Origin: Bdellovibrionales bacterium
GTDB taxonomy: Bacteria > Bdellovibrionota > Bdellovibrionia > Bdellovibrionales > UBA1609
Length of the DNA: 64,000 nucleotides
Direction: 5' to 3'
Assembly (NCBI GenBank): GCA_050246815.1
Contig: JBFWVI010000005.1
Coordinates: 32,001 to 96,000 of the forward strand
The notes under the pieces are model-generated. The model was not told the DNA's origin and made no database searches. It was given only the letters and a program-made list of their open reading frames with translations. Both the position numbers and the translations under genes were made by a program. Positions 1-64,000 of this stretch are shown here, one piece after another (position 1 is the stretch's first letter; each line of letters opens with the position of its first letter).

Positions 1-290
1 GCTTGGCAGACATAATCAAAATGAGCGGTCTCGCCACGAATCACGGCGCCCAGCCCGATCACAGCGGCACAGCCCTCTTCCAAAAGCCAACGCGCGGCCA
101 GGGGAATTTCAAAGGCTCCGGGCACGCGGATTTGCACGATATTGCCTTTGACCAGGCCGGCCTCTTCTAAACGGGCGACGGCACCAGCTTCAAGGGGCTC
201 TGTGATTTCCCGGTTAAAGCGCGAAGTCACCACTCCCACCACCAGATCACTGGACCACGTCACATCGCCTTGCATGATCGTGTTCGACAT
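1..290 (-). CDS. ribH: 6,7-dimethyl-8-ribityllumazine synthase (runs off the window edge; 3' end missing)
   Basis: Not in the ORF track. Manual translation from ATG 290: MSNTIMQGDVTWSSDLVVGVVTSRFNREIT...VPGAFEIP...LGAVIRGETAHFDYVCQ; directly downstream of ribB. Confidence 0.95.
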   Translation of the reverse strand, partial: MSNTIMQGDVTWSSDLVVGVVTSRFNREITEPLEAGAVARLEEAGLVKGNIVQIRVPGAFEIPLAARWLLEEGCAAVIGLGAVIRGETAHFDYVCQ

Positions 291-291
291 C

Positions 292-1425
292 TTAACACTC
301 CAAACTGGGGTTTTGAGTTTCGGTTAATGCGGGACGGAAATTTTCCATAGGTAAAGTCATGGAATCCACATGCTCAAGGCCGTAGCCCTTAAGACCGACC
401 CGCTTGGCCTGGCTATTGGTTAATAGACAAATCTTACTGAGGCCAAGGGCCCTTAGAATCTGCGCGCCCACGCCATAATCGCGCTCGTCCATGGGACGGC
501 CCGCCTGATCAAGCGGCTGACTTAAAACTTCGTGATTGCGCAAATAGACCAAAACACCGCGTCCCGCTTGATCGATGGCCCGCATGGCCGCCGACAAAAA
601 TTCGCTGCCCGGCACCAGCAAACTTTGAAAGACATCACCCATGACGGATTCCAGCTGCACGCGAACTAAAACCGGATCTGCGCCTGTGATATCGCCCTTG
701 ACCAAAGCCAAATGCTCACGCCCATCCAAATGATTGCGAAACACGTGCAAATGGAATCCTTGGCCTAACTTGGTTGGAAAGCGTGTCGAGCTGACCTCTT
801 CGACGAAAGTTTCCGTCTCAATGCGGTAATTGATCAACTCTTCAATCGTGCCGATTTTGATTTGGTGCTTTTGCGCAAAAGCCAAAAGCTCCGGCAGACG
901 TGCCATCGAGCCATCGGGATTCATAATTTCACAAATGACTGCGGCCGGATTCAAACCGGCCAGCCGGGCCAAATCCACACTGGCTTCGGTGTGACCGGCG
1001 CGCTTTAAAACACCGCCCTCTTGGGCTCGCAATGGAAAAATATGACCAGGCACGATCACATCCGCCGACACCGCCGCAGGATTGGCGGCCACTTTGATGG
1101 TATGGGCACGATCAGCCGCTGAAATCCCGGTCGAAACCCCTTTGCTGGCTTCAATACTCACCGTGAACGCCGTGTGATTGGGTGAGCGATTGCTCTCGCC
1201 TTTCACCATCAACGGCAATTCAAGCTTGTCGATCTGCTGGGAGGTCAGGCTTAAGCAAATCAGGCCACGTGCTTCGCTGGCCATAAAATTCACGATTTGC
1301 GGAGTCACGTAATCTGCTGCGATAATAATATCGCCTTCGTTTTCACGGTCCTCGTCGTCAACCAAGATCACCATGCGGCCGTTACGAATATCTTCAATAA
1401 GGTCGGCAGCCGGACTGAGCTTCAT
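292..1425 (-). CDS. ribB: DHBP synthase fused to a degenerate GTP cyclohydrolase II domain (RibBX-type)
   Basis: DDEDRENEGD, TGISAADRA, GHTEASVDL motifs. C-terminal GCHII-like domain lacks the Zn cysteines. Start placed at ATG 1425 (ATGA overlap with ribE stop). Confidence 0.92.
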   Translation of the reverse strand: MKLSPAADLIEDIRNGRMVILVDDEDRENEGDIIIAADYVTPQIVNFMASEARGLICLSLTSQQIDKLELPLMVKGESNRSPNHTAFTVSIEASKGVSTGISAADRAHTIKVAANPAAVSADVIVPGHIFPLRAQEGGVLKRAGHTEASVDLARLAGLNPAAVICEIMNPDGSMARLPELLAFAQKHQIKIGTIEELINYRIETETFVEEVSSTRFPTKLGQGFHLHVFRNHLDGREHLALVKGDITGADPVLVRVQLESVMGDVFQSLLVPGSEFLSAAMRAIDQAGRGVLVYLRNHEVLSQPLDQAGRPMDERDYGVGAQILRALGLSKICLLTNSQAKRVGLKGYGLEHVDSMTLPMENFRPALTETQNPSLEC

Positions 1426-2090
1426 GATAAAACCTCGGTTTGCGACCATTCGGCCGAAGCATCGCGGTTCACTTTGAACTTGGGCGCCAACTCAAAGCCC
1501 TTTTCATCCAGCCAGCGGGTTAAGCCGCGGGCCATCATGTCGGCCTCTAAAGTAACGCTGTCGCCGGTCTGCAATTCACCTAAATTGGTGCGCTTCAAAG
1601 TCTCGGGGATTAAGCCGACACTCAATTGTCCGCGCTCGACCTGATTGATCGTGAGGCTGACACCATTCACCGCAACACTGCCCTTGTGCCAAATCATGGT
1701 TTTTAATTTCTCTGGAAAAAGAATCTTTAATTTTAAATTTTCACCGACTTTTTCTGTCGCTAAAATTTTACCCATGGCATCAACATGGCCTGAAACCAAA
1801 TGACCGTGCACGCGATCACCAAAACGAAGCGATCGCTCGATGTTCATTTTTTGTTTATCAAGATTTGCCGCTGTCCAACCCGTCACTTGCAGGGTTTCTG
1901 CGCCCAACGCGAAGCTCATGGTCTGCGCGGTGAGGCTTTCAATTGTTAAACAAACTCCGTTCACCGCGACGCTGTCGCCAATTTTAAGGTCGGTGAAATT
2001 TTCAGGACGCTCCAAAGTCACGGCTAACACACCGGCCCGCTCAATTCGATCAAGCACGACAGCCTGGTTTTCAACAATTCCTGAAAACAT
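1422..2090 (-). CDS. ribE: Riboflavin synthase (alpha chain)
   Basis: N-terminal MFSGIVE; duplicated GDSVAVNGVCLT / GSVAVNGVSLT; GHLVSGHVD. Confidence 0.95.
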   Translation of the reverse strand: MFSGIVENQAVVLDRIERAGVLAVTLERPENFTDLKIGDSVAVNGVCLTIESLTAQTMSFALGAETLQVTGWTAANLDKQKMNIERSLRFGDRVHGHLVSGHVDAMGKILATEKVGENLKLKILFPEKLKTMIWHKGSVAVNGVSLTINQVERGQLSVGLIPETLKRTNLGELQTGDSVTLEADMMARGLTRWLDEKGFELAPKFKVNRDASAEWSQTEVLS

Positions 2091-2211
2091 AATGAATTAG
2101 CCTCTTTTGCGGAGATGACTCTATACGTCATGGGTGCTTAAAACACAAGCTGGCCGAGGCATTAAGGTGGGCGACAAGAACCTATGCGTTATGAAGGAAT
2201 GAGTGAATATT

Positions 2212-3678
2212 TTACAACTGCCGTTTGAGGGTCTGCCCAAGTTCCAAACCAATCTTATTCATCAGTTCTTCCTGAGGATCTACCCCGCTTAGAAATCGAG
2301 ACCCCAGCATTTCAGTGCCCGCCACAAAGTGGGCGCTCGTTGCCGACCGCACCAGTGAGTACGACGCCATACCAAACAGATGATACCATGCGCCAAAATT
2401 ATCTCCAAGCGGCGCACTGTCGTTTCGAATGTAAGCCAACAGAGGATGAATACCCGTCTGGGCACGATGAGCCAAGAAGGAGTTCGCAGCCAATACATTG
2501 TGGCAAGTCAACAGGGCCTTAAAAACATCTCCACTTGCCAAACGCAAGCACCGCGCAAAGAGTTCTGCGGGCCAGATCTTCGGCCCTTGGTAATGCTTCA
2601 ACTCGCTTTCAAGCGACTCTTCAATTCCGGTTGGCAACAATCGCCGCGCCTGCGCCATGGCGAGCGCGACCAAAAGTTTACTCAAAATCAAGCCCGGATA
2701 ATCGCGACTTAAAGTCTGCTCGGCATAATAACTCCACACAGGTTCAGGCCCAATGAATGCTTTTTGGGGTCTGTGACTTTGGATCACTTGCAAAAATTTT
2801 TGCGACAGCCCTTCCATAGGCGCAATCGGTTTTTTAGAGGACGTGTATTGCTCCCGCAACAGCACATCTGGCCGCAAAGAACGCATTTCGACGTAGGCCG
2901 ATGAACTTGTTTTTTTACTCGACAAACGGTGAAAATAATCCTTCATCTTGCGCAGCAGGTGCAGGTCGCCCATGGCGTCGACCTGAAGTCCCGGGTACGC
3001 ATGAAATGTTTTATCGATTGGCAAATCACGCAATCTGGATTGAAACAGCTCAAGTCCGTTCCATTTTTCAGCGTAGACCCGATTCACACCCAGACGTCTG
3101 AAAATCTGAGCGACCTCCGGCGTCACCAGATCACTGTCAGGAAAAGTACCCGAACGACCGCTTACAATTAAACTTAAATCTGCTTGTACGACCAGCTCTC
3201 CACCAGCAAAAATCTGCTCCTGTTGATCGACATCCGCCATCACACGGTGTTTACCCGCCAGGCGCACATGCGGCCAAGTTCCAACCTCAGCCAGTCGAAA
3301 TACCCCGTTCGAAAGCAAAACAAAATTGTAGGGCTGATTCTTTTTTAAGCCAGCCAAAAAATCCATCATCGAGCGATATGGTGCCCTCTGAACTTGGGAG
3401 TGGGCATAACTATGAGCCATGACCAGAGGTAGCTGGGCTTTTTCAAAATAAAGGCGCAGCAGAAGATTTTGGGGTGACTGACGCGAAACCAACGGCAATG
3501 GTTCAAGCTCAGGTACGACGAATTCGTACATCGTTGGCAGAGCGGGACCCGCCACGACTGTTAACAAATGCCGATCACAATCACGCTGAAAGACTTCAAA
3601 TTCCGCATGTGCGACCGCGCTCATCAGCTGAAGGGCCAAAAGGGCACCCATACATTTTTGATTCAGCCACCAAAACAT
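2212..3678 (-). CDS. Secreted hypothetical protein with a possible ART/toxin-like central domain
   Basis: 488-aa ORF; signal peptide ending AHA; motif YNFVL...KHRVMA...AGGELVV...SGTFP; C-terminal GAWYHLFG. Confidence 0.75.
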   Translation of the reverse strand: MFWWLNQKCMGALLALQLMSAVAHAEFEVFQRDCDRHLLTVVAGPALPTMYEFVVPELEPLPLVSRQSPQNLLLRLYFEKAQLPLVMAHSYAHSQVQRAPYRSMMDFLAGLKKNQPYNFVLLSNGVFRLAEVGTWPHVRLAGKHRVMADVDQQEQIFAGGELVVQADLSLIVSGRSGTFPDSDLVTPEVAQIFRRLGVNRVYAEKWNGLELFQSRLRDLPIDKTFHAYPGLQVDAMGDLHLLRKMKDYFHRLSSKKTSSSAYVEMRSLRPDVLLREQYTSSKKPIAPMEGLSQKFLQVIQSHRPQKAFIGPEPVWSYYAEQTLSRDYPGLILSKLLVALAMAQARRLLPTGIEESLESELKHYQGPKIWPAELFARCLRLASGDVFKALLTCHNVLAANSFLAHRAQTGIHPLLAYIRNDSAPLGDNFGAWYHLFGMASYSLVRSATSAHFVAGTEMLGSRFLSGVDPQEELMNKIGLELGQTLKRQL

Positions 3679-3714
3679 TTACGCCTCGAATTCGTTCTAA
3701 GCCTCACTCCCATT

Positions 3715-3730
3715 TGCAAAGAAAAAGCCA
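3715..3730 (-). promoter_or_regulatory. Putative sigma-54 -24/-12 promoter of the 2212..3678 gene
   Basis: TGGCTTTTTCTTTGCA on the minus strand (GG-N10-GC), 36 nt upstream of the ATG. Confidence 0.55.
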
Positions 3731-3856
3731 ATGCAATCAGGGTTTAAACCTGTTTAAGGGCCGTTTCCGCCCCCTTCATTGCGCTTAAATTGTAGATGGT
3801 GAAGCCTGGTGACAAATTCCGCCCATGGTTTATATAAACTAAAAAAAGGGGGCGCC

Positions 3857-5068
3857 TTGCTTAAACCGATAGCATTGCTCATGATTTTTCAGCTTTGTAG
3901 CACAGCCAAAGCCTTTGAATCTTGGCCCGAATACCGCGGCCTGGCCGCAGCCGAGGCCGAGGGCCTGGATGACCCCCGTTTGATCGACGCTGAATACATC
4001 TCAGATTTTGTTTCGTACCAAAAGCCCCTCAGCTGGGAAGCCAAACTCTGGCGTAGACAACAGGGCTTTGACTTCAGCGTGGGCAGCCTGGGCGGCAAAG
4101 AATTTTTGCTGGATCAACGACTGCTTTTGACGGCGCCCTTTACCGAGCGCCTGACTTTTCGCCTGATTTGGTTCAACGACCAAGAACTCGAAGATGATTT
4201 TTCAACGCAAAAGATGGAAATCGCTTATCGCGTGGGCGCCAGTTGGGGAGTGGCCGGCTATGGCAGCCTGGCTTTTCACAAAGAAGAAAATGACGTGGGT
4301 GCGGCACTTTGGCGACGGGTGGGCTTAAGCGAAGCCCGTGTGTATTTTAGCCTGCTGGATTTTCAACGCAACGAACGTAACCGCGAAACCGATCGTTGGG
4401 GGAAACACTCCGAGCCCAAAGCCTATGGCTTGATCATGCGTCGCTCGATCGAAAGTGAACTTGGCCCCAGTTGGTGGAGTGAGTTCAGCGTGCGCCATGA
4501 GCCGCGGGCAAAGTGGAACTTCCCTGATGTCGAACGTCGCTATGAATATCAGCGCACAGCTGCTCACGTGAAAGTCCACCGCGAACTGGCCGACGGCCGA
4601 GCGCGCAGCACAAGACTCGCCTGGGACGACAAGTCCGAAAGCGAAACATTTTTCGCCCCCGCCTCTCCCAGCGAAAATCAGGTGCGCCGCCAGCGTATTT
4701 GGCTTCAAGCAGAGCAAACCATCCCCCAAGGCAAAGTCGATTTGCGCGTCGGCCTGAATCACTTTTGGCGCCGCTATGTGGGTTTGGGACGCGATGTGGT
4801 TTATCGCGACTGGTTGCCGACACTTTGGCTCGATCGCGAGAACTGGCAATTTGGTTATGATGCGGCCTTTCGTTGGACCTCTTTCAGCGGGGACTGGCTG
4901 GATGCCAAAACCGAACACGATGACATTAACCATCGCCTGAATGTGCTTTATCGCTGGCTGTTCGCAGACCAGGGGGAATTGGCATTTTTATTCACTTTCG
5001 ACTTGGATCGCTTCGGAACCGAAGAAACTTGGCAGGGCGGATCAAGCCGCTTACAGTGGTTTTTCTAG
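3857..5068 (+). CDS. Predicted outer-membrane beta-barrel protein
   Basis: Signal peptide (AKA), amphipathic aromatic-rich strands, C-terminal LQWFF. Start chosen at TTG 3857 after GGGGG; ORF track starts at 3809. Confidence 0.7.
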   Translation: MLKPIALLMIFQLCSTAKAFESWPEYRGLAAAEAEGLDDPRLIDAEYISDFVSYQKPLSWEAKLWRRQQGFDFSVGSLGGKEFLLDQRLLLTAPFTERLTFRLIWFNDQELEDDFSTQKMEIAYRVGASWGVAGYGSLAFHKEENDVGAALWRRVGLSEARVYFSLLDFQRNERNRETDRWGKHSEPKAYGLIMRRSIESELGPSWWSEFSVRHEPRAKWNFPDVERRYEYQRTAAHVKVHRELADGRARSTRLAWDDKSESETFFAPASPSENQVRRQRIWLQAEQTIPQGKVDLRVGLNHFWRRYVGLGRDVVYRDWLPTLWLDRENWQFGYDAAFRWTSFSGDWLDAKTEHDDINHRLNVLYRWLFADQGELAFLFTFDLDRFGTEETWQGGSSRLQWFF

Positions 5069-5148
5069 ATGCACCTTTTAATCCGAACTGCGGACTCTCA
5101 ACAATCTAGACCTAAAAATTAGCGCTATCGTGCCGGGGTTTTCTTTGC

Positions 5149-5175
5149 AAAAAGAAAACCCCGCTTCCGCGGGGT
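5149..5175 (-). terminator. Intrinsic terminator on the minus strand (end of clpB 3'UTR or of an antisense RNA)
   Basis: Minus strand ACCCCGC-GGAA-GCGGGGT followed by TTTCTTTTT. Confidence 0.7.
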
Positions 5176-5222
5176 CTGCTTACGGATGGCTTTCCGAATC
5201 CAATTGGATTGGAGGCCTCAAA

Positions 5223-5330
5223 ATGAACAAAAAGAAGATATTGTTCATTCGGCAAACCTTTGAAATTATTAAACTGCTTTTGCAAATTATTTGGATTTTG
5301 CTCCTGATTTTGCACTGGTTGGATTTCTAA
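5223..5330 (+). CDS. 35-aa hydrophobic peptide, candidate type I toxin
   Basis: GGAGG at 5211-5215, then ATG 5223: MNKKKILFIRQTFEIIKLLLQIIWILLLILHWLDF. Confidence 0.65.
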   Translation: MNKKKILFIRQTFEIIKLLLQIIWILLLILHWLDF

Positions 5331-5435
5331 ATGTTGGCCTCGGGGCTCCAGCGTGTTCAGCGCCTCAAGACGAGGCGTCCAACCTGGACATTGGCAAGGC
5401 CAAACAAGGCGCCCGCGCGAAGCACTGACAAATTT

Positions 5436-8036
5436 TTAGTTGGCCTTAAAGGTCAACACACCCTGCACCACATCAACCTTGACGGTTTTACCCGCCCCGA
5501 TTTTGTGGCTGATCAAATCCTTGGCCAAGGCATTCAAAACCTCGCTTTGGATCACTCGCTTCAACGGGCGCGCGCCGTAAACCGGGTCAAAACCACGTTC
5601 TGCCAAGTGATCCAGAGCCGCATCGCTGAACTGCAAGGTGATTTTCTTTTCACCCAGACGTCGAACCACATCTTGCAACTGAACCTCGACGATACCGCGG
5701 ATCTGTTTTTCCTCTAAGGTATTGAAGATCACGGTTTCATCGACTCGGTTTAAGAACTCAGGCCTAAAGTGCTCGCGCAAAGCCTTCATCACCAGCTTTT
5801 CTTTTTCAGCGCGGGATAATTTTTCATCGATCAAGGCTTGCGAGCCCACATTCGATGTCATCACGATCACGGTGTTTTTAAAGTCTACGGTGCGGCCCTG
5901 GCCATCGGTTAAACGACCATCGTCCAAAACCTGCAGCAACACATTAAACACTTCAGGATGAGCCTTTTCGACTTCATCCAGCAGCACCACCGAATACGGG
6001 CGACGGCGCACACGTTCAGTCAACTGACCGCCTTCTTCATAACCCACATACCCCGGAGGCGCGCCGATCAAGCGCGACACGGCGTGCTTTTCCATGTATT
6101 CGCTCATGTCGATACGAACCACGGCATCTTCGGTGTCGAACATAAATTCGGCCAAAGCTTTTACAGTTTCAGTTTTACCCACACCCGTGGGGCCTAAAAA
6201 GATAAAGCTGCCGATGGGCCGACGAGGATCCGCGATTTCCGCACGCGCGCGGCGAATCGCATCTGAGACCGCCTCTAGCGCTTGGTCTTGACCCACTACG
6301 CGGCGGCGCAAAAAGTCTTCCATCTTCAATAATTTGTCAGTTTCACTTTCGAGCATTTTTTGAACCGGCACTCCGGTCCATTTGGCCACCACTTCGGCGA
6401 TTTCCTCTGGCCCCACCTCTTCTTTGAGCATTCGCACTTTGTCGCTCGATTTACGTTTCGACTCAGGCCCCAAGTCGTGGTTGGCCTGCTCCAATTTTTT
6501 TTCTAGTTCGGGCAAGCGGCCGTACTTCAGCTCCGCGGCGCGGGCCAAATTGCCCTCGCGTTCTGCGCGTTCGATTTCAATGCGCACGCCTTCGATTTCT
6601 TGCTTGGTTACTTTTAAGACGTCGATCTCGCCTTTTTCGGCCTCCCACTGCTTTTTCAGGGTGGCCAATTTGGCGTTGTGATCTTTCACCTCTTGCTCCA
6701 AAGCACTCAATCGCTCTTTTGCACCGGCGTCTTTTTCTTTTTTCAAGGCTTCCCGTTCGATTTGCAGCTGCATCACTTTGCGCTGAATTTCATCGATTGC
6801 CGAGGGCACCGAGTTGATCTCGATGCTCAGGCGCGAAGCGGCCTCATCCATCAAGTCGATGGCTTTATCGGGTAAAAAACGGGCCGTGATATAGCGATGC
6901 GACAGCTTCACCGCGCTGATGATCGCCGAGTCTGTGATGCGCACGCCATGGTGCACTTCGTACTTCTCTTTTAGACCACGCAAAATGGTGATGGCATCTT
7001 CGACCGAAGGCTCATCGACCAAGACGGTTTGAAAGCGACGCTCAAGCGCTTTGTCTTTTTCAATGAATTTTCGATACTCATCCAATGTCGTGGCACCGAT
7101 ACAGCGCAGCTCGCCGCGCGCCAGGGCGGGTTTCAAAATTTGCCCGGCATCCATGGCGCCTTCGCTTTTTCCAGCGCCCACCAACGTATGAATCTCGTCG
7201 ATAAACAAAACGATCTGGCCATTGCTGTCGGTGACCTCTTTAATGACGGCTTTTAAGCGATCTTCAAATTCACCACGGTACTTGGCACCGGCGATCAGGC
7301 TGGCCATGTCCAAAGCCAACAACCGACGATCTTTCAAGACTTCCGGAACGTCGCCATTGATCACTCTTAAAGCCAAACCTTCCGCGATGGCGGTTTTGCC
7401 AACCCCCGGCTCGCCAATTAAAACCGGATTGTTTTTAGTTCGACGCGACAGCACTTGAATCACGCGACGGATCTCTTCATCGCGCCCGATTACCGGGTCC
7501 AGCTTACCCTCTTCGGCCATCTGCGTGAGGTCCTTGGCGTATTTTTTCAAGGACTCAAATTTTCCCTCGGGATTGTCGTCGGTCACTTTTTGCGAGCCAC
7601 GCATGGTCTTAACCGCCTCTTCGATTTGCTTTAAACTTAGTCTTTGCTTTTCAAACACACGTTGCAAGTCCGTCGAGGCGTTTTGCAGCAAGCCGAGCAG
7701 CAGGTGCTCGGTGGACACATAGGAGTCATCCATAGTTTTGGCCTGCTTTTCAGCGGCCTCCAGTCCCCGCATCAGGGCTTGGCTCAAACCCACCTTCACC
7801 GAAGATCCGGTCACGGTGGGAAGTTGGCCCAAGCGGCCATTTAACTCACTTTTCAAGGAGGTTGCATTGGCGCCCGCCAACTCCACCACTCGGGGGACCA
7901 AACCCTCTTTTTGTTCAAGCAACGCCCACAGCAAATGCTCGGGCTCGACACCGGGATTATGACGGCTTTCAGCTGCTTCCACTGCGGCTTTTACCGCCTC
8001 CTGGGACTTTGTTGTGAATCGTTCGAGATTGACCAT
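5436..8036 (-). CDS. clpB: ATP-dependent chaperone ClpB
   Basis: 866 aa; two AAA+ modules ([16 protein letters not shown]); long coiled-coil middle domain ([10 protein letters not shown]). Confidence 0.98.
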
Positions 8037-8108
8037 TTTCCTCGCCTTACTCCCTTAAAAGGGCTATACATACACAGTTCAAATCTGGGTCTTTTTGAGG
8101 ACTTGTCA

Positions 8109-8360
8109 ATGGAAGCCAAAAGAGAAACAAAATCTGAAATTGTGAAGTCAAATCGAAGTCTTATCCTGGACCCTGTCAACCCGCGCGACTTTGCCGAACT
8201 GAATATGATCTATGCTTGCGAGCAGTGCTCCCACTTCGATCCTGAAGGCGCACAATGCACCATCGGTTATGAGGCCCACCTTCACCGCCGCGACCGCCAG
8301 TTGAAACTTTATAATCTCAGCGGTCGCATGGCCTTTTGCCGCTTTATGGAAATCGACTAA
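8109..8360 (+). CDS. Small cysteine-rich hypothetical protein (83 aa)
   Basis: From ATG 8109: ...YACEQCSHFD...QCTIG...FCRFMEID; divergent from clpB. Confidence 0.7.
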   Translation: MEAKRETKSEIVKSNRSLILDPVNPRDFAELNMIYACEQCSHFDPEGAQCTIGYEAHLHRRDRQLKLYNLSGRMAFCRFMEID

Positions 8361-8363
8361 AAC

Positions 8364-9284
8364 TTGATAAGCTGGGTGATCTGGCTGTTGGGCCTGGCGG
8401 TTTTGGGTTGGCTGATTTTTTTAAGCCTTTGGCTTTTCACTGTCTTACGTCCAGACGATGGCGTTGACCTGCCCCCTTTGCAGTACTTCACCATTGGCGA
8501 AGACAAGATTGCTTTTTATAGAACCGGCCAGGGCCGCCCCCTGATCCTGCTGCATGGGTTGGGTGCCTCGGCCTACAGTTGGCGCTATATAATAAGTGAA
8601 CTGAAGCAGGAGTACGAACTGATCGCCATTGATCTGATGGGCTTTGGTCGTAGCAGTAAGCCTCTCAACGCGGATTACAGTCTGGAAACACAAAGCCAGT
8701 GGCTGCATCAAACCATTCAATCTTTTGGGTTGGGTCCCGTCACTTTGGTGGGGAGCTCAATGGGCGGACTGCTGGCCCTTTGGTTGGCCAAGGAGCATCC
8801 TGAACTCTACCCCAAGATCATCGCCCTTTCCCCCGCCACCCTGGGCAAGCGAGGCCGTGCAGCTTCGAAGGTGTGGCTGCGGGGAGAAAAATTAGTCCCC
8901 ATAATGGTGAATCGTTGGACCATGCCGTGGATCGTGCTTAGCGTGGTGGGATCGTTGCGGCCGCTGAATCGCCGCTCACTGCGCGAGTATCTAGGCCCCA
9001 ATACCTTGGTTCCATTTTTAAAATGCCACCAAGCCATCTGCGACGAACGTTTGCCTGATGCCCTGAAAGGCCTTCAGGCCGCGACTTTGGTACTTCGCGG
9101 AAAATTTGACATGCAAGTTTCAAGGCTGGTGATGCGGGATCTGCTCAAAGTTTTACCGCATGCCGTTTGGCGCGATTTGCCCAGCGCCCATCACCCGCAA
9201 GAGCATATTCCCAAACGCGTGAGCGATGAAATCCGCGCTTGGCTTAACGGCCAAACCGACGCGACTGCGGTCTTGCAAAGCTAG
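8364..9284 (+). CDS. Membrane-anchored alpha/beta hydrolase
   Basis: N-terminal TM helix; LLHGLG, DLMGFGRS, GSSMGG nucleophile elbow, C-terminal AHHPQE. Confidence 0.9.
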   Translation: MISWVIWLLGLAVLGWLIFLSLWLFTVLRPDDGVDLPPLQYFTIGEDKIAFYRTGQGRPLILLHGLGASAYSWRYIISELKQEYELIAIDLMGFGRSSKPLNADYSLETQSQWLHQTIQSFGLGPVTLVGSSMGGLLALWLAKEHPELYPKIIALSPATLGKRGRAASKVWLRGEKLVPIMVNRWTMPWIVLSVVGSLRPLNRRSLREYLGPNTLVPFLKCHQAICDERLPDALKGLQAATLVLRGKFDMQVSRLVMRDLLKVLPHAVWRDLPSAHHPQEHIPKRVSDEIRAWLNGQTDATAVLQS

Positions 9285-9403
9285 ACAATCGCCCTTAAAT
9301 GCCTTGACCAAAGCCTTTGCCCGACTCGACATCCATCCCCAAGCCTCGACGAAACAAAAGTCCAAATTCAGGGGGCGAAAGTCGTAATTGGCCTACAGTC
9401 CTG

Positions 9404-9430
9404 TCAAGAATCCGATCCCGTTCCCGAAAT
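9404..9430 (+). promoter_or_regulatory. Possible sigma-28 (FliA) promoter of the flagellin
   Basis: TCAA-N15-CCCGAAAT versus consensus TAAA-N15-GCCGATAA. Confidence 0.4.
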
Positions 9431-9509
9431 GTTTGTTGTCACCCGCTGATTCTCATTGGCGAGAACAATTGGTGATGGCTCGAGTGAAGGTGCCCGAGTC
9501 AACGTTCGA

Positions 9510-9679
9510 AAGGAGGCTTCACGGACGACGACAAAAGTACAAGGAAACTTATTTACAAATAAGTTTTAGTACCGAGATTCGAAAGTTAAAAAAACCTAAG
9601 GCTGGGATGCCGCCCCAAAAAGTACGGGGGTTTTACAAGGAGGGATTTTGAGAATGTTTATAAATAACGGAGGATAACT
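9510..9679 (+). promoter_or_regulatory. Flagellin leader with multiple ANGGA (CsrA-type) motifs
   Basis: ANGGA at 9510, 9521, 9541, 9637, 9641 and 9667 (the last overlaps the RBS). Confidence 0.55.
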
Positions 9680-10516
9680 ATGGGATTACGAGTTTCAACA
9701 AATATTGCGGCAATCAATGCGCAACGCAACTTAGTGGGTAGCCAAACCCAAATTCAAGACAGCTTAGCCAAACTGGCAAGCGGAAGCCGAATCAACAAAG
9801 CCGCTGACGACGCCGCTGGTCTTGCGATTTCGGAAAATTTAAAAGGCCAAATTCGTTCGGCCCGCCAAGCTAACCGTAACGCCAACGATGGTATTTCGAT
9901 GGTGCAAACGGCTGAAGGTGGTTTGAACGAGATCAGCAACATCATCATCCGCATGCGTGAGTTGGGCATCCAAGCCGCTTCGGACACGATCGGTGACACT
10001 GAGCGTGGCTTCATCGACAAAGAGATTCAACAAGCCAAATCGGAGCTTCAGCGTATTGCGTCTGTGACCACTTGGGGCACGACCAAATTGCTGGACGGTT
10101 CGACTCCGATTTTCGACTTCCAAGTCGGTTTATACAACAATGCAGAAGAAGATCGCATCAGCTTTGACTCTTCGGTCAACGTGGCGACTTTAGATGCCTT
10201 GGGGTTGGCAGGCGTGGACTACACCAGTAAAGAAGGCGCCCAAACCGCGCTGCAAGCTCTGGATGTGGCCCAAACTAACGTCAACGGCATGCGCGCCAAT
10301 CTTGGTGCTCTGCAAAACCGTCTGACCTCGACAACCAACAACTTGTTGATTGCAGAGGAAAATATGGCGGCTTCGAACAGCCGTATCCGTGACACTGACG
10401 TGGCGCAGGCCTCGGCAGAATTGACCCGCAACAACATTTTGCTGCAAGCGTCAACGGCTGCCCTGGCTCAAGCGAACACCACCAGCAGCGTCGCCCTGAG
10501 CTTGATCCGTGGCTAA
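9680..10516 (+). CDS. fliC: Flagellin (short, 278 aa)
   Basis: LASGSRINKAADDAAGLAISE; RANLGALQNRL; SRIRDTDVA. Confidence 0.97.
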   Translation: MGLRVSTNIAAINAQRNLVGSQTQIQDSLAKLASGSRINKAADDAAGLAISENLKGQIRSARQANRNANDGISMVQTAEGGLNEISNIIIRMRELGIQAASDTIGDTERGFIDKEIQQAKSELQRIASVTTWGTTKLLDGSTPIFDFQVGLYNNAEEDRISFDSSVNVATLDALGLAGVDYTSKEGAQTALQALDVAQTNVNGMRANLGALQNRLTSTTNNLLIAEENMAASNSRIRDTDVAQASAELTRNNILLQASTAALAQANTTSSVALSLIRG

Positions 10517-10547
10517 TTAAGCCATTCCCATCAGTAGATCCAATTTC

Positions 10548-10640
10548 GGGCCATCCGCAAGGATGGTCCTTTTGAAGACCACCCTAAAATGGGTGGGTCC
10601 CTTAGAGACCCACCTGAAAAAAGGTGGTCTTCTTTTTTTT
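10548..10640 (+). terminator. Compound terminator region of three tandem hairpins
   Basis: GGGCCATCC-GCAA-GGATGGTCC-TTTT, then two GACC(C)ACC-type hairpins ending in a T8 run. Confidence 0.75.
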
Positions 10641-10710
10641 CTAGGCAACCCCGCTAAACATCATTACGATGGGCCCTTGTAGTTGTTTTTTTAATTTCAG
10701 GAGTATGTCC

Positions 10711-11196
10711 ATGGCGAAAAAGAAGAAAAAAGCGACCAAGAAAGCAGCGGCTAAAAAAGCCAAAAAGGTAACCAAAAAAGCGGCTAAAAAGGCGACCAAA
10801 AAAGCTGCCCCCAAAAAGGCGGCTAAGAAATCGACCAAAAAGGCCGCAAAAAGCACGGTCAAAAAGGCAACCGCGAAGAAGGCGGCGCCCAAAGCCGTAA
10901 AGGCAACCAAACCGGCAAAAGCCTCTAAGCCCAATGTCCCTTCACTTGAGGACATTGTGTCGGACAACAACCCGACCAAACCCATGGGCAACCCGTTCAA
11001 ACCCGACAATAAAAAGCCCGTCGTGCCGGCCCACGCTGCAGGCACCGATGACGACGACAAAATGGGTTTTTCGGATATGGACGAAGAGATCGGCACCACC
11101 GACGATTTCACGGACTTAGAAAGTGAATCATTTGAAGAGGCCGAAGAAGCCGATGAAGAAGATCTCGAATCGGACGACGAAGAGGGTTACTTCTAA
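10711..11196 (+). CDS. Histone H1-like K/A-rich protein with an acidic C-terminal tail
   Basis: RBS AGGAG; repeated KKAAKKAT units, then D/E-rich tail (EEAEEADEEDLESDDEEGYF). Confidence 0.85.
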   Translation: MAKKKKKATKKAAAKKAKKVTKKAAKKATKKAAPKKAAKKSTKKAAKSTVKKATAKKAAPKAVKATKPAKASKPNVPSLEDIVSDNNPTKPMGNPFKPDNKKPVVPAHAAGTDDDDKMGFSDMDEEIGTTDDFTDLESESFEEAEEADEEDLESDDEEGYF

Positions 11197-11225
11197 ATCT
11201 AGTCCTTTTAATTTGAAGACTCTTA

Positions 11226-11252
11226 AAAAGACCCGGTTACCCGGGTCTTTTT
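11226..11252. terminator. Bidirectional intrinsic terminator
   Basis: AAAAGACCCGG-TTAC-CCGGGTCTTTTT between convergent genes. Confidence 0.85.
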
Positions 11253-11293
11253 ATTTGTGCATCGCATCATCTGGCGGCAGGCACGGCTAGCCC

Positions 11294-12400
11294 TTAAAAA
11301 GAACTCATGACCCTCAAGCGATTGGCCATAATATGATCCCGCAACCTGGTCCGGTGCTCGGGCCAGGTCCCAGCAAGACTGCTCTGAGAGATTTTTTCGG
11401 CCTCTTCCAAATGGCTTAAAAAACTGAGTGCACGCACATACATCTGCGGCGGGTTAAATAAAGTCGATTTAAAGTGGTCGCGCAACCAATCCAAAGGACT
11501 AACTTCATTGCGGCCCCGCGGGTTTTTTAAATCTTTTAGAATATGTCCCAAAATCAAGTCGGCCACGGCATCGACGCGCCCCTGGTCACCCGACAGCACC
11601 GACAAAACTAAAAAACCAACCATGCCGGTGACGTGATCCACGTCCCGCACCAGTTCCGCTTCGATTTGCTTCAGCTTCGGCTCAAGAATGGTTTTTTCAA
11701 ACTCGGTGTTTTGCGAGTCTTCGCGCAAATATTGGCGCAACGCTAAAAAGGCCTGCACCCGCTTTTGCAAAAAAATCCGGTATTCTTCAGGCAAAAGCAA
11801 ACTGGCCAGATGCAAAAAATCGTGCAGGTAGTGATTCATGTTTTTACGCGGCGAGGCCAATGGCAAAAGCACGTCCCCCGTGCTGCCAAAATGAATTAGA
11901 TACTGCAACCGACTGACAGCCCGTTGAGCATAAAAGCCCACCGACCATTGCGGAAGCCGACTTTTCAATTGCGACACATTTTTGATCAACTCCTCGGGCA
12001 GTGGTGCCCTTAAGCTATTGCCTTCGAGCCAAAAGCCAAGACTTTTGCCCGCCGCCGGGCCAAAAATCACCAGCGGCCAACGCACGTCGCCCAGTGGATC
12101 CACATCGCCGATGGTGGTGAAATTCGACAGCCATCGCCCCAGCAGACTTTCAATCAGCAAATGCTCGTCAGCGTGATTCTCGGTCTCGACCCAATAGACT
12201 TTGATCGGAGCCTGCAGATCACTTGGGGTATCGGGGTCTTCTGAAAACAAGGTGTCCACATGGGTATGAAACTCATCGACGACTTGGCTTAACCACAAAT
12301 CGCAAGTCCCTGGCTCGGTTTCTTCAGCCCAAACCTGGAAGCACAAGACCAGCAACACAAAAGAAAGACATCTTAAGAAATAAACCCCGCCCACAAACAA
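11294..12400 (-). CDS. Secreted hypothetical protein
   Basis: 368-aa ORF; signal peptide (VWA) then CDLWL; internal HDFLH; start codon uncertain. Confidence 0.7.
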   Translation of the reverse strand: MFVGGVYFLRCLSFVLLVLCFQVWAEETEPGTCDLWLSQVVDEFHTHVDTLFSEDPDTPSDLQAPIKVYWVETENHADEHLLIESLLGRWLSNFTTIGDVDPLGDVRWPLVIFGPAAGKSLGFWLEGNSLRAPLPEELIKNVSQLKSRLPQWSVGFYAQRAVSRLQYLIHFGSTGDVLLPLASPRKNMNHYLHDFLHLASLLLPEEYRIFLQKRVQAFLALRQYLREDSQNTEFEKTILEPKLKQIEAELVRDVDHVTGMVGFLVLSVLSGDQGRVDAVADLILGHILKDLKNPRGRNEVSPLDWLRDHFKSTLFNPPQMYVRALSFLSHLEEAEKISQSSLAGTWPEHRTRLRDHIMANRLRVMSSF

Positions 12401-12423
12401 ACCTTTGCCTCACAAAACAAAAA

Positions 12424-12448
12424 CGGCTCTGCCTTTTCAACAGAGCCG
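12424..12448 (-). terminator. Terminator of the sigma-54 activator gene
   Basis: CGGCTCTG/CAGAGCCG stem followed on the minus strand by TTTTT. Confidence 0.65.
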
Positions 12449-12483
12449 CGTCGCCCTCAAAGAGAAACCTGAATTTAAAAAAT

Positions 12484-13569
12484 CTAGTTCACACCCGGAG
12501 TTTTGATTCCCGGCATCGGCTTGGTGTGAACCGCATAGCGTTCAAACTCGCCGTACTCATGCAATTTGTTGTAAAGCGTCTTGATGGTGATACCCAGTGC
12601 ATTGGCGGCCTGAGTTTTATTGCCGTCAAAGTAGTTCAGGGCCTTCAAGATGTAGCGCTTTTCAAGTTCGTGCAGGGTCATCGTGGGATCGTAATCGTCG
12701 ATCACGATCTTTTGATCCGGGTTTTTAATATGCTCAGGCAAATCGCCCGGCATGATCACATGGCCTTCCGACAAGATCTGCAGGCGCTCACAAACGTTTT
12801 GCAGTTCTCGGATATTTCCCGGCCAGTCGTATTTCATCAAGATTTTCATCGCGTCTTCTGACATCTGACGGCCGCGGTTCAGCATGCCGGTCTGATTGTG
12901 CGCCAAGAAGTACTCGACCAAAGATTGAATATCTTCTTTACGACGACGAAGCGGCGGCGAATGCACCATGATGGTGTTAATACGATAGAACAGGTCTTCG
13001 CGGAAATTGCCGCGAACCACTTCTTTATCCAATTCTTTATTCGTGGCGCTGAGCAGCCGGATGTCGACCTTGATCGGATCCTTGCCACCCACGCGATAGA
13101 TTTCGCCCTCTTGCAAGAAGCGCAAAAGCTTCGACTGAATACCAGGGCTCAATTCGCCAATTTCATCCAAGAACAAGGTCCCGCCGGTGGCCACTTCAGC
13201 CAAACCGATCTTGCGCGAGTAAGCACCAGTAAAGGCGCCTTTCTCGTGACCGAACAATTCGCTTTCTAAAAGAGTTTCACGTAAAGCGCCGCAGTTGATC
13301 GCCACAAAAGGCTTGTGACGACGGTTGCTGCGTTCATGAATGGCATTGGCGATCAGTTCTTTACCTGTGCCGCTTTCGCCCAAAACCAAAACGGTGGCGT
13401 TCGAAGGTGCCACGCGATCCACCATGCGCATCAACTGACGCATGACTTCCGATTTGAAGACGATTTTCTTGTTGCTGTCGACCATGGTCGAACCAGTCAA
13501 AGTCGTTGAGCTCGGCAAAGCCTGATTCTCAACCGGAGGTAGGATCGAGGTCTTATCAACTCCAGACAT
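12484..13569 (-). CDS. Sigma-54-dependent transcriptional activator (AAA+ and HTH, no sensory domain)
   Basis: GESGTGKE, ELFGHEKGAFTGA, LFLDEIGE, WPGNIREL, C-terminal Fis-type HTH; only about 35 aa before the AAA+ domain. Confidence 0.95.
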   Translation of the reverse strand: MSGVDKTSILPPVENQALPSSTTLTGSTMVDSNKKIVFKSEVMRQLMRMVDRVAPSNATVLVLGESGTGKELIANAIHERSNRRHKPFVAINCGALRETLLESELFGHEKGAFTGAYSRKIGLAEVATGGTLFLDEIGELSPGIQSKLLRFLQEGEIYRVGGKDPIKVDIRLLSATNKELDKEVVRGNFREDLFYRINTIMVHSPPLRRRKEDIQSLVEYFLAHNQTGMLNRGRQMSEDAMKILMKYDWPGNIRELQNVCERLQILSEGHVIMPGDLPEHIKNPDQKIVIDDYDPTMTLHELEKRYILKALNYFDGNKTQAANALGITIKTLYNKLHEYGEFERYAVHTKPMPGIKTPGVN

Positions 13570-13736
13570 ACGTACAGCCCCTTCGCTTTAGTTTTTAATA
13601 AGATCCGATTAAGGACCCGCTACTAACGTTCTGCAGCAATAACGTAACACGGCGTTCTAACAGATGCTTAATATGTAAGCAAGGCAATTTTGCACGGCGC
13701 AGTGAAGGAATTCTAAGCCTATGATATGACCTAGTA

Positions 13737-14717
13737 ATGCCCCAAACGCCCCAGACGAACCTAGCCTTGCTGGCTATTAACTATCTGAAACACCAGCACT
13801 TTGTAAGAGCTGCATCGACAGGTACTTCCAAGTCTTATGCCAATGACCTCAGCCAATTCTTACACCCATTTGGTATAAAAACGATTTTATACGCTCCTGA
13901 GAGCAGTAGAGTTTTTACTGTCGTGTTTTCTAACGGATTTGAAAATTTTTCAGAGTCCTCTCCTGCGCAAATTGTCAGCCCAGAGACGCTTTATGACCTT
14001 TTAAGAGTGGCCCAAGAACGTTGGCGATGGCTTGCGACGGCCTCCCGAAATCGCAAACTGGCATGCCTGAAAAGCTTCTTTAAATGGCTTTACCAAGAAA
14101 GATGGCTCGAAAAGGACATGGCCGCCCAGGTGATCATGCCCAAGGTGCCCACCCGTCTTCCCCACTTCATCGCCGTGGACGAAGCCTTGAACGTGATCCG
14201 TACACTAGAAGCTCAAGGTCCCCCAGCCCGTGAACGCCTGGCCTTGATCCTTCTATTATATGGAGGCGGTCTTCGGGTCAGCGAGGCCTGCACCCTAGCC
14301 TGGAAGAATATCGACCCAAAAGCGCGCACCATCAAGGTGTTGGGTAAAGGGAGCAAGGAGCGCCTGGTTGCCCTGCCGGATTTATGCTGGCCCACTTTAA
14401 GTGGGCTTGAGCGGCGAGGGGCTTATGTTTTTGGCGAGCGCCCATTGAGCCCGCGCAAGGCTTATCAGATGGTGCGCGAAGCAGGCGCCTTGTGTGGGCT
14501 GATCAAACCTTTACATCCTCACGCACTTCGGCACTCCTACGCCACTCACTTGCTGGCGGATGGCGCTGATTTACGTGTGCTGCAAGAGTTGTTGGGCCAC
14601 AGCTCCCTGACCGCCACACAAAAATATACTCATCTTTCAGTGGATCATTTGGCGCGATCCTTAGAACAACATCATCCGCTTTCAAAAGAAGATTCCACCG
14701 ACAAAACCTCTGACTAA
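13737..14717 (+). CDS. XerC/XerD-family tyrosine recombinase
   Basis: GLRVSE, GKGSKER, HPHALRHSYATHLL, LLGHSSLTATQKYTH. Confidence 0.92.
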   Translation: MPQTPQTNLALLAINYLKHQHFVRAASTGTSKSYANDLSQFLHPFGIKTILYAPESSRVFTVVFSNGFENFSESSPAQIVSPETLYDLLRVAQERWRWLATASRNRKLACLKSFFKWLYQERWLEKDMAAQVIMPKVPTRLPHFIAVDEALNVIRTLEAQGPPARERLALILLLYGGGLRVSEACTLAWKNIDPKARTIKVLGKGSKERLVALPDLCWPTLSGLERRGAYVFGERPLSPRKAYQMVREAGALCGLIKPLHPHALRHSYATHLLADGADLRVLQELLGHSSLTATQKYTHLSVDHLARSLEQHHPLSKEDSTDKTSD

Positions 14718-14777
14718 CAGCGCCCCGGCTAGACGACATCAGCGAAGCTTGTTAAGCAGGACTAGTGAGGGCCTGAA

Positions 14778-15314
14778 GTGAAACGCAAAGCCGTATTTTT
14801 GGATCGCGATGGAACCCTGATCGTCGATCGTATTTATCTTAACGACGTAAAACAAATCGAATACCTGCCCGGAGTATTCACTGCACTACGCCTGCTGCGC
14901 GACCACGGCTATGTTTTTTTGATCGCCACCAATCAATCAGGCGTGGCCCGTGGCATAGTGGATATTGGAAATCTGTACGCTATCCACTCCCAAATTAAAG
15001 CCGACTTTGCCCGTGAAGGTGTGGACCTGCTCGAGTTCTATTATGCCCCTTATATGACCGACACCAATCACCCTTTGCGTAAACCCAACCCCGGTATGCT
15101 TGAACGTGGCGCCTGGGACTACAATGTGGATTTGCGACAAAGCTGGATGGTCGGCGATCGCATGACCGACGTTGAAGCGGGCCATCGCGCCGGATGCAAA
15201 AGTGCGCTGATGGGAGTGCAAGAATCTCCGCAAGGGTCTTCATACGCAGCCCCCGAAATTCACGCCCCTGGCTTATATGACGTGGCTGAGCAGATTTTAG
15301 CCTTCTCAATCTGA
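14778..15314 (+). CDS. gmhB: D-glycero-D-manno-heptose-1,7-bisphosphate phosphatase (HAD-IIIA)
   Basis: FLDRDGTL, TNQSGVARG, RKPNPGM, MVGDRMTD. Confidence 0.85.
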   Translation: MKRKAVFLDRDGTLIVDRIYLNDVKQIEYLPGVFTALRLLRDHGYVFLIATNQSGVARGIVDIGNLYAIHSQIKADFAREGVDLLEFYYAPYMTDTNHPLRKPNPGMLERGAWDYNVDLRQSWMVGDRMTDVEAGHRAGCKSALMGVQESPQGSSYAAPEIHAPGLYDVAEQILAFSI

Positions 15315-15401
15315 GACGATGAAAGGTTGCTCACATTTGTATCGAGGAGCGATTTAAGAGAGGCTTCTCAACTTGGAGCGTCTTGGCTTGGGATACTTGA
15401 T

Positions 15402-15428
15402 CAAGTTCAAGTCCTTAAAAACCGAAAA
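15402..15428 (+). promoter_or_regulatory. Possible sigma-28 promoter of the FecR-domain gene
   Basis: CAAG-N15-ACCGAAAA, same geometry as the site at 54106-54132. Confidence 0.35.
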
Positions 15429-15467
15429 ATAATCATAGCCTTAGCTGTGCTTTGAGGAGAGGTTTTT

Positions 15468-16637
15468 ATGGCCTTTTATAGAACGTTTGTGGTGCTTTCT
15501 CTGAGCCTAACTTTTGCCGCCGTCACGCCTGCTTGGGCCGCCGAAGCTCATGGGGTCTTGCAAGTGGTCAAGGGCAACGTGCAAGTCAAGTCCGCCAAAG
15601 ATGGCAAAATCAGCAAAGCCAAAGTCGGCGCTAAAATTTTCTCAAAAGACACTATTATCACGGGCAAAGATTCACGTGCCAAAATCGTGATGGTCGACAA
15701 CAACGTGATCAATGTTTCACCCGACACCCATTTGGAAATCCAAAATTACGAATACAAACCCGAGCAGGGCAAAAAAGACGTTCTGCTGAATGTGCTGTAC
15801 GGTAAAGTCCGCTCGAAAGTGGAGCAAAAATACGACGGCAAAAGCAGCAAATTCGAGCTGAAAACGCCGACCGCCGTGGCCGGTGTGCGCGGCACGGATT
15901 TTATGGCGGGATATTCGCCTACGACCAACTCTTCTTCGATCGTCACTTTTGAAGGTAGCGTGGCCTTCGGTCAACCAGGACCAAACGGCACCATTTTGAA
16001 TCCAGTGTCGGTGACACCGGGGCTCACCAGCGAGATGGTGGGCAATCAGCCGCCACCTCCACCTCGCCCCGTGCCGCCTCAGCAGCTGGCGGCTTTGGAT
16101 CGTGACACCAAGGCAGATGCTCCAGCCGCGCCACCGGCCGCAGGCCCGGGTGAACCGCGCACTCCAGCAGCGCAAGAGAAAAATGAAGATAAGAAAGACC
16201 AACCAAATCAGCCTCAACAGCCTGGCGCGGCAAATGAAAATAAAGAAAACAAGGACAACAAACAAGTAAGCAATCCCAACAATAGTGGTGGTGGAACAGC
16301 CGCTGCAGGCCGCGCCGTAGGCAGTGCAGTTGGCGCGTCCGCGAGTGCTGCTGGCAATACGGCCGGCGGCACGACGGCGACACCTTCACCAGGCACAGGA
16401 CCCGGCATGCCCGCCGTTGGTCGTGAGCCCGCTTCGATCGGTGGGGGGGGCTCGATGTTGTTGCCCTCCGATTTTGCCGGCGCGCCAACCGCCAATGTCT
16501 TGCCCAACTTAGGAAGCGTGATGCCCATAATTCCCTCGGTGAATCTGCCTGCTCTGCCAACCAATACAATTTGCGATTTCTGCAATCGCTTGATCGAAGA
16601 CGGCAACAACACACTGATCATTCGCGTGAATCACTAA
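15468..16637 (+). CDS. Secreted FecR-domain protein with a low-complexity Pro/Ala/Gly tail
   Basis: Signal peptide (AWA); DTIITGKDSRA and TPTAVAGVRGTDF FecR motifs; C-terminal CDFC. Confidence 0.85.
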   Translation: MAFYRTFVVLSLSLTFAAVTPAWAAEAHGVLQVVKGNVQVKSAKDGKISKAKVGAKIFSKDTIITGKDSRAKIVMVDNNVINVSPDTHLEIQNYEYKPEQGKKDVLLNVLYGKVRSKVEQKYDGKSSKFELKTPTAVAGVRGTDFMAGYSPTTNSSSIVTFEGSVAFGQPGPNGTILNPVSVTPGLTSEMVGNQPPPPPRPVPPQQLAALDRDTKADAPAAPPAAGPGEPRTPAAQEKNEDKKDQPNQPQQPGAANENKENKDNKQVSNPNNSGGGTAAAGRAVGSAVGASASAAGNTAGGTTATPSPGTGPGMPAVGREPASIGGGGSMLLPSDFAGAPTANVLPNLGSVMPIIPSVNLPALPTNTICDFCNRLIEDGNNTLIIRVNH

Positions 16638-16671
16638 AGTCCAGCGGGCAGTCGTGGCTAGACTTAGAAAT

Positions 16672-16700
16672 GGACCACCAAAAAAGTGGTCCTTTTTTTT
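16672..16700 (+). terminator. Intrinsic terminator
   Basis: GGACCAC-CAAAAAA-GTGGTCC followed by T8. Confidence 0.7.
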
Positions 16701-16747
16701 GCTTCTGCCTCTAAAATCAAAGAGTTATTTCAACTCTGGGGGCTTTC

Positions 16748-18862
16748 TTGGTGCAAACATCTGGCATTCGCATCTTGGCACTTTTTATACTGACGGCATC
16801 TTCTGCCCTTGCGCAAAACACGACACAACCAACGGTGCTCACAAAAGCCTCCGTGGGCCAACAAAACTTAAAAATCGTCTATGGATCACCCGCTTGGAAT
16901 TTAGACAGCACTCGACCAGATAGCGCGTTTTTATTCATGCGCGATAAAACCAGTGGCAAGATCGTCAAAATTCAACTTGAGGAGACCGAGCCCGACTCTT
17001 CGATTTTTTCGGGTAGTTTCGCCATCTCAATGGGCCCAAACGGCGGGGCCGTGGATCCCCAGGTTTATATTCCACCGCGCGACATGCGCAATAACGACGA
17101 AGCCGTAAAAAAATTCAATCAATTGCTTTCATCGGGTCAAATTCAGGCCAAACCCCTGGTGGTCAAGGCCAGCGACTCAGGCTCAAGAATGCTGGACGTC
17201 TACGACACCAAAGACCAAGTGGCCAAAGCGCAGCAGGCTTATGCCAATGAACAGCAGGCCAAGCTCGAGACCAAAAACTCTTTGACCAAACCCATCGTCA
17301 AAACCCAAGAACTTGAAACCGCAAAAAAAGCCGAGCAGCAGAACTTAATCAACCAACTGGCCATCGAAGCGGCCCAGCGCGAAGCAGATCGAGTGCGAAT
17401 CGAACAAATTGAAAGACAAAAAATCCTCGAACGAGAACGTGCGGCGAAGGCTCTCTCAGGCGCAGAGCGCGACAACCGCAAAAAGAAGGCTGCAGAATTC
17501 GCTGCACAAGCGCTTCAGCACTACCAAAAGGGCGAGTTCCAACAAGCTGAAGAAAAATTTAGAAAGAGCGTTGAACTTGATCCCGAGGACAAATCCTACT
17601 ACTTCCGTTATGGCGTTACCTTGTATCGCACCGAAAAATTCAACGACGCGTTAGTGACCATGAAACTCTCACCGCAGGACTCCAAAACCGAATTAGAAAA
17701 AAAATACTACATGGGCTTGATCCACTTGCGATTGAAAGAGCTGGATCCGGCCCTTTTACTGATGAAAGAGGTGGGCGGTCAAAAGCAATCTGAATTGGCC
17801 GCTTCTGCCGCATTTTACGAAGGCATTATCCATTTCACCAAAGAAGACTACGAGGCTTCACGTGAGCCCTTTGAGCGCGTTCTTGACACCTCAACAGATC
17901 CCCGTTTGGATGCTCAAGCTGAAGAGTATTTGGACAAGTTGAGCGCCTTGATTCAGCAGAAAAAAATGATGTCCAAACGCTGGTTCTTGAGTGGCATGAT
18001 CGGCACCATCTACGACTCTAACGTGTTGTATGCGCCTGACACCGAAACCACCCAAGGTGGCGCGACGGCAGAAGGTGACATCCGTCTGCAGGCGTCGGCC
18101 GATGCCGAATACCGTCCGGTCTACAACAACACCCACGAGGCCGGAGTCAAAGCCATGGGGTATTACATGGTGTCGTCCAAAGATGAGGTGTCGCGTGCCG
18201 ACCCTTTCTTGCTGAACCTAGCCGTTCCCTATAGCTACAAGGGCAATGTGTTTGGCAAAGGCTCTAAGGCCGGTTTTAAACCGGGTTTTGAAATGGTCTA
18301 CATGGACGCCAATGTTGATGGCGATCGCGAACTTGTTCTGCAATCCATTTTGCTGAATATGGACAACACCTTTGTTATGCGCAAAGATTGGTTTGCGAAC
18401 TATTCTCTTGAACTTCGCAACGACGACTCAAAAACCGAAGACTCCACCGGCGACAACAACGCCGATGCGGTCAAGATCAGCTTACGCACATCACAGACCT
18501 TCCTGCTGGACAAAGCTATGAAACAAGGTTTGATCGGTTCGGCTGGTTATGTGCTCAATCAAGCTAAGGGCGACAACAAGTCCTATAGTCGCTACGAGTT
18601 AGGCGTGATGTACATGAAACCCACGCGCTGGGACGCCCTCTGGAACATCGGCCTGTCGCTTTATTCGCTGAAGTTCGACAAAGCCGACACAGACCGCAAA
18701 GACACCAACGTCACCTTTTCAACCGGCCTAACCAAGCCAATTAAAGAGTGGGTCAGCTGGAACGTCAGCGGCTCTTATAGCAACAATGCCTCAAGTGAAT
18801 CGGACAATCAGTACAGCCGCTACACCTTGTCGGCTTCAATGATTTTTAATTATTCGCTTTAG
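16748..18862 (+). CDS. TPR-repeat protein with a C-terminal outer-membrane beta-barrel
   Basis: Signal peptide, coiled coil, TPRs, then barrel starting WFLSGMIGTIYDSNV and ending YSRYTLSASMIFNYSL. Confidence 0.8.
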   Translation: MVQTSGIRILALFILTASSALAQNTTQPTVLTKASVGQQNLKIVYGSPAWNLDSTRPDSAFLFMRDKTSGKIVKIQLEETEPDSSIFSGSFAISMGPNGGAVDPQVYIPPRDMRNNDEAVKKFNQLLSSGQIQAKPLVVKASDSGSRMLDVYDTKDQVAKAQQAYANEQQAKLETKNSLTKPIVKTQELETAKKAEQQNLINQLAIEAAQREADRVRIEQIERQKILERERAAKALSGAERDNRKKKAAEFAAQALQHYQKGEFQQAEEKFRKSVELDPEDKSYYFRYGVTLYRTEKFNDALVTMKLSPQDSKTELEKKYYMGLIHLRLKELDPALLLMKEVGGQKQSELAASAAFYEGIIHFTKEDYEASREPFERVLDTSTDPRLDAQAEEYLDKLSALIQQKKMMSKRWFLSGMIGTIYDSNVLYAPDTETTQGGATAEGDIRLQASADAEYRPVYNNTHEAGVKAMGYYMVSSKDEVSRADPFLLNLAVPYSYKGNVFGKGSKAGFKPGFEMVYMDANVDGDRELVLQSILLNMDNTFVMRKDWFANYSLELRNDDSKTEDSTGDNNADAVKISLRTSQTFLLDKAMKQGLIGSAGYVLNQAKGDNKSYSRYELGVMYMKPTRWDALWNIGLSLYSLKFDKADTDRKDTNVTFSTGLTKPIKEWVSWNVSGSYSNNASSESDNQYSRYTLSASMIFNYSL

Positions 18863-19592
18863 GATCTTGCGGCGGGTGGTTCTCAAGCCACTGCTCGCAA
18901 AAGATTTTGTACATGGCTTTGCCGTCGGCGATAAAAGCCACGCGCTTTCGCTCTTCGGGGCTAAGCTCATCAAACAAGTAATCGTCATCCACCATCACCA
19001 ATCTCTGAGTGGGCTCGGCTTCGATCAGATAGTCGTCCGTCAGCAGATCGGCCAAAGTCTTCCCCTTAAGAGCGGCCCGCCGATAGTAGCCGGCAAAGTG
19101 GTCCAAAACGATCAGCTTTTTTGTTGGCACCAGCTTCACATGCAACAAGGGATCGCGCTCTTGGGATAGATCCAGCATTTGTGACACTTCACTAGGGTTG
19201 TTATTTTGACTCATACGCGAGCCCAAAAAGTCCAACCACAATTGCAAAAGCTCGGTTGTGCCGTCACCAGGCTTTGTGCGCAACCAAAGAGTGACTGGGC
19301 GCGGAGGTATTTTAAAACGATCTAAAAGCGCCACCGGATACCAATAAGAATAAAAAATATCAAAAGCCAAGGCCTGCTGAGTCTCGGTCAAAGTCCTCTT
19401 GGCAAACCGCTGTGTGAACTCATTGAACAGCGTCAAGGATTTTTGAGCCATATCCACACCACGACTTTGCTCGTGTTCAAATGCCTTTTTCAAATGAGGG
19501 GGCACTTGCTTTGGCGAGGCCCATGCCAGAATTGAAAATGGCAAAAGAGCAAAAATCAGAAAGGTTAACAAGACTTTAATTCTTTGCGTCAT
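18846..19592 (-). CDS. Secreted hypothetical protein with a degenerate P-loop-like segment
   Basis: Signal peptide (AWA); TLWLRTKPGDGTTEL and LIVLDHF; C-terminal CEQWL. Confidence 0.65.
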   Translation of the reverse strand: MTQRIKVLLTFLIFALLPFSILAWASPKQVPPHLKKAFEHEQSRGVDMAQKSLTLFNEFTQRFAKRTLTETQQALAFDIFYSYWYPVALLDRFKIPPRPVTLWLRTKPGDGTTELLQLWLDFLGSRMSQNNNPSEVSQMLDLSQERDPLLHVKLVPTKKLIVLDHFAGYYRRAALKGKTLADLLTDDYLIEAEPTQRLVMVDDDYLFDELSPEERKRVAFIADGKAMYKIFCEQWLENHPPQDPKANN

Positions 19593-19718
19593 TTCCCCTT
19601 TATAAAGTATCCAAGCCCAATTTTCATCCCTGTTTTATACTTCTTGCCCCTAATGCGCATGGCCGTGAAACGCTTACAGGCGCCATGACCTTAAAGCCCA
19701 TTAAATCTGTGCTGGGCC

Positions 19719-19734
19719 TGGCACCCGGTCTGCT
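19719..19734 (+). promoter_or_regulatory. Putative sigma-54 promoter
   Basis: TGGCACCCGGTCTGCT (GG-N10-GC) upstream of the 19783 gene. Confidence 0.65.
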
Positions 19735-19782
19735 TTTAGATTCCCTGACTCCAGTTTTGGGTAAGAAAGGGAGCTCAAGTAT

Positions 19783-20556
19783 ATGGGGACAAGGAGCCTA
19801 GGGGCTATCCTTCTAATATTGTTCGCCAAGGGTGCAGTGGCCGCTGACGGGGTTTGCTTTGCAGACCCCGAGCAGCTTTTTAAAAGCCAACCTAAGATCG
19901 CGGTTGTTTACGAGTGCAGCTCAAAAACTGAAAGCAAGCTTTGCACTTCGGATGTCGGTTCGGACTGTCAACGAGTGCACGTTGAAGCCGGTTTAGAGCG
20001 CTTGAATTCAAGCCGTTACATTTTGGGCAATAAAAACTCTGTGGCAGCTCAAAATCTGATCAAGAGTCAATCGCCGCGTAAGCAAGTGCTTGGCGCTTAC
20101 CTTTCGGCCATGGATTACAGCGAAGGTATTATTGTCGATCCTCTTTTGAGTATTCAGACCGGCCCGTATCCGCAAGTGATGGTGTCACCACAAGCCCTGA
20201 ATTCAAAATGCATGACCGCCATCGTGCAAGCGGCTTACAAGCTGCACACGTTCTTCCAAAACTACAGTTTCGTGGTGGACTCACATATTCAAAGCTGCCA
20301 GAACTTAAAAGACGGCATCCGACAATTGATCGCGCAGCGTGAAAAGGTGCAAGGCAACTTGAACCAATTCCATTCGCCGCTACACTCCGTGTTTTTGACC
20401 AACCGCACGCGTTTTGTGAATAAAGAAATCGGCCAAATGGGCTTGCACATCAATGTGGATCGTGAGGGTGAAATCCGCCGCCGCCTGATCGACTTTGAGG
20501 TCAGCGCCATTCCCACCGATTCGCCGCGAACGCGCTTGAGTGGTTTAAGCAATTAA
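19783..20556 (+). CDS. Secreted Cys-containing hypothetical protein
   Basis: 257-aa ORF, RBS AAGGGAG, signal peptide, six Cys. Confidence 0.7.
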   Translation: MGTRSLGAILLILFAKGAVAADGVCFADPEQLFKSQPKIAVVYECSSKTESKLCTSDVGSDCQRVHVEAGLERLNSSRYILGNKNSVAAQNLIKSQSPRKQVLGAYLSAMDYSEGIIVDPLLSIQTGPYPQVMVSPQALNSKCMTAIVQAAYKLHTFFQNYSFVVDSHIQSCQNLKDGIRQLIAQREKVQGNLNQFHSPLHSVFLTNRTRFVNKEIGQMGLHINVDREGEIRRRLIDFEVSAIPTDSPRTRLSGLSN

Positions 20557-20574
20557 CTTTTTAGGAGGTTTTTT

Positions 20575-21168
20575 ATGATTCGCATTTTATTGTTGAGTTT
20601 GATGGCGATGGGCCTGATGGCCTGCAAAGAAGACAAAGGCGGCAACCGAGTCACCACTTTTGATGGCAGCACGGCTCGCCCGCTGAATCTTCCCGTCGGA
20701 ACGGCCGAAATGACAGTTTCTGGCGCCATCAATAAAAAAGTGGTCATGCGGGATGCAAGAGGCTCTTTTGACGAAGTGGTCTGTGCCTATGACGCTCACA
20801 AAAGACATCTTTATATCGGCGCCCGCCGGGCAGAAGGCCGCAAGTACTGGCCCGAAAGTATCAGCATTCGATTGCCAGGAAACTCTCCATTGACCTGGCA
20901 AACCCAAATCGGGACCACCGACGTGGATGGCAAAGGCTTCATGGTCAGTTTTGATCCCGAACGATACTTTTTGGCCAACAGCTACGCCCCGGGGACGTTA
21001 GATGTGGTGCAAAGCTGTGATCTGAAAATGAAAGAAACCGGCGGCGTGTTGGATGTCTTTTTGGAATGCCCTCAGTTGACTCATGTGAACAGCAACACCG
21101 ATTTTAGTCGCAATGACATCCGGCTGAGTTTTGTCATGTCTTGCCACACCGGCAACCTTAGGCGGTAA
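20575..21168 (+). CDS. Hypothetical lipoprotein
   Basis: RBS AGGAGG; lipobox LMAC. Confidence 0.75.
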   Translation: MIRILLLSLMAMGLMACKEDKGGNRVTTFDGSTARPLNLPVGTAEMTVSGAINKKVVMRDARGSFDEVVCAYDAHKRHLYIGARRAEGRKYWPESISIRLPGNSPLTWQTQIGTTDVDGKGFMVSFDPERYFLANSYAPGTLDVVQSCDLKMKETGGVLDVFLECPQLTHVNSNTDFSRNDIRLSFVMSCHTGNLRR

Positions 21169-21330
21169 ATATGAATCGCTTACTAAGTTTACTGACTTTA
21201 TTTATCTTGGCGCCAATAAGTCCTAAAGCTTTGGCAGCTTGCAGCAAACCAGCGAGGCAGCCCATTTTTCACCAGTTGGAAACTTCGTTTCAGAGAGGGT
21301 GATAAACTGGGCCGCGTCGCACATGAAGCC

Positions 21331-21801
21331 TTAGCGCCTTTCGCCATCCATGCTCATGAAGGGTTCAAAAATGTTTGGGTCCATCGGCTGATTTCGGCCC
21401 ATGACCTTTTGCACTTCATCAAACGCGCTTAGCATCACATCCAGACGTTCACGGTCCAGTTTAACAATACGATTTTTCATCATACTGATCTCTTTGGGTG
21501 AAGCTTTCGGGTTGACCACGGTTTTGAAAAGGGCCGATTTGGTTTTGGTGATTTCGTCACGAAGTCTTGCGGTCTTTTCGAAGGTGCTGGTGTGGATCAA
21601 CATCAATTGTTCACGCTGCTCTTCGCTGAGGTTTTGAGCCTTCAGAAAAATGTTGGCTCCGCGATTGGCAAAACTTTCGTCTTGCGCCACCGGTGTCTCG
21701 GCTTGAACCTTTTTTTCGACGTCCCGCTTCTCATCCTGCGTGGCACAGCCAGTCACCAAAATCGTTAAACCTAAAAGTCCTGCAACCGCAATTGCTTTCA
21801 T
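21331..21801 (-). CDS. Spy/CpxP/ZraP-like periplasmic helical lipoprotein
   Basis: Lipobox VTGC; NLSEEQREQL (LTxEQ-like) followed by long amphipathic helices. Confidence 0.7.
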   Translation of the reverse strand: MKAIAVAGLLGLTILVTGCATQDEKRDVEKKVQAETPVAQDESFANRGANIFLKAQNLSEEQREQLMLIHTSTFEKTARLRDEITKTKSALFKTVVNPKASPKEISMMKNRIVKLDRERLDVMLSAFDEVQKVMGRNQPMDPNIFEPFMSMDGERR

Positions 21802-21849
21802 AAAGCCTCCGTTATTGTGTAGCGTTGTTGTTCATAGGCACTGCTGTTC

Positions 21850-21865
21850 AGCAGAAGATATGCCA
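21850..21865 (-). promoter_or_regulatory. Putative sigma-54 promoter of the Spy/ZraP-like gene
   Basis: TGGCATATCTTCTGCT on the minus strand (GG-N10-GC). Confidence 0.65.
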
Positions 21866-21954
21866 AAGGCCTGCATCCACCAGGACGGCTTTAATCAAGT
21901 TCGGCGGCACGCACGAGACAATTTGTCCAGTGCTCCGCTGCACATGTCCCAAAA

Positions 21955-22341
21955 CTACTTTCGTTTGCCGTCGAGTTTGAATAGAAACTTTTCCACACTT
22001 TTGCCTTTAAGGCCGGCGCGAACTTCAATCCGAGTGTCCTGGTCAGGGGCGATCTGGTCACCAAGCACGAAATAATCCCCTTCGCGACTGAGAACCAAAT
22101 CTTGGGCCGGGTACGGGTTCAGGCGGCGGATCTGGACGTTCAATTCGTTCAAATCGATGCGCGCCTCTTCTTTGCCAACAATAAAGATTTTAATGGGCTG
22201 CCCCAGCGACAAACGGACATTTAAAAGTTGTCCTTGCCGACTCAAGGTATTCAAGTCGGGACGGCTGGGATCTTGTTGCGGATCTTGCGCCAAAGCTGTA
22301 CCCGTAACCAACATACAACCGATCAACAGTCTCTTGAACAT
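21955..22341 (-). CDS. Secreted hypothetical protein
   Basis: RBS GGAGG, signal peptide (ALA), 128 aa. Confidence 0.75.
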   Translation of the reverse strand: MFKRLLIGCMLVTGTALAQDPQQDPSRPDLNTLSRQGQLLNVRLSLGQPIKIFIVGKEEARIDLNELNVQIRRLNPYPAQDLVLSREGDYFVLGDQIAPDQDTRIEVRAGLKGKSVEKFLFKLDGKRK

Positions 22342-22367
22342 AAGGACCTCCGTTTGATTAGAGCTAT

Positions 22368-22994
22368 CTAGACCTCAGCGCCGCCCTCATTACCCATGGG
22401 GCTTAGGCCTTGCAGGTGCCGTTGCAATAAAGACTTCAGTTCATTCTGAAAACGTCTCAGTTCTTCATGCGAAATTTCAATCCGTCCATGATCTCGCAGC
22501 GGGTGCTTCAGCAAATCTGCAAACCAGCCCTGCGAAGGTAACACGCCTTGGACATAAAGTAACTTCGCTTCAAACTGAAGCTTCAACATTTCAAGTTTGG
22601 TGCTGGACTCCGCGGCAAACAATCCGTTGCCGAGCAAATCAAAAAGCTCCGATGAATCTGTGACCCCGGGTTGCGCGACCTTTTCCATCAAACCAACCAT
22701 ACTCAAGGCGGTTTCAAGTCGTTCATAGACGTCCCGAAGCCCGTTGAAGCCCTTGATCAACTCCGCCTCTTGCAAATTGTGCAGCGGACTTTCATCGTGA
22801 CGGGATTGGCTTGGGCGATAGTGAGCTAAAATGTAGTGGGTGGGCTCTAAAATACCACCGGAAAATCGCTTTCGACTTTTCATCGCGCCGCGCGCGATAA
22901 AACTCATCCTTGCACCCTGGGGATTAAGACCGTGCACCATCAAATCGGCTTCACTCCACTTGAACGTGCGCAGCACGATCAGCTTTTCTTTCAT
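22368..22994 (-). CDS. recO: DNA repair protein RecO
   Basis: IVLRTFKWSEADLMV, IARGAMKSRKRFSGGILEP. Confidence 0.88.
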   Translation of the reverse strand: MKEKLIVLRTFKWSEADLMVHGLNPQGARMSFIARGAMKSRKRFSGGILEPTHYILAHYRPSQSRHDESPLHNLQEAELIKGFNGLRDVYERLETALSMVGLMEKVAQPGVTDSSELFDLLGNGLFAAESSTKLEMLKLQFEAKLLYVQGVLPSQGWFADLLKHPLRDHGRIEISHEELRRFQNELKSLLQRHLQGLSPMGNEGGAEV

Positions 22995-23980
22995 GCGGAC
23001 CCCGGCGAAGGCTCAGGTCTACGCCCTCGCTGCAGATAAAGTAGGGCTCCGACCAAGCCCCAAGCCAGCAGAGCCATTTGAAATGCGGTGATCGCCACCT
23101 GCCCCAACTGAGAAGCTTGCCCCGAATAAAGTTGGAACAAGACTAAAAAGGCCACTTGCCCCACCCCTAAGCCGGCTGGCGCAATGGGCAGCGACGCCGC
23201 GATAAACCCAAGTGGAACCGCAAAAAAGTAGGTTCCAATCGAAATTTCACTGTGCCCGGTGGCAAAGCCCACCATCATCATAAAGCCCGTGCTGATCACC
23301 TGGGCCACAGCGCTTAAAATCAGCGCCTTCAATAAAATACTTTTACAAGTGCTGTAGGCCTGCGTGGCCCGATAAAGTCGTAATAATTTTTCTTGAAGCG
23401 GCAGCTTCTGCAACCAGCGGTCCACTTGCAACAACTGACTGAATCGACGTGAAAAAGCTGCCAGCCAAAACAAAGTCATCAGCAAAAAGACTATCAGGGT
23501 TCCAAGCGCCAGGCTTTTCAAACGCATCTCAGCGGCAACGCGTGGCCAGTTCACCACTATGGCCGAAAGGGCCAGGATCACCATGGCGTACAGCCCCAAA
23601 AGGCGATCCAAAATCACCGTCAGCACCGCATCCACCCGACGCTGAGGATTGTCTTGTGCGATGTAATAGCCCTTCACCACATCTCCGCCGATTGAACCAG
23701 GCAAAGCGTAATTGAAGAACGTGCCAATCAAAAAAAGCCGCGTCGCTTCCAAATACGAAGTGGTAAAGCCCCGGCTCAGCAGCAGGATTTGCCAGCGCCA
23801 CGCCTGCACTAAAATCGTAGTCCCCACCAAACCTAGGCCCAACACCAGGGGCTGAGGCGCCAAAAGCTGCGAAAAAAGCGAAAGATCCAGGTGACCGCGA
23901 GCGATCAAATACCAGATCAGCCCAATTGCGAACCCCAATTTGGCGAAATTGATCAGTCTTTGGCGGATCTTCACAGGCAA
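22991..23980 (-). CDS. Lysylphosphatidylglycerol synthase TM-domain (flippase-like) membrane protein
   Basis: RWQILL, FFNYALPGSIGGDVVK, DRLLGL, PIAPAGLGV; multiple TM helices. Confidence 0.88.
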   Translation of the reverse strand: MPVKIRQRLINFAKLGFAIGLIWYLIARGHLDLSLFSQLLAPQPLVLGLGLVGTTILVQAWRWQILLLSRGFTTSYLEATRLFLIGTFFNYALPGSIGGDVVKGYYIAQDNPQRRVDAVLTVILDRLLGLYAMVILALSAIVVNWPRVAAEMRLKSLALGTLIVFLLMTLFWLAAFSRRFSQLLQVDRWLQKLPLQEKLLRLYRATQAYSTCKSILLKALILSAVAQVISTGFMMMVGFATGHSEISIGTYFFAVPLGFIAASLPIAPAGLGVGQVAFLVLFQLYSGQASQLGQVAITAFQMALLAWGLVGALLYLQRGRRPEPSPGSA

Positions 23981-24065
23981 GTGTTCCTTTGCGGTTGCAG
24001 CCGAGGTTGGACTATATTACCCCTCATTTGTAGCAAAATGCGGGCAAGAGTGCCAAGGAGAGATC

Positions 24066-25436
24066 ATGGATATCGCCGTCATCGGGACAGGATATGTAGG
24101 CTTGGTGGCCGCCACGTGCTTTGCCGACGCCGGGCATAACCTGATCTGCGCTGATGCCAACCGCGAAAAACTAACACTCTTGAAAGCGGGCAAAGTCCCA
24201 TTTTATGAACCCGGCCTTGAGGAGCTCTTTGCACAAAGCAAAAAACGCATGACCTTCGTTCCTGGGGTGGCGGACGCCGTTACCAAAGCAAATGTGATTT
24301 TTGTCGCCGTGGGCACTCCCGAATTGCCAGACGGTAGCGCCGATATGCAGCCGACTTTTCGAGTTTTAGAAGAAATCTGCGCGTCCGTGACCGAGCCAAG
24401 TCTGGTGGTTTTGAAAAGCACGGTCCCCATCGGCACGGCCCGACGAGCCTCTCAGTATTGCCTGCAGTATGCCAAACACCCCATCGAGATCGTCAGCAAT
24501 CCTGAATTCCTGCGCCAGGGCGCGGCGCTTGAGGATTTTCTAAAGCCAGATCGCGTGGTCATCGGCTGCCAAAGCGAAAAAGCCAAAGTCACCATGACCG
24601 AACTTTACGAACCTTTTTTGCGCCACGGTGGCCGAATGCAGTCCATGGACAACACCTCGGCCGAAATGGTGAAATATGCGGCCAATTCGTTTTTGGCTTT
24701 GAAAATCAGTTTTATCAATGAACTGGCCTTACTTGCCGACAAGCTTGGCGCCGACATCGATCGCGTGCGTGAGGGCTTCACCTCCGACCACCGAATTAAT
24801 CCGGCTTTCTTTAATCCTGGTATTGGTTATGGCGGCAGTTGCTTTCCGAAAGACGTGCGTGCTTTGGTTTACACCGGCAAACAGGTGGGTTTAGACCTGA
24901 AACTGCTGCAAGCGGCCGATGATGTGAACGAACGCCAAAAATCAATTTTGACCGATCGATTGTACAAACGCTTTGGAAGCCTTCAAGGTTTGAAGATCGC
25001 CATCTGGGGCCTGGCCTTTAAGCCCCGCACCGATGATGTGCGCCGCGCGCCCGCCATCAAAATCATGGAAGATTTGGTTCGCCATGGCGCCACGGTCAGC
25101 GCTTATGATCCCATCGCCATGGAAAACACCAAACAGGCCAGCCTGGCCAAATTTGAAGCGGCGGGCAGCGCCCTTGAAGCTGCCCATGGCGCGGATGCAC
25201 TTTTGATCATCACCGAGTGGAGCGAGTTCAAAGGGGTCGACTTAGAGCAACTTAAAAGCGAACTGCGCCAACCGGTGATCTTCGATGGCCGCAATCTCTT
25301 CGACCCCGCCAAAATGAGTGAACAAGGTTTTGAGTATTATGGCATCGGCCGCCAGGTGCGTGGCACCAGCCTGACCACGCAAAATGAAAAACTCAACCCC
25401 CTGGCCTCTTCGTCTTGGATGCAAAGCCCATTGTAA
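24066..25436 (+). CDS. ugd: UDP-glucose/GDP-mannose 6-dehydrogenase
   Basis: RBS AAGGAG then MDIAVIGTGYVGLV; SNPEFLRQG; GYGGSCFPKD; GLAFKPRTDD. Confidence 0.95.
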   Translation: MDIAVIGTGYVGLVAATCFADAGHNLICADANREKLTLLKAGKVPFYEPGLEELFAQSKKRMTFVPGVADAVTKANVIFVAVGTPELPDGSADMQPTFRVLEEICASVTEPSLVVLKSTVPIGTARRASQYCLQYAKHPIEIVSNPEFLRQGAALEDFLKPDRVVIGCQSEKAKVTMTELYEPFLRHGGRMQSMDNTSAEMVKYAANSFLALKISFINELALLADKLGADIDRVREGFTSDHRINPAFFNPGIGYGGSCFPKDVRALVYTGKQVGLDLKLLQAADDVNERQKSILTDRLYKRFGSLQGLKIAIWGLAFKPRTDDVRRAPAIKIMEDLVRHGATVSAYDPIAMENTKQASLAKFEAAGSALEAAHGADALLIITEWSEFKGVDLEQLKSELRQPVIFDGRNLFDPAKMSEQGFEYYGIGRQVRGTSLTTQNEKLNPLASSSWMQSPL

Positions 25437-25466
25437 AATTCTCTTCAACTCGGTAGAGGCTATTAA

Positions 25467-26453
25467 TTAACCGTTTTGGATTTTCAGAATTTCGGCACGT
25501 ATAATGCTTAAGTGAGCAGCCAGATTTTGGTCCACGTAGCGCTGATCGATGATCACCGTGCCGCGAATCATTTCATCGTTAAAGCCAAAGTCACGCAACC
25601 AATCCATGGTGCGCACCCCACGCCAACGATTCAAAGAAGTCGTTTCAAAAGAACTGCTTTCACCAGGGCCTGCCAGCTTATGCTTTAAACGTTCAGCAAG
25701 CCTTGTGATCACCGCAAAGCCGTCCATATCGGGCCAATAAAGCACCACACGATCTGGAATTCGCGCCGCTCCACTCGCAAATACCCTTTTGCTCTCAGCC
25801 GGTAATGACGCCTCAAATTTTTCAACGATGTCGGGGTTGACCAATTCTTGGCGCTTTAATTTTTCGACTTCGCTCAGCGCGTTGGCCGCCAGCGCTACGC
25901 TTTCAGAGAACTGAATTGGCCAGCGCACACGGGCCGAGTGAAACACCGCTGCCAGATGTGAGCCCAGCGAGTGCACATGAAACATCTGCCGCGTGTAAGC
26001 CGTGGGCAAGGGTAAAAAACGATGGTGAGCATGGGACACTTTCAACAAGATGACTTTTTTGGCTTCGATAACCTCTTGTAGAAAGGTCAAATCATGCAGT
26101 CGCCCCAACATCGGATCGTCTTCGCTGCATAAAACCAGCAATCCATCTGAAGAAATCGCCGCTTCGAGAGCCGCCTTGTCTAGCAAGAGATTTGGCTCCA
26201 AAGCCTGAATGGCGCACCCCTCGCGCGACAGAAGAGTCGTTGCGGCCTCGTAAACCGGGTCCATGTTTTTAAATAAGTAAATTTTCTTTTTGTGTGGGAA
26301 CTGCTTCAACAATCCCACGGTCAACTCACAAAGTGCCGCGCTAAGGCCTGCCAGCAGCTTAACCGCGCCGCCGACGGCTTCGACACCCAGTAGAGTCGAG
26401 GCCTTTTCATTGAGTTCCTGCCAGTGATGGGGCGGCTGAAAATCAATTTGCAC
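25467..26453 (-). CDS. Hypothetical protein, possibly a degenerate PLP-dependent (class V aminotransferase-like) fold
   Basis: 328-aa ORF; overall layout recalls cysteine desulfurase, but no SxHK lysine motif is visible. Confidence 0.55.
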   Translation of the reverse strand: MQIDFQPPHHWQELNEKASTLLGVEAVGGAVKLLAGLSAALCELTVGLLKQFPHKKKIYLFKNMDPVYEAATTLLSREGCAIQALEPNLLLDKAALEAAISSDGLLVLCSEDDPMLGRLHDLTFLQEVIEAKKVILLKVSHAHHRFLPLPTAYTRQMFHVHSLGSHLAAVFHSARVRWPIQFSESVALAANALSEVEKLKRQELVNPDIVEKFEASLPAESKRVFASGAARIPDRVVLYWPDMDGFAVITRLAERLKHKLAGPGESSSFETTSLNRWRGVRTMDWLRDFGFNDEMIRGTVIIDQRYVDQNLAAHLSIIRAEILKIQNG

Positions 26454-26471
26454 AAATGCCCTTTTAAAAAG

Positions 26472-26969
26472 TTAACGAACGGATTTTAAAAAATTAAAAA
26501 ATTTGGCCTCAACCGCGTCCAGGGTCATGGGCTTTTTGCACTTTGGGCATGGGACTTCGGGCAACTGAAGTTTGTAACTCTCTTTGTTTGAAGCGTACTG
26601 ATAATCTTTGCCACGGGTCAAAGTCACCGACTGTTCTTTGTTGCAGTCTTCGCAAATCATTGGCGCGCTTAAGCTTTCGACCGTTCCGTTGTTGGGTAAA
26701 AACCCGACGACCATATTCACCTGTGCGATGATCAGGGTGGGACAGTTGTACATTTGAATGTTGGTGTCGGGCGGAAAACGACCGGTCCAATTGATCCAGT
26801 TTTTCACACCGACAGAGTTTAGATAGCTCACGCCATTTAAGTCGAAGGCGACTTTTTTAACGCCGGCAAAGTTCAAATCAAACAGCTCTGCGCCCTCGCC
26901 GATGTAGCCGCTGACCATGACCTGTAGGGTGTCGCCTACTTTGCTGGATGTTACTTTCGCCGTCGCCAT
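26472..26969 (-). CDS. STAS (anti-sigma antagonist-like) domain plus C-terminal Zn ribbon
   Basis: FDLNGVSYLNSVGV STAS motif; CEDC...CPKC. Confidence 0.75.
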   Translation of the reverse strand: MATAKVTSSKVGDTLQVMVSGYIGEGAELFDLNFAGVKKVAFDLNGVSYLNSVGVKNWINWTGRFPPDTNIQMYNCPTLIIAQVNMVVGFLPNNGTVESLSAPMICEDCNKEQSVTLTRGKDYQYASNKESYKLQLPEVPCPKCKKPMTLDAVEAKFFNFLKSVR

Positions 26970-27041
26970 GCCCACCCTTTACGTTGTCTTTTCATTCTAC
27001 AGGGTGGGTCGCGTATATTTCAACTGGGATAAGGGACGGTG

Positions 27042-27566
27042 CTAAATTCCAGCCTTGTGACGCTCTTGATCATCCAGTCGCGTGGGGATTCCACCCTTCA
27101 AATTAGGACGATAAGCCAGATGCTGGATGTCGTAGGTGAAATTACCACCGTTTAGTGCGGGCGTCTGCCACTCTGGACCCATTCGAATCGCATCCACAGG
27201 ACAAGCCTCTTCGCAGTAACCGCAGAACACACAACGAAGAATATCAATCTCATATGCAATCGGATGTTTTTCAACACTGGGGTCGTCATGCTCTGCCGCT
27301 AAAATTTTGATACATTGGGCCGGGCAGTTGGTCGCGCACAACATACAAGCCGTGCAGCGCAAAGAACCGTCCTTCTTCACGGTCAGAACATGGTTGCCTT
27401 TGAAGCGTGGGCCGTATTCGTACTTCTCTTCGGGGTAATTCAAGGTGATCATTTTCTTTTGGTTGAAAAGATTTTTGATCATCGTGCCGAAGGTCGTTCC
27501 CATTCCAACCAGAATTCCGGGCAGGTACCACTTGGCTTTGGCATCAGGTTGCTTAACCACGCTCAT
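27042..27566 (-). CDS. nuoI: NADH-quinone oxidoreductase subunit I
   Basis: CTACMLCATNCP and CVFCGYCEEACP. Confidence 0.95.
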   Translation of the reverse strand: MSVVKQPDAKAKWYLPGILVGMGTTFGTMIKNLFNQKKMITLNYPEEKYEYGPRFKGNHVLTVKKDGSLRCTACMLCATNCPAQCIKILAAEHDDPSVEKHPIAYEIDILRCVFCGYCEEACPVDAIRMGPEWQTPALNGGNFTYDIQHLAYRPNLKGGIPTRLDDQERHKAGI

Positions 27567-29116
27567 ATTTGGCCTCGAAGTGCGGTGAAATGGTTTTGTT
27601 TTAGTTCGTGGGTGATAGATTCACCGGCGTCGATTTGAAATGGCTCACCAGCAAAGGCTTCCGCCACTTCAAGCAAAGACAGCGAGCTGTCCACAATCGC
27701 GGCTCCACGCTTGATTTTTTGCGCTTTACCTTGAAAGTTCATGAAAGTGCCATCTTTCTCGAAATAAGTTTTCAGCGGAATCTGCCATAGTGGTCCCGGA
27801 AATTTATCCAGCTCGGGATGCGAACCCGCAGCCAACCAAACTAAATTTGCGGCTTTGGTAAACTGTTTGATTTTCTCGCTAAGATCCGGGAACACCGCTT
27901 GATTTTCGGGGCCTGCCACGATCAATGCGGTCACTTTACCGCTATCTAGACGCGAGGTCAGATCGGCCCACGTTTTCATGAGGTTGTGCTTCTGAAAGGC
28001 CGCCAAAAGCCCCTTGGTGTTGGGATTTTTATCGCCGCGGATCAATAGGCCATCAAAGCTTTCCACTGTTTCAGGGTTGTTGAGCCAATGGTAAACGTTT
28101 TTAACTCCCCAATTTTGGCTTAAGACCTGCAAAAACGCATCGTACTCTTCGTTGGTGTATTGACCGGTCAAAACCACGGCCACACTTTCTGGATTCGATT
28201 TAGCCCAGCCCTTCAGCTGCTCACCCACCTGTTTGGCCGCCGCCAAGGGATCCATGGTGCTGGTCGTGCCTTTGTCGGTGACCATCGCCGACAGCAAGCG
28301 AAACTTTTTATTCACGTACTTGTAGGCGCCACGACCGTCGTCACACATCCAATGGCCGTTCACTTCAGGATTGTAACGGGGTTTCACGCGCCACAGCCCC
28401 TCTTCATTAAAGTGCACTTTGATGCTGCAACCGGTGGAGCAGCCGGGGCAGATGGTGTCGACTTCTTTTAGGTACCAAACCCGCTGGCGAAAACGAAAAT
28501 CCTTCGACGTCAATGCACCCACAGGACAGATGTCCACAGTGTTCAGCGAGTATTTATTGTCGAGCGGTTTGCCTTCGAAGGTGCCGATTTCGCTGTGATC
28601 ACCGCGGTTGAAAATACCAAGTTCATTGGTTTTTGAAACCTCGTCGGTGAAACGCACGCAGCGCGAACACAAAATGCAGCGTTCAGAATCCAACACCACC
28701 GTGGGGCCAAGATCGACGACCTTTTTCTTTTTCACTTTGGGTTCTGCCATTTCAGGATCGTACTGGCCGAAGCGCATATATTGCTCTTGCAAACCACACT
28801 CACCAGCCTGATCGCAGATTGGGCAATCCAGCGGGTGGTTGATCAGATGAAAGTCCATGCCCCAACGCACGGTTTCTTTGACAACATCGCTCGTGTTGTT
28901 GATGACCATACCCTCTTTGACTTCGGTGTTGCAGGCGATTTGAAGTTTTGGCATGCCTTCAATCTGCACCATGCACAATCGGCAAACGCCCGCGACCGAA
29001 AGGCCTGGGTGCCAGCAGTAGTGAGCGATGTCTTGATTGAGCATCTTGATGGCTTGAATGATGCTCGTTCCAGCGGGAACTTCAATTTCTTTGCCGTTGA
29101 TTTTACATTTGGGCAT
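27563..29116 (-). CDS. nuoG: NADH-quinone oxidoreductase subunit G (short, 517 aa)
   Basis: CWHPGLSVAGVCRLC, NHPLDCPICDQAGEC, CILCSRCVRF, CPGCSTGC. Confidence 0.93.
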   Translation of the reverse strand: MPKCKINGKEIEVPAGTSIIQAIKMLNQDIAHYCWHPGLSVAGVCRLCMVQIEGMPKLQIACNTEVKEGMVINNTSDVVKETVRWGMDFHLINHPLDCPICDQAGECGLQEQYMRFGQYDPEMAEPKVKKKKVVDLGPTVVLDSERCILCSRCVRFTDEVSKTNELGIFNRGDHSEIGTFEGKPLDNKYSLNTVDICPVGALTSKDFRFRQRVWYLKEVDTICPGCSTGCSIKVHFNEEGLWRVKPRYNPEVNGHWMCDDGRGAYKYVNKKFRLLSAMVTDKGTTSTMDPLAAAKQVGEQLKGWAKSNPESVAVVLTGQYTNEEYDAFLQVLSQNWGVKNVYHWLNNPETVESFDGLLIRGDKNPNTKGLLAAFQKHNLMKTWADLTSRLDSGKVTALIVAGPENQAVFPDLSEKIKQFTKAANLVWLAAGSHPELDKFPGPLWQIPLKTYFEKDGTFMNFQGKAQKIKRGAAIVDSSLSLLEVAEAFAGEPFQIDAGESITHELKQNHFTALRGQI

Positions 29117-30386
29117 GAGCCGTCCCTTTTACTTTTGAGCGCCCTTCGCGCACATAAAATTCAAATTCGTCACGGAATTTAGTTACAAAACTGATTGCGG
29201 GCATGGCCGCCGCATCCGAAAGCGCACAGATAGTTTTGCCCATCATTTGCTCGGAAACGCGTTGAATCAGGTTGATATCTTGCAAGCGGCCGTGGCCACC
29301 CTTGATGCTATGAACGATTTTGCTGAGCCATCCGGTGCCCTCGCGGCACGGCGTGCACTGACCGCAAGACTCGTGATGGTAAAAATGCATGATCACATCC
29401 AGCAGATCGACCATGCAGTTCGAATCATCAATCACGATCACGGCGCCCGACCCCAACATACTGCCTAAGCCCGCCAATGATTCGTAATCCATATTGGCGC
29501 GATTAACTTCATCGGCGGTCAACACCGGGGCCGAAGAGCCTCCCGGAATAACGGCCTTCAAGGCACGGCCTGGTCTTAGACCACCGCAGACTTTATTGAT
29601 CAGATCTTTCAATGGCAAACCCAACGGCACTTCGTAGTTTCCAGGCCGCATCACATTGCCGCTGACTGAAAACAACTTCGTTCCCGGCGATTTTTCGGTG
29701 CCGTATTTACGATAGGCCCCAGCGCCATCTTTGATGATCGGCACGACCGCAGCCAAAGTTTCGACATTGTTCACAATGGAGGGCTTGCGCAAATACCCTT
29801 GAAGCGCGGGAAATGGGGGTTTAAGTTTCGGCTGCCCCTTAAGACCTTCAAGCGACGAAATCATTCCTGTTTCTTCACCGCAAATGTAGGCGCCTGCACC
29901 CGAGTAGACATCCATGTGGTGTTTGAAGCCCGAACCCATCACTTTGTCGCCTAAAATCCCGGCGTCATAAGCCTCTTTAATCGCGGCGCGCACGATATTA
30001 ATGCACTCAACGTACTCACCGCGAATGTAAATGTAAGACTTGTGCGAGTTGATGGCAAAAGCCGAGATGACCATGCCCTCGATCAGTTGATGAGGGGCCT
30101 TTTCCATCATCAAGCGATCTTTGAAGGTTCCGGGTTCACCTTCGTCCGCGTTGCACAACAAATAGCGGGGCTCGTTGTTGTTGGGTAAAAAACTCCATTT
30201 AGTGCCCGTCGGAAAGCCTGCGCCGCCGCGACCGCGCAAACCGGAGGCCTTGACCTCTTCGACGATAGCTTTGGGCTCCATCTTCAAAGCCTTTTTTAAA
30301 ACTTCATAACCGCCGTGCTTTTTATAGCCGGTCAGGCCACGAAACTCAGGCTTGTCATAATGTTCGGTCAGTAATTTAGTTTCCAT
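29103..30386 (-). CDS. nuoF: NADH-quinone oxidoreductase subunit F
   Basis: GLRGRGGAGFPTG, NADEGEPGTFKD, ESCGQCTPCREG. Confidence 0.98.
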   Translation of the reverse strand: METKLLTEHYDKPEFRGLTGYKKHGGYEVLKKALKMEPKAIVEEVKASGLRGRGGAGFPTGTKWSFLPNNNEPRYLLCNADEGEPGTFKDRLMMEKAPHQLIEGMVISAFAINSHKSYIYIRGEYVECINIVRAAIKEAYDAGILGDKVMGSGFKHHMDVYSGAGAYICGEETGMISSLEGLKGQPKLKPPFPALQGYLRKPSIVNNVETLAAVVPIIKDGAGAYRKYGTEKSPGTKLFSVSGNVMRPGNYEVPLGLPLKDLINKVCGGLRPGRALKAVIPGGSSAPVLTADEVNRANMDYESLAGLGSMLGSGAVIVIDDSNCMVDLLDVIMHFYHHESCGQCTPCREGTGWLSKIVHSIKGGHGRLQDINLIQRVSEQMMGKTICALSDAAAMPAISFVTKFRDEFEFYVREGRSKVKGTAHAQM

Positions 30387-30864
30387 GGCGCGCCTTCAAT
30401 TCATTGATGATTTGCACGGCTTTTTCGTGGGTCAAATTTTCGTGATAGGCATCGTTGATCTGCATCATCGGCGCGGTTCCGCAAGAGCCCAGGCATTCCA
30501 CCTTGGTGATCGTCATCATGCCGTCTTTGGACATTTCGTTTTCTTTGACGCCAAAGTGTTTGCATAAATGCGCAGCCAGTTCGCGCCCGCCATTCATGGC
30601 GCACGAAATATTGGCGCACACTTGGATGTGCAGCTTGCCCACCGGCTGTTTATTGAACATGGTGTAGAACTTGGCCACTTCCCAGATGTGAGCCTCTGGA
30701 ATTTGTGTCAGTTGACTTAGGTGTCGAATGCAATCGCCCGAAATCCATCCGCCGTTTTCTTTTTGCGCGCGATAGAGCGAGGGAATGATCGCCGAATATT
30801 TGTGTTCGTAACGAGTGAGCTCATTTTTTACGAACTCTTGGCCTTCTTTAGAAAGTTGAAACAT
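30376..30864 (-). CDS. nuoE: NADH-quinone oxidoreductase subunit E
   Basis: VCANISC, ECLGSCGTAP. Confidence 0.96.
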   Translation of the reverse strand: MFQLSKEGQEFVKNELTRYEHKYSAIIPSLYRAQKENGGWISGDCIRHLSQLTQIPEAHIWEVAKFYTMFNKQPVGKLHIQVCANISCAMNGGRELAAHLCKHFGVKENEMSKDGMMTITKVECLGSCGTAPMMQINDAYHENLTHEKAVQIINELKARHGN

Positions 30865-30873
30865 GCTTATCCC

Positions 30874-32550
30874 CTACCGGTCCAATTCGCCGGCAATCAA
30901 GTTCATGCTGCCCAAAATGGCAATCACATCCGCGACCAGGCCGCCGGTGATCTGCTTTGGGAACGATTGGTAAATGGCAAAGCAAGGCGGACGCACCTTC
31001 AAACGATAGGGACGCCCCGAGTTGTCGCTGACCAGATAAAATCCAAGCTCGCCGTTGGCGCCTTCTAGCGCATCATAGATTTCGCCCGCCGGCGGACGAA
31101 GACCCTTGATGACCAACATAAAGTGATTCATAAGGCCTTCGATGTTGCCGTAGACGTCTTTTTTCTCGGGCAAAACAATGGATTTATCGCGAATGGTGTA
31201 ATCACCCGGTGGAATATTCTTAGCCACTTGTTCGACAATCTTTAACGATTCGCGCATTTCAGCGACACGCACCAAGTAGCGATCAAAAACATCGCCGCTG
31301 GTGCCCACGGGAACATCAAAGTCCAAAGATTCATAGCCGTAGTAGGGATCCGCTTTGCGCAAATCGAGGGCCACACCCGCCGCACGCAAACAGGGCCCTG
31401 TGTAACCCCACTGAATCGCCTCATCAGCACCAATTGAACCGACGCCACGTGTGCGCTCGATCCAGATCTTGTTGCCGGTCAAAAGTTTATCCAGCTCGTC
31501 GATCCCCTGACGCATCTCTTTGCAGAACTGCAAAACATCTTTGTACCAACCCTCGGGAGGATTGTTGGCCATCCCCCCCACCCGGGTCATCGACACGGTC
31601 AAACGAGCACCGCAGAGTTTTTCAAACAGCGTGTAGACCTTTTCGCGGTACTGAAACAAATGGAAGAAGCCGGTCAACGCGCCCAGGTCCACTGCGTTTG
31701 CGCCGATGCAGACGATATGGTCAATGACTCGCGAGAGCTCCATTAAAATAACCCGAATGGCCTGCGCTTTGGGCGGAATCTGCACGCCAAGCATTTTTTC
31801 AACCGTTTTGCAGTAGGCCACGTTGTTAATCGGAGCCGAACAATAGTTCAAACGATCGGTGTAGGGGATCACTTGGTTGTAGGGGTGGGTTTCGGCCATC
31901 TTCTCAAAACAGCGATGCAAAAAGCCCAGCTCGACGCCCGCGCGATGGACCTTCTCACCGTCCAACTGCACCATCACCCGGAGTGTTCCGTGAGTGGCTG
32001 GATGCGAGGGGCCGATGTTGAGTGGGACCAAGTCTTTACCGTTGTTTTGATAGTCAGGATCATTGTCAAAGTGAACCGGCAAAGCTTCAGTGCAATGTTG
32101 TTGCAAATCAGCCGGATAATCTTTGCGCAGCGGATGGCCCTTGAATTGATGGTGGGTCAAAATGCGGCGCATATTGGGGTGGCCGTCGAAGCGAATGCCG
32201 AACATGTCGTACACTTCACGCTCAAACCAATCGGCGCCACGCCAAACAGTCATCGCAGTTGAAACGGTCTCACCTTCGGCAAGACGGGTCTTCAAACGAG
32301 CGCGATGGTAGGTCTTTGAAGAAAACAACTCGTAAACAACCTCGAAGCGCTTGGCACGCTCGGGGTAGTCGGCGGCAGTCACATGCATCAAAAAATCAAA
32401 ACGGCCGGTGTCTTTGAAATGCTTCAGCACAGGCACAATGTACTCCGGCGCCATAATGACAATGTTACCGCCGTTTTGGTGCACGAATTCAAAGGCCGTG
32501 CCTTTGAATCGGTCTTCGATCTCTTGTTTTATGCTATCAAGAACGTTCAT
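30874..32550 (-). CDS. nuoCD: Fused NADH-quinone oxidoreductase subunit C/D
   Basis: [10 protein letters not shown] and GHPLRKDYP (C); GPSHPATHG and GELDR (D). Confidence 0.96.
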
Positions 32551-33086
32551 CGGTACTCACCCGGCTTCCAACTGTCTTTCCACGGACGCGGCGACAGGTT
32601 TTCAATCATTTTCTGCACGACCATAATGCCGTCCAAAACGGCCTCTGGTGTTGGAGGGCAACCGGGTACATAAACATCCACCGGCACCACTTTGTCGACG
32701 CCCTGAAGAACATGATAGGCGCGGTAAAAGCCGCCCGAAGATGCACAAGCCCCCATGGCGATGACATATTTGGGTTCAAGCATTTGTTCATAAATCTTGC
32801 TGACAACCGGAGCCATTTTTTCTGTGATGGTGCCGGCGACCAAGAGCAAATCAGCTTGACGCGGAGAAAAGCGCACAACCTCGGCGCCAAAACGAGCCAA
32901 GTCGTAGCGAGGCCCCATCACTGACATCAGTTCGATTCCGCAGCATGCGGTCCCAAACGGCATCGGCCAAAGTGAGTTTTTGCGGCCCCAGGCCACCAGC
33001 TTGTCGATTTGAGTCGTAAAGGCGAAGGAGCGCGAGTGCTCAACCAACTCGCGGTCATGGGCCTTGCTTCGAGCACTTTCGGCCAT
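32547..33086 (-). CDS. nuoB: NADH-quinone oxidoreductase subunit B
   Basis: [29 protein letters not shown]. Confidence 0.97.
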
Positions 33087-33157
33087 AAATCCCCTGAACT
33101 AAAGCTTGCTGCCGTTTAAATTTGTTTTTGAAAACCAGATAAGAATTAGCATCTAAT

Positions 33158-33442
33158 TTATGCACTTGTCGAGAGTTTGGGGCCAGCCCAAAACCCTCGA
33201 GTTGCGGCGCGTAAAGCGTCCCCAGCGGAAGCGTTTGGAAATTGGTGAGACAGGGTTTCTTTCGCACGCTGCAGATCCCTTGCCGTTTCCGCGTAAAGAT
33301 TCATGGAGTGGCGCGTCGTTTCTGCGTCCACCACGACGGTGCACTCGGGCGGCAAAGACTTTGCGGCTTCCAGAAAAAGACCAATCAGGATTCGCTCGGC
33401 TTGCACAGATTTATTCTCGATTTTTTCGACCACGTTCATCAT
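33158..33442 (-). CDS. Small hypothetical protein (94 aa)
   Basis: Protein-like composition (MMNVVEKIENKSVQAERILIGLFLEAAK...); weak RBS. Confidence 0.45.
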   Translation of the reverse strand: MMNVVEKIENKSVQAERILIGLFLEAAKSLPPECTVVVDAETTRHSMNLYAETARDLQRAKETLSHQFPNASAGDALRAATRGFWAGPKLSTSA

Positions 33443-33450
33443 CTGTTTTA

Positions 33451-33600
33451 CGATTCCCAGACTGCCGATGAATTGATGTCACTTCTGCGTTGAATTGAGT
33501 TTTAAGTTTTGACCTGTGCACGCGCTGCCCCTTCACTTGCGCTAACCGTACCACGCGAAGCTTCGCCATCCTGGCCGTCCGAGCTTCGATCTGGGAACCG
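33451..33600 (-). ncRNA. Candidate structured leader or small RNA
   Basis: Closing stem CGGTTCCCAGA/TCTGGGAATCG (G-U favours the minus strand); inner CGAAGCT/AGCTTCG enclosing GCC-AGGAT-GGC. Confidence 0.4.
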
Positions 33601-33699
33601 ATTTTTCTTTTTTGGTTCCGCAGCGGAACCACTTTTTGATCGTTAATGGGAAAATTTAATTTCTCTCTCTAAAAATCGACAAACAATTTCACTTTTCCA

Positions 33700-33728
33700 T
33701 TGGAAATTCCGCCGTGATCGTTTATTCT
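33700..33728 (+). promoter_or_regulatory. Putative sigma-70 promoter of the small-ORF locus
   Basis: TTGGAA-N17-TATTCT. Confidence 0.5.
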
Positions 33729-33756
33729 TCAATCACTCTATGAAAGGAGGTCAGAC

Positions 33757-33879
33757 ATGGTGAATACATTTTCAAAATTGCCGATTGATTGCGGCGCAAC
33801 AACTCGTAGCGGAATGATTCCCGATGGAATCGCTCGACGTGGACTGACCTCGATTGCTCTGCCATTCTCGCATTGCTAA
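33757..33879 (+). CDS. 40-aa micro-ORF (below the ORF-track cutoff)
   Basis: Perfect RBS AAAGGAGGT; MVNTFSKLPIDCGATTRSGMIPDGIARRGLTSIALPFSHC. Confidence 0.55.
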   Translation: MVNTFSKLPIDCGATTRSGMIPDGIARRGLTSIALPFSHC

Positions 33880-34075
33880 ATCCCCTGTCAGCCTAACGAG
33901 TTAGAACGATTTTAAAGGTCATTTTTTGACCTTCGGGCCTGAGGTTCGTTAGCAAGACGCGCTTCGCGCTTGAAGGTCTGACTTTGACTTTTCAAAAGTT
34001 TGTGTGCCCGCGATTCGGCTTGGGTCGAATTGCATCGCGCTTATAAATAAAAATTATTTATTAGGAGATTTTAAA

Positions 34076-34315
34076 ATGAAACTAGCTAAAATGAACTATG
34101 GCGTACCGATACTTTGGTTCGCCGCGAACGAAAAAAGAAATTGGCGGGTTTTGGCTCAGTATCCCCTGCTGGCCGCCCGACTGATGGTGCAAGGTGCAAA
34201 TTTGTTCTTTGGTTTATTCCAAGGGCAAGTCGTCCGGGTAGTGGGCCCGGGCATACCACCGGAACCCTTCAATGCCGTTGACCGAGTCCAGTGGCCGAAC
34301 GCATGGCCACACTAA
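34076..34315 (+). CDS. 79-aa small hypothetical protein
   Basis: RBS AGGAG in an AT-rich context; MKLAKMNYGVPILWF...GPGIPPEPF...WPNAWPH. Confidence 0.55.
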   Translation: MKLAKMNYGVPILWFAANEKRNWRVLAQYPLLAARLMVQGANLFFGLFQGQVVRVVGPGIPPEPFNAVDRVQWPNAWPH

Positions 34316-34376
34316 TTCGTCCATCCCCTGGCGAAATGGCTCGGGCCGACGCGCATTGTATCCTCCCTCACATTCG

Positions 34377-34415
34377 CAAGGGGGCAGCCCCACTCTGCCC
34401 TCTTGTTTTCTCTTT
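34377..34415 (+). terminator. Intrinsic terminator closing the small-ORF transcript
   Basis: CAAGGGGGCAG-N7-CTGCCCTCTTG followed by TTTTCTCTTT. Confidence 0.7.
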
Positions 34416-34493
34416 CGTACCTGTAGCGACACCACGGCTGTCGAACAAAAAATGGCATCATAACGGCGCCTTTCCCTTATAAACGAGCCTTCA

Positions 34494-34509
34494 TGGTACA
34501 CAACCTGCA
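34494..34509 (+). promoter_or_regulatory. Putative sigma-54 promoter giving a near-leaderless mRNA
   Basis: TGGTACACAACCTGCA (GG-N10-GC); predicted +1 near 34520, ATG at 34522, no SD. Confidence 0.5.
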
Positions 34510-34521
34510 CTCTTTATCTGC

Positions 34522-37500
34522 ATGTTGAAAGTGCGCGCATTTTTCTTGTTTTTAAGTCTGCTTTTGGGATGGGCCCAGCTGGCCCTGGGTCAAAACGGGC
34601 CGGTTTCGCCCACCCTCGAGTCCCTGCGCCTCACTCATACAATTTACGCCGGCCTGCTTGAAGCCTACAAAAGCGAAGGCCAATCGGATTACCACCCTGA
34701 GTTCCTAGCTTATCGCGCTTACTTTAAAACCTTTTTGGCCGATTGGAATCAGGCTCTTGAATCGGGGCAGGTGCGAAACAGCCGGCATTACTGGCAATCC
34801 GTCAAAACGCGCGACACCTACCTGGGTCGCTTTTACTCCGTTTGGCAAAGAATCCACCCTTACGATGCCGGCGCCACTGGGCAAATGATCAACTTGGGCC
34901 ATTACCGCAATAGTTTTTTGACCCAAGTGGTCAACTCGGAGACCCAAAAAAATTATGAGCAGCGTCTGGAGCTGATTTTGAACTGGGCTGATCAATTTTT
35001 AATTCAGACCAACACTGACGTGGAACTTGGAATTAGAATCGTCAGTGCCTTTCGATTTCATAAGGACCCCCACATTCGCGAACAATCGCGACGAATTATA
35101 GCCTCAAGCCCTCGCTTTGCGAAAATCGCAAGCGGTTTGATTTTGCTGCGCGATCTAACCTTGCTTTGGCAGGCCGGCTTAAAATCAATCACATTACCGC
35201 CCAAAATGACGGCAGGAATTTCAAGTCACGCCCACCAATTCAAAGGCCCTTTGGATAAACTGCGCGCACTATGGCCCAGGGAGCTCTTCGGTAAAATCCC
35301 CACGATTTGGAAAGCCGGCGCGACCTCTGTCGCCGCCCATGGCGCGATCATCGCCACACCAAAATCAACACCGTCCCCCATCAAGATTGAAGTGGACCAC
35401 ACTGATTATCCCCACGTTTTTTTACTGACAGCCCTACGCGCAAACCTGTTTCAGGTTGAAACTGCAGACAACGATCTTGTGGATTTTAAGCCACAAACCT
35501 TTGCCTTCAAACTTGATCGGTGGCGACAAAAAGGGGTTGCGGTCATCAAAAACCCAAAGACCGATTTGGACTGGTCACAATTCTTTCTGGAAGGCGAATT
35601 GCTTTTGAACTTTTGGCAAGGCAGTCGCGAACTGACCGCCGCGACCTCGCTGCAGGCCTTACAAAACTCACAAAAGCATTTTAGCGCAATCCCACCTGGC
35701 GCTATCGAAACCTTTCGAGAAAATTTGCTCACCCATATTTTAAAAGATTATCGTGGCAAACGACGAACATTAACAGGTCTTTTTTTGGACTGGGGCGGCA
35801 ACTGCGTTTCACAAACCCTGGCCACAATTTCATATCTAAAAAAATACCCTGGGCTCATTCCCGCCGGGTATCAATTGGGTGTGGCCCATGTGCCCAATCA
35901 CATGGAAGCCGTTCTTATGAACGATCAAGAGATTTGGTTTTTGATGTCCGGAAAAAAATGGCTGAATGATCAGTCCATCACGGTTTTACGCCCCGAGTCC
36001 CTGATTGCACGCGCCCTTGGCGCGACTGGCGCCAACACCCCAATCTCGCTGGCCGATTTTTATTTGGCGGGCAAGCCCGATCATATCCAGCAGCAAAAAG
36101 TGCCAGCGAACACGCATATGCTTCTTGAAAAAGTCGACAATTCTTTCTCAGAAAGCGGCTTGGCTGGTGGCCTGGGACGCCTTTTTGCTTTTAAACACAT
36201 CCACAAATTTCCGAGCAGCACGCCCGATTGGGCTGAAATGCGTTACGCGCGCAGTAGCGATGAAATTCGTAAGGCAAGTGCCGAACAAAACGGCAACTTA
36301 GATCTTGGCTTTACGTTTAGCTCATTGCTCAAAACAAAAAAAACCGATGAACCGGGCATTCGCTACTTAGTGCGCGACGTCACTATGGCGGGCACAAAAA
36401 TAAAACTTTGCCTTATCGAAAACTCTGAATTCCCCCCTGTCAGATATTCTGAGCTGCCGTGCCTTTACACAGGTAAAAGGAATAAAACCGAATTAATCAC
36501 CAAACTTATCAATATCAGCAGCAACTCTTCTTGGTGGACACACAGTACTGACGTGTTTAATAGCGTTTTCATCAGTGTGCCGCCAAGCTCTTTCGACCGA
36601 TTAATGGCCATGCCGCCCGAACTCTGGCTGTTAATGAGTCTGCACGATGGCTTGGATGAAGTTAAAACCAAACTGCTCCCCGAAGTTTCCGATGCGGCTG
36701 TGGCGCGCATTCAAAGCGGCCGGCCAGTCGCGCAGGACGCAAAGATTGTGGAGGCCCTTGCTCATCCCGTCTTTAACCCAAGTGGCGAAGTTCTAGACGC
36801 CTCCATAAACTGGCTTTACATGTTTCCGGACGAACTTCATAAGCTACTTTTGACCCTGTGGCCATCTGGTCAGATGGCTTCGTCCAAAAAAACGCGCGAT
36901 TGCTATAACTATAAATTGTGCGCGCCAAGCGCCTGGCAGCACAATTATGAATACCTCGAACAGATCACACGAAGCAGCGTTTCCAAGCTGGAACCATGGA
37001 CTTCTTCAAAATCCTTCGCACAGCTGAAGAACTTTAGTCTTTTTCTACAGCAAATTCAGACTTACACATCTCGACATGAAGCCTTACCCGAGTTTTTTCG
37101 AATGTACCCGCATTGGCCACACCCTTTTCGTTGGACCTTCGTAAAAATCTGGAGAAAACTTTTTTTGGGTTCGTCCTCACTTTTCTACGTGGCGCAGATG
37201 CGCGAATTCTTAAACTCTTTGGATCCGAATAAAATTCAAATTGCAGATATAAAAAGTCTCAACCCTGGCCAGCAGGCCAGCTGCGTGCCAAGGTCGATTA
37301 ATTTACCCATTCGCACTAATACCCCAAGCGTTCACACCCTGGGCCCGATCGTGAACCACCTGCTCACTTGTGACGAGGTCGATTTGCACAAACAAGGGAC
37401 AGATCCTTCGTCCTTAAACATGAATGATTCAAAAATGCTGGGGCAATCCAACCCTGAAGTTTTGGATCCACTCATTCTTGCAGAATTATCTTTGGCGTTT

Positions 37501-37788
37501 TCAGGGGGAGTCCATCTTTGGAACAATCTGGTGTTTGAGCGGGTCAAAACATTTGCCCCGATGTGGGCACAAGCGGGCATTGCGCCTGTTTCAAGTGTGC
37601 AAGCTGATCCTATAGACGCGATTTTTCCCCATTATGCCCGAGAGACTGTGCGCCGCTATAATTGGACGGCGATCTACCGGCAAGCTGCTGAGGCCGTTTA
37701 TGAAGTTTTGCCTCGGGCGATCAACTATCGACCTGTTCCAACGAATCCTCGCCCGCCACAACATCAAGCAGACACTTATTGTGACTAA
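34522..37788 (+). CDS. Large secreted protein with a transglutaminase/papain-like Cys-His core
   Basis: 1088 aa; signal peptide; GGNCVSQT...PNHMEAVL. Confidence 0.7.
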   Translation: MLKVRAFFLFLSLLLGWAQLALGQNGPVSPTLESLRLTHTIYAGLLEAYKSEGQSDYHPEFLAYRAYFKTFLADWNQALESGQVRNSRHYWQSVKTRDTYLGRFYSVWQRIHPYDAGATGQMINLGHYRNSFLTQVVNSETQKNYEQRLELILNWADQFLIQTNTDVELGIRIVSAFRFHKDPHIREQSRRIIASSPRFAKIASGLILLRDLTLLWQAGLKSITLPPKMTAGISSHAHQFKGPLDKLRALWPRELFGKIPTIWKAGATSVAAHGAIIATPKSTPSPIKIEVDHTDYPHVFLLTALRANLFQVETADNDLVDFKPQTFAFKLDRWRQKGVAVIKNPKTDLDWSQFFLEGELLLNFWQGSRELTAATSLQALQNSQKHFSAIPPGAIETFRENLLTHILKDYRGKRRTLTGLFLDWGGNCVSQTLATISYLKKYPGLIPAGYQLGVAHVPNHMEAVLMNDQEIWFLMSGKKWLNDQSITVLRPESLIARALGATGANTPISLADFYLAGKPDHIQQQKVPANTHMLLEKVDNSFSESGLAGGLGRLFAFKHIHKFPSSTPDWAEMRYARSSDEIRKASAEQNGNLDLGFTFSSLLKTKKTDEPGIRYLVRDVTMAGTKIKLCLIENSEFPPVRYSELPCLYTGKRNKTELITKLINISSNSSWWTHSTDVFNSVFISVPPSSFDRLMAMPPELWLLMSLHDGLDEVKTKLLPEVSDAAVARIQSGRPVAQDAKIVEALAHPVFNPSGEVLDASINWLYMFPDELHKLLLTLWPSGQMASSKKTRDCYNYKLCAPSAWQHNYEYLEQITRSSVSKLEPWTSSKSFAQLKNFSLFLQQIQTYTSRHEALPEFFRMYPHWPHPFRWTFVKIWRKLFLGSSSLFYVAQMREFLNSLDPNKIQIADIKSLNPGQQASCVPRSINLPIRTNTPSVHTLGPIVNHLLTCDEVDLHKQGTDPSSLNMNDSKMLGQSNPEVLDPLILAELSLAFSGGVHLWNNLVFERVKTFAPMWAQAGIAPVSSVQADPIDAIFPHYARETVRRYNWTAIYRQAAEAVYEVLPRAINYRPVPTNPRPPQHQADTYCD

Positions 37789-37996
37789 AATTTCCAACCA
37801 AAATTTATCGAATCCAAAAGAAAAAGTTATACAGGTCATAACAGATTTTGTGTAAGCGAAATTAAGCGACGCTCAAGCTAGACCTTCGCCCAGTTTATAA
37901 AACCACTCGACCTTTTGCTGGTTTCAAATCGGAACCAAAATATCATCGCAGATGTCCATGAATAGGACTTTTTAAAAAACCCAATGGAGGGGATAT

Positions 37997-39430
37997 ATGA
38001 AGCAAGCATTACTTGCGGCTTTGTTTTTTTGCGCAGTCGCAGCTACCGCCAACGAACGCGGCGATTACCTGGTGCAAATGGCGCCAAGCACTCAAAGTGA
38101 AATCAAATTAATGGCCTTAGCGCCAGCGGGCTCGAAGATTGAATCTTTGGGCGTGAACAACTGGTATCGTGTGCGATTGCCTGCCGATCAAGCCAGTGCG
38201 TTCCGTGCTCAAGGGCTGATGCAGAACAAAGCGGTCAACGCCGTACAAAGCAACTTTGTCATTCGCCCCTTTGAAAGCTCGTCGTTAAATGAGGCACGTG
38301 CTCAATTCAAAGCGCTGGGCCTTGATAAAAATTCGGTGGGCATCCAAGCCGCCAGCCCCGACAATCCCTCGATCCCGTCCAACGGCAGTGGTGGCAACGG
38401 CGCGGACCCCTTGTTCAACAATCAATGGGGCATGCGACAAGCCAATGTGAAAAACGCCTGGGAAAAAGGCACCGGCTCGCCAGAGATGATCGTGGCCGTG
38501 ATCGACACTGGTGTCGACTACACTCACGAAGATCTGGTCGACAATATGTGGCGCAACACCAATGAAATCCCTGGCAACAACGTCGACGACGACAAAAATG
38601 GTTATGTTGACGACATTGTCGGCTGGGACTTTGCTGACAACGACAACAAACCCTATGACAAATACGGTGGCTTCACCGACATCTTGAACGGTAAAAACCC
38701 CGGCCACGGCACACACTGCGCTGGCAACGTGGCGGCCCGAGGCAGCAACGGCAAAGGCATTTCGGGTGTTGCCCCCAATGTCCGCATCATGGGCCTGCGC
38801 TTTATCACTTATGAAGGCAGCGGCACCACGGCCGACGCCATCAAAGCCATCAAATACGCCGTCGACAATGGCGCCAAAGTTCTTTCGAACTCTTGGGGCT
38901 CAGAGGGCGAAGACCCCAATGACCCGGATAGCGGCGCGCTGAAAGACGCCATTCGCTACGCCGAAGGCAAAGGCGCCTTGTTTGTTGCGGCGGCCGGCAA
39001 CGGTCATCAAGGACGAGGCTACAACAATGACACCGACAGCCGCCCTGCTTATCCCGCAAGCTATGACATGGAAAGCATCATCAGCGTTGCAGCCATCAAT
39101 TCAAGCGGCAGCTTTGGCAGCTTTTCGAACTGGGGCGTGAGATCCGTTGATATAGGCGCACCGGGCGTAAAAGTTTTCTCAACGGTCCCGGCCGCGCGCT
39201 ATCAAGATTCGATCGGCAATTTTTTGGGTCAAGAACTGAACTGGGATGGAACCTCGATGGCAGCGCCCCACGTCGCCGGCGCGGTGGCCCTGTACTGGTC
39301 GGCTCATCCCGAAAAAACCTGGCAGCAAGTTAAATCGGCTTTGCTGGCCAGCGTGAAAAAGACCTCGCAAATGAGTGGCAAGGTCTCTTCGGGCGGCCAA
39401 TTGGACGTCCAAGCTTTGATGAATCAATAG
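37997..39430 (+). CDS. Secreted subtilisin-like serine protease (S8)
   Basis: VIDTGVD, HGTHCAG, AAAGN, GTSMAAPHVAG; signal peptide and prodomain. Confidence 0.97.
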   Translation: MKQALLAALFFCAVAATANERGDYLVQMAPSTQSEIKLMALAPAGSKIESLGVNNWYRVRLPADQASAFRAQGLMQNKAVNAVQSNFVIRPFESSSLNEARAQFKALGLDKNSVGIQAASPDNPSIPSNGSGGNGADPLFNNQWGMRQANVKNAWEKGTGSPEMIVAVIDTGVDYTHEDLVDNMWRNTNEIPGNNVDDDKNGYVDDIVGWDFADNDNKPYDKYGGFTDILNGKNPGHGTHCAGNVAARGSNGKGISGVAPNVRIMGLRFITYEGSGTTADAIKAIKYAVDNGAKVLSNSWGSEGEDPNDPDSGALKDAIRYAEGKGALFVAAAGNGHQGRGYNNDTDSRPAYPASYDMESIISVAAINSSGSFGSFSNWGVRSVDIGAPGVKVFSTVPAARYQDSIGNFLGQELNWDGTSMAAPHVAGAVALYWSAHPEKTWQQVKSALLASVKKTSQMSGKVSSGGQLDVQALMNQ

Positions 39431-39458
39431 TTTTTTCAAGAACTCTCTCGATCCACCT

Positions 39459-39485
39459 AAAGGCCGGGGTAACCCGGCCTTTTTT
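39459..39485 (+). terminator. Intrinsic terminator
   Basis: AAAGGCCGGG-GTAA-CCCGGCCTTTTTT. Confidence 0.85.
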
Positions 39486-39559
39486 GTAGCTGCTTCTTTT
39501 TACGGATGCAATGCGCCACAACTGCAGCGCATTGCATCCGTAAAAAGAAGCAGCTACAA
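39484..39559. repeat. Long perfect palindrome (REPIN-like)
   Basis: 33-bp perfect arms (TTGTAGCTGCTTCTTTTTACGGATGCAATGCGC) around a 10-nt loop. Confidence 0.9.
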
Positions 39560-39566
39560 CTACTCC

Positions 39567-41339
39567 GTGATTCAATCTGGTCTATCCGATCCTTCTTCGG
39601 ATCCGGTCTTAAAAAATCCCTACCGTGCCTACACCCGCAAACACTGGCGACCGTTTGCGCTGGGGTTGTTTTCTCTGCTCGGTACCAACTCACTTGATGC
39701 CATTGCCCCGCTCTTGATCGGCATGGCGATTGATCAGATCATTGGGCAAAAGCCTTTTGCCGATGTGGCGCGAATGGTGTTCATCATTTTTGCGGTCACG
39801 GCGGCGCTGGCGCTGTTTCGTTTTATGTGGCGCTACTTCTGGGGACAATTTCATCACACCGTGGCCGAGGATTTGCGCAATCGGCTGTTCGCTAAATTCA
39901 CGGATCTGGGCCCGGCCTATTTTGCACGGCAAACCACCGGTGGATTGATGAGTTTGATCAACAACGACGTGAACTCTTTTCGCATGGCGATCGGCCCTGG
40001 CATGTTGGTGCTATTCGACTCGATTTTTTTGCTTTTGATCGTGCCTGTTTTGATGTGGCGGATTTCGCCAGATTGGACCTGGCGCTGTATGATCCTGATG
40101 CCCTTTGTGCCTTTTGTTGTGCGCGCCATCTTAAATCGTACAGAAAAAGCCTACACCTCCCAGCAGGCGCGCTTCAGCGAAATGGCCGGGGCCGCGCAAG
40201 AAATCGTTGCTGGCATTCGCGTGATCAAAAGTTATGCGCAAGAAAATAATCAAACCCGACTGTTCAATACACATAGCCGTCGCTACATGGACGCCTGCAA
40301 TCAAGTGGCCAAAGTGGATGCCTCCTTTGGACCGGCACTTGAAATCGCCGCTGCCTTTGGCAGCGTGATTTTGCTTTTGATTGCGAGCGGGCCGGTGATG
40401 GCGGGCGCAGTGACGCTGGGGCAATTGTTTGCATTTTACCAATATATCCAAAAAATGGTATGGCCCCTGGAAGGTATTGGCATCGCCTTTTCGCACTTTC
40501 AAGTGGGCCGTGCGGCCTTCACACGCATTCGCGAAATGCTGTTGCAGCCCGTGGACACTCCTGATGTCGGGCAAGCTGAACCGCGTGATGTGAATTTACT
40601 TGAAGTGAAGAACCTGACCTTCACTTACCCCGGCGAATCACGCCCCGCTTTGCGGGATGTCTCTTTTTCTTTAAAAAAGGGGCAAGTGCTAGGTGTGGTT
40701 GGGGCTACCGGCGCGGGCAAAACCACTTTGGCCGAGGTGCTTTGCCATCTTTACCCAGTGCCAAGCGAAAAAATTTTTATCAACCAATTGCCCCTGGAAC
40801 ACATTCGCAAAAAATCTTTGCGCCACTTGATCACCATGGTTCCGCAAGAGACCTTTGTGTTTAGTCGAGAACTGGGTGCCAATATTTTGTTTGGCTGCCC
40901 ACAAGATCAAGCCCGTAGTGTGAAAGAAGCCGCGGCCTTGGTGAAACTGGATCAAGAGATTGAGTCTTGGCCCGAGGGGTACGACACCTTGATTGGGGAA
41001 CGTGGCGTGAATCTTTCAGGAGGGCAACGCCAGCGTGTCACTTTGGCCCGCGCCCTGATTCGCACCGCCCCCTTAGTGATCATCGATGACGCCTTAAGCG
41101 CGGTCGATGCAAAAACGGGCGCCATGATTCTGCAAAATCTGCGGCATCGTCTGCGCGAGGGGGCCCAGTGCGCAGCCATGATCATTTCACACCGCTTGGC
41201 CAACGTCTCTTGGGCCGACCAAATTTTGGTTTTGAATCAGGGCAAAGTTGAGGCCTTTGGTCGCCATGACGAGCTTTTGCAAACCTCCCCGACATACCGA
41301 CACTTGAACGATCTGCAAACCGCGGGGGACCAAGCATGA
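39567..41339 (+). CDS. ABC exporter TMD-NBD subunit (degenerate Walker B)
   Basis: GATGAGKT, LSGGQRQR, IIDDALSAVD (D in place of the catalytic E). Confidence 0.93.
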   Translation: MIQSGLSDPSSDPVLKNPYRAYTRKHWRPFALGLFSLLGTNSLDAIAPLLIGMAIDQIIGQKPFADVARMVFIIFAVTAALALFRFMWRYFWGQFHHTVAEDLRNRLFAKFTDLGPAYFARQTTGGLMSLINNDVNSFRMAIGPGMLVLFDSIFLLLIVPVLMWRISPDWTWRCMILMPFVPFVVRAILNRTEKAYTSQQARFSEMAGAAQEIVAGIRVIKSYAQENNQTRLFNTHSRRYMDACNQVAKVDASFGPALEIAAAFGSVILLLIASGPVMAGAVTLGQLFAFYQYIQKMVWPLEGIGIAFSHFQVGRAAFTRIREMLLQPVDTPDVGQAEPRDVNLLEVKNLTFTYPGESRPALRDVSFSLKKGQVLGVVGATGAGKTTLAEVLCHLYPVPSEKIFINQLPLEHIRKKSLRHLITMVPQETFVFSRELGANILFGCPQDQARSVKEAAALVKLDQEIESWPEGYDTLIGERGVNLSGGQRQRVTLARALIRTAPLVIIDDALSAVDAKTGAMILQNLRHRLREGAQCAAMIISHRLANVSWADQILVLNQGKVEAFGRHDELLQTSPTYRHLNDLQTAGDQA

Positions 41340-43147
41340 AGCGCGGTTTTATGATCGAAGACAATGTGGCTCATGAGCTGACTTTTCGCCACTTGTTCGC
41401 GAAGTTATGGCCATTCTTAAAGCCCTACCCCGGCCGCATCATCATGGTTTTACTTTTGGTGGTCAGTTACACTCTGGTAGGCCGCGCACTGCCTCTTCTT
41501 TTTGGTTATGCGGTTGACCACGGAATTAAAAGCGGCGATTGGCAGGTGATCTGGGCCGTGGCGGTGATCTTTTTCGTCTGTGAAGTGGCGCGCGCCACTT
41601 TGGCCTTTGCGCAGAGCTGGTCGATTCAAAAAGTCGGCAACCTGGTACTCTATGACATTCGACAAAAACTACTCAGCCACGTGCAAAGCCTGTCGGCCAC
41701 CTTCTTCGATAAAACCTCCTCGGGAAGAGTGATGACCCGGGTGACCAACGATGTACATAGTTTGGGCGAACTGTTCAGCCAGGGCTTCACCACCATTTTT
41801 ATCAACTTGGTCGAAATAGTTTCGATCGTTTTGGCCTTAACGGCGGTGTCGGCCCCCTTAACCGCGGTGGTGGTGCTGATGCTGCCGCCTTTGATTTGGG
41901 CTTGTGCGCGCTTAAGCCGGGTGATTCGCATTCGTTTTGGCGCGGCCAAACGCCGACTGGCCATGATCAACGCATTCACCGCCGAATCCATCGGCGGCAT
42001 GAAGGTCTTGCAGCTGTTTAACCAAACTCACGAATCTCGTGCCCATTTTGATCGTCTGTCGGGCGAATACAAAGATCTGCAGCTGCAAACCGTGCGTTTG
42101 TTTGCCACCCTTTGGCCGGTGGTGGAAGCCTTCAATGTGGGAACCGTGGCGTCGACTCTTTTGGTTGGCGGATTCTTTCGTGAGCAGTTGGCTTTGTCGC
42201 CTGGGCAATTGGCGGCATATGTCTTACTGGTGCAAAGTTTTTTTAGGCCGCTAAGAGGTATCCTTGAAAAATATAACCAGTTGCAAAACAGCCTGGCCAG
42301 CGCGGACCGGGTCTTTCAAATGTTTGAAGTCGAGCCCGAAGAGCAAAATGGTCGACCTTTGCACGAGCGCCTTAGGGGTGGTGTGCACTTTAAAGGCGTG
42401 ACCTTTCATTACGTCGGTAAGCCCCAACCCGCCGTTCGCGATATAGAACTTAAAATCAATCCCGGCGAATCCGTGGCTCTAGTGGGTCGCACCGGCAGCG
42501 GCAAAACCACTTTGATTTCACTGGTGCAAAGACTCTACTCCCCTTCATCCGGCGAAATTTTACTGGATGGCATGAACCTGAAAGATCTTAGGGCCCGTGA
42601 CCTTCGTCGACGCATCGGCGTCGTTCAACAAGACAATTTTATGTTCCGCGGCAGCATAGCCGACAACATTTCGCTGATGAATCCCGAATTCACCCGTGCG
42701 CAAATTCAAAAAGCCGCCGAAAACGCCCATTGCCAACGCTTGCTTGACGCCCACAACGGCGGCCTGGATTCCCAGGTGGAAGAACGCGGCGCTAATTTAA
42801 GCGTGGGCGAACGGCAGCTGATCGCCTTTGCGCGCGTGCTGGCCTTTGATCCAGATATTTTGATTTTAGACGAAGCCACAGCCAACATCGATTCGGTGCA
42901 TGAACGACTGATTCAAGAGGCCACCGCCCAAGTGATGAAAGGCCGGACCAGTTTGATCGTGGCGCATCGCCTGTCGACAGTTTTGCACTGCGACCGCATT
43001 GTGCTATTGCATCAGGGTGAAATTTTGGAACAAGGTTCTCACATTGAACTGATGAACCTTAAGGGCCGCTACTACGAGCTGTACACATCCCAGCAACTGG
43101 GCGAAGAAATCGCAGCCCCTCGCCCGGCAGAGCCCATCTTAAATTGA
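41336..43147 (+). CDS. ABC exporter TMD-NBD subunit (heterodimer partner)
   Basis: GRTGSGKT, LSVGERQL, ILDEATANID; ATGA overlap with the upstream gene. Confidence 0.93.
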   Translation: MKRGFMIEDNVAHELTFRHLFAKLWPFLKPYPGRIIMVLLLVVSYTLVGRALPLLFGYAVDHGIKSGDWQVIWAVAVIFFVCEVARATLAFAQSWSIQKVGNLVLYDIRQKLLSHVQSLSATFFDKTSSGRVMTRVTNDVHSLGELFSQGFTTIFINLVEIVSIVLALTAVSAPLTAVVVLMLPPLIWACARLSRVIRIRFGAAKRRLAMINAFTAESIGGMKVLQLFNQTHESRAHFDRLSGEYKDLQLQTVRLFATLWPVVEAFNVGTVASTLLVGGFFREQLALSPGQLAAYVLLVQSFFRPLRGILEKYNQLQNSLASADRVFQMFEVEPEEQNGRPLHERLRGGVHFKGVTFHYVGKPQPAVRDIELKINPGESVALVGRTGSGKTTLISLVQRLYSPSSGEILLDGMNLKDLRARDLRRRIGVVQQDNFMFRGSIADNISLMNPEFTRAQIQKAAENAHCQRLLDAHNGGLDSQVEERGANLSVGERQLIAFARVLAFDPDILILDEATANIDSVHERLIQEATAQVMKGRTSLIVAHRLSTVLHCDRIVLLHQGEILEQGSHIELMNLKGRYYELYTSQQLGEEIAAPRPAEPILN

Positions 43148-43205
43148 GAAATAAGTAAAACCCGTCCAAATGACGGCTTAACCTCGAACATTGACGCAGA
43201 GCTAA

Positions 43206-43232
43206 ACCAAAAGGTGCCAGGCACCTTTTGGT
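43206..43232. repeat. Short perfect palindrome (REP-like or bidirectional terminator)
   Basis: ACCAAAAGGTGCC-A-GGCACCTTTTGGT between convergent genes. Confidence 0.75.
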
Positions 43233-43234
43233 GG

Positions 43235-43909
43235 TTAGTCTTGTAGGCGTTTGAATTTGGTTTCGGTCTGTTCGGCGACCTGGGCTTGTTTGTGCCACTT
43301 TAGAGCTTCAGAGCGGTAGCCCTTCTTCTTTTCGATCCACTTTTCGCGCTCGGCGAGGACTTCTTTTTCTTTTAAGTCCAGCTCACGGCTCAGCTCGCCG
43401 GCGGCCTGGCGCTGCGAATCCCACTCGGCTTTTTCTTTTTCTAGCTCTTGGATCTTGGTGTCATAGGCCGTCAAATTCATTTCGCGTTGGCGCTTATTGG
43501 CTTCCAGCTTTTCCAGTACGGCGCGCACTTCAGCAATTTGGGCCTCTTCTTTTTTCATCTTCTCGAGCTCGGTTACTTTATGGCCGGCCAGCTTCTGCTT
43601 CATTTTTTCGATGGAGGCTTTATTCTTCTCGATGTTGGTTTGGTTGGCGGCCAGTTGCTTGCGCTGATCGCGCAGCTCTTTAATCGCCTTGGTCGTTTCA
43701 ACGACGTTGTTGCTCGAGATCTCCATATTGTTCTTGTACTGTTCGTAGTTGTTTTTGCTGTTTTCAGTATTTTCTTTCAACTGCTCCATGCTCGCCTTCA
43801 CATCGGTTCGAGCTTCAGCAATAGCTGCTGAACAAAGCGCGATTACAGCCACCAAACGTGTCATGCCCATCATACGGGTCCCCTTGTTTATTGCTTTGGC
43901 GTTTTTCAT
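43235..43909 (-). CDS. Secreted coiled-coil protein
   Basis: Signal peptide (AEA), then continuous K/E-rich heptads; last gene of the operon. Confidence 0.8.
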   Translation of the reverse strand: MKNAKAINKGTRMMGMTRLVAVIALCSAAIAEARTDVKASMEQLKENTENSKNNYEQYKNNMEISSNNVVETTKAIKELRDQRKQLAANQTNIEKNKASIEKMKQKLAGHKVTELEKMKKEEAQIAEVRAVLEKLEANKRQREMNLTAYDTKIQELEKEKAEWDSQRQAAGELSRELDLKEKEVLAEREKWIEKKKGYRSEALKWHKQAQVAEQTETKFKRLQD

Positions 43910-46554
43910 TTGCCTGCTCCCTTCTCGATTGCTGCCTGCCCTTTGGCATCTTCTGCTGACGCAGGAGCGCGGCTTCCATCATCTTGTTTATCTTTGAAAA
44001 ACTCTTCCATTTTTCCGACTTGCGGGCAGTTGTTACGCAAAGAAGAGCGATAGCTGCCGATTTCATCTTCCCAATACTCGCCGTCAAAGCTCCAATTTTG
44101 CAGTTTTTCTGGTTTCACCGAAGCCGGTACACGGTTGGCATCGGCGACCTTGCCACCGGCCACCTGATAACGGATATTTTCACCGCTTCCCGCAAAAACT
44201 TCATAGCGCAGGAACTCATTGTTCTCGAGGACTGTGCCCATTTCAATTTTAACCCGCTTCAGAGTTTCCACAAGATCTCGCCCGGCGGTTTCGCGCAGGT
44301 TGTAGCGTTCACGTTCGATCTTGGCCATGATGCGTGGCTGCAGCTTCAAGTAGGACTTGCGACTATTTTCCAACATCTCGGCCTGATAGCGCAAGCCGAT
44401 CACGACTTCGCGCTCGAGCTTCATTTGGCGGCGCCATTCATCCATTTGCGGCACGGTTACTTTTTCTTTTTCAGCCTTCGCGAGTTTCGTTTTCAAGTCT
44501 TTGAAGCGAGCTGTGGCTTTATTTTCGCGTGCTTTCAACGCCGCCTTTTCTTGGGTGATCAACTTGTCGATACCTTCATAGCGCCCCACTTCTTCAGCTT
44601 TGGCATTTAACGAGGTCTGTGCATTCAAAAATTCTTTTTGGCGGGCCATCTCACGAATGATCTGATAGGGCAATCCATCCATGTCATCCGAGCTCTTGCC
44701 TTTTAAGTAACGAATCGTCGTGTCGTAATACTCACTAGCCAGTTTTCTTTTGCCAATGTATTGATTCACCCCTTCGACCCACGGCCGGTATTCGCGCTCA
44801 AGCCAAGACAATGTTCGGTAAGCATCGCCATATTGGCAGATATTCAAATAGCCGATCGTGCGCACCACGAAGGACTCAGGTTTATAAACTGAGCGGAAAT
44901 AAGGAGAATGCAAGCTGTACATATTGCCGATCGCGCCTGAAAAATCATCCTGCGCCAACTGCGTCCAGCCTTGTTCGATCAGACCTTGCACCCACAGGGG
45001 ATGATCCTTGTCGATCGCCATGTAAAGTGGCAAAGCCTCTTTGAAACGACCCTGAGTGAACTTGATGCGGGCCAAGTTAATTGCGGTCAAAGAGTTCAAG
45101 TTTTTGTCGTTGATCTTTTTTGTGGCCATCCAATTGCGCAAAGACTCCAGTTTACCGGCGCCCTTATTGGCATTGCCCAAACTAAACCACGCCACGCCGA
45201 TTAAATACTGTGAGTTACCGTAACGGGGCGAGCTTTCGGGGACTTTCTCGGCGTAACTACGCCCTGTCTGATGATCCCCTTCTTTCACTGCGCCCTTGGC
45301 GGTCAAATAGTTGACTTCGTCAGTCGACTCTTTGGGAATCAATTTTTGGTTTTTTAGATTGCGGATCAATTTCGAAAACGCAATTTCATACTCCATCGGC
45401 AAATCTTTGGCCAAAGTCTTGATGGCGTCGCTTGCGAATTCACGATCTTCATTCATGATTAAGGCCGAAAGTCGCTCAAAACCAAGCGAGGTCATTTTCA
45501 TGCGATAGGCACATTGCCCCAAATGGAAGTTCGACTCGTTGGCCAACTTTTCATTCTTCGACAATTCATCAAAAAGTCCTAACAAGATGTGGCAGCGATC
45601 CCCTTTGTTATAAAGAATCAAGGCTGTCAGCATTTTCAACTGCGGTTCGCTCAATTCGCGCACTATTTTCTCACTGACTTTGGCCAACTGAGCGATCTTG
45701 GGCATGGCTTTGGCAATGGCCTCTTTGGTGACAATCTTGTCGATGCCAAATAGGCCCTTATCCAAATCTTTTGCCGGAGCAACCGTGCCAATCAATTTAC
45801 CGGTTAAAGCCTGCACAATTGTCGCATGCATTAATTCAGGGCTAGGCAACGATTTGAACTCTTGCACTTCCACCAGTTTGGGCTGGTAATTTTTGCCGAT
45901 ATAATCGGATTTAGACAAAATGGGCTCTTCACCGATGTCCAAGCGCGGGATATTCTTCATCGGGCTCATGACAATTTTGGTTTTGCCGCCTGGCAATTTC
46001 ACGGTTTGTTTCACTTCCATCGGGAAAAGCGGTACGCCAGATTTCGAAAGCTTCAGATTACCCTGGGCTTTTCGACCGGGTTTCGCCACGACGGCAGCGC
46101 CCTCTTTTTTCAACTGACGACGGGCTTCACGCATATCCGCCGCACGCACCTCTTGCTGTAGTCCTGGTGTGGCGAAGGTTTCGGTCAGTGCCTGCACTTG
46201 TTTTTGTCGCTCAACTTCAGCCGGGGTTATGCCCTTGGCGTTTTTTGCAGGCGTGGTTTTAGATTCGGGTTTGGCGGTGGCGGTTGGTTTTTGGCCGGTC
46301 AAGGTTTCAACGCCTTTTTTCCACCACGACTTCACTGCATTGACTGAAGTTCCGACCGTGTTAGTGACGGTTTCGGAAACCTTGGCCGTGGCCTTCTGTA
46401 AGATATTGTCTGAAGAGGCGCCCTTCGTGCGATTCACAAGAGCCGGGTCCACCTGTGAATTCTCGACGATTTCATTCGGATCGCTCATACCGGCATAGCC
46501 CGGCACGGCCACCAGAAGAATCAATATGACAATCAAAATTCTTAGGGCCCTCAT
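43906..46554 (-). CDS. Large secreted TPR protein (GltC-like)
   Basis: TPR region with LHSPYF and C-terminal WSFDGEYWEDEIGSYRSSLRNNC; start placed after AAGGAG. Confidence 0.75.
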   Translation of the reverse strand: MRALRILIVILILLVAVPGYAGMSDPNEIVENSQVDPALVNRTKGASSDNILQKATAKVSETVTNTVGTSVNAVKSWWKKGVETLTGQKPTATAKPESKTTPAKNAKGITPAEVERQKQVQALTETFATPGLQQEVRAADMREARRQLKKEGAAVVAKPGRKAQGNLKLSKSGVPLFPMEVKQTVKLPGGKTKIVMSPMKNIPRLDIGEEPILSKSDYIGKNYQPKLVEVQEFKSLPSPELMHATIVQALTGKLIGTVAPAKDLDKGLFGIDKIVTKEAIAKAMPKIAQLAKVSEKIVRELSEPQLKMLTALILYNKGDRCHILLGLFDELSKNEKLANESNFHLGQCAYRMKMTSLGFERLSALIMNEDREFASDAIKTLAKDLPMEYEIAFSKLIRNLKNQKLIPKESTDEVNYLTAKGAVKEGDHQTGRSYAEKVPESSPRYGNSQYLIGVAWFSLGNANKGAGKLESLRNWMATKKINDKNLNSLTAINLARIKFTQGRFKEALPLYMAIDKDHPLWVQGLIEQGWTQLAQDDFSGAIGNMYSLHSPYFRSVYKPESFVVRTIGYLNICQYGDAYRTLSWLEREYRPWVEGVNQYIGKRKLASEYYDTTIRYLKGKSSDDMDGLPYQIIREMARQKEFLNAQTSLNAKAEEVGRYEGIDKLITQEKAALKARENKATARFKDLKTKLAKAEKEKVTVPQMDEWRRQMKLEREVVIGLRYQAEMLENSRKSYLKLQPRIMAKIERERYNLRETAGRDLVETLKRVKIEMGTVLENNEFLRYEVFAGSGENIRYQVAGGKVADANRVPASVKPEKLQNWSFDGEYWEDEIGSYRSSLRNNCPQVGKMEEFFKDKQDDGSRAPASAEDAKGQAAIEKGAGK

Positions 46555-46564
46555 CACATTCTCC

Positions 46565-47362
46565 TTAAAAGAATACGGCGCCGCCAATGATCAGCATGGT
46601 GTTGTCCGAGTTTTTGTCTTTCACCTTATCGCCCGTGCCCACACCACCCGGCCCGCGGTAACGCAAAATTTCTTCCTTGTAGAAACGATGTTTTAAATCC
46701 AAGCGAACCGCAAAGTTCGAGTGAATGAAGAACAGCTGGGTCACGTCAAAACCGTAAGTCAATGCCGACTTGTCGAAGTTGCCACGGTCAAAAGTTTGCG
46801 CCTCATAATTCATCATCCCGATCGTTGGGGTGAAGGCCATATCGAAGTAGATGATTTTTTTTCCGACCACGCTCATTTTAGCGTAGAAAGGAACCCAGTT
46901 CAGGCCAATGTCGTAATAACCTGTGACACGACCATAGTTAGGGCCACCGCCGGCATCAATGAAGGCTTGGGTGGCGTCCGAGTTGCCCAACTTCAACATC
47001 GTGTAGTTCAACTGCAGCCCCCAGCGTTCGTTGAAGTAGTAATTCACTCCTAGCGAAGCGCCATTGCCATCATTCAAAGTTTCATTGATCACCGGACCAA
47101 ACTGAGCCGAAACCGCGAAACGCTTTTCTTTTGTGTAAGTGCGGTTTTGCACAACGTTGAAATCGGTGTCTTTGGGGGCCCAATATTTATTCTCAATGTC
47201 CGAAATATCAACTTGCCCCTCTTTGGCTTTTTCTGCGGGCACGGGGGCTGCAGCCGGCTTGGCTTTGCTTTGGGCAAAGGCCGACACAGGCAGTGTGAAA
47301 CTGCCTGCCAAAAGCAAAGATGTGACGATGTTGCCGAACGATGCTGTATTCTGTGCGCGCAT
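46565..47362 (-). CDS. Outer-membrane beta-barrel protein (GltA/B/H-like)
   Basis: VVQNRTYTKEKRF, WVPFYAKMS...IIYFD, C-terminal F. Confidence 0.8.
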   Translation of the reverse strand: MRAQNTASFGNIVTSLLLAGSFTLPVSAFAQSKAKPAAAPVPAEKAKEGQVDISDIENKYWAPKDTDFNVVQNRTYTKEKRFAVSAQFGPVINETLNDGNGASLGVNYYFNERWGLQLNYTMLKLGNSDATQAFIDAGGGPNYGRVTGYYDIGLNWVPFYAKMSVVGKKIIYFDMAFTPTIGMMNYEAQTFDRGNFDKSALTYGFDVTQLFFIHSNFAVRLDLKHRFYKEEILRYRGPGGVGTGDKVKDKNSDNTMLIIGGAVFF

Positions 47363-47422
47363 ATGCGCCCTCCTTCATGCTGTGCGGCCCCTATCCAAAT
47401 TTAAACAAAAGTCCGAGCTTTA

Positions 47423-48916
47423 TCAGCGCGTGCTCTTGAACAAAAATGGATAAGAAACAATGACCTGCGTTCCACCCTTTGGGGTCGGAAACTGCCATCC
47501 CGCAACACGCCTCAGAATACATCCCTCGACCATGGCGTTGTTTAATGATGTTGTTCCTATGTTTTGAGTCACCACTCCACCGGTGGCACCGATGGTGAAT
47601 TTCACCATCACCTTGCCGTACAGATCTGGATTGGCACTCAACTGTCTTTCATAGCAATAGCGAATTTGTCCCAGTTGGGACTTGATGTAACGAGCGATGA
47701 TGTCTTTGTCTAAGCCACCCTCGACTTCGGTTTCCTCTTCAAGCACGCCCACCGTGGCGTTACCCACGTTGCCGACGGCAAGGCCACCAAAACCCTTGTA
47801 ATCACCCGAGCCGCCACCTTTGCCTGCGGTGCCGACACCACCAAGCTTGTGGCCTTCACCTGCCCCCATGCCGACTTCCTTCGGCGCCGCCGAGCCGATG
47901 GTGCGCCCAACGCCCAAAGCCACACCGGAACCCGCTACGTCTGGAGCTACGCCCGCCGATTGAATAAAGGCGGTGTTTTTGGCGGCGCGAGCCGAGATTT
48001 TTCCGATCAAAGCCGACAATCCCGAAGCTTTAATATTGTTCACCACTTTGGCTGCAGCACCGCTCATCTTTGCACTGCCGCCAGCCATTGGTGCCTGAGG
48101 CTTGTCAGGAACTTTCGCGGCAATCTGCTTGGTCAGCTTTTGGCTTTCGGCCTTTTGTTTTTTGACCTTGGCTGCATCGTAAATCATCCGCGTGTACTGG
48201 TTCTGGTCTTCAGGCTTCAACGCCACCATGGTGTCTTTGGGCTCTTGGGGCATAAAGAATAAGAAGCCAGACAGAATCAACAGTATCACCGCTGAAAGTA
48301 CCAGTGGCGCACGCAATGAAGGATCAAATGCTTCGACGATGCGCTCGCGGCCGGTTTGTTTGAGCATTTCGGTTCTGACCAGACGCTGGCGAATCTCAAG
48401 ACCCTCGCGGTTGGTGGTCACCCACTTTTCGTCTTTGGGGGGCTGCAGATTCATGGTTTCGCCGGCGTAACTCAAGGTGTAGATTTCGGTTGCACCGATC
48501 AAGCTGTTTTCAACCAGCAAACTATGGCGACGTACGACCACTTGGTGATAAAGTTCACCCTTACCATCCAACGCCTCGGTGCGATCCTTGTTGAAGAGCT
48601 CGTGCTGCATCACAACCGGAGTTAGTTTGATTTGGTGCTGGCCAATTTGAATCAAGGTCGTTTCGGTGATTTCTTGATGGACCACAGGTTTTTTCTGAAT
48701 CCATGTTCCATGCTCACTACCCAGATCTGACAGAACCCAGCAATTGTCTTGCCAGTCGATAGTGGCGTGAATGCCACCCACATGATCGCCCAACAAACGA
48801 ATATGAGCTTCTCGCGAAGAACCGAGCGTGGTCATGCCCTGACCCGCCACAACTTGGTGTCGGCCGACGAAGCGGTTCTTATATGAATGTTCGATCTGCA
48901 GCTCAATACGTTTCAT
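47423..48916 (-). CDS. FHA domain - TM - TonB-C (AgmX/PglI C-terminal) protein, GltG-like
   Basis: FHA (GSS...HA...DLGSEHGT); single TM; GLDKDII...IRYCYE...GKVMVKFTI...FPTPKGG...YPFLF. Confidence 0.85.
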   Translation of the reverse strand: MKRIELQIEHSYKNRFVGRHQVVAGQGMTTLGSSREAHIRLLGDHVGGIHATIDWQDNCWVLSDLGSEHGTWIQKKPVVHQEITETTLIQIGQHQIKLTPVVMQHELFNKDRTEALDGKGELYHQVVVRRHSLLVENSLIGATEIYTLSYAGETMNLQPPKDEKWVTTNREGLEIRQRLVRTEMLKQTGRERIVEAFDPSLRAPLVLSAVILLILSGFLFFMPQEPKDTMVALKPEDQNQYTRMIYDAAKVKKQKAESQKLTKQIAAKVPDKPQAPMAGGSAKMSGAAAKVVNNIKASGLSALIGKISARAAKNTAFIQSAGVAPDVAGSGVALGVGRTIGSAAPKEVGMGAGEGHKLGGVGTAGKGGGSGDYKGFGGLAVGNVGNATVGVLEEETEVEGGLDKDIIARYIKSQLGQIRYCYERQLSANPDLYGKVMVKFTIGATGGVVTQNIGTTSLNNAMVEGCILRRVAGWQFPTPKGGTQVIVSYPFLFKSTR

Positions 48917-48920
48917 CGCC

Positions 48921-49166
48921 CTACCTCAAATATTCGACCGAAGCTTTGATGTTTTTCTCAAACTGACGGTTCACTTTGTACAGCGGCATGAACTTCACAC
49001 TTTGCTTTTGCAACAAATAAGCACCGTCGGGGCTGCGTACCACGCCATCGATGTCGGCCGCGTCGAAGCTGACCTCCTGGGTCTTACGGTAGCTGACTTT
49101 CTTTTTACCTTCGGCTTCGCCTTGGGTCGTGAAAAGCAGGGCCGCAATTATCGCCATGATTTTCAT
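48921..49166 (-). CDS. Small secreted protein, GltF-like
   Basis: 81 aa; signal peptide; VSFDAADIDGVVRSPDG. Confidence 0.7.
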   Translation of the reverse strand: MKIMAIIAALLFTTQGEAEGKKKVSYRKTQEVSFDAADIDGVVRSPDGAYLLQKQSVKFMPLYKVNRQFEKNIKASVEYLR

Positions 49167-50107
49167 TTGTCCCCCTTTTTACGTTCGGCCGGTTCACGCA
49201 AGCTCAACTGATTTCCAGGCGTGGCTTGTTTAACCGTATTTTCAAGTTCGCGGATCTTTGAATCCAAATCCTGTTCATTCGCCAAATCCAGTTTTCGTTC
49301 TCGCTCTAAAGTTTTCAGGCGGCGATAGGCGGCGAGAGCCTCGGGAAAATTTTTATCCAAGGTCTCCAGCACCTGAGCCTGGCGCAGCCGTGCACGATAG
49401 CTGGAGGGGTGATTGAAAATGGCTTGCGCCAAAGCTTCATTGGCGCCCTTTGCGTCTTTGGCGCGGATGCGAACCTCGGCCCAACCCAAAAGCGAGGGAA
49501 GGTGGCGGGGTTCCACTTGTAGTGCCGCTTGAAAACGTTTGCCGGCCTCCGAGTTGTCACTGCTGATCAAGGCCAACTGCCCCAAAAGTAGCTGCGCATC
49601 AACCAAACGTTTGTCGATCTCAATTGCGCGCTTCAAAGTTTTCTGTGCGGTGCTCTGCTCGCCATTCAACCATTGCAGTCGACCTTGCTGATAAACCAAT
49701 AATCCGTTTTGCGGCGTCTTTTTTAGAGCCAATTCGATCATCCACATAGCACGTGGGAGCTCCTTGCGATTCTCGGCGGCCAAGCTCATGTAGTAGGCAC
49801 CCCAAGGGGCCAAGTGTTCACTTTGCGCCAAGTGGTTGCCCACCTGCTCGACCATGGCCCATTGACCGCTCTGCACACAGGCATTGGCGGCATTCAAAAC
49901 TTCGCGCCAAGCTATGCCTTTAAGAGCAACCGTCTGACGCGGACAAGAACCACGGCTGTCCGCGACCCGCAGAGATTGCGGATTGACAGCCTTGGTGTAC
50001 TCCAATCCCAGTGAAGCGGTTGGGCCCTTTTGATCATTCGTTTGGGATTGGTGAGCGCAACCCACTAAGAAGAGGAATGCCAATAAAATGAAGTTTAATC
50101 TTTTCAT
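49163..50107 (-). CDS. TPR lipoprotein (GltE-like)
   Basis: Lipobox LVGC; multiple TPRs. Confidence 0.8.
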   Translation of the reverse strand: MKRLNFILLAFLFLVGCAHQSQTNDQKGPTASLGLEYTKAVNPQSLRVADSRGSCPRQTVALKGIAWREVLNAANACVQSGQWAMVEQVGNHLAQSEHLAPWGAYYMSLAAENRKELPRAMWMIELALKKTPQNGLLVYQQGRLQWLNGEQSTAQKTLKRAIEIDKRLVDAQLLLGQLALISSDNSEAGKRFQAALQVEPRHLPSLLGWAEVRIRAKDAKGANEALAQAIFNHPSSYRARLRQAQVLETLDKNFPEALAAYRRLKTLERERKLDLANEQDLDSKIRELENTVKQATPGNQLSLREPAERKKGDK

Positions 50108-53088
50108 GACCCCACCCCCGCCAAGGTCGGCAACATCACGCCGGGGTCCGTCAAATCCAAGTCAAAGGTGTTGGGCATCGGCATATTCATTTTCTTCAGG
50201 GCTGTGCGCATCTCGACCACCATCGCATTTTCAACCTTGAAGCGTTTGGCGGCGCGAATGCCCTCTTGCAATGTTTCGACTGCTTTTTCTTCCAGCGGAA
50301 TCGACAAATTGCTCAATTCTCCGCGGAAGGCCTCTTCATCTTCTTTGCTGAAGCCCGCCGGGATCGGCATGGTTTTAAGGGCTTCGACGTAGTGCATGTA
50401 ACATCCGGCCAAGCGCGCTAACGACTGCACGGTCACCTGCGGGTCACCATACTTGATGGACTGCTGCAGCGCCTGTTGAGCCTTTTCAAGTTTTTCAGTC
50501 TTAATAGCCAAAACAGTGGCTACTTTTTCAGCACGTGACTTCACGCTTTGTTTTAGGAATTCGTCTTCAAGTACACGCGCCTGAATCAGACGTGCTCGCG
50601 ACTTTGCGAAGTTCGATGCCGCACTGGCGCCAATTACTTTTTTTGCCTCATTGAACGCTTCGGTCTGCTGACCGGCCTTGAACATCTCTTCAACCAACTC
50701 CACTTTTGCAAAAGATGCCTGCGGCTGAACGCCTGAGTTGGCGATTATGGTCAGGAGCTCTTTGTAGCCGGGGCCGCCTGCAGCGCGCTCAAGCAACAAG
50801 AGCTTATCCAGAGTTTGGCTACGCACGTCGGGCTCACTGGCTTGGCGCAAATCCATCAATAATTTTTTGGCTTTAACGGGACGATTGCTCAGCATATAGA
50901 AGTCGGCCGCCAAAGCATTCCACTTGGTGGCATTCTTGGGCTCAAGCTTCGAAATTTTATGTAACACATCGGCGGCAGGTTCTAACTGGCCAAGCGATTC
51001 GTAGCTTTGTGCCGCCTTAAGCAAAGCATCCATTCCGTTTTTTGCCGTCGGAAATCGATCAAAATAATCTTCCGCCGCTTTGGCGCCGCCCACGAAATCC
51101 AAAACTTTGTAGTGCAGTTGAACCGCATTCCACCAAGCTTTCACGGCTAAATCCGATTGCGGATTTCCCATCGCAAACTCTTTGTAACCAGCAATGGCTG
51201 CCGGATACTTTTTGGCTTCCTCTAAGGATTGAACATCCAAGAAATAAGATTGTTCGTACAGCTTTTGCAGCTTGTCTTTACGAGGAGCACTGCTCTCGGC
51301 GCGGATCAGATCTTTGGAATAGTCTTTTAAACCTTTGTAGTCTTTTTTAAGGTTCAAAATGTCCAAATAGAGGTCTTGTGCCTTTTTTCCTTTTTCGTTA
51401 CGGGCATAGTCTTTACCCAAACGAATAAACATTGGTGCGGCTTCGTCGTAGCGCTCTTTTTCATAAGCAATCAAAGCCATTTTAAATTCCAAGTCCAAAC
51501 GGTATTGGCCCTTGGGATTGCTGGCCACGTAAGACTTTGCCAACTCGTGGAAACTCTTCTCGTCTTTGTCGGACCACTTGTCGCCTACGGCTTTTTCCAA
51601 GCTCAAGACGGCGGCGTAAGAGGCGTCGTGGCGCAGGCTGCCAGCCTCTTTGGCTCCACCCACCCGAGCATACTCTTCAGAAGCGCGACGATATTTTTGT
51701 CGCTGAAACAGAAGTTCGGCATAAGCATAACGAGCCTCGTTGGCTTCTTTGGTGGCTGCAGGCTCGCGCAAATAAATTTCGTAGGCTTTTTCAGCCACAT
51801 CGGCGAAGTCCGCGGACTTAGCCGTGTCTTTCTTCCAAATCTTCAACCAACGGCTGGCCAATTTTACCGCCGAATCAGACAATGTGGCCATGCATGCGAT
51901 ACGAGGATCCGGTGCTTTTTGTTCTTGAGCGGTTTTGCGCTGCCCCTTCATCCATGCGCTGTTTTCGCGGCAGACGTCAAAAAGTTTTTCCATCTGCTGC
52001 ACGGCCAGATCTTTGCGTTTCATAGCATCAAAGTTCCAGATCAGCTCGCCATGGATATTGGCGACATGCGGAGAATCCGAAATATTTTGAATGAAGTCGG
52101 TTAAGACCACCTGGCGCTCAGCATGGCGGCTATGATGCTCGTAGAGCTTGGCCAATTTCAAGATGATTGGCCCAACATCAAGTTCGCTGGCTTGTTTACG
52201 AAAGTAGTTAAAGGCTTCTTTAGCCGGCAACACGTCTTCGTAAAAAACGGTCATGTCAGCCAAAGCTTCTTTACGCAAATCCAGGCGAGATTCGATTTTT
52301 TTGTCTGCGACGAATTTACCGTAAGCCACCACTTCTTCTAATTTTTTCAGAGCGGCCACGGCGTCACGCATGTTGTAATAGGCCCATGCGGCCTTGTACA
52401 AGCCGTAAGGATAAACGCGCGATTCAGGATACCTTTTGATCGCGTTGAAGTGTTCAAGCGCGAATGAAAAATTGGCTTTGTCGAAGTTGATCTCGCCGAT
52501 CGCCAAGTGACAATCGGGGACCAACGGTGAAGTGCGGAAGTTTTGCACCAGCGTCCAGTATAAACGCTCGGCCTCTTTTTCTTGACCCAGCTGTTGGCGC
52601 GCAAAGCCGTTGTTGAAAATCACCAGGTCCAGTTGTTTAAAGCGCGGGAACTTGGCTTGGATGTGGTCGTACACCGCCACCGCTTTCATCACATGAGCTC
52701 GTGAATTGGCGTTGGCCACCACTTGCGGCGCTACACGAACCACGGTTTCGGAAGTGCGGCTGATCTCGAAGAATCGTGCGGTCTTTGCTCGACGCATGTA
52801 AAGCTCGGCCAAGCGGAATTGCAATTCAGCTTCCATCGGCGTGCCTTTGTATTTTTTAATCAAGGCGGTGGCTTGCTCGATGGCTTTCACTTCGCTACGA
52901 GAAATCATCATTTCTGTTTTGACAGCTTTGAGTTCATTGGCGCGTTCGTCGCCTTCTTCGAGCTTGAGGCTGTCGAGTTCGGTTGCCGTCTTTTTTTCGC
53001 GCGCTTCGACGCGCATAGTCGTGCCTGTGGCCACCACTATCAAACTTACGAAAATCAATTTTCCGACGGTCGACAACTCGACTCGCAT
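50104..53088 (-). CDS. Large secreted TPR protein (GltD-like)
   Basis: 994 aa; FRLAELY, YGLYKAAWAYYN, PLEEKAVE; extensive TPRs. Confidence 0.8.
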   Translation of the reverse strand: MRVELSTVGKLIFVSLIVVATGTTMRVEAREKKTATELDSLKLEEGDERANELKAVKTEMMISRSEVKAIEQATALIKKYKGTPMEAELQFRLAELYMRRAKTARFFEISRTSETVVRVAPQVVANANSRAHVMKAVAVYDHIQAKFPRFKQLDLVIFNNGFARQQLGQEKEAERLYWTLVQNFRTSPLVPDCHLAIGEINFDKANFSFALEHFNAIKRYPESRVYPYGLYKAAWAYYNMRDAVAALKKLEEVVAYGKFVADKKIESRLDLRKEALADMTVFYEDVLPAKEAFNYFRKQASELDVGPIILKLAKLYEHHSRHAERQVVLTDFIQNISDSPHVANIHGELIWNFDAMKRKDLAVQQMEKLFDVCRENSAWMKGQRKTAQEQKAPDPRIACMATLSDSAVKLASRWLKIWKKDTAKSADFADVAEKAYEIYLREPAATKEANEARYAYAELLFQRQKYRRASEEYARVGGAKEAGSLRHDASYAAVLSLEKAVGDKWSDKDEKSFHELAKSYVASNPKGQYRLDLEFKMALIAYEKERYDEAAPMFIRLGKDYARNEKGKKAQDLYLDILNLKKDYKGLKDYSKDLIRAESSAPRKDKLQKLYEQSYFLDVQSLEEAKKYPAAIAGYKEFAMGNPQSDLAVKAWWNAVQLHYKVLDFVGGAKAAEDYFDRFPTAKNGMDALLKAAQSYESLGQLEPAADVLHKISKLEPKNATKWNALAADFYMLSNRPVKAKKLLMDLRQASEPDVRSQTLDKLLLLERAAGGPGYKELLTIIANSGVQPQASFAKVELVEEMFKAGQQTEAFNEAKKVIGASAASNFAKSRARLIQARVLEDEFLKQSVKSRAEKVATVLAIKTEKLEKAQQALQQSIKYGDPQVTVQSLARLAGCYMHYVEALKTMPIPAGFSKEDEEAFRGELSNLSIPLEEKAVETLQEGIRAAKRFKVENAMVVEMRTALKKMNMPMPNTFDLDLTDPGVMLPTLAGVGS

Positions 53089-53174
53089 GCCTCGGCCCCC
53101 GTTTAGCCAGCTCGCCGAGTTACATGCCGCGTATGGAGCTGAAATATTTTTTAAATGCTTAGATCGTGCTTGAT

Positions 53175-54044
53175 CTAAGCCGCTTCTGCTTTACGTGCCA
53201 ACTCATGCAAAAACTGCTGAGTGTTGGCGCTGATGCTGGTGAACTTTAAACCATAACGAATGGGTGCGTTCTTTTCACGAACCCCTTCAACGAATTGCTT
53301 CGAAACCACTTCGCAAACCGCGTTGAACGGCGGAACACCGTCACAGGGTTTGAAGTGCAGGTACAGCGTTTGGCCCGGCACGATCATGGCATTTTCCATG
53401 ACCACGCCCGCGCCACCGGCGCTGATTTCCATGCCCCCACCCTTCCAGACGGTTTTGTTGTCATGGACCAAGATCGTGCCGTTGTAGTTCATGCGGCGAT
53501 GACGACGGCGGAAGAACACTTCTTGAATGTCGGGCATATTGGCCGTTTGCAGCTTACGGATGCTGTCGGCGTTAAATGATGCAAGCTCGGCGATGCGCTT
53601 CCATGAAGCCATCCCCGGGTGCCAAACAAAATCAAATTCGAAAACAACTTTTTGCTGCAGCATTTTAACGACATCATTAAAAGCAAATGGACCAAATTTG
53701 TTTTCGCCCTTCAACACATACCATTCGCTGATGGCGTGTTCATTGAGCGGTTCACCTCTGGCTTTGGCTTCATTGACCTTGTCGGCCACCAAAGCCGCTT
53801 CAGGCGCCGTGGCCTCGGGGCCGGCCTGTTGGGGCGGCATCTTTTTTGGCGGAGGGGCTGGTTTGTGATCCTTAAGTTGCTGTGCAACCGCAGGATACTC
53901 CATCAAAAGAACCCAATCACCCTTGCCGTCGTCGTAGACGTAGTCCAACAGGCTCAGTTTATTTTTGCGTACTCCATCAACAATCTCGGTCAAACTCATC
54001 GGACCAATCTGCTGACCTTCGTGTGAAATATAAAACTGGCTCAT
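53175..54044 (-). CDS. Tandem GYF_2 (DUF4339) domains plus PilZ domain
   Basis: FYISHEGQQIGPMS; WYVLKGENKFGPF...VWHPGMASW; PilZ RRRHRR and EISAGG. Confidence 0.85.
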   Translation of the reverse strand: MSQFYISHEGQQIGPMSLTEIVDGVRKNKLSLLDYVYDDGKGDWVLLMEYPAVAQQLKDHKPAPPPKKMPPQQAGPEATAPEAALVADKVNEAKARGEPLNEHAISEWYVLKGENKFGPFAFNDVVKMLQQKVVFEFDFVWHPGMASWKRIAELASFNADSIRKLQTANMPDIQEVFFRRRHRRMNYNGTILVHDNKTVWKGGGMEISAGGAGVVMENAMIVPGQTLYLHFKPCDGVPPFNAVCEVVSKQFVEGVREKNAPIRYGLKFTSISANTQQFLHELARKAEAA

Positions 54045-54105
54045 AGGTCTCCCTCAACCCTTCTGGTCAAACCCACATTCACAAAAAGCCCTCTTGCACC
54101 TTATG

Positions 54106-54132
54106 ATATCGGCCTGTGGAACCCTTGACTTA
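54106..54132 (-). promoter_or_regulatory. Putative sigma-28 (FliA) promoter
   Basis: TAAG-N15-GCCGATAT on the minus strand, 61 nt upstream of the 54044 ATG. Confidence 0.7.
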
Positions 54133-54296
54133 AGGCCATAATCCCTTAAAAACTCTGCTCTTCCGGCAATCTGTATTGTTTTGAAATGTTCAAAATGAGA
54201 TCACGAAAAAGCGTCAAATGAGTTGTCAGTGGCTTCGACCAGCGCTTCAAAGTTCGCTAATGTAGCGTCGACAAAATTGACATTTTTAGAGTACAT

Positions 54297-55046
54297 TTGA
54301 AATTACAGAGAGAACACAGAGTGACAAGCAGCAAAAAAATTCTAGACGAAGTTTTGGCGCAGGCGGAAGCCGCGGCGCGCGTTAAAAAAAAATTTATGGT
54401 CGTCTTCGATTTGGATTCGACCTTGTTTTGCGTCAGTCCGCGAATTCGCTCAATCTTGGATCAACTTTCAGCAGATCAAGAATTGTTGCAGCGATTCCCA
54501 AAATCCACTCCCACATTGCACGGCTTGGATGTCACACCCACGGATTGGGGCATTCGTACCGTTTTGATACGCTCACAAATTATTGGAACTTTGGATTTTT
54601 TTGAAATGGTGCGCAGTAAATGGGCTGAACGTTTTTTTAGTAGCGAATACTTAAAAAATGATCTGCCCTATCCTGGCGCAGTGAAGTACGTGCAGCGTTT
54701 AGCTGCGCTAGGCGCTGAAATTCGCTATTTAACCGGTCGCGATTGGCCACGCATGGGACTGGGAACTGTGGCAAGCCTTGATCAATGGCAATTTCCTTTG
54801 GCTAGCCAACAGCATTTGCACATGAAACCCGACAGCAATCGCCACGATGCCGATTTTAAACTGGATACCTTGCGGCACTTGCAGTTGGAATCACCGGATA
54901 TCTACTTTTTTGAGAACGAGCCTGTGATCATCAACTTGGTGCACCGCCAATTGCCGTCACTGCCGATTATTTTTATCAATAGCATTCACAGCGGGCGCGA
55001 ATCGGCGCCGGATCACCTGCCCAAAATAGACCCCAACTTTGAATAG
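54297..55046 (+). CDS. HAD-superfamily hydrolase
   Basis: VVFDLDSTLF, YLTGR, FFENEP; start may be GTG 54321. Confidence 0.8.
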   Translation: MKLQREHRVTSSKKILDEVLAQAEAAARVKKKFMVVFDLDSTLFCVSPRIRSILDQLSADQELLQRFPKSTPTLHGLDVTPTDWGIRTVLIRSQIIGTLDFFEMVRSKWAERFFSSEYLKNDLPYPGAVKYVQRLAALGAEIRYLTGRDWPRMGLGTVASLDQWQFPLASQQHLHMKPDSNRHDADFKLDTLRHLQLESPDIYFFENEPVIINLVHRQLPSLPIIFINSIHSGRESAPDHLPKIDPNFE

Positions 55047-55120
55047 AAAATGAGGGCGGCTCTCTGACCAATGGCCGCCAACGCAGACCGAGGTCATCGC
55101 TGCCACGTCTTAAGTTTGGT

Positions 55121-55672
55121 TTATTCACGCATCAAATGCCGCCGCGCCAACGCCAGAGAGCCCATCATCAAAGAATGCTGGATCTCGCCCTGTTCCAGCA
55201 GCTTGTAGACTTCATACACAGGGACTTTTTCAACGCTTAGATCTTCGAAGGGGTCCAACTGTGGTTCGCCCTCAAAAACGCAATCACGGGCAAGATATGT
55301 GATCAAACGGTTCGATTGTAAAGCGGGATTGGGATAGTGCTCGCCCAAAAGAGTCCATTGCTTCGAGATATACCCGGTTTCTTCTCTCAACTCTCGTTTG
55401 GCGGCCTCTAGAATAGTCTCGCCTTTGTGTTGATCCATGGAGCCCCCGGGAATTTCTAAAAATTCATCGCCGGCGGCATGGCGGTACTGCCGCACCAGAA
55501 TAAGGTCACCTCTTTCGTCCAAGGCAACAATGTGTATCCATGAGGGAAAATCGACCACGTAATACCTGGGCATCCGCCGTCCGTCAGGCAACTCGCATTC
55601 ATCCGTACGCAGGCTAAACATCCCCGCCTTAAAAAGTTCTTTGCTGCTTAAAACTTTCCATTTTTTGCTCAC
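55121..55672 (-). CDS. NUDIX hydrolase (ADP-ribose pyrophosphatase-like)
   Basis: LVRQYRH, EIPGG...AAKRELREETG; start placed at GTG 55672 to avoid overlap with rsmI. Confidence 0.9.
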   Translation of the reverse strand: MSKKWKVLSSKELFKAGMFSLRTDECELPDGRRMPRYYVVDFPSWIHIVALDERGDLILVRQYRHAAGDEFLEIPGGSMDQHKGETILEAAKRELREETGYISKQWTLLGEHYPNPALQSNRLITYLARDCVFEGEPQLDPFEDLSVEKVPVYEVYKLLEQGEIQHSLMMGSLALARRHLMRE

Positions 55673-55707
55673 GATCCGCGCCCCGACTGGTTTAGGATGG
55701 ACTGCAT

Positions 55708-56403
55708 ATGGCTTTATATGTGGTCGCCACCCCCATCGGCAATCAAGAAGATCTCTCGCCTCGCGCCAAACAAATCTTAGGCGCATGCCACGTGGTCATC
55801 GGCGAAGAGTTTCGCGAAGCTTCCACTCTTCTTAAACGCCACGACATCGTCGGTAAAACGCTTGAACAGCTCAACGAACATTCAACACCGGCTGACCTCA
55901 AACTTTTGGTTGAACTTTGCCGCAACCAAGATGTGGCCTTGATTAGCGATTGTGGCACCCCTAGCTTTTGTGACCCTGGCGCAGATTTGGTGGCGGCCTG
56001 CCGTGCGCAAAACATCCGTGTGGTCAGCGTGCCCGGGGTTTCTAGCCTAATGGCTTTTTTAAGCCTTTGCGGTCAACGTTTGGACGAATTTTATTTTCGT
56101 GGATTTTTGCCTGCCAACCGCGAAGCACGGGCCAGCGCGATAAAAGAACTTAAAGGGGAAATGCGCCCGATCATCTTGATGGACACCCCCTATCGCCTTG
56201 GCCGACTGCTTGAAGAGTTGGCTGAAAAGATGCCCGAGCGGCTGGCAACCATCGGCATGGATTTAACCAGCGAAAAAGAAGCCGTTAAGGTCGCGCCCCT
56301 GGCGCAATTGGCAAAGATATTTGCCGAAACAAAGGCTGAGTTTTTACTGCTGCTGCACGGGCAAAATCAATCGCGCTCTTTACCGCGCAAGAAATCCAAA
56401 TAA
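55708..56403 (+). CDS. rsmI: 16S rRNA C1402 2'-O-methyltransferase RsmI-like
   Basis: LYVVATPIGNQEDLSPRA, ISDCGTPSFCDPG, FRGFLP. Confidence 0.88.
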   Translation: MALYVVATPIGNQEDLSPRAKQILGACHVVIGEEFREASTLLKRHDIVGKTLEQLNEHSTPADLKLLVELCRNQDVALISDCGTPSFCDPGADLVAACRAQNIRVVSVPGVSSLMAFLSLCGQRLDEFYFRGFLPANREARASAIKELKGEMRPIILMDTPYRLGRLLEELAEKMPERLATIGMDLTSEKEAVKVAPLAQLAKIFAETKAEFLLLLHGQNQSRSLPRKKSK

Positions 56404-57335
56404 AAATAACGATCAAACTGAGGGTGAAAGCGGGACCAGTTTTCACCGGTGCCAAGTTCTTGGCGCATAAAACCCACCACCGTGTTGAGCTTGGAATCCA
56501 GATCATCAATCATCGCCACCACTATGGCTTCGGGAAAGGCGGGCTCTTTTGGTGAGCCGTATTCGAGCTTCCCGTGATGCGACAACACGATGTGCTTCAA
56601 GGCATCTTTTAAAGCCACCGGAAAACCAAAAATTCCTCGTGATTTTTCGTCAATCATTTCGCAGGCGATGGCCATATGCCCCACCAAGCGGCCGCGGTCT
56701 GTGTATTTGATGCCGTCTTCGATACTGAGCTCCCACACTTTGCCGATGTCGTGAAAAATGGCCCCGAACAGCAGCAGATCCCGGTTTAAAAAAGTATAGT
56801 GGCTAGCCAAAAAATTCATCGTGCCGCAAATCGACAAAACGTGTTCCAAAAGCCCACCCATGTAGGCATGGTGGATACTTTTCGCCGCCGGTGCCTTTAA
56901 TAAACGCGGCTTCAGCTCGGCGTCGTTTAAAACCGACAGAGTCAGATCGCGAATATGAGCGTCTTCGAAGGTGGTGGTCAAAGTAATCAGTTGATCAAAC
57001 ATCTCTTGCGGATCCGTTACGGCTGCACCCACAAAATCTTTTAGCGCCACCAGCGACGAGTCCGCCTTGTTCAGATCTTGCACGATCACCTGGCGTCTAT
57101 TTTGATAGGTCTGCACAAAGCCCTTCACTCGCACAAAATCGCCAGGCTCAAAAACCTTCGATATTTCGTCGACTTTCTCCCAAATGCGCGCGTTGATCGT
57201 GCCACTGGCATCCGCCAGATTGAAACTCATATAAGATTTACCGTTACGATCGGTCAGGATCATTTTGTCCGCTGCCAAAAAGATCGATTCAACGGCTTCT
57301 CGGTCTTTCAGGTCACGCACGAACTGTTTGGACAT
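56367..57335 (-). CDS. OB-fold plus HD-domain 3'-5' exoribonuclease (YhaM/Cbf1 family)
   Basis: N-terminal OB fold; HHAYMGGLLEH, HDIGK, LSHHG, DDLDSK. Confidence 0.9.
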   Translation of the reverse strand: MSKQFVRDLKDREAVESIFLAADKMILTDRNGKSYMSFNLADASGTINARIWEKVDEISKVFEPGDFVRVKGFVQTYQNRRQVIVQDLNKADSSLVALKDFVGAAVTDPQEMFDQLITLTTTFEDAHIRDLTLSVLNDAELKPRLLKAPAAKSIHHAYMGGLLEHVLSICGTMNFLASHYTFLNRDLLLFGAIFHDIGKVWELSIEDGIKYTDRGRLVGHMAIACEMIDEKSRGIFGFPVALKDALKHIVLSHHGKLEYGSPKEPAFPEAIVVAMIDDLDSKLNTVVGFMRQELGTGENWSRFHPQFDRYFYLDFLRGKERD

Positions 57336-57385
57336 GAAGGCCTCCACCGGCCCAATATAGTCCAGAATCAGCGCGGATCAAAGCA

Positions 57386-58042
57386 TCAGATTGAGCACTG
57401 CAAATGGGGAGTTCGAGATTCGTTTAAAGTGATTGAGCCCAGCCAAAGTTCGCCGGTTCGAACCACCGCAAATAGCCAGGTGCCGGCCAAAACACTGATA
57501 TGGCGCTGATCTGTCGCATAAACGACCAGCGGCTGGTGCGAATGGTGCTGATTAAACCAGGTGGTCAACTCCATCCACTTGTTGCAGCCTGCGCCATAGG
57601 GCTCATCTCGAACATCGCGACGCCGGGCTTCACTTAAATAAAAAACCCTCATTTCACCGTCTTCTGGCGCCTTACTTAATTTCATTTGAGCGGTGAACCG
57701 ACCACGACTGCCGCGCACGCTTTGTGCCAAGTCGATAACCCCACCGCCCGTGGGCAATTGATAATGAACCGAATCGTTCAATGCATCGCCGGTTTTTGGA
57801 ACTAGGGTCAACTCAAGATCGAGCAGCTGCCGTTGCAAGCCGCCCATGATTTCCAAGTCCGAAAGAGACGTCACCGGGGTCAGTTTGTGCTGGGTCTTCA
57901 GGTACCAAGATTCAAGCTCTTTCACCAAGCTTTGCGGCACTTGCAAATCGCGGTTGGACTTGGTCACCTCGCCCTCTTCCATGGCGACAGCCAGGGGCGA
58001 CAGACCAAACCACAGCACCAGAAGCTGAACTTTAAAGGGCAC
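57386..58042 (-). CDS. Secreted hypothetical protein
   Basis: 218 aa; signal peptide; overlaps the stop of the upstream gene. Confidence 0.7.
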   Translation of the reverse strand: MPFKVQLLVLWFGLSPLAVAMEEGEVTKSNRDLQVPQSLVKELESWYLKTQHKLTPVTSLSDLEIMGGLQRQLLDLELTLVPKTGDALNDSVHYQLPTGGGVIDLAQSVRGSRGRFTAQMKLSKAPEDGEMRVFYLSEARRRDVRDEPYGAGCNKWMELTTWFNQHHSHQPLVVYATDQRHISVLAGTWLFAVVRTGELWLGSITLNESRTPHLQCSI

Positions 58043-59789
58043 TTTTGGTCTCCATCTGCCGCTTTAAGCGCAGATAGGGGCGGTAATCCGCAGCCACACT
58101 CGAGATCTCTTGCATGAGCTTTTGGGCTTCGGACTTGGATTGGCGCTGCCAATAAACTTCCGCCAAGCCCACTTTAGCCGAGGGAAGTTTGGGTTCCACT
58201 TGCAGCACTTTCATCCAAAAGTTGTTGGCGCACTCCAGGTCATCGCGCTCAAGACAAAAGCGTGCTTGCAGCAGAACGGGCAGTAAATATTCGTTGCGAC
58301 GGTCCAATTCGATAGCCCGGCCAAGTGCGACGCTAGCTTCGCCACCAAAACCCGCCGCGCGCAAAATTGCGGCGTACACCGCCTGCAACAAAGCGTCGCG
58401 CGGCGCCTGATTGATGGCCTTTTCAATCGCGGCCTTGGCTTGCAAATGCTGGCCCTGCTTGAACAGGCAAACTGCGCCCAGGGCGATTCCGCTGGGGATC
58501 TCTGCGCCGGCTTCGCTCAGCTCACGACACCAAGCCGCGGTGTGACTCCAATCCGCCGTCGGCTTGGCTACCAAAATGGGGTGGCGAAAATCATCGGTCT
58601 GCTGCGGGTCAACATCGATCACGCGGCGCAAATGCCGCTCCAGATCAGCGGCCGATATTTCATTGCGTACGAAATTCAAATACACTTCGGTTAAGCGCAA
58701 CTCTTGTTGATAATCCGCCCGTTCGCGCAAATAGGCTTGCAGTGTTTTACTGGTGGCGGCCATGGCTTCACGGTCATTTGAATTTTTGCCGATGTGAATC
58801 TGGGCGACCACCAATTGCAACAGCACTTCACCGCGTTTTAGGCCGCCGTTATAAACTTGCGATAGCATTTGGCGCGCGGTCGGGTAATCTTTTTTGCTCA
58901 AAGCCAGCATACCCTTGTTGGCTTTTGCCGGTAAAAAATTGGCATCTTTAGCCAGGGCCTTGCTTAAGCTTTCGTTGGCTCCTTGGGAGTCACCGTCGGT
59001 CATCTGAGCCAACGCCATGGCCGTCCATGCGGCGGCAGGTTCGTCGGTGCGCTCGTCGATCACTTTTTGCAAAAGCCGCTTGGCTTCGACTGTTTGGCCT
59101 TCGATCTGCACCAACATGGTGGCCAGCGGATACCAAATATCCTTGCGGCTTGGGTCATTGTTGTAGGCCTTTTTCAAAATCTCCAAAGCCGCGGCATAAT
59201 CTCCGTCGGCAAATAGATTTAATCCCATCACCACAGGATCCACGCGACCGCCGGCTTTAAGACTGCTCCAGTTGACTCTCTTCGCCCCCCAAAAGCCGCC
59301 CACCAAAAGTAAAACCAGAATCGTCAGTCCCCACATCCAGCGCGAGCCTTTTTCAGCCTCTTGCCGAATCATGCGTTCGTCGACTTGTCCCGCAGCTTGA
59401 AATCTTCCTTGAGCACCCGCACGTGGCGCACGCTGGTTGTCCGCAATATTGTCGTAAACGATCTCTTTGAGCTGATTTTGGAATTCGCTGATGTCTTCAG
59501 TGATATCGTCCGTAGAGCTGCCGTGAAGACTTTCGGTCATACTGCCGGTGACGCCGCCTGAAGTGGTGGTTCCTTCGTCGATGGACACATCTTCGTTGCG
59601 TAATTTCTCGAGCATTTCACGATAGGCCTGGTGATCGCGAATCAATTGCCAGCGCCGGGCTGGTTCGCAAATCTCATCGATCACGTGCAGCTCTTTGCTG
59701 CGTAAGAGACGCTCGATATCGTCTTGGTTGTAGGGCCCAAGAATACGCCCGCCAGATTTGATCAGCCAAACCGCTTCGTCGCGCTTCAT
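58032..59789 (-). CDS. GYF_2-like domain - TM - periplasmic TPR protein
   Basis: WLIKSGGRILGPY; acidic linker; TM WMWGLTILVLLLVGGFWG; TPRs. Confidence 0.8.
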   Translation of the reverse strand: MKRDEAVWLIKSGGRILGPYNQDDIERLLRSKELHVIDEICEPARRWQLIRDHQAYREMLEKLRNEDVSIDEGTTTSGGVTGSMTESLHGSSTDDITEDISEFQNQLKEIVYDNIADNQRAPRAGAQGRFQAAGQVDERMIRQEAEKGSRWMWGLTILVLLLVGGFWGAKRVNWSSLKAGGRVDPVVMGLNLFADGDYAAALEILKKAYNNDPSRKDIWYPLATMLVQIEGQTVEAKRLLQKVIDERTDEPAAAWTAMALAQMTDGDSQGANESLSKALAKDANFLPAKANKGMLALSKKDYPTARQMLSQVYNGGLKRGEVLLQLVVAQIHIGKNSNDREAMAATSKTLQAYLRERADYQQELRLTEVYLNFVRNEISAADLERHLRRVIDVDPQQTDDFRHPILVAKPTADWSHTAAWCRELSEAGAEIPSGIALGAVCLFKQGQHLQAKAAIEKAINQAPRDALLQAVYAAILRAAGFGGEASVALGRAIELDRRNEYLLPVLLQARFCLERDDLECANNFWMKVLQVEPKLPSAKVGLAEVYWQRQSKSEAQKLMQEISSVAADYRPYLRLKRQMETKSAL

Positions 59790-59897
59790 ACTTTACAAAT
59801 CGTCTCTGAAAATTATTTCAGTGTCATCAAGAGGTTAGCTCATTCTAGACACTGACTTGAAGTTTTCGACTAGATCTAGGTCGAGGCTAGAAGGGCT

Positions 59898-61427
59898 CTA
59901 ATGAGAAAAGTGTCGCTCGCCGGTTAAAACCATGGTGATTCCATGCTTTTGAGCGGCGGCTTTGACCTCATCATCGCGCATCGACCCGCCTGGCTGAATC
60001 ACGTAGCGAATGCCACTGGCCGCAATTTTTTCGATGGAGTCGGCAAAAGGAAAAAATGCATCGCTGGCCAACACCGCCTGCTTTTCGGAAACATGAAACT
60101 GCTGCCAACGCGAAAGCGCTTGGGCCACAGCGTCCACACGATTAACTTGGCCCATGCCCAATCCCAAAGTGCGGCCGCCACCAGCTACCGCAATAGCATT
60201 GCTTTTTAATCTGGCCGCCACTTTCCAAGCTAGCAGCAAATCAGATTGAACAGAACGGCTGGGCTTTTCACCCAAAATTGCCCACTCGGAATTCCATTCT
60301 GTGGGCAAACGATCTTGGCTTTGCACCAAAAAGCCGCCCAACACTGAACGGACCTTTAATGTGTCGCAACCTTCGGCCAAACGCGGCCACTTGAGCAGAC
60401 GCAAATTTTTCTTCGCCGCCATTGCCAGCAAAGCTTCGGGCTCAAAATCTGGCGCCACCACACATTCCAAAAATATTTTGCCTAACAGCTCGGCCATGGC
60501 GGCGGTGATGGTGAAGTTGGTGGCGACAATTCCACCGAAAACACTGACTGGATCGGCCTCTAACGCGCGCTTTAAAATCGAGGTGGCTCCATCAAATCCA
60601 GCCGCCACCCCACAAGGATTATTATGTTTCACGGCCACCGCGGCCGGCAAATGAAAGTCGGCCACCGTGGTGATCGCCGCATCCAAATCTAAAAGATTGT
60701 TGTAAGAAAGCTCTTTGCCTTGAAGCACTTGAGCTTGATGCAGACCGTTCAAAGCGCCCCGGCGCCGAAACCAGGCAGCTTGCTGATGCGGATTTTCACC
60801 GTAACGCAGGCCCTGCACAAAACCACCGCCCAGACTCCAATCAGGGCCATTTAAACCAAGCCCCAAATTGGCCGCGATCATCGCATCATAAGACGAGGTG
60901 TGGGCAAATACTTTGCTGGCCAAATGCTGGCGCCAAGCCAAATCGCCTGGCCCACGTTCAAGAACTTCAGCGTAGTCTTGCGGATCACACACCACACTCA
61001 ATCTTGAAAAGTTCTTGGCTGCCCCACGCAGTAATGATGGGCCGCCGATGTCGATAAATTCAATCAGCTCTTCTTGCGGCAAATTTTTGCCCAGTTGCTG
61101 TTCAAAAGGATAAAGATTCACAATCAAAAGATCGATGGGTTCTAATTTTTCTTTTTTCAGTAAGGCGTCGTCTTCTACATTCCCAACTCTGGAAAGCAGC
61201 GCCATATGGATGCGCGGATGAAGCGTTTTGACCCGTCCGTCCATCACCTCAGGAAATCCGGTTTGCTCAGAAACATCGATCACTTGAAAACCGTGGTCGC
61301 GCAGGTGCTTGGCCGTGCCGCCCGTCGAAAGCAGTCTAAGGCCCTTAGCCACCAGAGGCCTTAAAAAATCGACCAATCCTGTCTTATCAGAAACACTGAT
61401 CAGTGCATTGCGAAAGGTGGCGTTCAT
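59898..61427 (-). CDS. purH: Bifunctional AICAR transformylase/IMP cyclohydrolase
   Basis: ALISVSDKTG, GRVKTLHP, LRYGENPHQ, ASDAFFPF, GERHFSH. Confidence 0.98.
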   Translation of the reverse strand: MNATFRNALISVSDKTGLVDFLRPLVAKGLRLLSTGGTAKHLRDHGFQVIDVSEQTGFPEVMDGRVKTLHPRIHMALLSRVGNVEDDALLKKEKLEPIDLLIVNLYPFEQQLGKNLPQEELIEFIDIGGPSLLRGAAKNFSRLSVVCDPQDYAEVLERGPGDLAWRQHLASKVFAHTSSYDAMIAANLGLGLNGPDWSLGGGFVQGLRYGENPHQQAAWFRRRGALNGLHQAQVLQGKELSYNNLLDLDAAITTVADFHLPAAVAVKHNNPCGVAAGFDGATSILKRALEADPVSVFGGIVATNFTITAAMAELLGKIFLECVVAPDFEPEALLAMAAKKNLRLLKWPRLAEGCDTLKVRSVLGGFLVQSQDRLPTEWNSEWAILGEKPSRSVQSDLLLAWKVAARLKSNAIAVAGGGRTLGLGMGQVNRVDAVAQALSRWQQFHVSEKQAVLASDAFFPFADSIEKIAASGIRYVIQPGGSMRDDEVKAAAQKHGITMVLTGERHFSH

Positions 61428-62311
61428 GCCACCGCTTTTACCTCTGAAGATCCCGCTTGTCGACGCAAAACATAGGCCACCAAACCTGCCGTGACATACA
61501 TGATCAAAATGTAAAGCGCAGCGGGCACAGCAATGGGCGCACTATTGAGAAGATGGGGACTCATCGCAATACCCACCGCCAAGGCACAATTGTGAATGCC
61601 CAGCTCCATCACCACCGCCGCCATATCCGCCCGTGTTAATTTCAAAAGGCGGGCTCCCAAAAAACCAAAGCCCATGCTGCCCACATTGAAAAGCAAGACC
61701 GCAAGACCGGCCTCCATGACGCCTGAACGGATCAGCTCCCACTCGTTACGCACTCCAACCACAACGATGGTTAAAAGCAGCAAGATCGACAAGCGTGTGA
61801 CAAACTTTTCACAACGTGAGGCCAAATGGGGCCATCGGCGATTCATCCAAAAGCCCAGCATCATGGGCACCAGCAAAACCACCACCACCTGCATCAGCTT
61901 TTCGGTTTGAAGCGGAATCGCATTGGCCTCATGTGAGAAATACTGCAGACTCAAGCCCACTACGAGGGGCACAAATACAATACCGATCAGTGAGTTGATC
62001 GCGGTCAAAGTGATATTCAGAGCCACATTGCCCCTCGCCAAAAAGCTGAGCAAGTTGGCCGTGGGCCCCCCCGGCGTTGAAGCCAGCAGCATCAAACCAA
62101 TCGATAAAGGTGCGGACAATTGAAACACCCAACAAAGTAACGCCGCAAAAAGTGGAATGATCAGCAGTTGAATCCCCAACGCCACCCCCACCACTTTGGG
62201 TTGTTGGCGGACACGAATAAAATCCGCCATCGTCAGGGTCAAACCCAATCCCCACATCACCAGGGCTAAACAAACCGGAGCGAGCACTTGAACGATCATT
62301 GTTGTTTGCAT
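61424..62311 (-). CDS. Bile acid:sodium symporter family transporter
   Basis: MWGLGLTLT, PGGPTAN, GNVALNITLT, ELGIHN. Confidence 0.9.
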   Translation of the reverse strand: MQTTMIVQVLAPVCLALVMWGLGLTLTMADFIRVRQQPKVVGVALGIQLLIIPLFAALLCWVFQLSAPLSIGLMLLASTPGGPTANLLSFLARGNVALNITLTAINSLIGIVFVPLVVGLSLQYFSHEANAIPLQTEKLMQVVVVLLVPMMLGFWMNRRWPHLASRCEKFVTRLSILLLLTIVVVGVRNEWELIRSGVMEAGLAVLLFNVGSMGFGFLGARLLKLTRADMAAVVMELGIHNCALAVGIAMSPHLLNSAPIAVPAALYILIMYVTAGLVAYVLRRQAGSSEVKAVA

Positions 62312-62340
62312 AATTTTAGCCTAGCTTTTGCTTCACGGAA

Positions 62341-62416
62341 CAGGTAGGCCCTTCTTTTTCCGTCTGCACCGCGTCGTTTACGACGTGGTGCAGACGGAAA
62401 AAGAAGGGCCTACCTG
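62341..62416. repeat. Long palindrome (REPIN-like) related to 39484-39559
   Basis: 30-bp perfect arms CAGGTAGGCCCTTCTTTTTCCGTCTGCACC plus inner CGTCG/CGACG; contains the mlaD stop codon. Confidence 0.9.
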
Positions 62417-63762
62417 AACGAAACTTTTGAAGCCAGCATTTTCAGGTCGTCGTTGGTGATGAAGATGCCCGCGCCAATAAAGCCGCTGGCCACGTCGTTG
62501 TTGGACTCAGCCAAGTTGTCGCCACCAGCGATCACATAGACGCCTTTCATGAAGTTGTAACGGGCGAAAGCGCGAATATACAAATCGCTAAAGTTGAAAA
62601 ATTCGGCCGACAACTGCAGGCTTTTGCCAAACAGGTGATAGTCAAAACCCACCCCACCGGCGTTTTCGATCAAACCGCCTTTAACCGTGAAGTCATAGAA
62701 GTTCTTTGCGAACAAGGCACTGAATTTCACGCGATTTTTGTAGGTGGTGGTTTTATCCACTGTGGTGGTGGGACCGCCGGATGGAGTTGATTCAGAACGC
62801 TCCGAACGAACCACACCGCGCGGATCGTCGATTACCGCCAGCTCATAGTAGCGATCAAGACCAGGTTGGATTTTCACGCCGATATAAGATTTGGTCAAAT
62901 CGACGCCAGTCAGATACTCCGAGTGAAAGTCGATTGAGGTTTCAAGCTTGTCGGCACCGCCCAAGAAATTGTTCACGTTGGTGATCGCCGAATTAAGTTG
63001 CTCGACAGTTTCTTCGTCGTTGATTAGGCGGCCCAGGGTGCCTTCGCCACGATTCACTTTGTCGGTGATCTCCTCGATATTACGAATCGCTTGGTCCACC
63101 CGCGCTAAAGTCTGGTCGTTCACGTAAGTGTCGACGTTTTTGGTGATGTTTTGCACCCGCGCGATGATCTCGTTGATCTTGTCTTTGTTCTGGCCTGTGA
63201 CCTCTGACAAGTCTTTGCTGACTTTTTCGATATTTAAAATAATTCGTCCCACCGGAGACGTCGGGTCACCTTCGCCTTGGGTTGCCGCGTTCAGTGTGCC
63301 CGCCAATTCATTCAAAGACTTGGCGATCTTAGAAACCTCTTTCATGACGTCAGACAAATTGCCACGATCGACAATTTCGATAATTTGTGAGCCGCTCTTC
63401 AACTCGGGCTCGTCAGGCTGACCGGGGGTGAGTTCGATATGTTTGTCACCCAAAATACCATCGGATTTCAACTCCACGCGCGTGGAGGGGGTGATGCGCG
63501 CATCATTGTCCAAGCGCACTTTGATGCGGGCACGACCGCCGTCAAGCTCGATTTGATCGATCAAACCGATTTTGATTCCAGCCATTTTCACCGCGCTATT
63601 TTTGACCAAACCGCCCGCATCAGGAATGGTAAACCAATAGACATTGTCACCGCCAAAAAGTTTAGGCCCTTCGGCCACCTTGACGGACATCACCCCGATT
63701 AACGCAGACACTGCGACAACCAAGATACCGACTTTGAATTCGGGGGTCTGGAAGAGGTTCAT
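62410..63762 (-). CDS. mlaD: Long MlaD/MCE protein with helical stalk and C-terminal beta-rich domain
   Basis: N-terminal TM; AGGLVKNSAVKMAGIKIG, GILGDKHIELTPG; GEGTLGRLIND; beta-strand C-terminus. Confidence 0.88.
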   Translation of the reverse strand: MNLFQTPEFKVGILVVAVSALIGVMSVKVAEGPKLFGGDNVYWFTIPDAGGLVKNSAVKMAGIKIGLIDQIELDGGRARIKVRLDNDARITPSTRVELKSDGILGDKHIELTPGQPDEPELKSGSQIIEIVDRGNLSDVMKEVSKIAKSLNELAGTLNAATQGEGDPTSPVGRIILNIEKVSKDLSEVTGQNKDKINEIIARVQNITKNVDTYVNDQTLARVDQAIRNIEEITDKVNRGEGTLGRLINDEETVEQLNSAITNVNNFLGGADKLETSIDFHSEYLTGVDLTKSYIGVKIQPGLDRYYELAVIDDPRGVVRSERSESTPSGGPTTTVDKTTTYKNRVKFSALFAKNFYDFTVKGGLIENAGGVGFDYHLFGKSLQLSAEFFNFSDLYIRAFARYNFMKGVYVIAGGDNLAESNNDVASGFIGAGIFITNDDLKMLASKVSFR

Positions 63763-64000
63763 CCCTTCTTAAACCCTTTCGCCAAAAATTTTTGGATCAG
63801 TTCATTTTCAGATTTGTAAAAGAGCTCAGGCTCGCCGGCCAAAAGCACTTTGCCTTTGTCGAGCATCACCAGGTGTTCACCGATGTTGAATGCGGCGAAG
63901 ATGTCGTGTGAAACCACGATGCTCGTCGAACCAGCGTGGTTTTTGTGAGTGTCATGAATCAAATTGTCGACCATCTCGGTCAAAATCGGATCAAGACCCG
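63759..64000 (-). CDS. mlaF: MlaF-type ABC ATPase, C-terminal fragment (start lies beyond the window)
   Basis: GLDPILTEMVDNLI...IVVSHD...LDKGKV; overlaps the mlaD start. Confidence 0.8.
   Translation of the reverse strand, partial: GLDPILTEMVDNLIHDTHKNHAGSTSIVVSHDIFAAFNIGEHLVMLDKGKVLLAGEPELFYKSENELIQKFLAKGFKKG

Follow-up and report, generated by a model that had tools for sequence, protein, structure and literature searches.

What is achieved by a 40-codon open reading frame (ORF) whose Shine-Dalgarno (SD) sequence can be closed by pairing within its own transcript? The question is raised by a locus in the window, the stretch of 64,000 nucleotides analysed here, which belongs to a Bdellovibrionales genome of 3.4 Mb as its contig C5; the locus is flanked by the end of nuoB, in the NADH dehydrogenase operon, and by a gene for an S8 protease. 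The original prediction had proposed an undescribed RNA-switch/micropeptide system. All of the sequence strings on which it relied were found in their places, and its core stands as an undescribed, conserved micro-ORF with a pairing-locked SD, whereas the micropeptide does not stand as a conserved product, its sequence not being conserved. A second conserved small ORF (ORF2) and a terminator continue the unit, and the micro-ORF is therefore its leader. The leader/ORF2 unit is a real feature and a member of an undescribed family, and it is probably an undescribed variant of leader-ORF control. The reading favoured here, with a probability of about 0.5, is that the leader, a short ORF carrying the complement of its own ribosome binding site, acts as a translation-sensing latch controlling the small gene behind it.

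The attack-to-growth switch of Bdellovibrio is poorly understood at the RNA level. The unit provides a leader that is unannotated and covaries strongly; it occurs in the cultured Bdellovibrio bacteriovorus ahead of a gene which is apparently highly growth-phase induced, and reporters can thus be applied to it without delay. Should the latch model be true, bacterial regulation would gain a leader design that locks itself without a ligand, and synthetic biology a compact part.

In attenuator and arrest leaders such as trpL, tnaC, ermCL and secM, a short leader ORF is followed by hairpins and U tracts, and these by the regulated gene. Unlike these, the window family has neither a run of regulatory codons nor a conserved arrest motif; its conserved helix traps the leader's own SD, and a small protein is encoded downstream. 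In another well-known arrangement mok overlaps hok, whereas the two ORFs of the window family neither overlap nor abut, and antisense promoters are not enriched. The likeness to hok/Sok (with its mok leader) and Ldr/Rdl consists of a regulatory leader ORF before a small protein, SD sequestration and a 3' terminator (PMC8594479, in part); the window family differs in that its lock lies within the leader's own coding sequence and its ORF2 is only partly hydrophobic. Coding-region anti-SDs which pair with their own SD are described for Helicobacter pylori aapA3 (aSD2) and Escherichia coli gnd (PMC6733600, in part). The aSD2 of aapA3 is a short metastable hairpin at toxin codon 9, in contrast to a covarying helix of 7-16 bp near the end of a non-hydrophobic leader. 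The unit would work like leader-peptide control, and it appears to have SD sequestration in common with type I toxin mRNAs; since tested defining features of both classes are lacking, it is filed under neither.

Layout of the unit

The window unit consists, from 5' to 3', of a sigma-70-type promoter, a very strong SD, a 40-codon leader ORF with an anti-SD in its 3' half, a spacer with hairpins and U-rich stretches, a 79-aa ORF2 and a terminator (Table 1).

Table 1. Features of the leader/ORF2 unit, in window positions.
Feature	Position	Strand	Details and basis
Predicted sigma-70-type promoter	33700..33728	+	-35 TTGGAA 33700-33705, 17 nt, -10 TATTCT 33723-33728; from sequence
Conserved 5' motif and leader SD	33735..33751	+	…CTCTAT-GAAAGGAGGT; G081 identity, 67-locus conservation, 16S match
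Leader ORF, 40 aa	33757..33879	+	Translation predicted; frame open in 67/67 loci
Internal anti-SD	33838..33851	+	CTGACCTC 33844-33851 pairs with 33747-33754; 33838-33841 pairs with 33756-33759 (start codon); 12 bp, -18.4 kcal/mol
Spacer hairpins	33915..33978	+	33915-33933; long G-U-rich hairpin 33933-33973, extendable to 33928-33978; ensemble P 0.4-0.97
Distal second anti-SD (long-range lock), window-specific	33976..33994	+	Ensemble pairing
Hairpin 34010-34033, A/U hairpin 34043-34061, ORF2 SD AGGAG 34063-34067	34006..34067	+	Fold prediction
ORF2 (79 aa), divergent within an unnamed family of small proteins	34076..34315	+	Helix, then R-x-V-G-P-G-like motif
Closing hairpin with U tract, resembling an intrinsic terminator	34376..34414	+	12 pairs, -20.0 kcal/mol

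The predicted sigma-70-like promoter is upheld by identical spacing in the homologous loci G081 and G073, although it does not pass a strict consensus scan. The promoter score is 10.1, against 9.0 in shuffled sequence, and T-T-G/T is enriched at -47 to -44 from the SD (67 loci). The leader SD, GAAAGG(A/G)GG, is complementary to the 3' end of the genome's own 16S rRNA; each of its positions is conserved at 87-100% over the family of 67 loci, and the start codon follows after 2-8 nt.

No Rfam match above the gathering threshold was obtained in the window (best E 3.7 locally) or in 10 homologous loci. The literature search, in which "Bd3714" was one of the terms and few subscription journals were covered, returned no description of the unit. 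Scans with short words (18-19-mers) gave no match in a viral collection, 15 chance matches in metagenomes and seven in genome collections, L060 being the sole homologous one; tblastn against phage gave none, a promoter-plus-SD pattern scan stayed at control level, and all Atlas look-alikes remained below 0.9. A retron msr-msd or the end of a mobile element was ruled out by the single copy of the stretch around 33700 in its own genome and by a motif scan in which no reverse transcriptase appeared, and a candidate paralog on contig C22 was excluded as antisense within another gene.

Distribution of the family

The search for further copies, proposed along with the original prediction, found no relatives by protein and close-DNA comparison at first; the family search then gave 67 leader/ORF2 loci in 66 of 384 Bdellovibrionales genomes, belonging to five of 13 families. 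ORF2 likeness alone selected 48 of these loci, and all but one of the 66 genomes carry a single copy. A DNA search of 109 genomes of the same family returned one match, in G081, identical to the window at 29 of 30 nt (33721-33750, spanning the -10 box and the SD), and G081 then led to G073. The promoter spacing, the SD and a 35-codon ORF recur in G081, and both loci adjoin a merC-family gene. Among 15 merC loci fetched from the genus g46, 12 have the promoter, the SD, the short ORF and a second ORF of 60-71 aa; the leader is absent from the other three, and likewise from a fourth fragment, L098. A profile of the g46 ORF2 matches 14 of 18 genomes of this genus and no others, and supplied a 13th g46 locus; in g46 the same leader stands before a different ORF2. 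In one g46 genome (L077) a 39-aa, internally shortened ORF2 is found with no leader, and both are missing in L079 and L082.

An order-wide pattern of SD, ATG and anti-SD matched 80 of the 384 genomes, mostly by chance, and yielded five more in-phase leaders from four families; four of their ORF2s have a short motif in common with the 79-aa ORF of the window. Profiles of these ORF2s, with that of the window among the seeds, matched 35 and then 61 of the 384 genomes. Of the 64 places so indicated 59 were examined: 53 have a leader, two lie at contig edges and four are weak matches with in-frame stops. Four leaders with a variant SD, including that of the same-genus locus L241, were missed by the pattern and read by eye. 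Long-gene, out-of-phase or weak pattern matches (five of 47 scored rows were kept), leaderless ORF2 matches and five unfetched places were left out of the 67; the profile searches refer to the 384 sampled Bdellovibrionales genomes and are of limited sensitivity. Neighbouring genes vary (nuoB, merC, UDG-like, LysR-like), and leader and ORF2 are linked at many unrelated chromosomal sites in the five families.

The leader frame and its peptide

A short leader ORF with a strong SD, predicted to be translated, precedes ORF2 in every one of the 67 loci. Its frame is open for 21-63 codons throughout, as against one locus for the +1 frame and 12 for the +2 frame. The 40-aa peptide of the window found no relative beyond itself in protein searches and no Pfam match, and two leader peptides of the family are absent from a collection of 15 billion. 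Across the 67 leader peptides there is no shared motif, no conserved C-terminal arrest motif and no run of regulatory codons, and the ORF2 behind them is no known enzyme. The peptide had been described as not a transmembrane helix; leader peptides reach a hydropathy of 1.6 in only two of the 67 loci. The terminal Cys, given as another trait, is not general. Cys occurs in 51 of the 67 peptides (2.7% of residues) and is absent from most Bdellovibrio copies. A close strain, represented by one 256-nt contig, differs at 10 sites, eight of them listed, one of which alters leader codon 28.

The lock inside the leader

The covariation check suggested for the helix between ribosome binding site and anti-SD bore out the pairing at 33844-33851: the internal SD:anti-SD helix covaries over the family, across the order, and the window ranks 1/201 against codon shuffles. 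The duplex is 7-16 bp long and better than codon shuffles (p<=0.05) in 59 of the 67 loci. Just 3' of the SD, each of four positions takes part in pairing in 55-59 loci, with 4-6 pair types, and changes in the SD core are matched on the other arm of the helix (at one position A-U 57, G-C 6 and G-U 3 times). For 46 distinct SDs the native duplex averages -17.2 kcal/mol, against -12.0 +/- 0.4 kcal/mol with partners swapped; the native average was reached in 0 of 20000 permutations, which ignore kinship and so overstate the significance; this permutation was run on 13 loci and then on 67. The median duplex energy is -18.0 kcal/mol in the family and -10.5 at 83 comparable SD+ATG sites of the window genome. 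Furthermore, RNAalifold independently recovered the SD:anti-SD helix in ten Bdellovibrio-type loci, together with a second helix before the ORF2 SD, with two-sided changes in three pairs.

As the helix covaries and the leader frame is always open, and the peptide is not conserved, the proximal lock (33844-33851) is regarded as the family feature. When the RNA ends after the leader stop, the lock has P>0.9 in 58 of 67 loci (1.0 in the window, for an RNA ending just past the stop). In full-length folds P exceeds 0.5 in 41 of 66 loci; for the window it is 0.17, the distal lock being favoured there, and about 0.24 in the ensemble of 33730-34005. The anti-SD lies 15-30 nt before the leader stop in 41 of 67 loci. 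Its codon phase is distributed 48/14/5 over the family, the majority phase being kept despite changes in length; a universal phase, which held in the first 14 of 14 loci, was given up, as only 48 of the 67 follow it.

The combination of a chance ORF with chance complementarity in intergenic DNA would be compatible with the outcome of the first searches, which returned neither a protein nor a close DNA relative, and random sites with SD, ATG and a short ORF do occur in the window genome. It is effectively refuted by the family evidence, i.e. 67 loci, open frames and a covarying helix, and is scarcely credible.

Pairings particular to the window

The region 33725-34000 folds at -83.4 kcal/mol (z -2.44), a value equalled by 2 of 200 shuffles; the reverse strand has z -1.60, and the leader part alone (33731-33890) is unremarkable (z -1.00). 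The distal lock (33976-33994) is strong here (P about 0.66 in the 33730-34005 ensemble, p 0.02 against shuffles); over the family, however, a distal SD partner at p<=0.05 occurs in only 5 of 67 loci, about the chance level, and 5'-3' fold-back is hence particular to the window instead of the essence of the system. Pairing of the 5' end with the ORF2 SD was rejected as a candidate, with no covariation (p 0.35).

The hairpin switch proposed at 33893-33994 proved to be window-specific or improbable. Its outer CTAACGA/TCGTTAG helix has a probability of 0.001, its place being taken by the long hairpin at 33933-33973 (P about 0.9 or more). The AAGGTCA/TGACCTT hairpin which that helix was to enclose reaches P 0.65, and the alternative GACCTTC/GAAGGTC pairing has P 0.33-0.96 in the 33730-34005 ensemble. 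Substitutions in the close strain were discarded as evidence of covariation: none breaks a predicted pair at the four paired sites concerned, yet the same is true of 41% of random placements (p 0.41).

Spacer and ORF2

The spacer between leader and ORF2 measures 59-449 nt across loci and 196 nt in the window, and its hairpins at 33915-33978 are not alignable over the family. A hairpin with a U-rich tract is present in 44 of 67 spacers, against about 30% of shuffles, under a lenient rule; the window's own spacer holds no good terminator. An A/U-rich stretch plus TTAGGAGA is common to the window and the same-genus locus L241.

The two types of ORF2 have no match in Pfam, NCBIfam or PDB. Their homology was rejected by comparison, the g46 ORF2 being unrelated to that of the window. 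A protein search with the 79-aa ORF2 returned only itself. Against a leave-one-out profile of 52 others it scores 13.0 bits, with a genome-wide E of 0.45 and rank 3 (both of the higher-scoring matches lie inside other genes), which makes it, by sequence, a weak member of the type II family. Candidate second copies of ORF2 on contigs C80 and C15 were excluded because they lie inside other genes. The model of the window ORF2 is one helix (residues 12-49, pLDDT 69). A 19-residue hydropathy mean of at least 1.6 is reached by 25 of 53 type II ORF2s and by none of 13 from g46; the window ORF2 reaches 1.32. In L171, L172, L173, L179 and L184 the ORF2 SD lies within a common TAAAC(A/C)GGAGT motif, presumably resembling a CsrA site.

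Relation to Bdellovibrio bacteriovorus

Among the proteins recorded as hypothetical in B. bacteriovorus and other Bdellovibrio are type II ORF2s. Bdellovibrio-type loci contain, in this order, a LysR-like gene, ORF2, a 192-aa gene and a TetR-like gene, the labels being read from the sequences. The gene order of strain HD100 is Bd3712 (LysR), Bd3714 (303 nt), Bd3715 (579 nt) and Bd3718 (TetR) (PMC3627812, Table S1). Bd3714 appears to be the HD100 ORF2, matched by gene order and length only; its GC content is 0.432, against 0.409-0.450 in five fetched ORF2 copies. The number Bd3713 is missing from the HD100 table, precisely at the expected position of the leader.

Bd3714 has an RPKM of 20.9 in attack phase and 4644 in growth phase, and is scored as growth-specific, at 190-fold (PMC3627812, Table S1). 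Bdellovibrio attack-phase sRNAs and merRNA resemble the unit as structured RNAs of the same organisms (PMC3627812, in part); those sRNAs belong to the attack phase, and the screen that yielded them left long 5' UTRs aside. None of the eight coordinates listed there lies at Bd3714.

How the leader may act

Comparison of sequences establishes how the unit is laid out, that the leader frame is open, that the SD:anti-SD helix covaries and that the peptide is not conserved. Since the frame stays open and the lock on the leader's own SD covaries while the peptide drifts, it is the act of translation, and not its product, that seems to matter. In the favoured reading, the first ribosome would load on the nascent RNA before the anti-SD, some 40-90 nt into the leader ORF, has been made. 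A ribosome on the last leader codons would cover the anti-SD and free the SD for the next ribosome, a relay which the geometry suggests, and brisk translation would thereby keep the leader open. With a falling supply of ribosomes the helix would close and lock the leader off. In the weakest step, untranslated RNA would terminate or decay in the hairpin/U-rich spacer, such that ORF2 would be made mainly during fast growth within prey. The leader's output on ORF2 is inferred. When the leader was blocked in silico, the ORF2 SD was not shifted consistently (mean unpaired 0.42 free, 0.39 initiating and 0.46 translating, 66 loci), and of 44 loci at most 8 had a spacer hairpin that simulated ribosomes changed by >0.3, the window not being one of them. 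The different ORF2 behind the g46 leaders, the leaderless ORF2 of L077, the modest probability of the internal lock in full-length folds and a codon phase that is not universal likewise speak against the latch. The growth-phase induction of Bd3714 and the enrichment of hairpins with U-rich tracts in the spacers speak for it, although that induction could be purely promoter-driven. Tentatively, and with the odds rather against it, the unit may be a ligand-free, peptide-independent RNA switch in which the ribosome relay holds the leader open as a bistable read-out of translational capacity, turning on a small growth-phase protein as the predator starts growing in prey, with the same latch placed before two unrelated small proteins.

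Three other readings were weighed against the latch. A locus of the type I toxin-antitoxin kind, on the mok/hok or ldr plan, would have its leader gate a membrane-active ORF2, perhaps directed at prey or bdelloplast membranes, and would be switched off by an antisense RNA. Type I systems are marked by SD sequestration, a leader ORF and a 3' terminator (PMC8594479 and PMC6733600, both in part), ORF2 is modelled as one long helix, nearly half of the type II members reach the hydropathy mean of 1.6, and the window has a 5'-3'-like second lock plus one reverse promoter-like site (33891-33864). Yet the locked SD is the leader's and not that of ORF2, the distance between the two ORFs precludes coupling by overlap, antisense promoter-like sites are not enriched (7% against 13% in shuffles), and the g46 ORF2s are hydrophilic; the single copy per genome, the absence of a phage match and the high expression of Bd3714 in growth also count against a toxin, which is judged unlikely.

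The leader peptide itself might be the sensor, as an arrest peptide or by sensing Cys, a metal or redox state, a stalled ribosome then holding the anti-SD. Such a role would suit the frequency of Cys, the D-C dipeptide of the window, the same-genus copy and several g46 copies, the lack of any Trp among about 2200 residues, the closeness of the anti-SD to the stop and the divergent merC-family gene in g46. It is opposed by a profile of 12 g46 peptides, which places the window peptide 9th (E 5) with no common motif, by the three codon phases at the helix, and by the variable neighbours; there is no single-codon run, and Cys sensing as a defining trait was rejected on the distribution of Cys. Leader and ORF2 might instead be regulated separately, the lock merely allowing the leader one burst of translation (unless its RNA is released as a small RNA) and ORF2 following the promoter alone, as the inconsistent predicted coupling to the ORF2 SD, the terminator-like spacer signals, which could give a separate short RNA, and an exchangeable ORF2 with its own SD would allow. 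Against this stand the linkage kept at unrelated sites in five families and the conserved helix with compensatory changes just before the ORF2 SD in ten Bdellovibrio-type loci. Both the sensing peptide and separate regulation are likewise considered unlikely.

Further observations

In many relatives nuoB and the S8 protease gene are adjacent, so that about 4.9 kb are extra in the window; this insert (33100-37990), without counterpart in many relatives, contains a 94-aa ORF, the leader/ORF2 unit and a 1088-aa ORF. The 1088-aa protein (34522-37788) has a predicted signal-like start and no Pfam match, and forms an unnamed family with 46 further representatives, which measure about 1000-1200 aa and are 22-40% identical to it. 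A strain bubble in two runs at 33249-33450, flanked by identical sequence, looks like a recombined tract; its 16 substitutions and indels of net +2 within the 94-aa ORF (33158-33442) argue that this ORF is unconstrained. A terminator-like hairpin (33613-33631), with the alternative pairing GGAACC/GGTTCC, lies immediately 5' of the promoter.

Elsewhere, a different motif recurs in several families: AAAGGAGGTGGTG..ATG, opening a 14-15-codon ORF that has GGAGGT inside it (L159, L160, L161, L139 and L121; G000 C69:1687). L146 and L147 have 24-codon leaders with a PPP stretch and the anti-SD in another phase, located before genes of 108 and 115 aa, which may be relatives of ribosome hibernation factors. 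In one contig of G000, ARAGORN reported two tmRNA genes with different tags, one of them possibly spurious. On the minus strand of G000 C81, at about 1352 from the end read, the SD and start of a 63-aa ORF lie under a 15-bp internal duplex of -29.6 kcal/mol.
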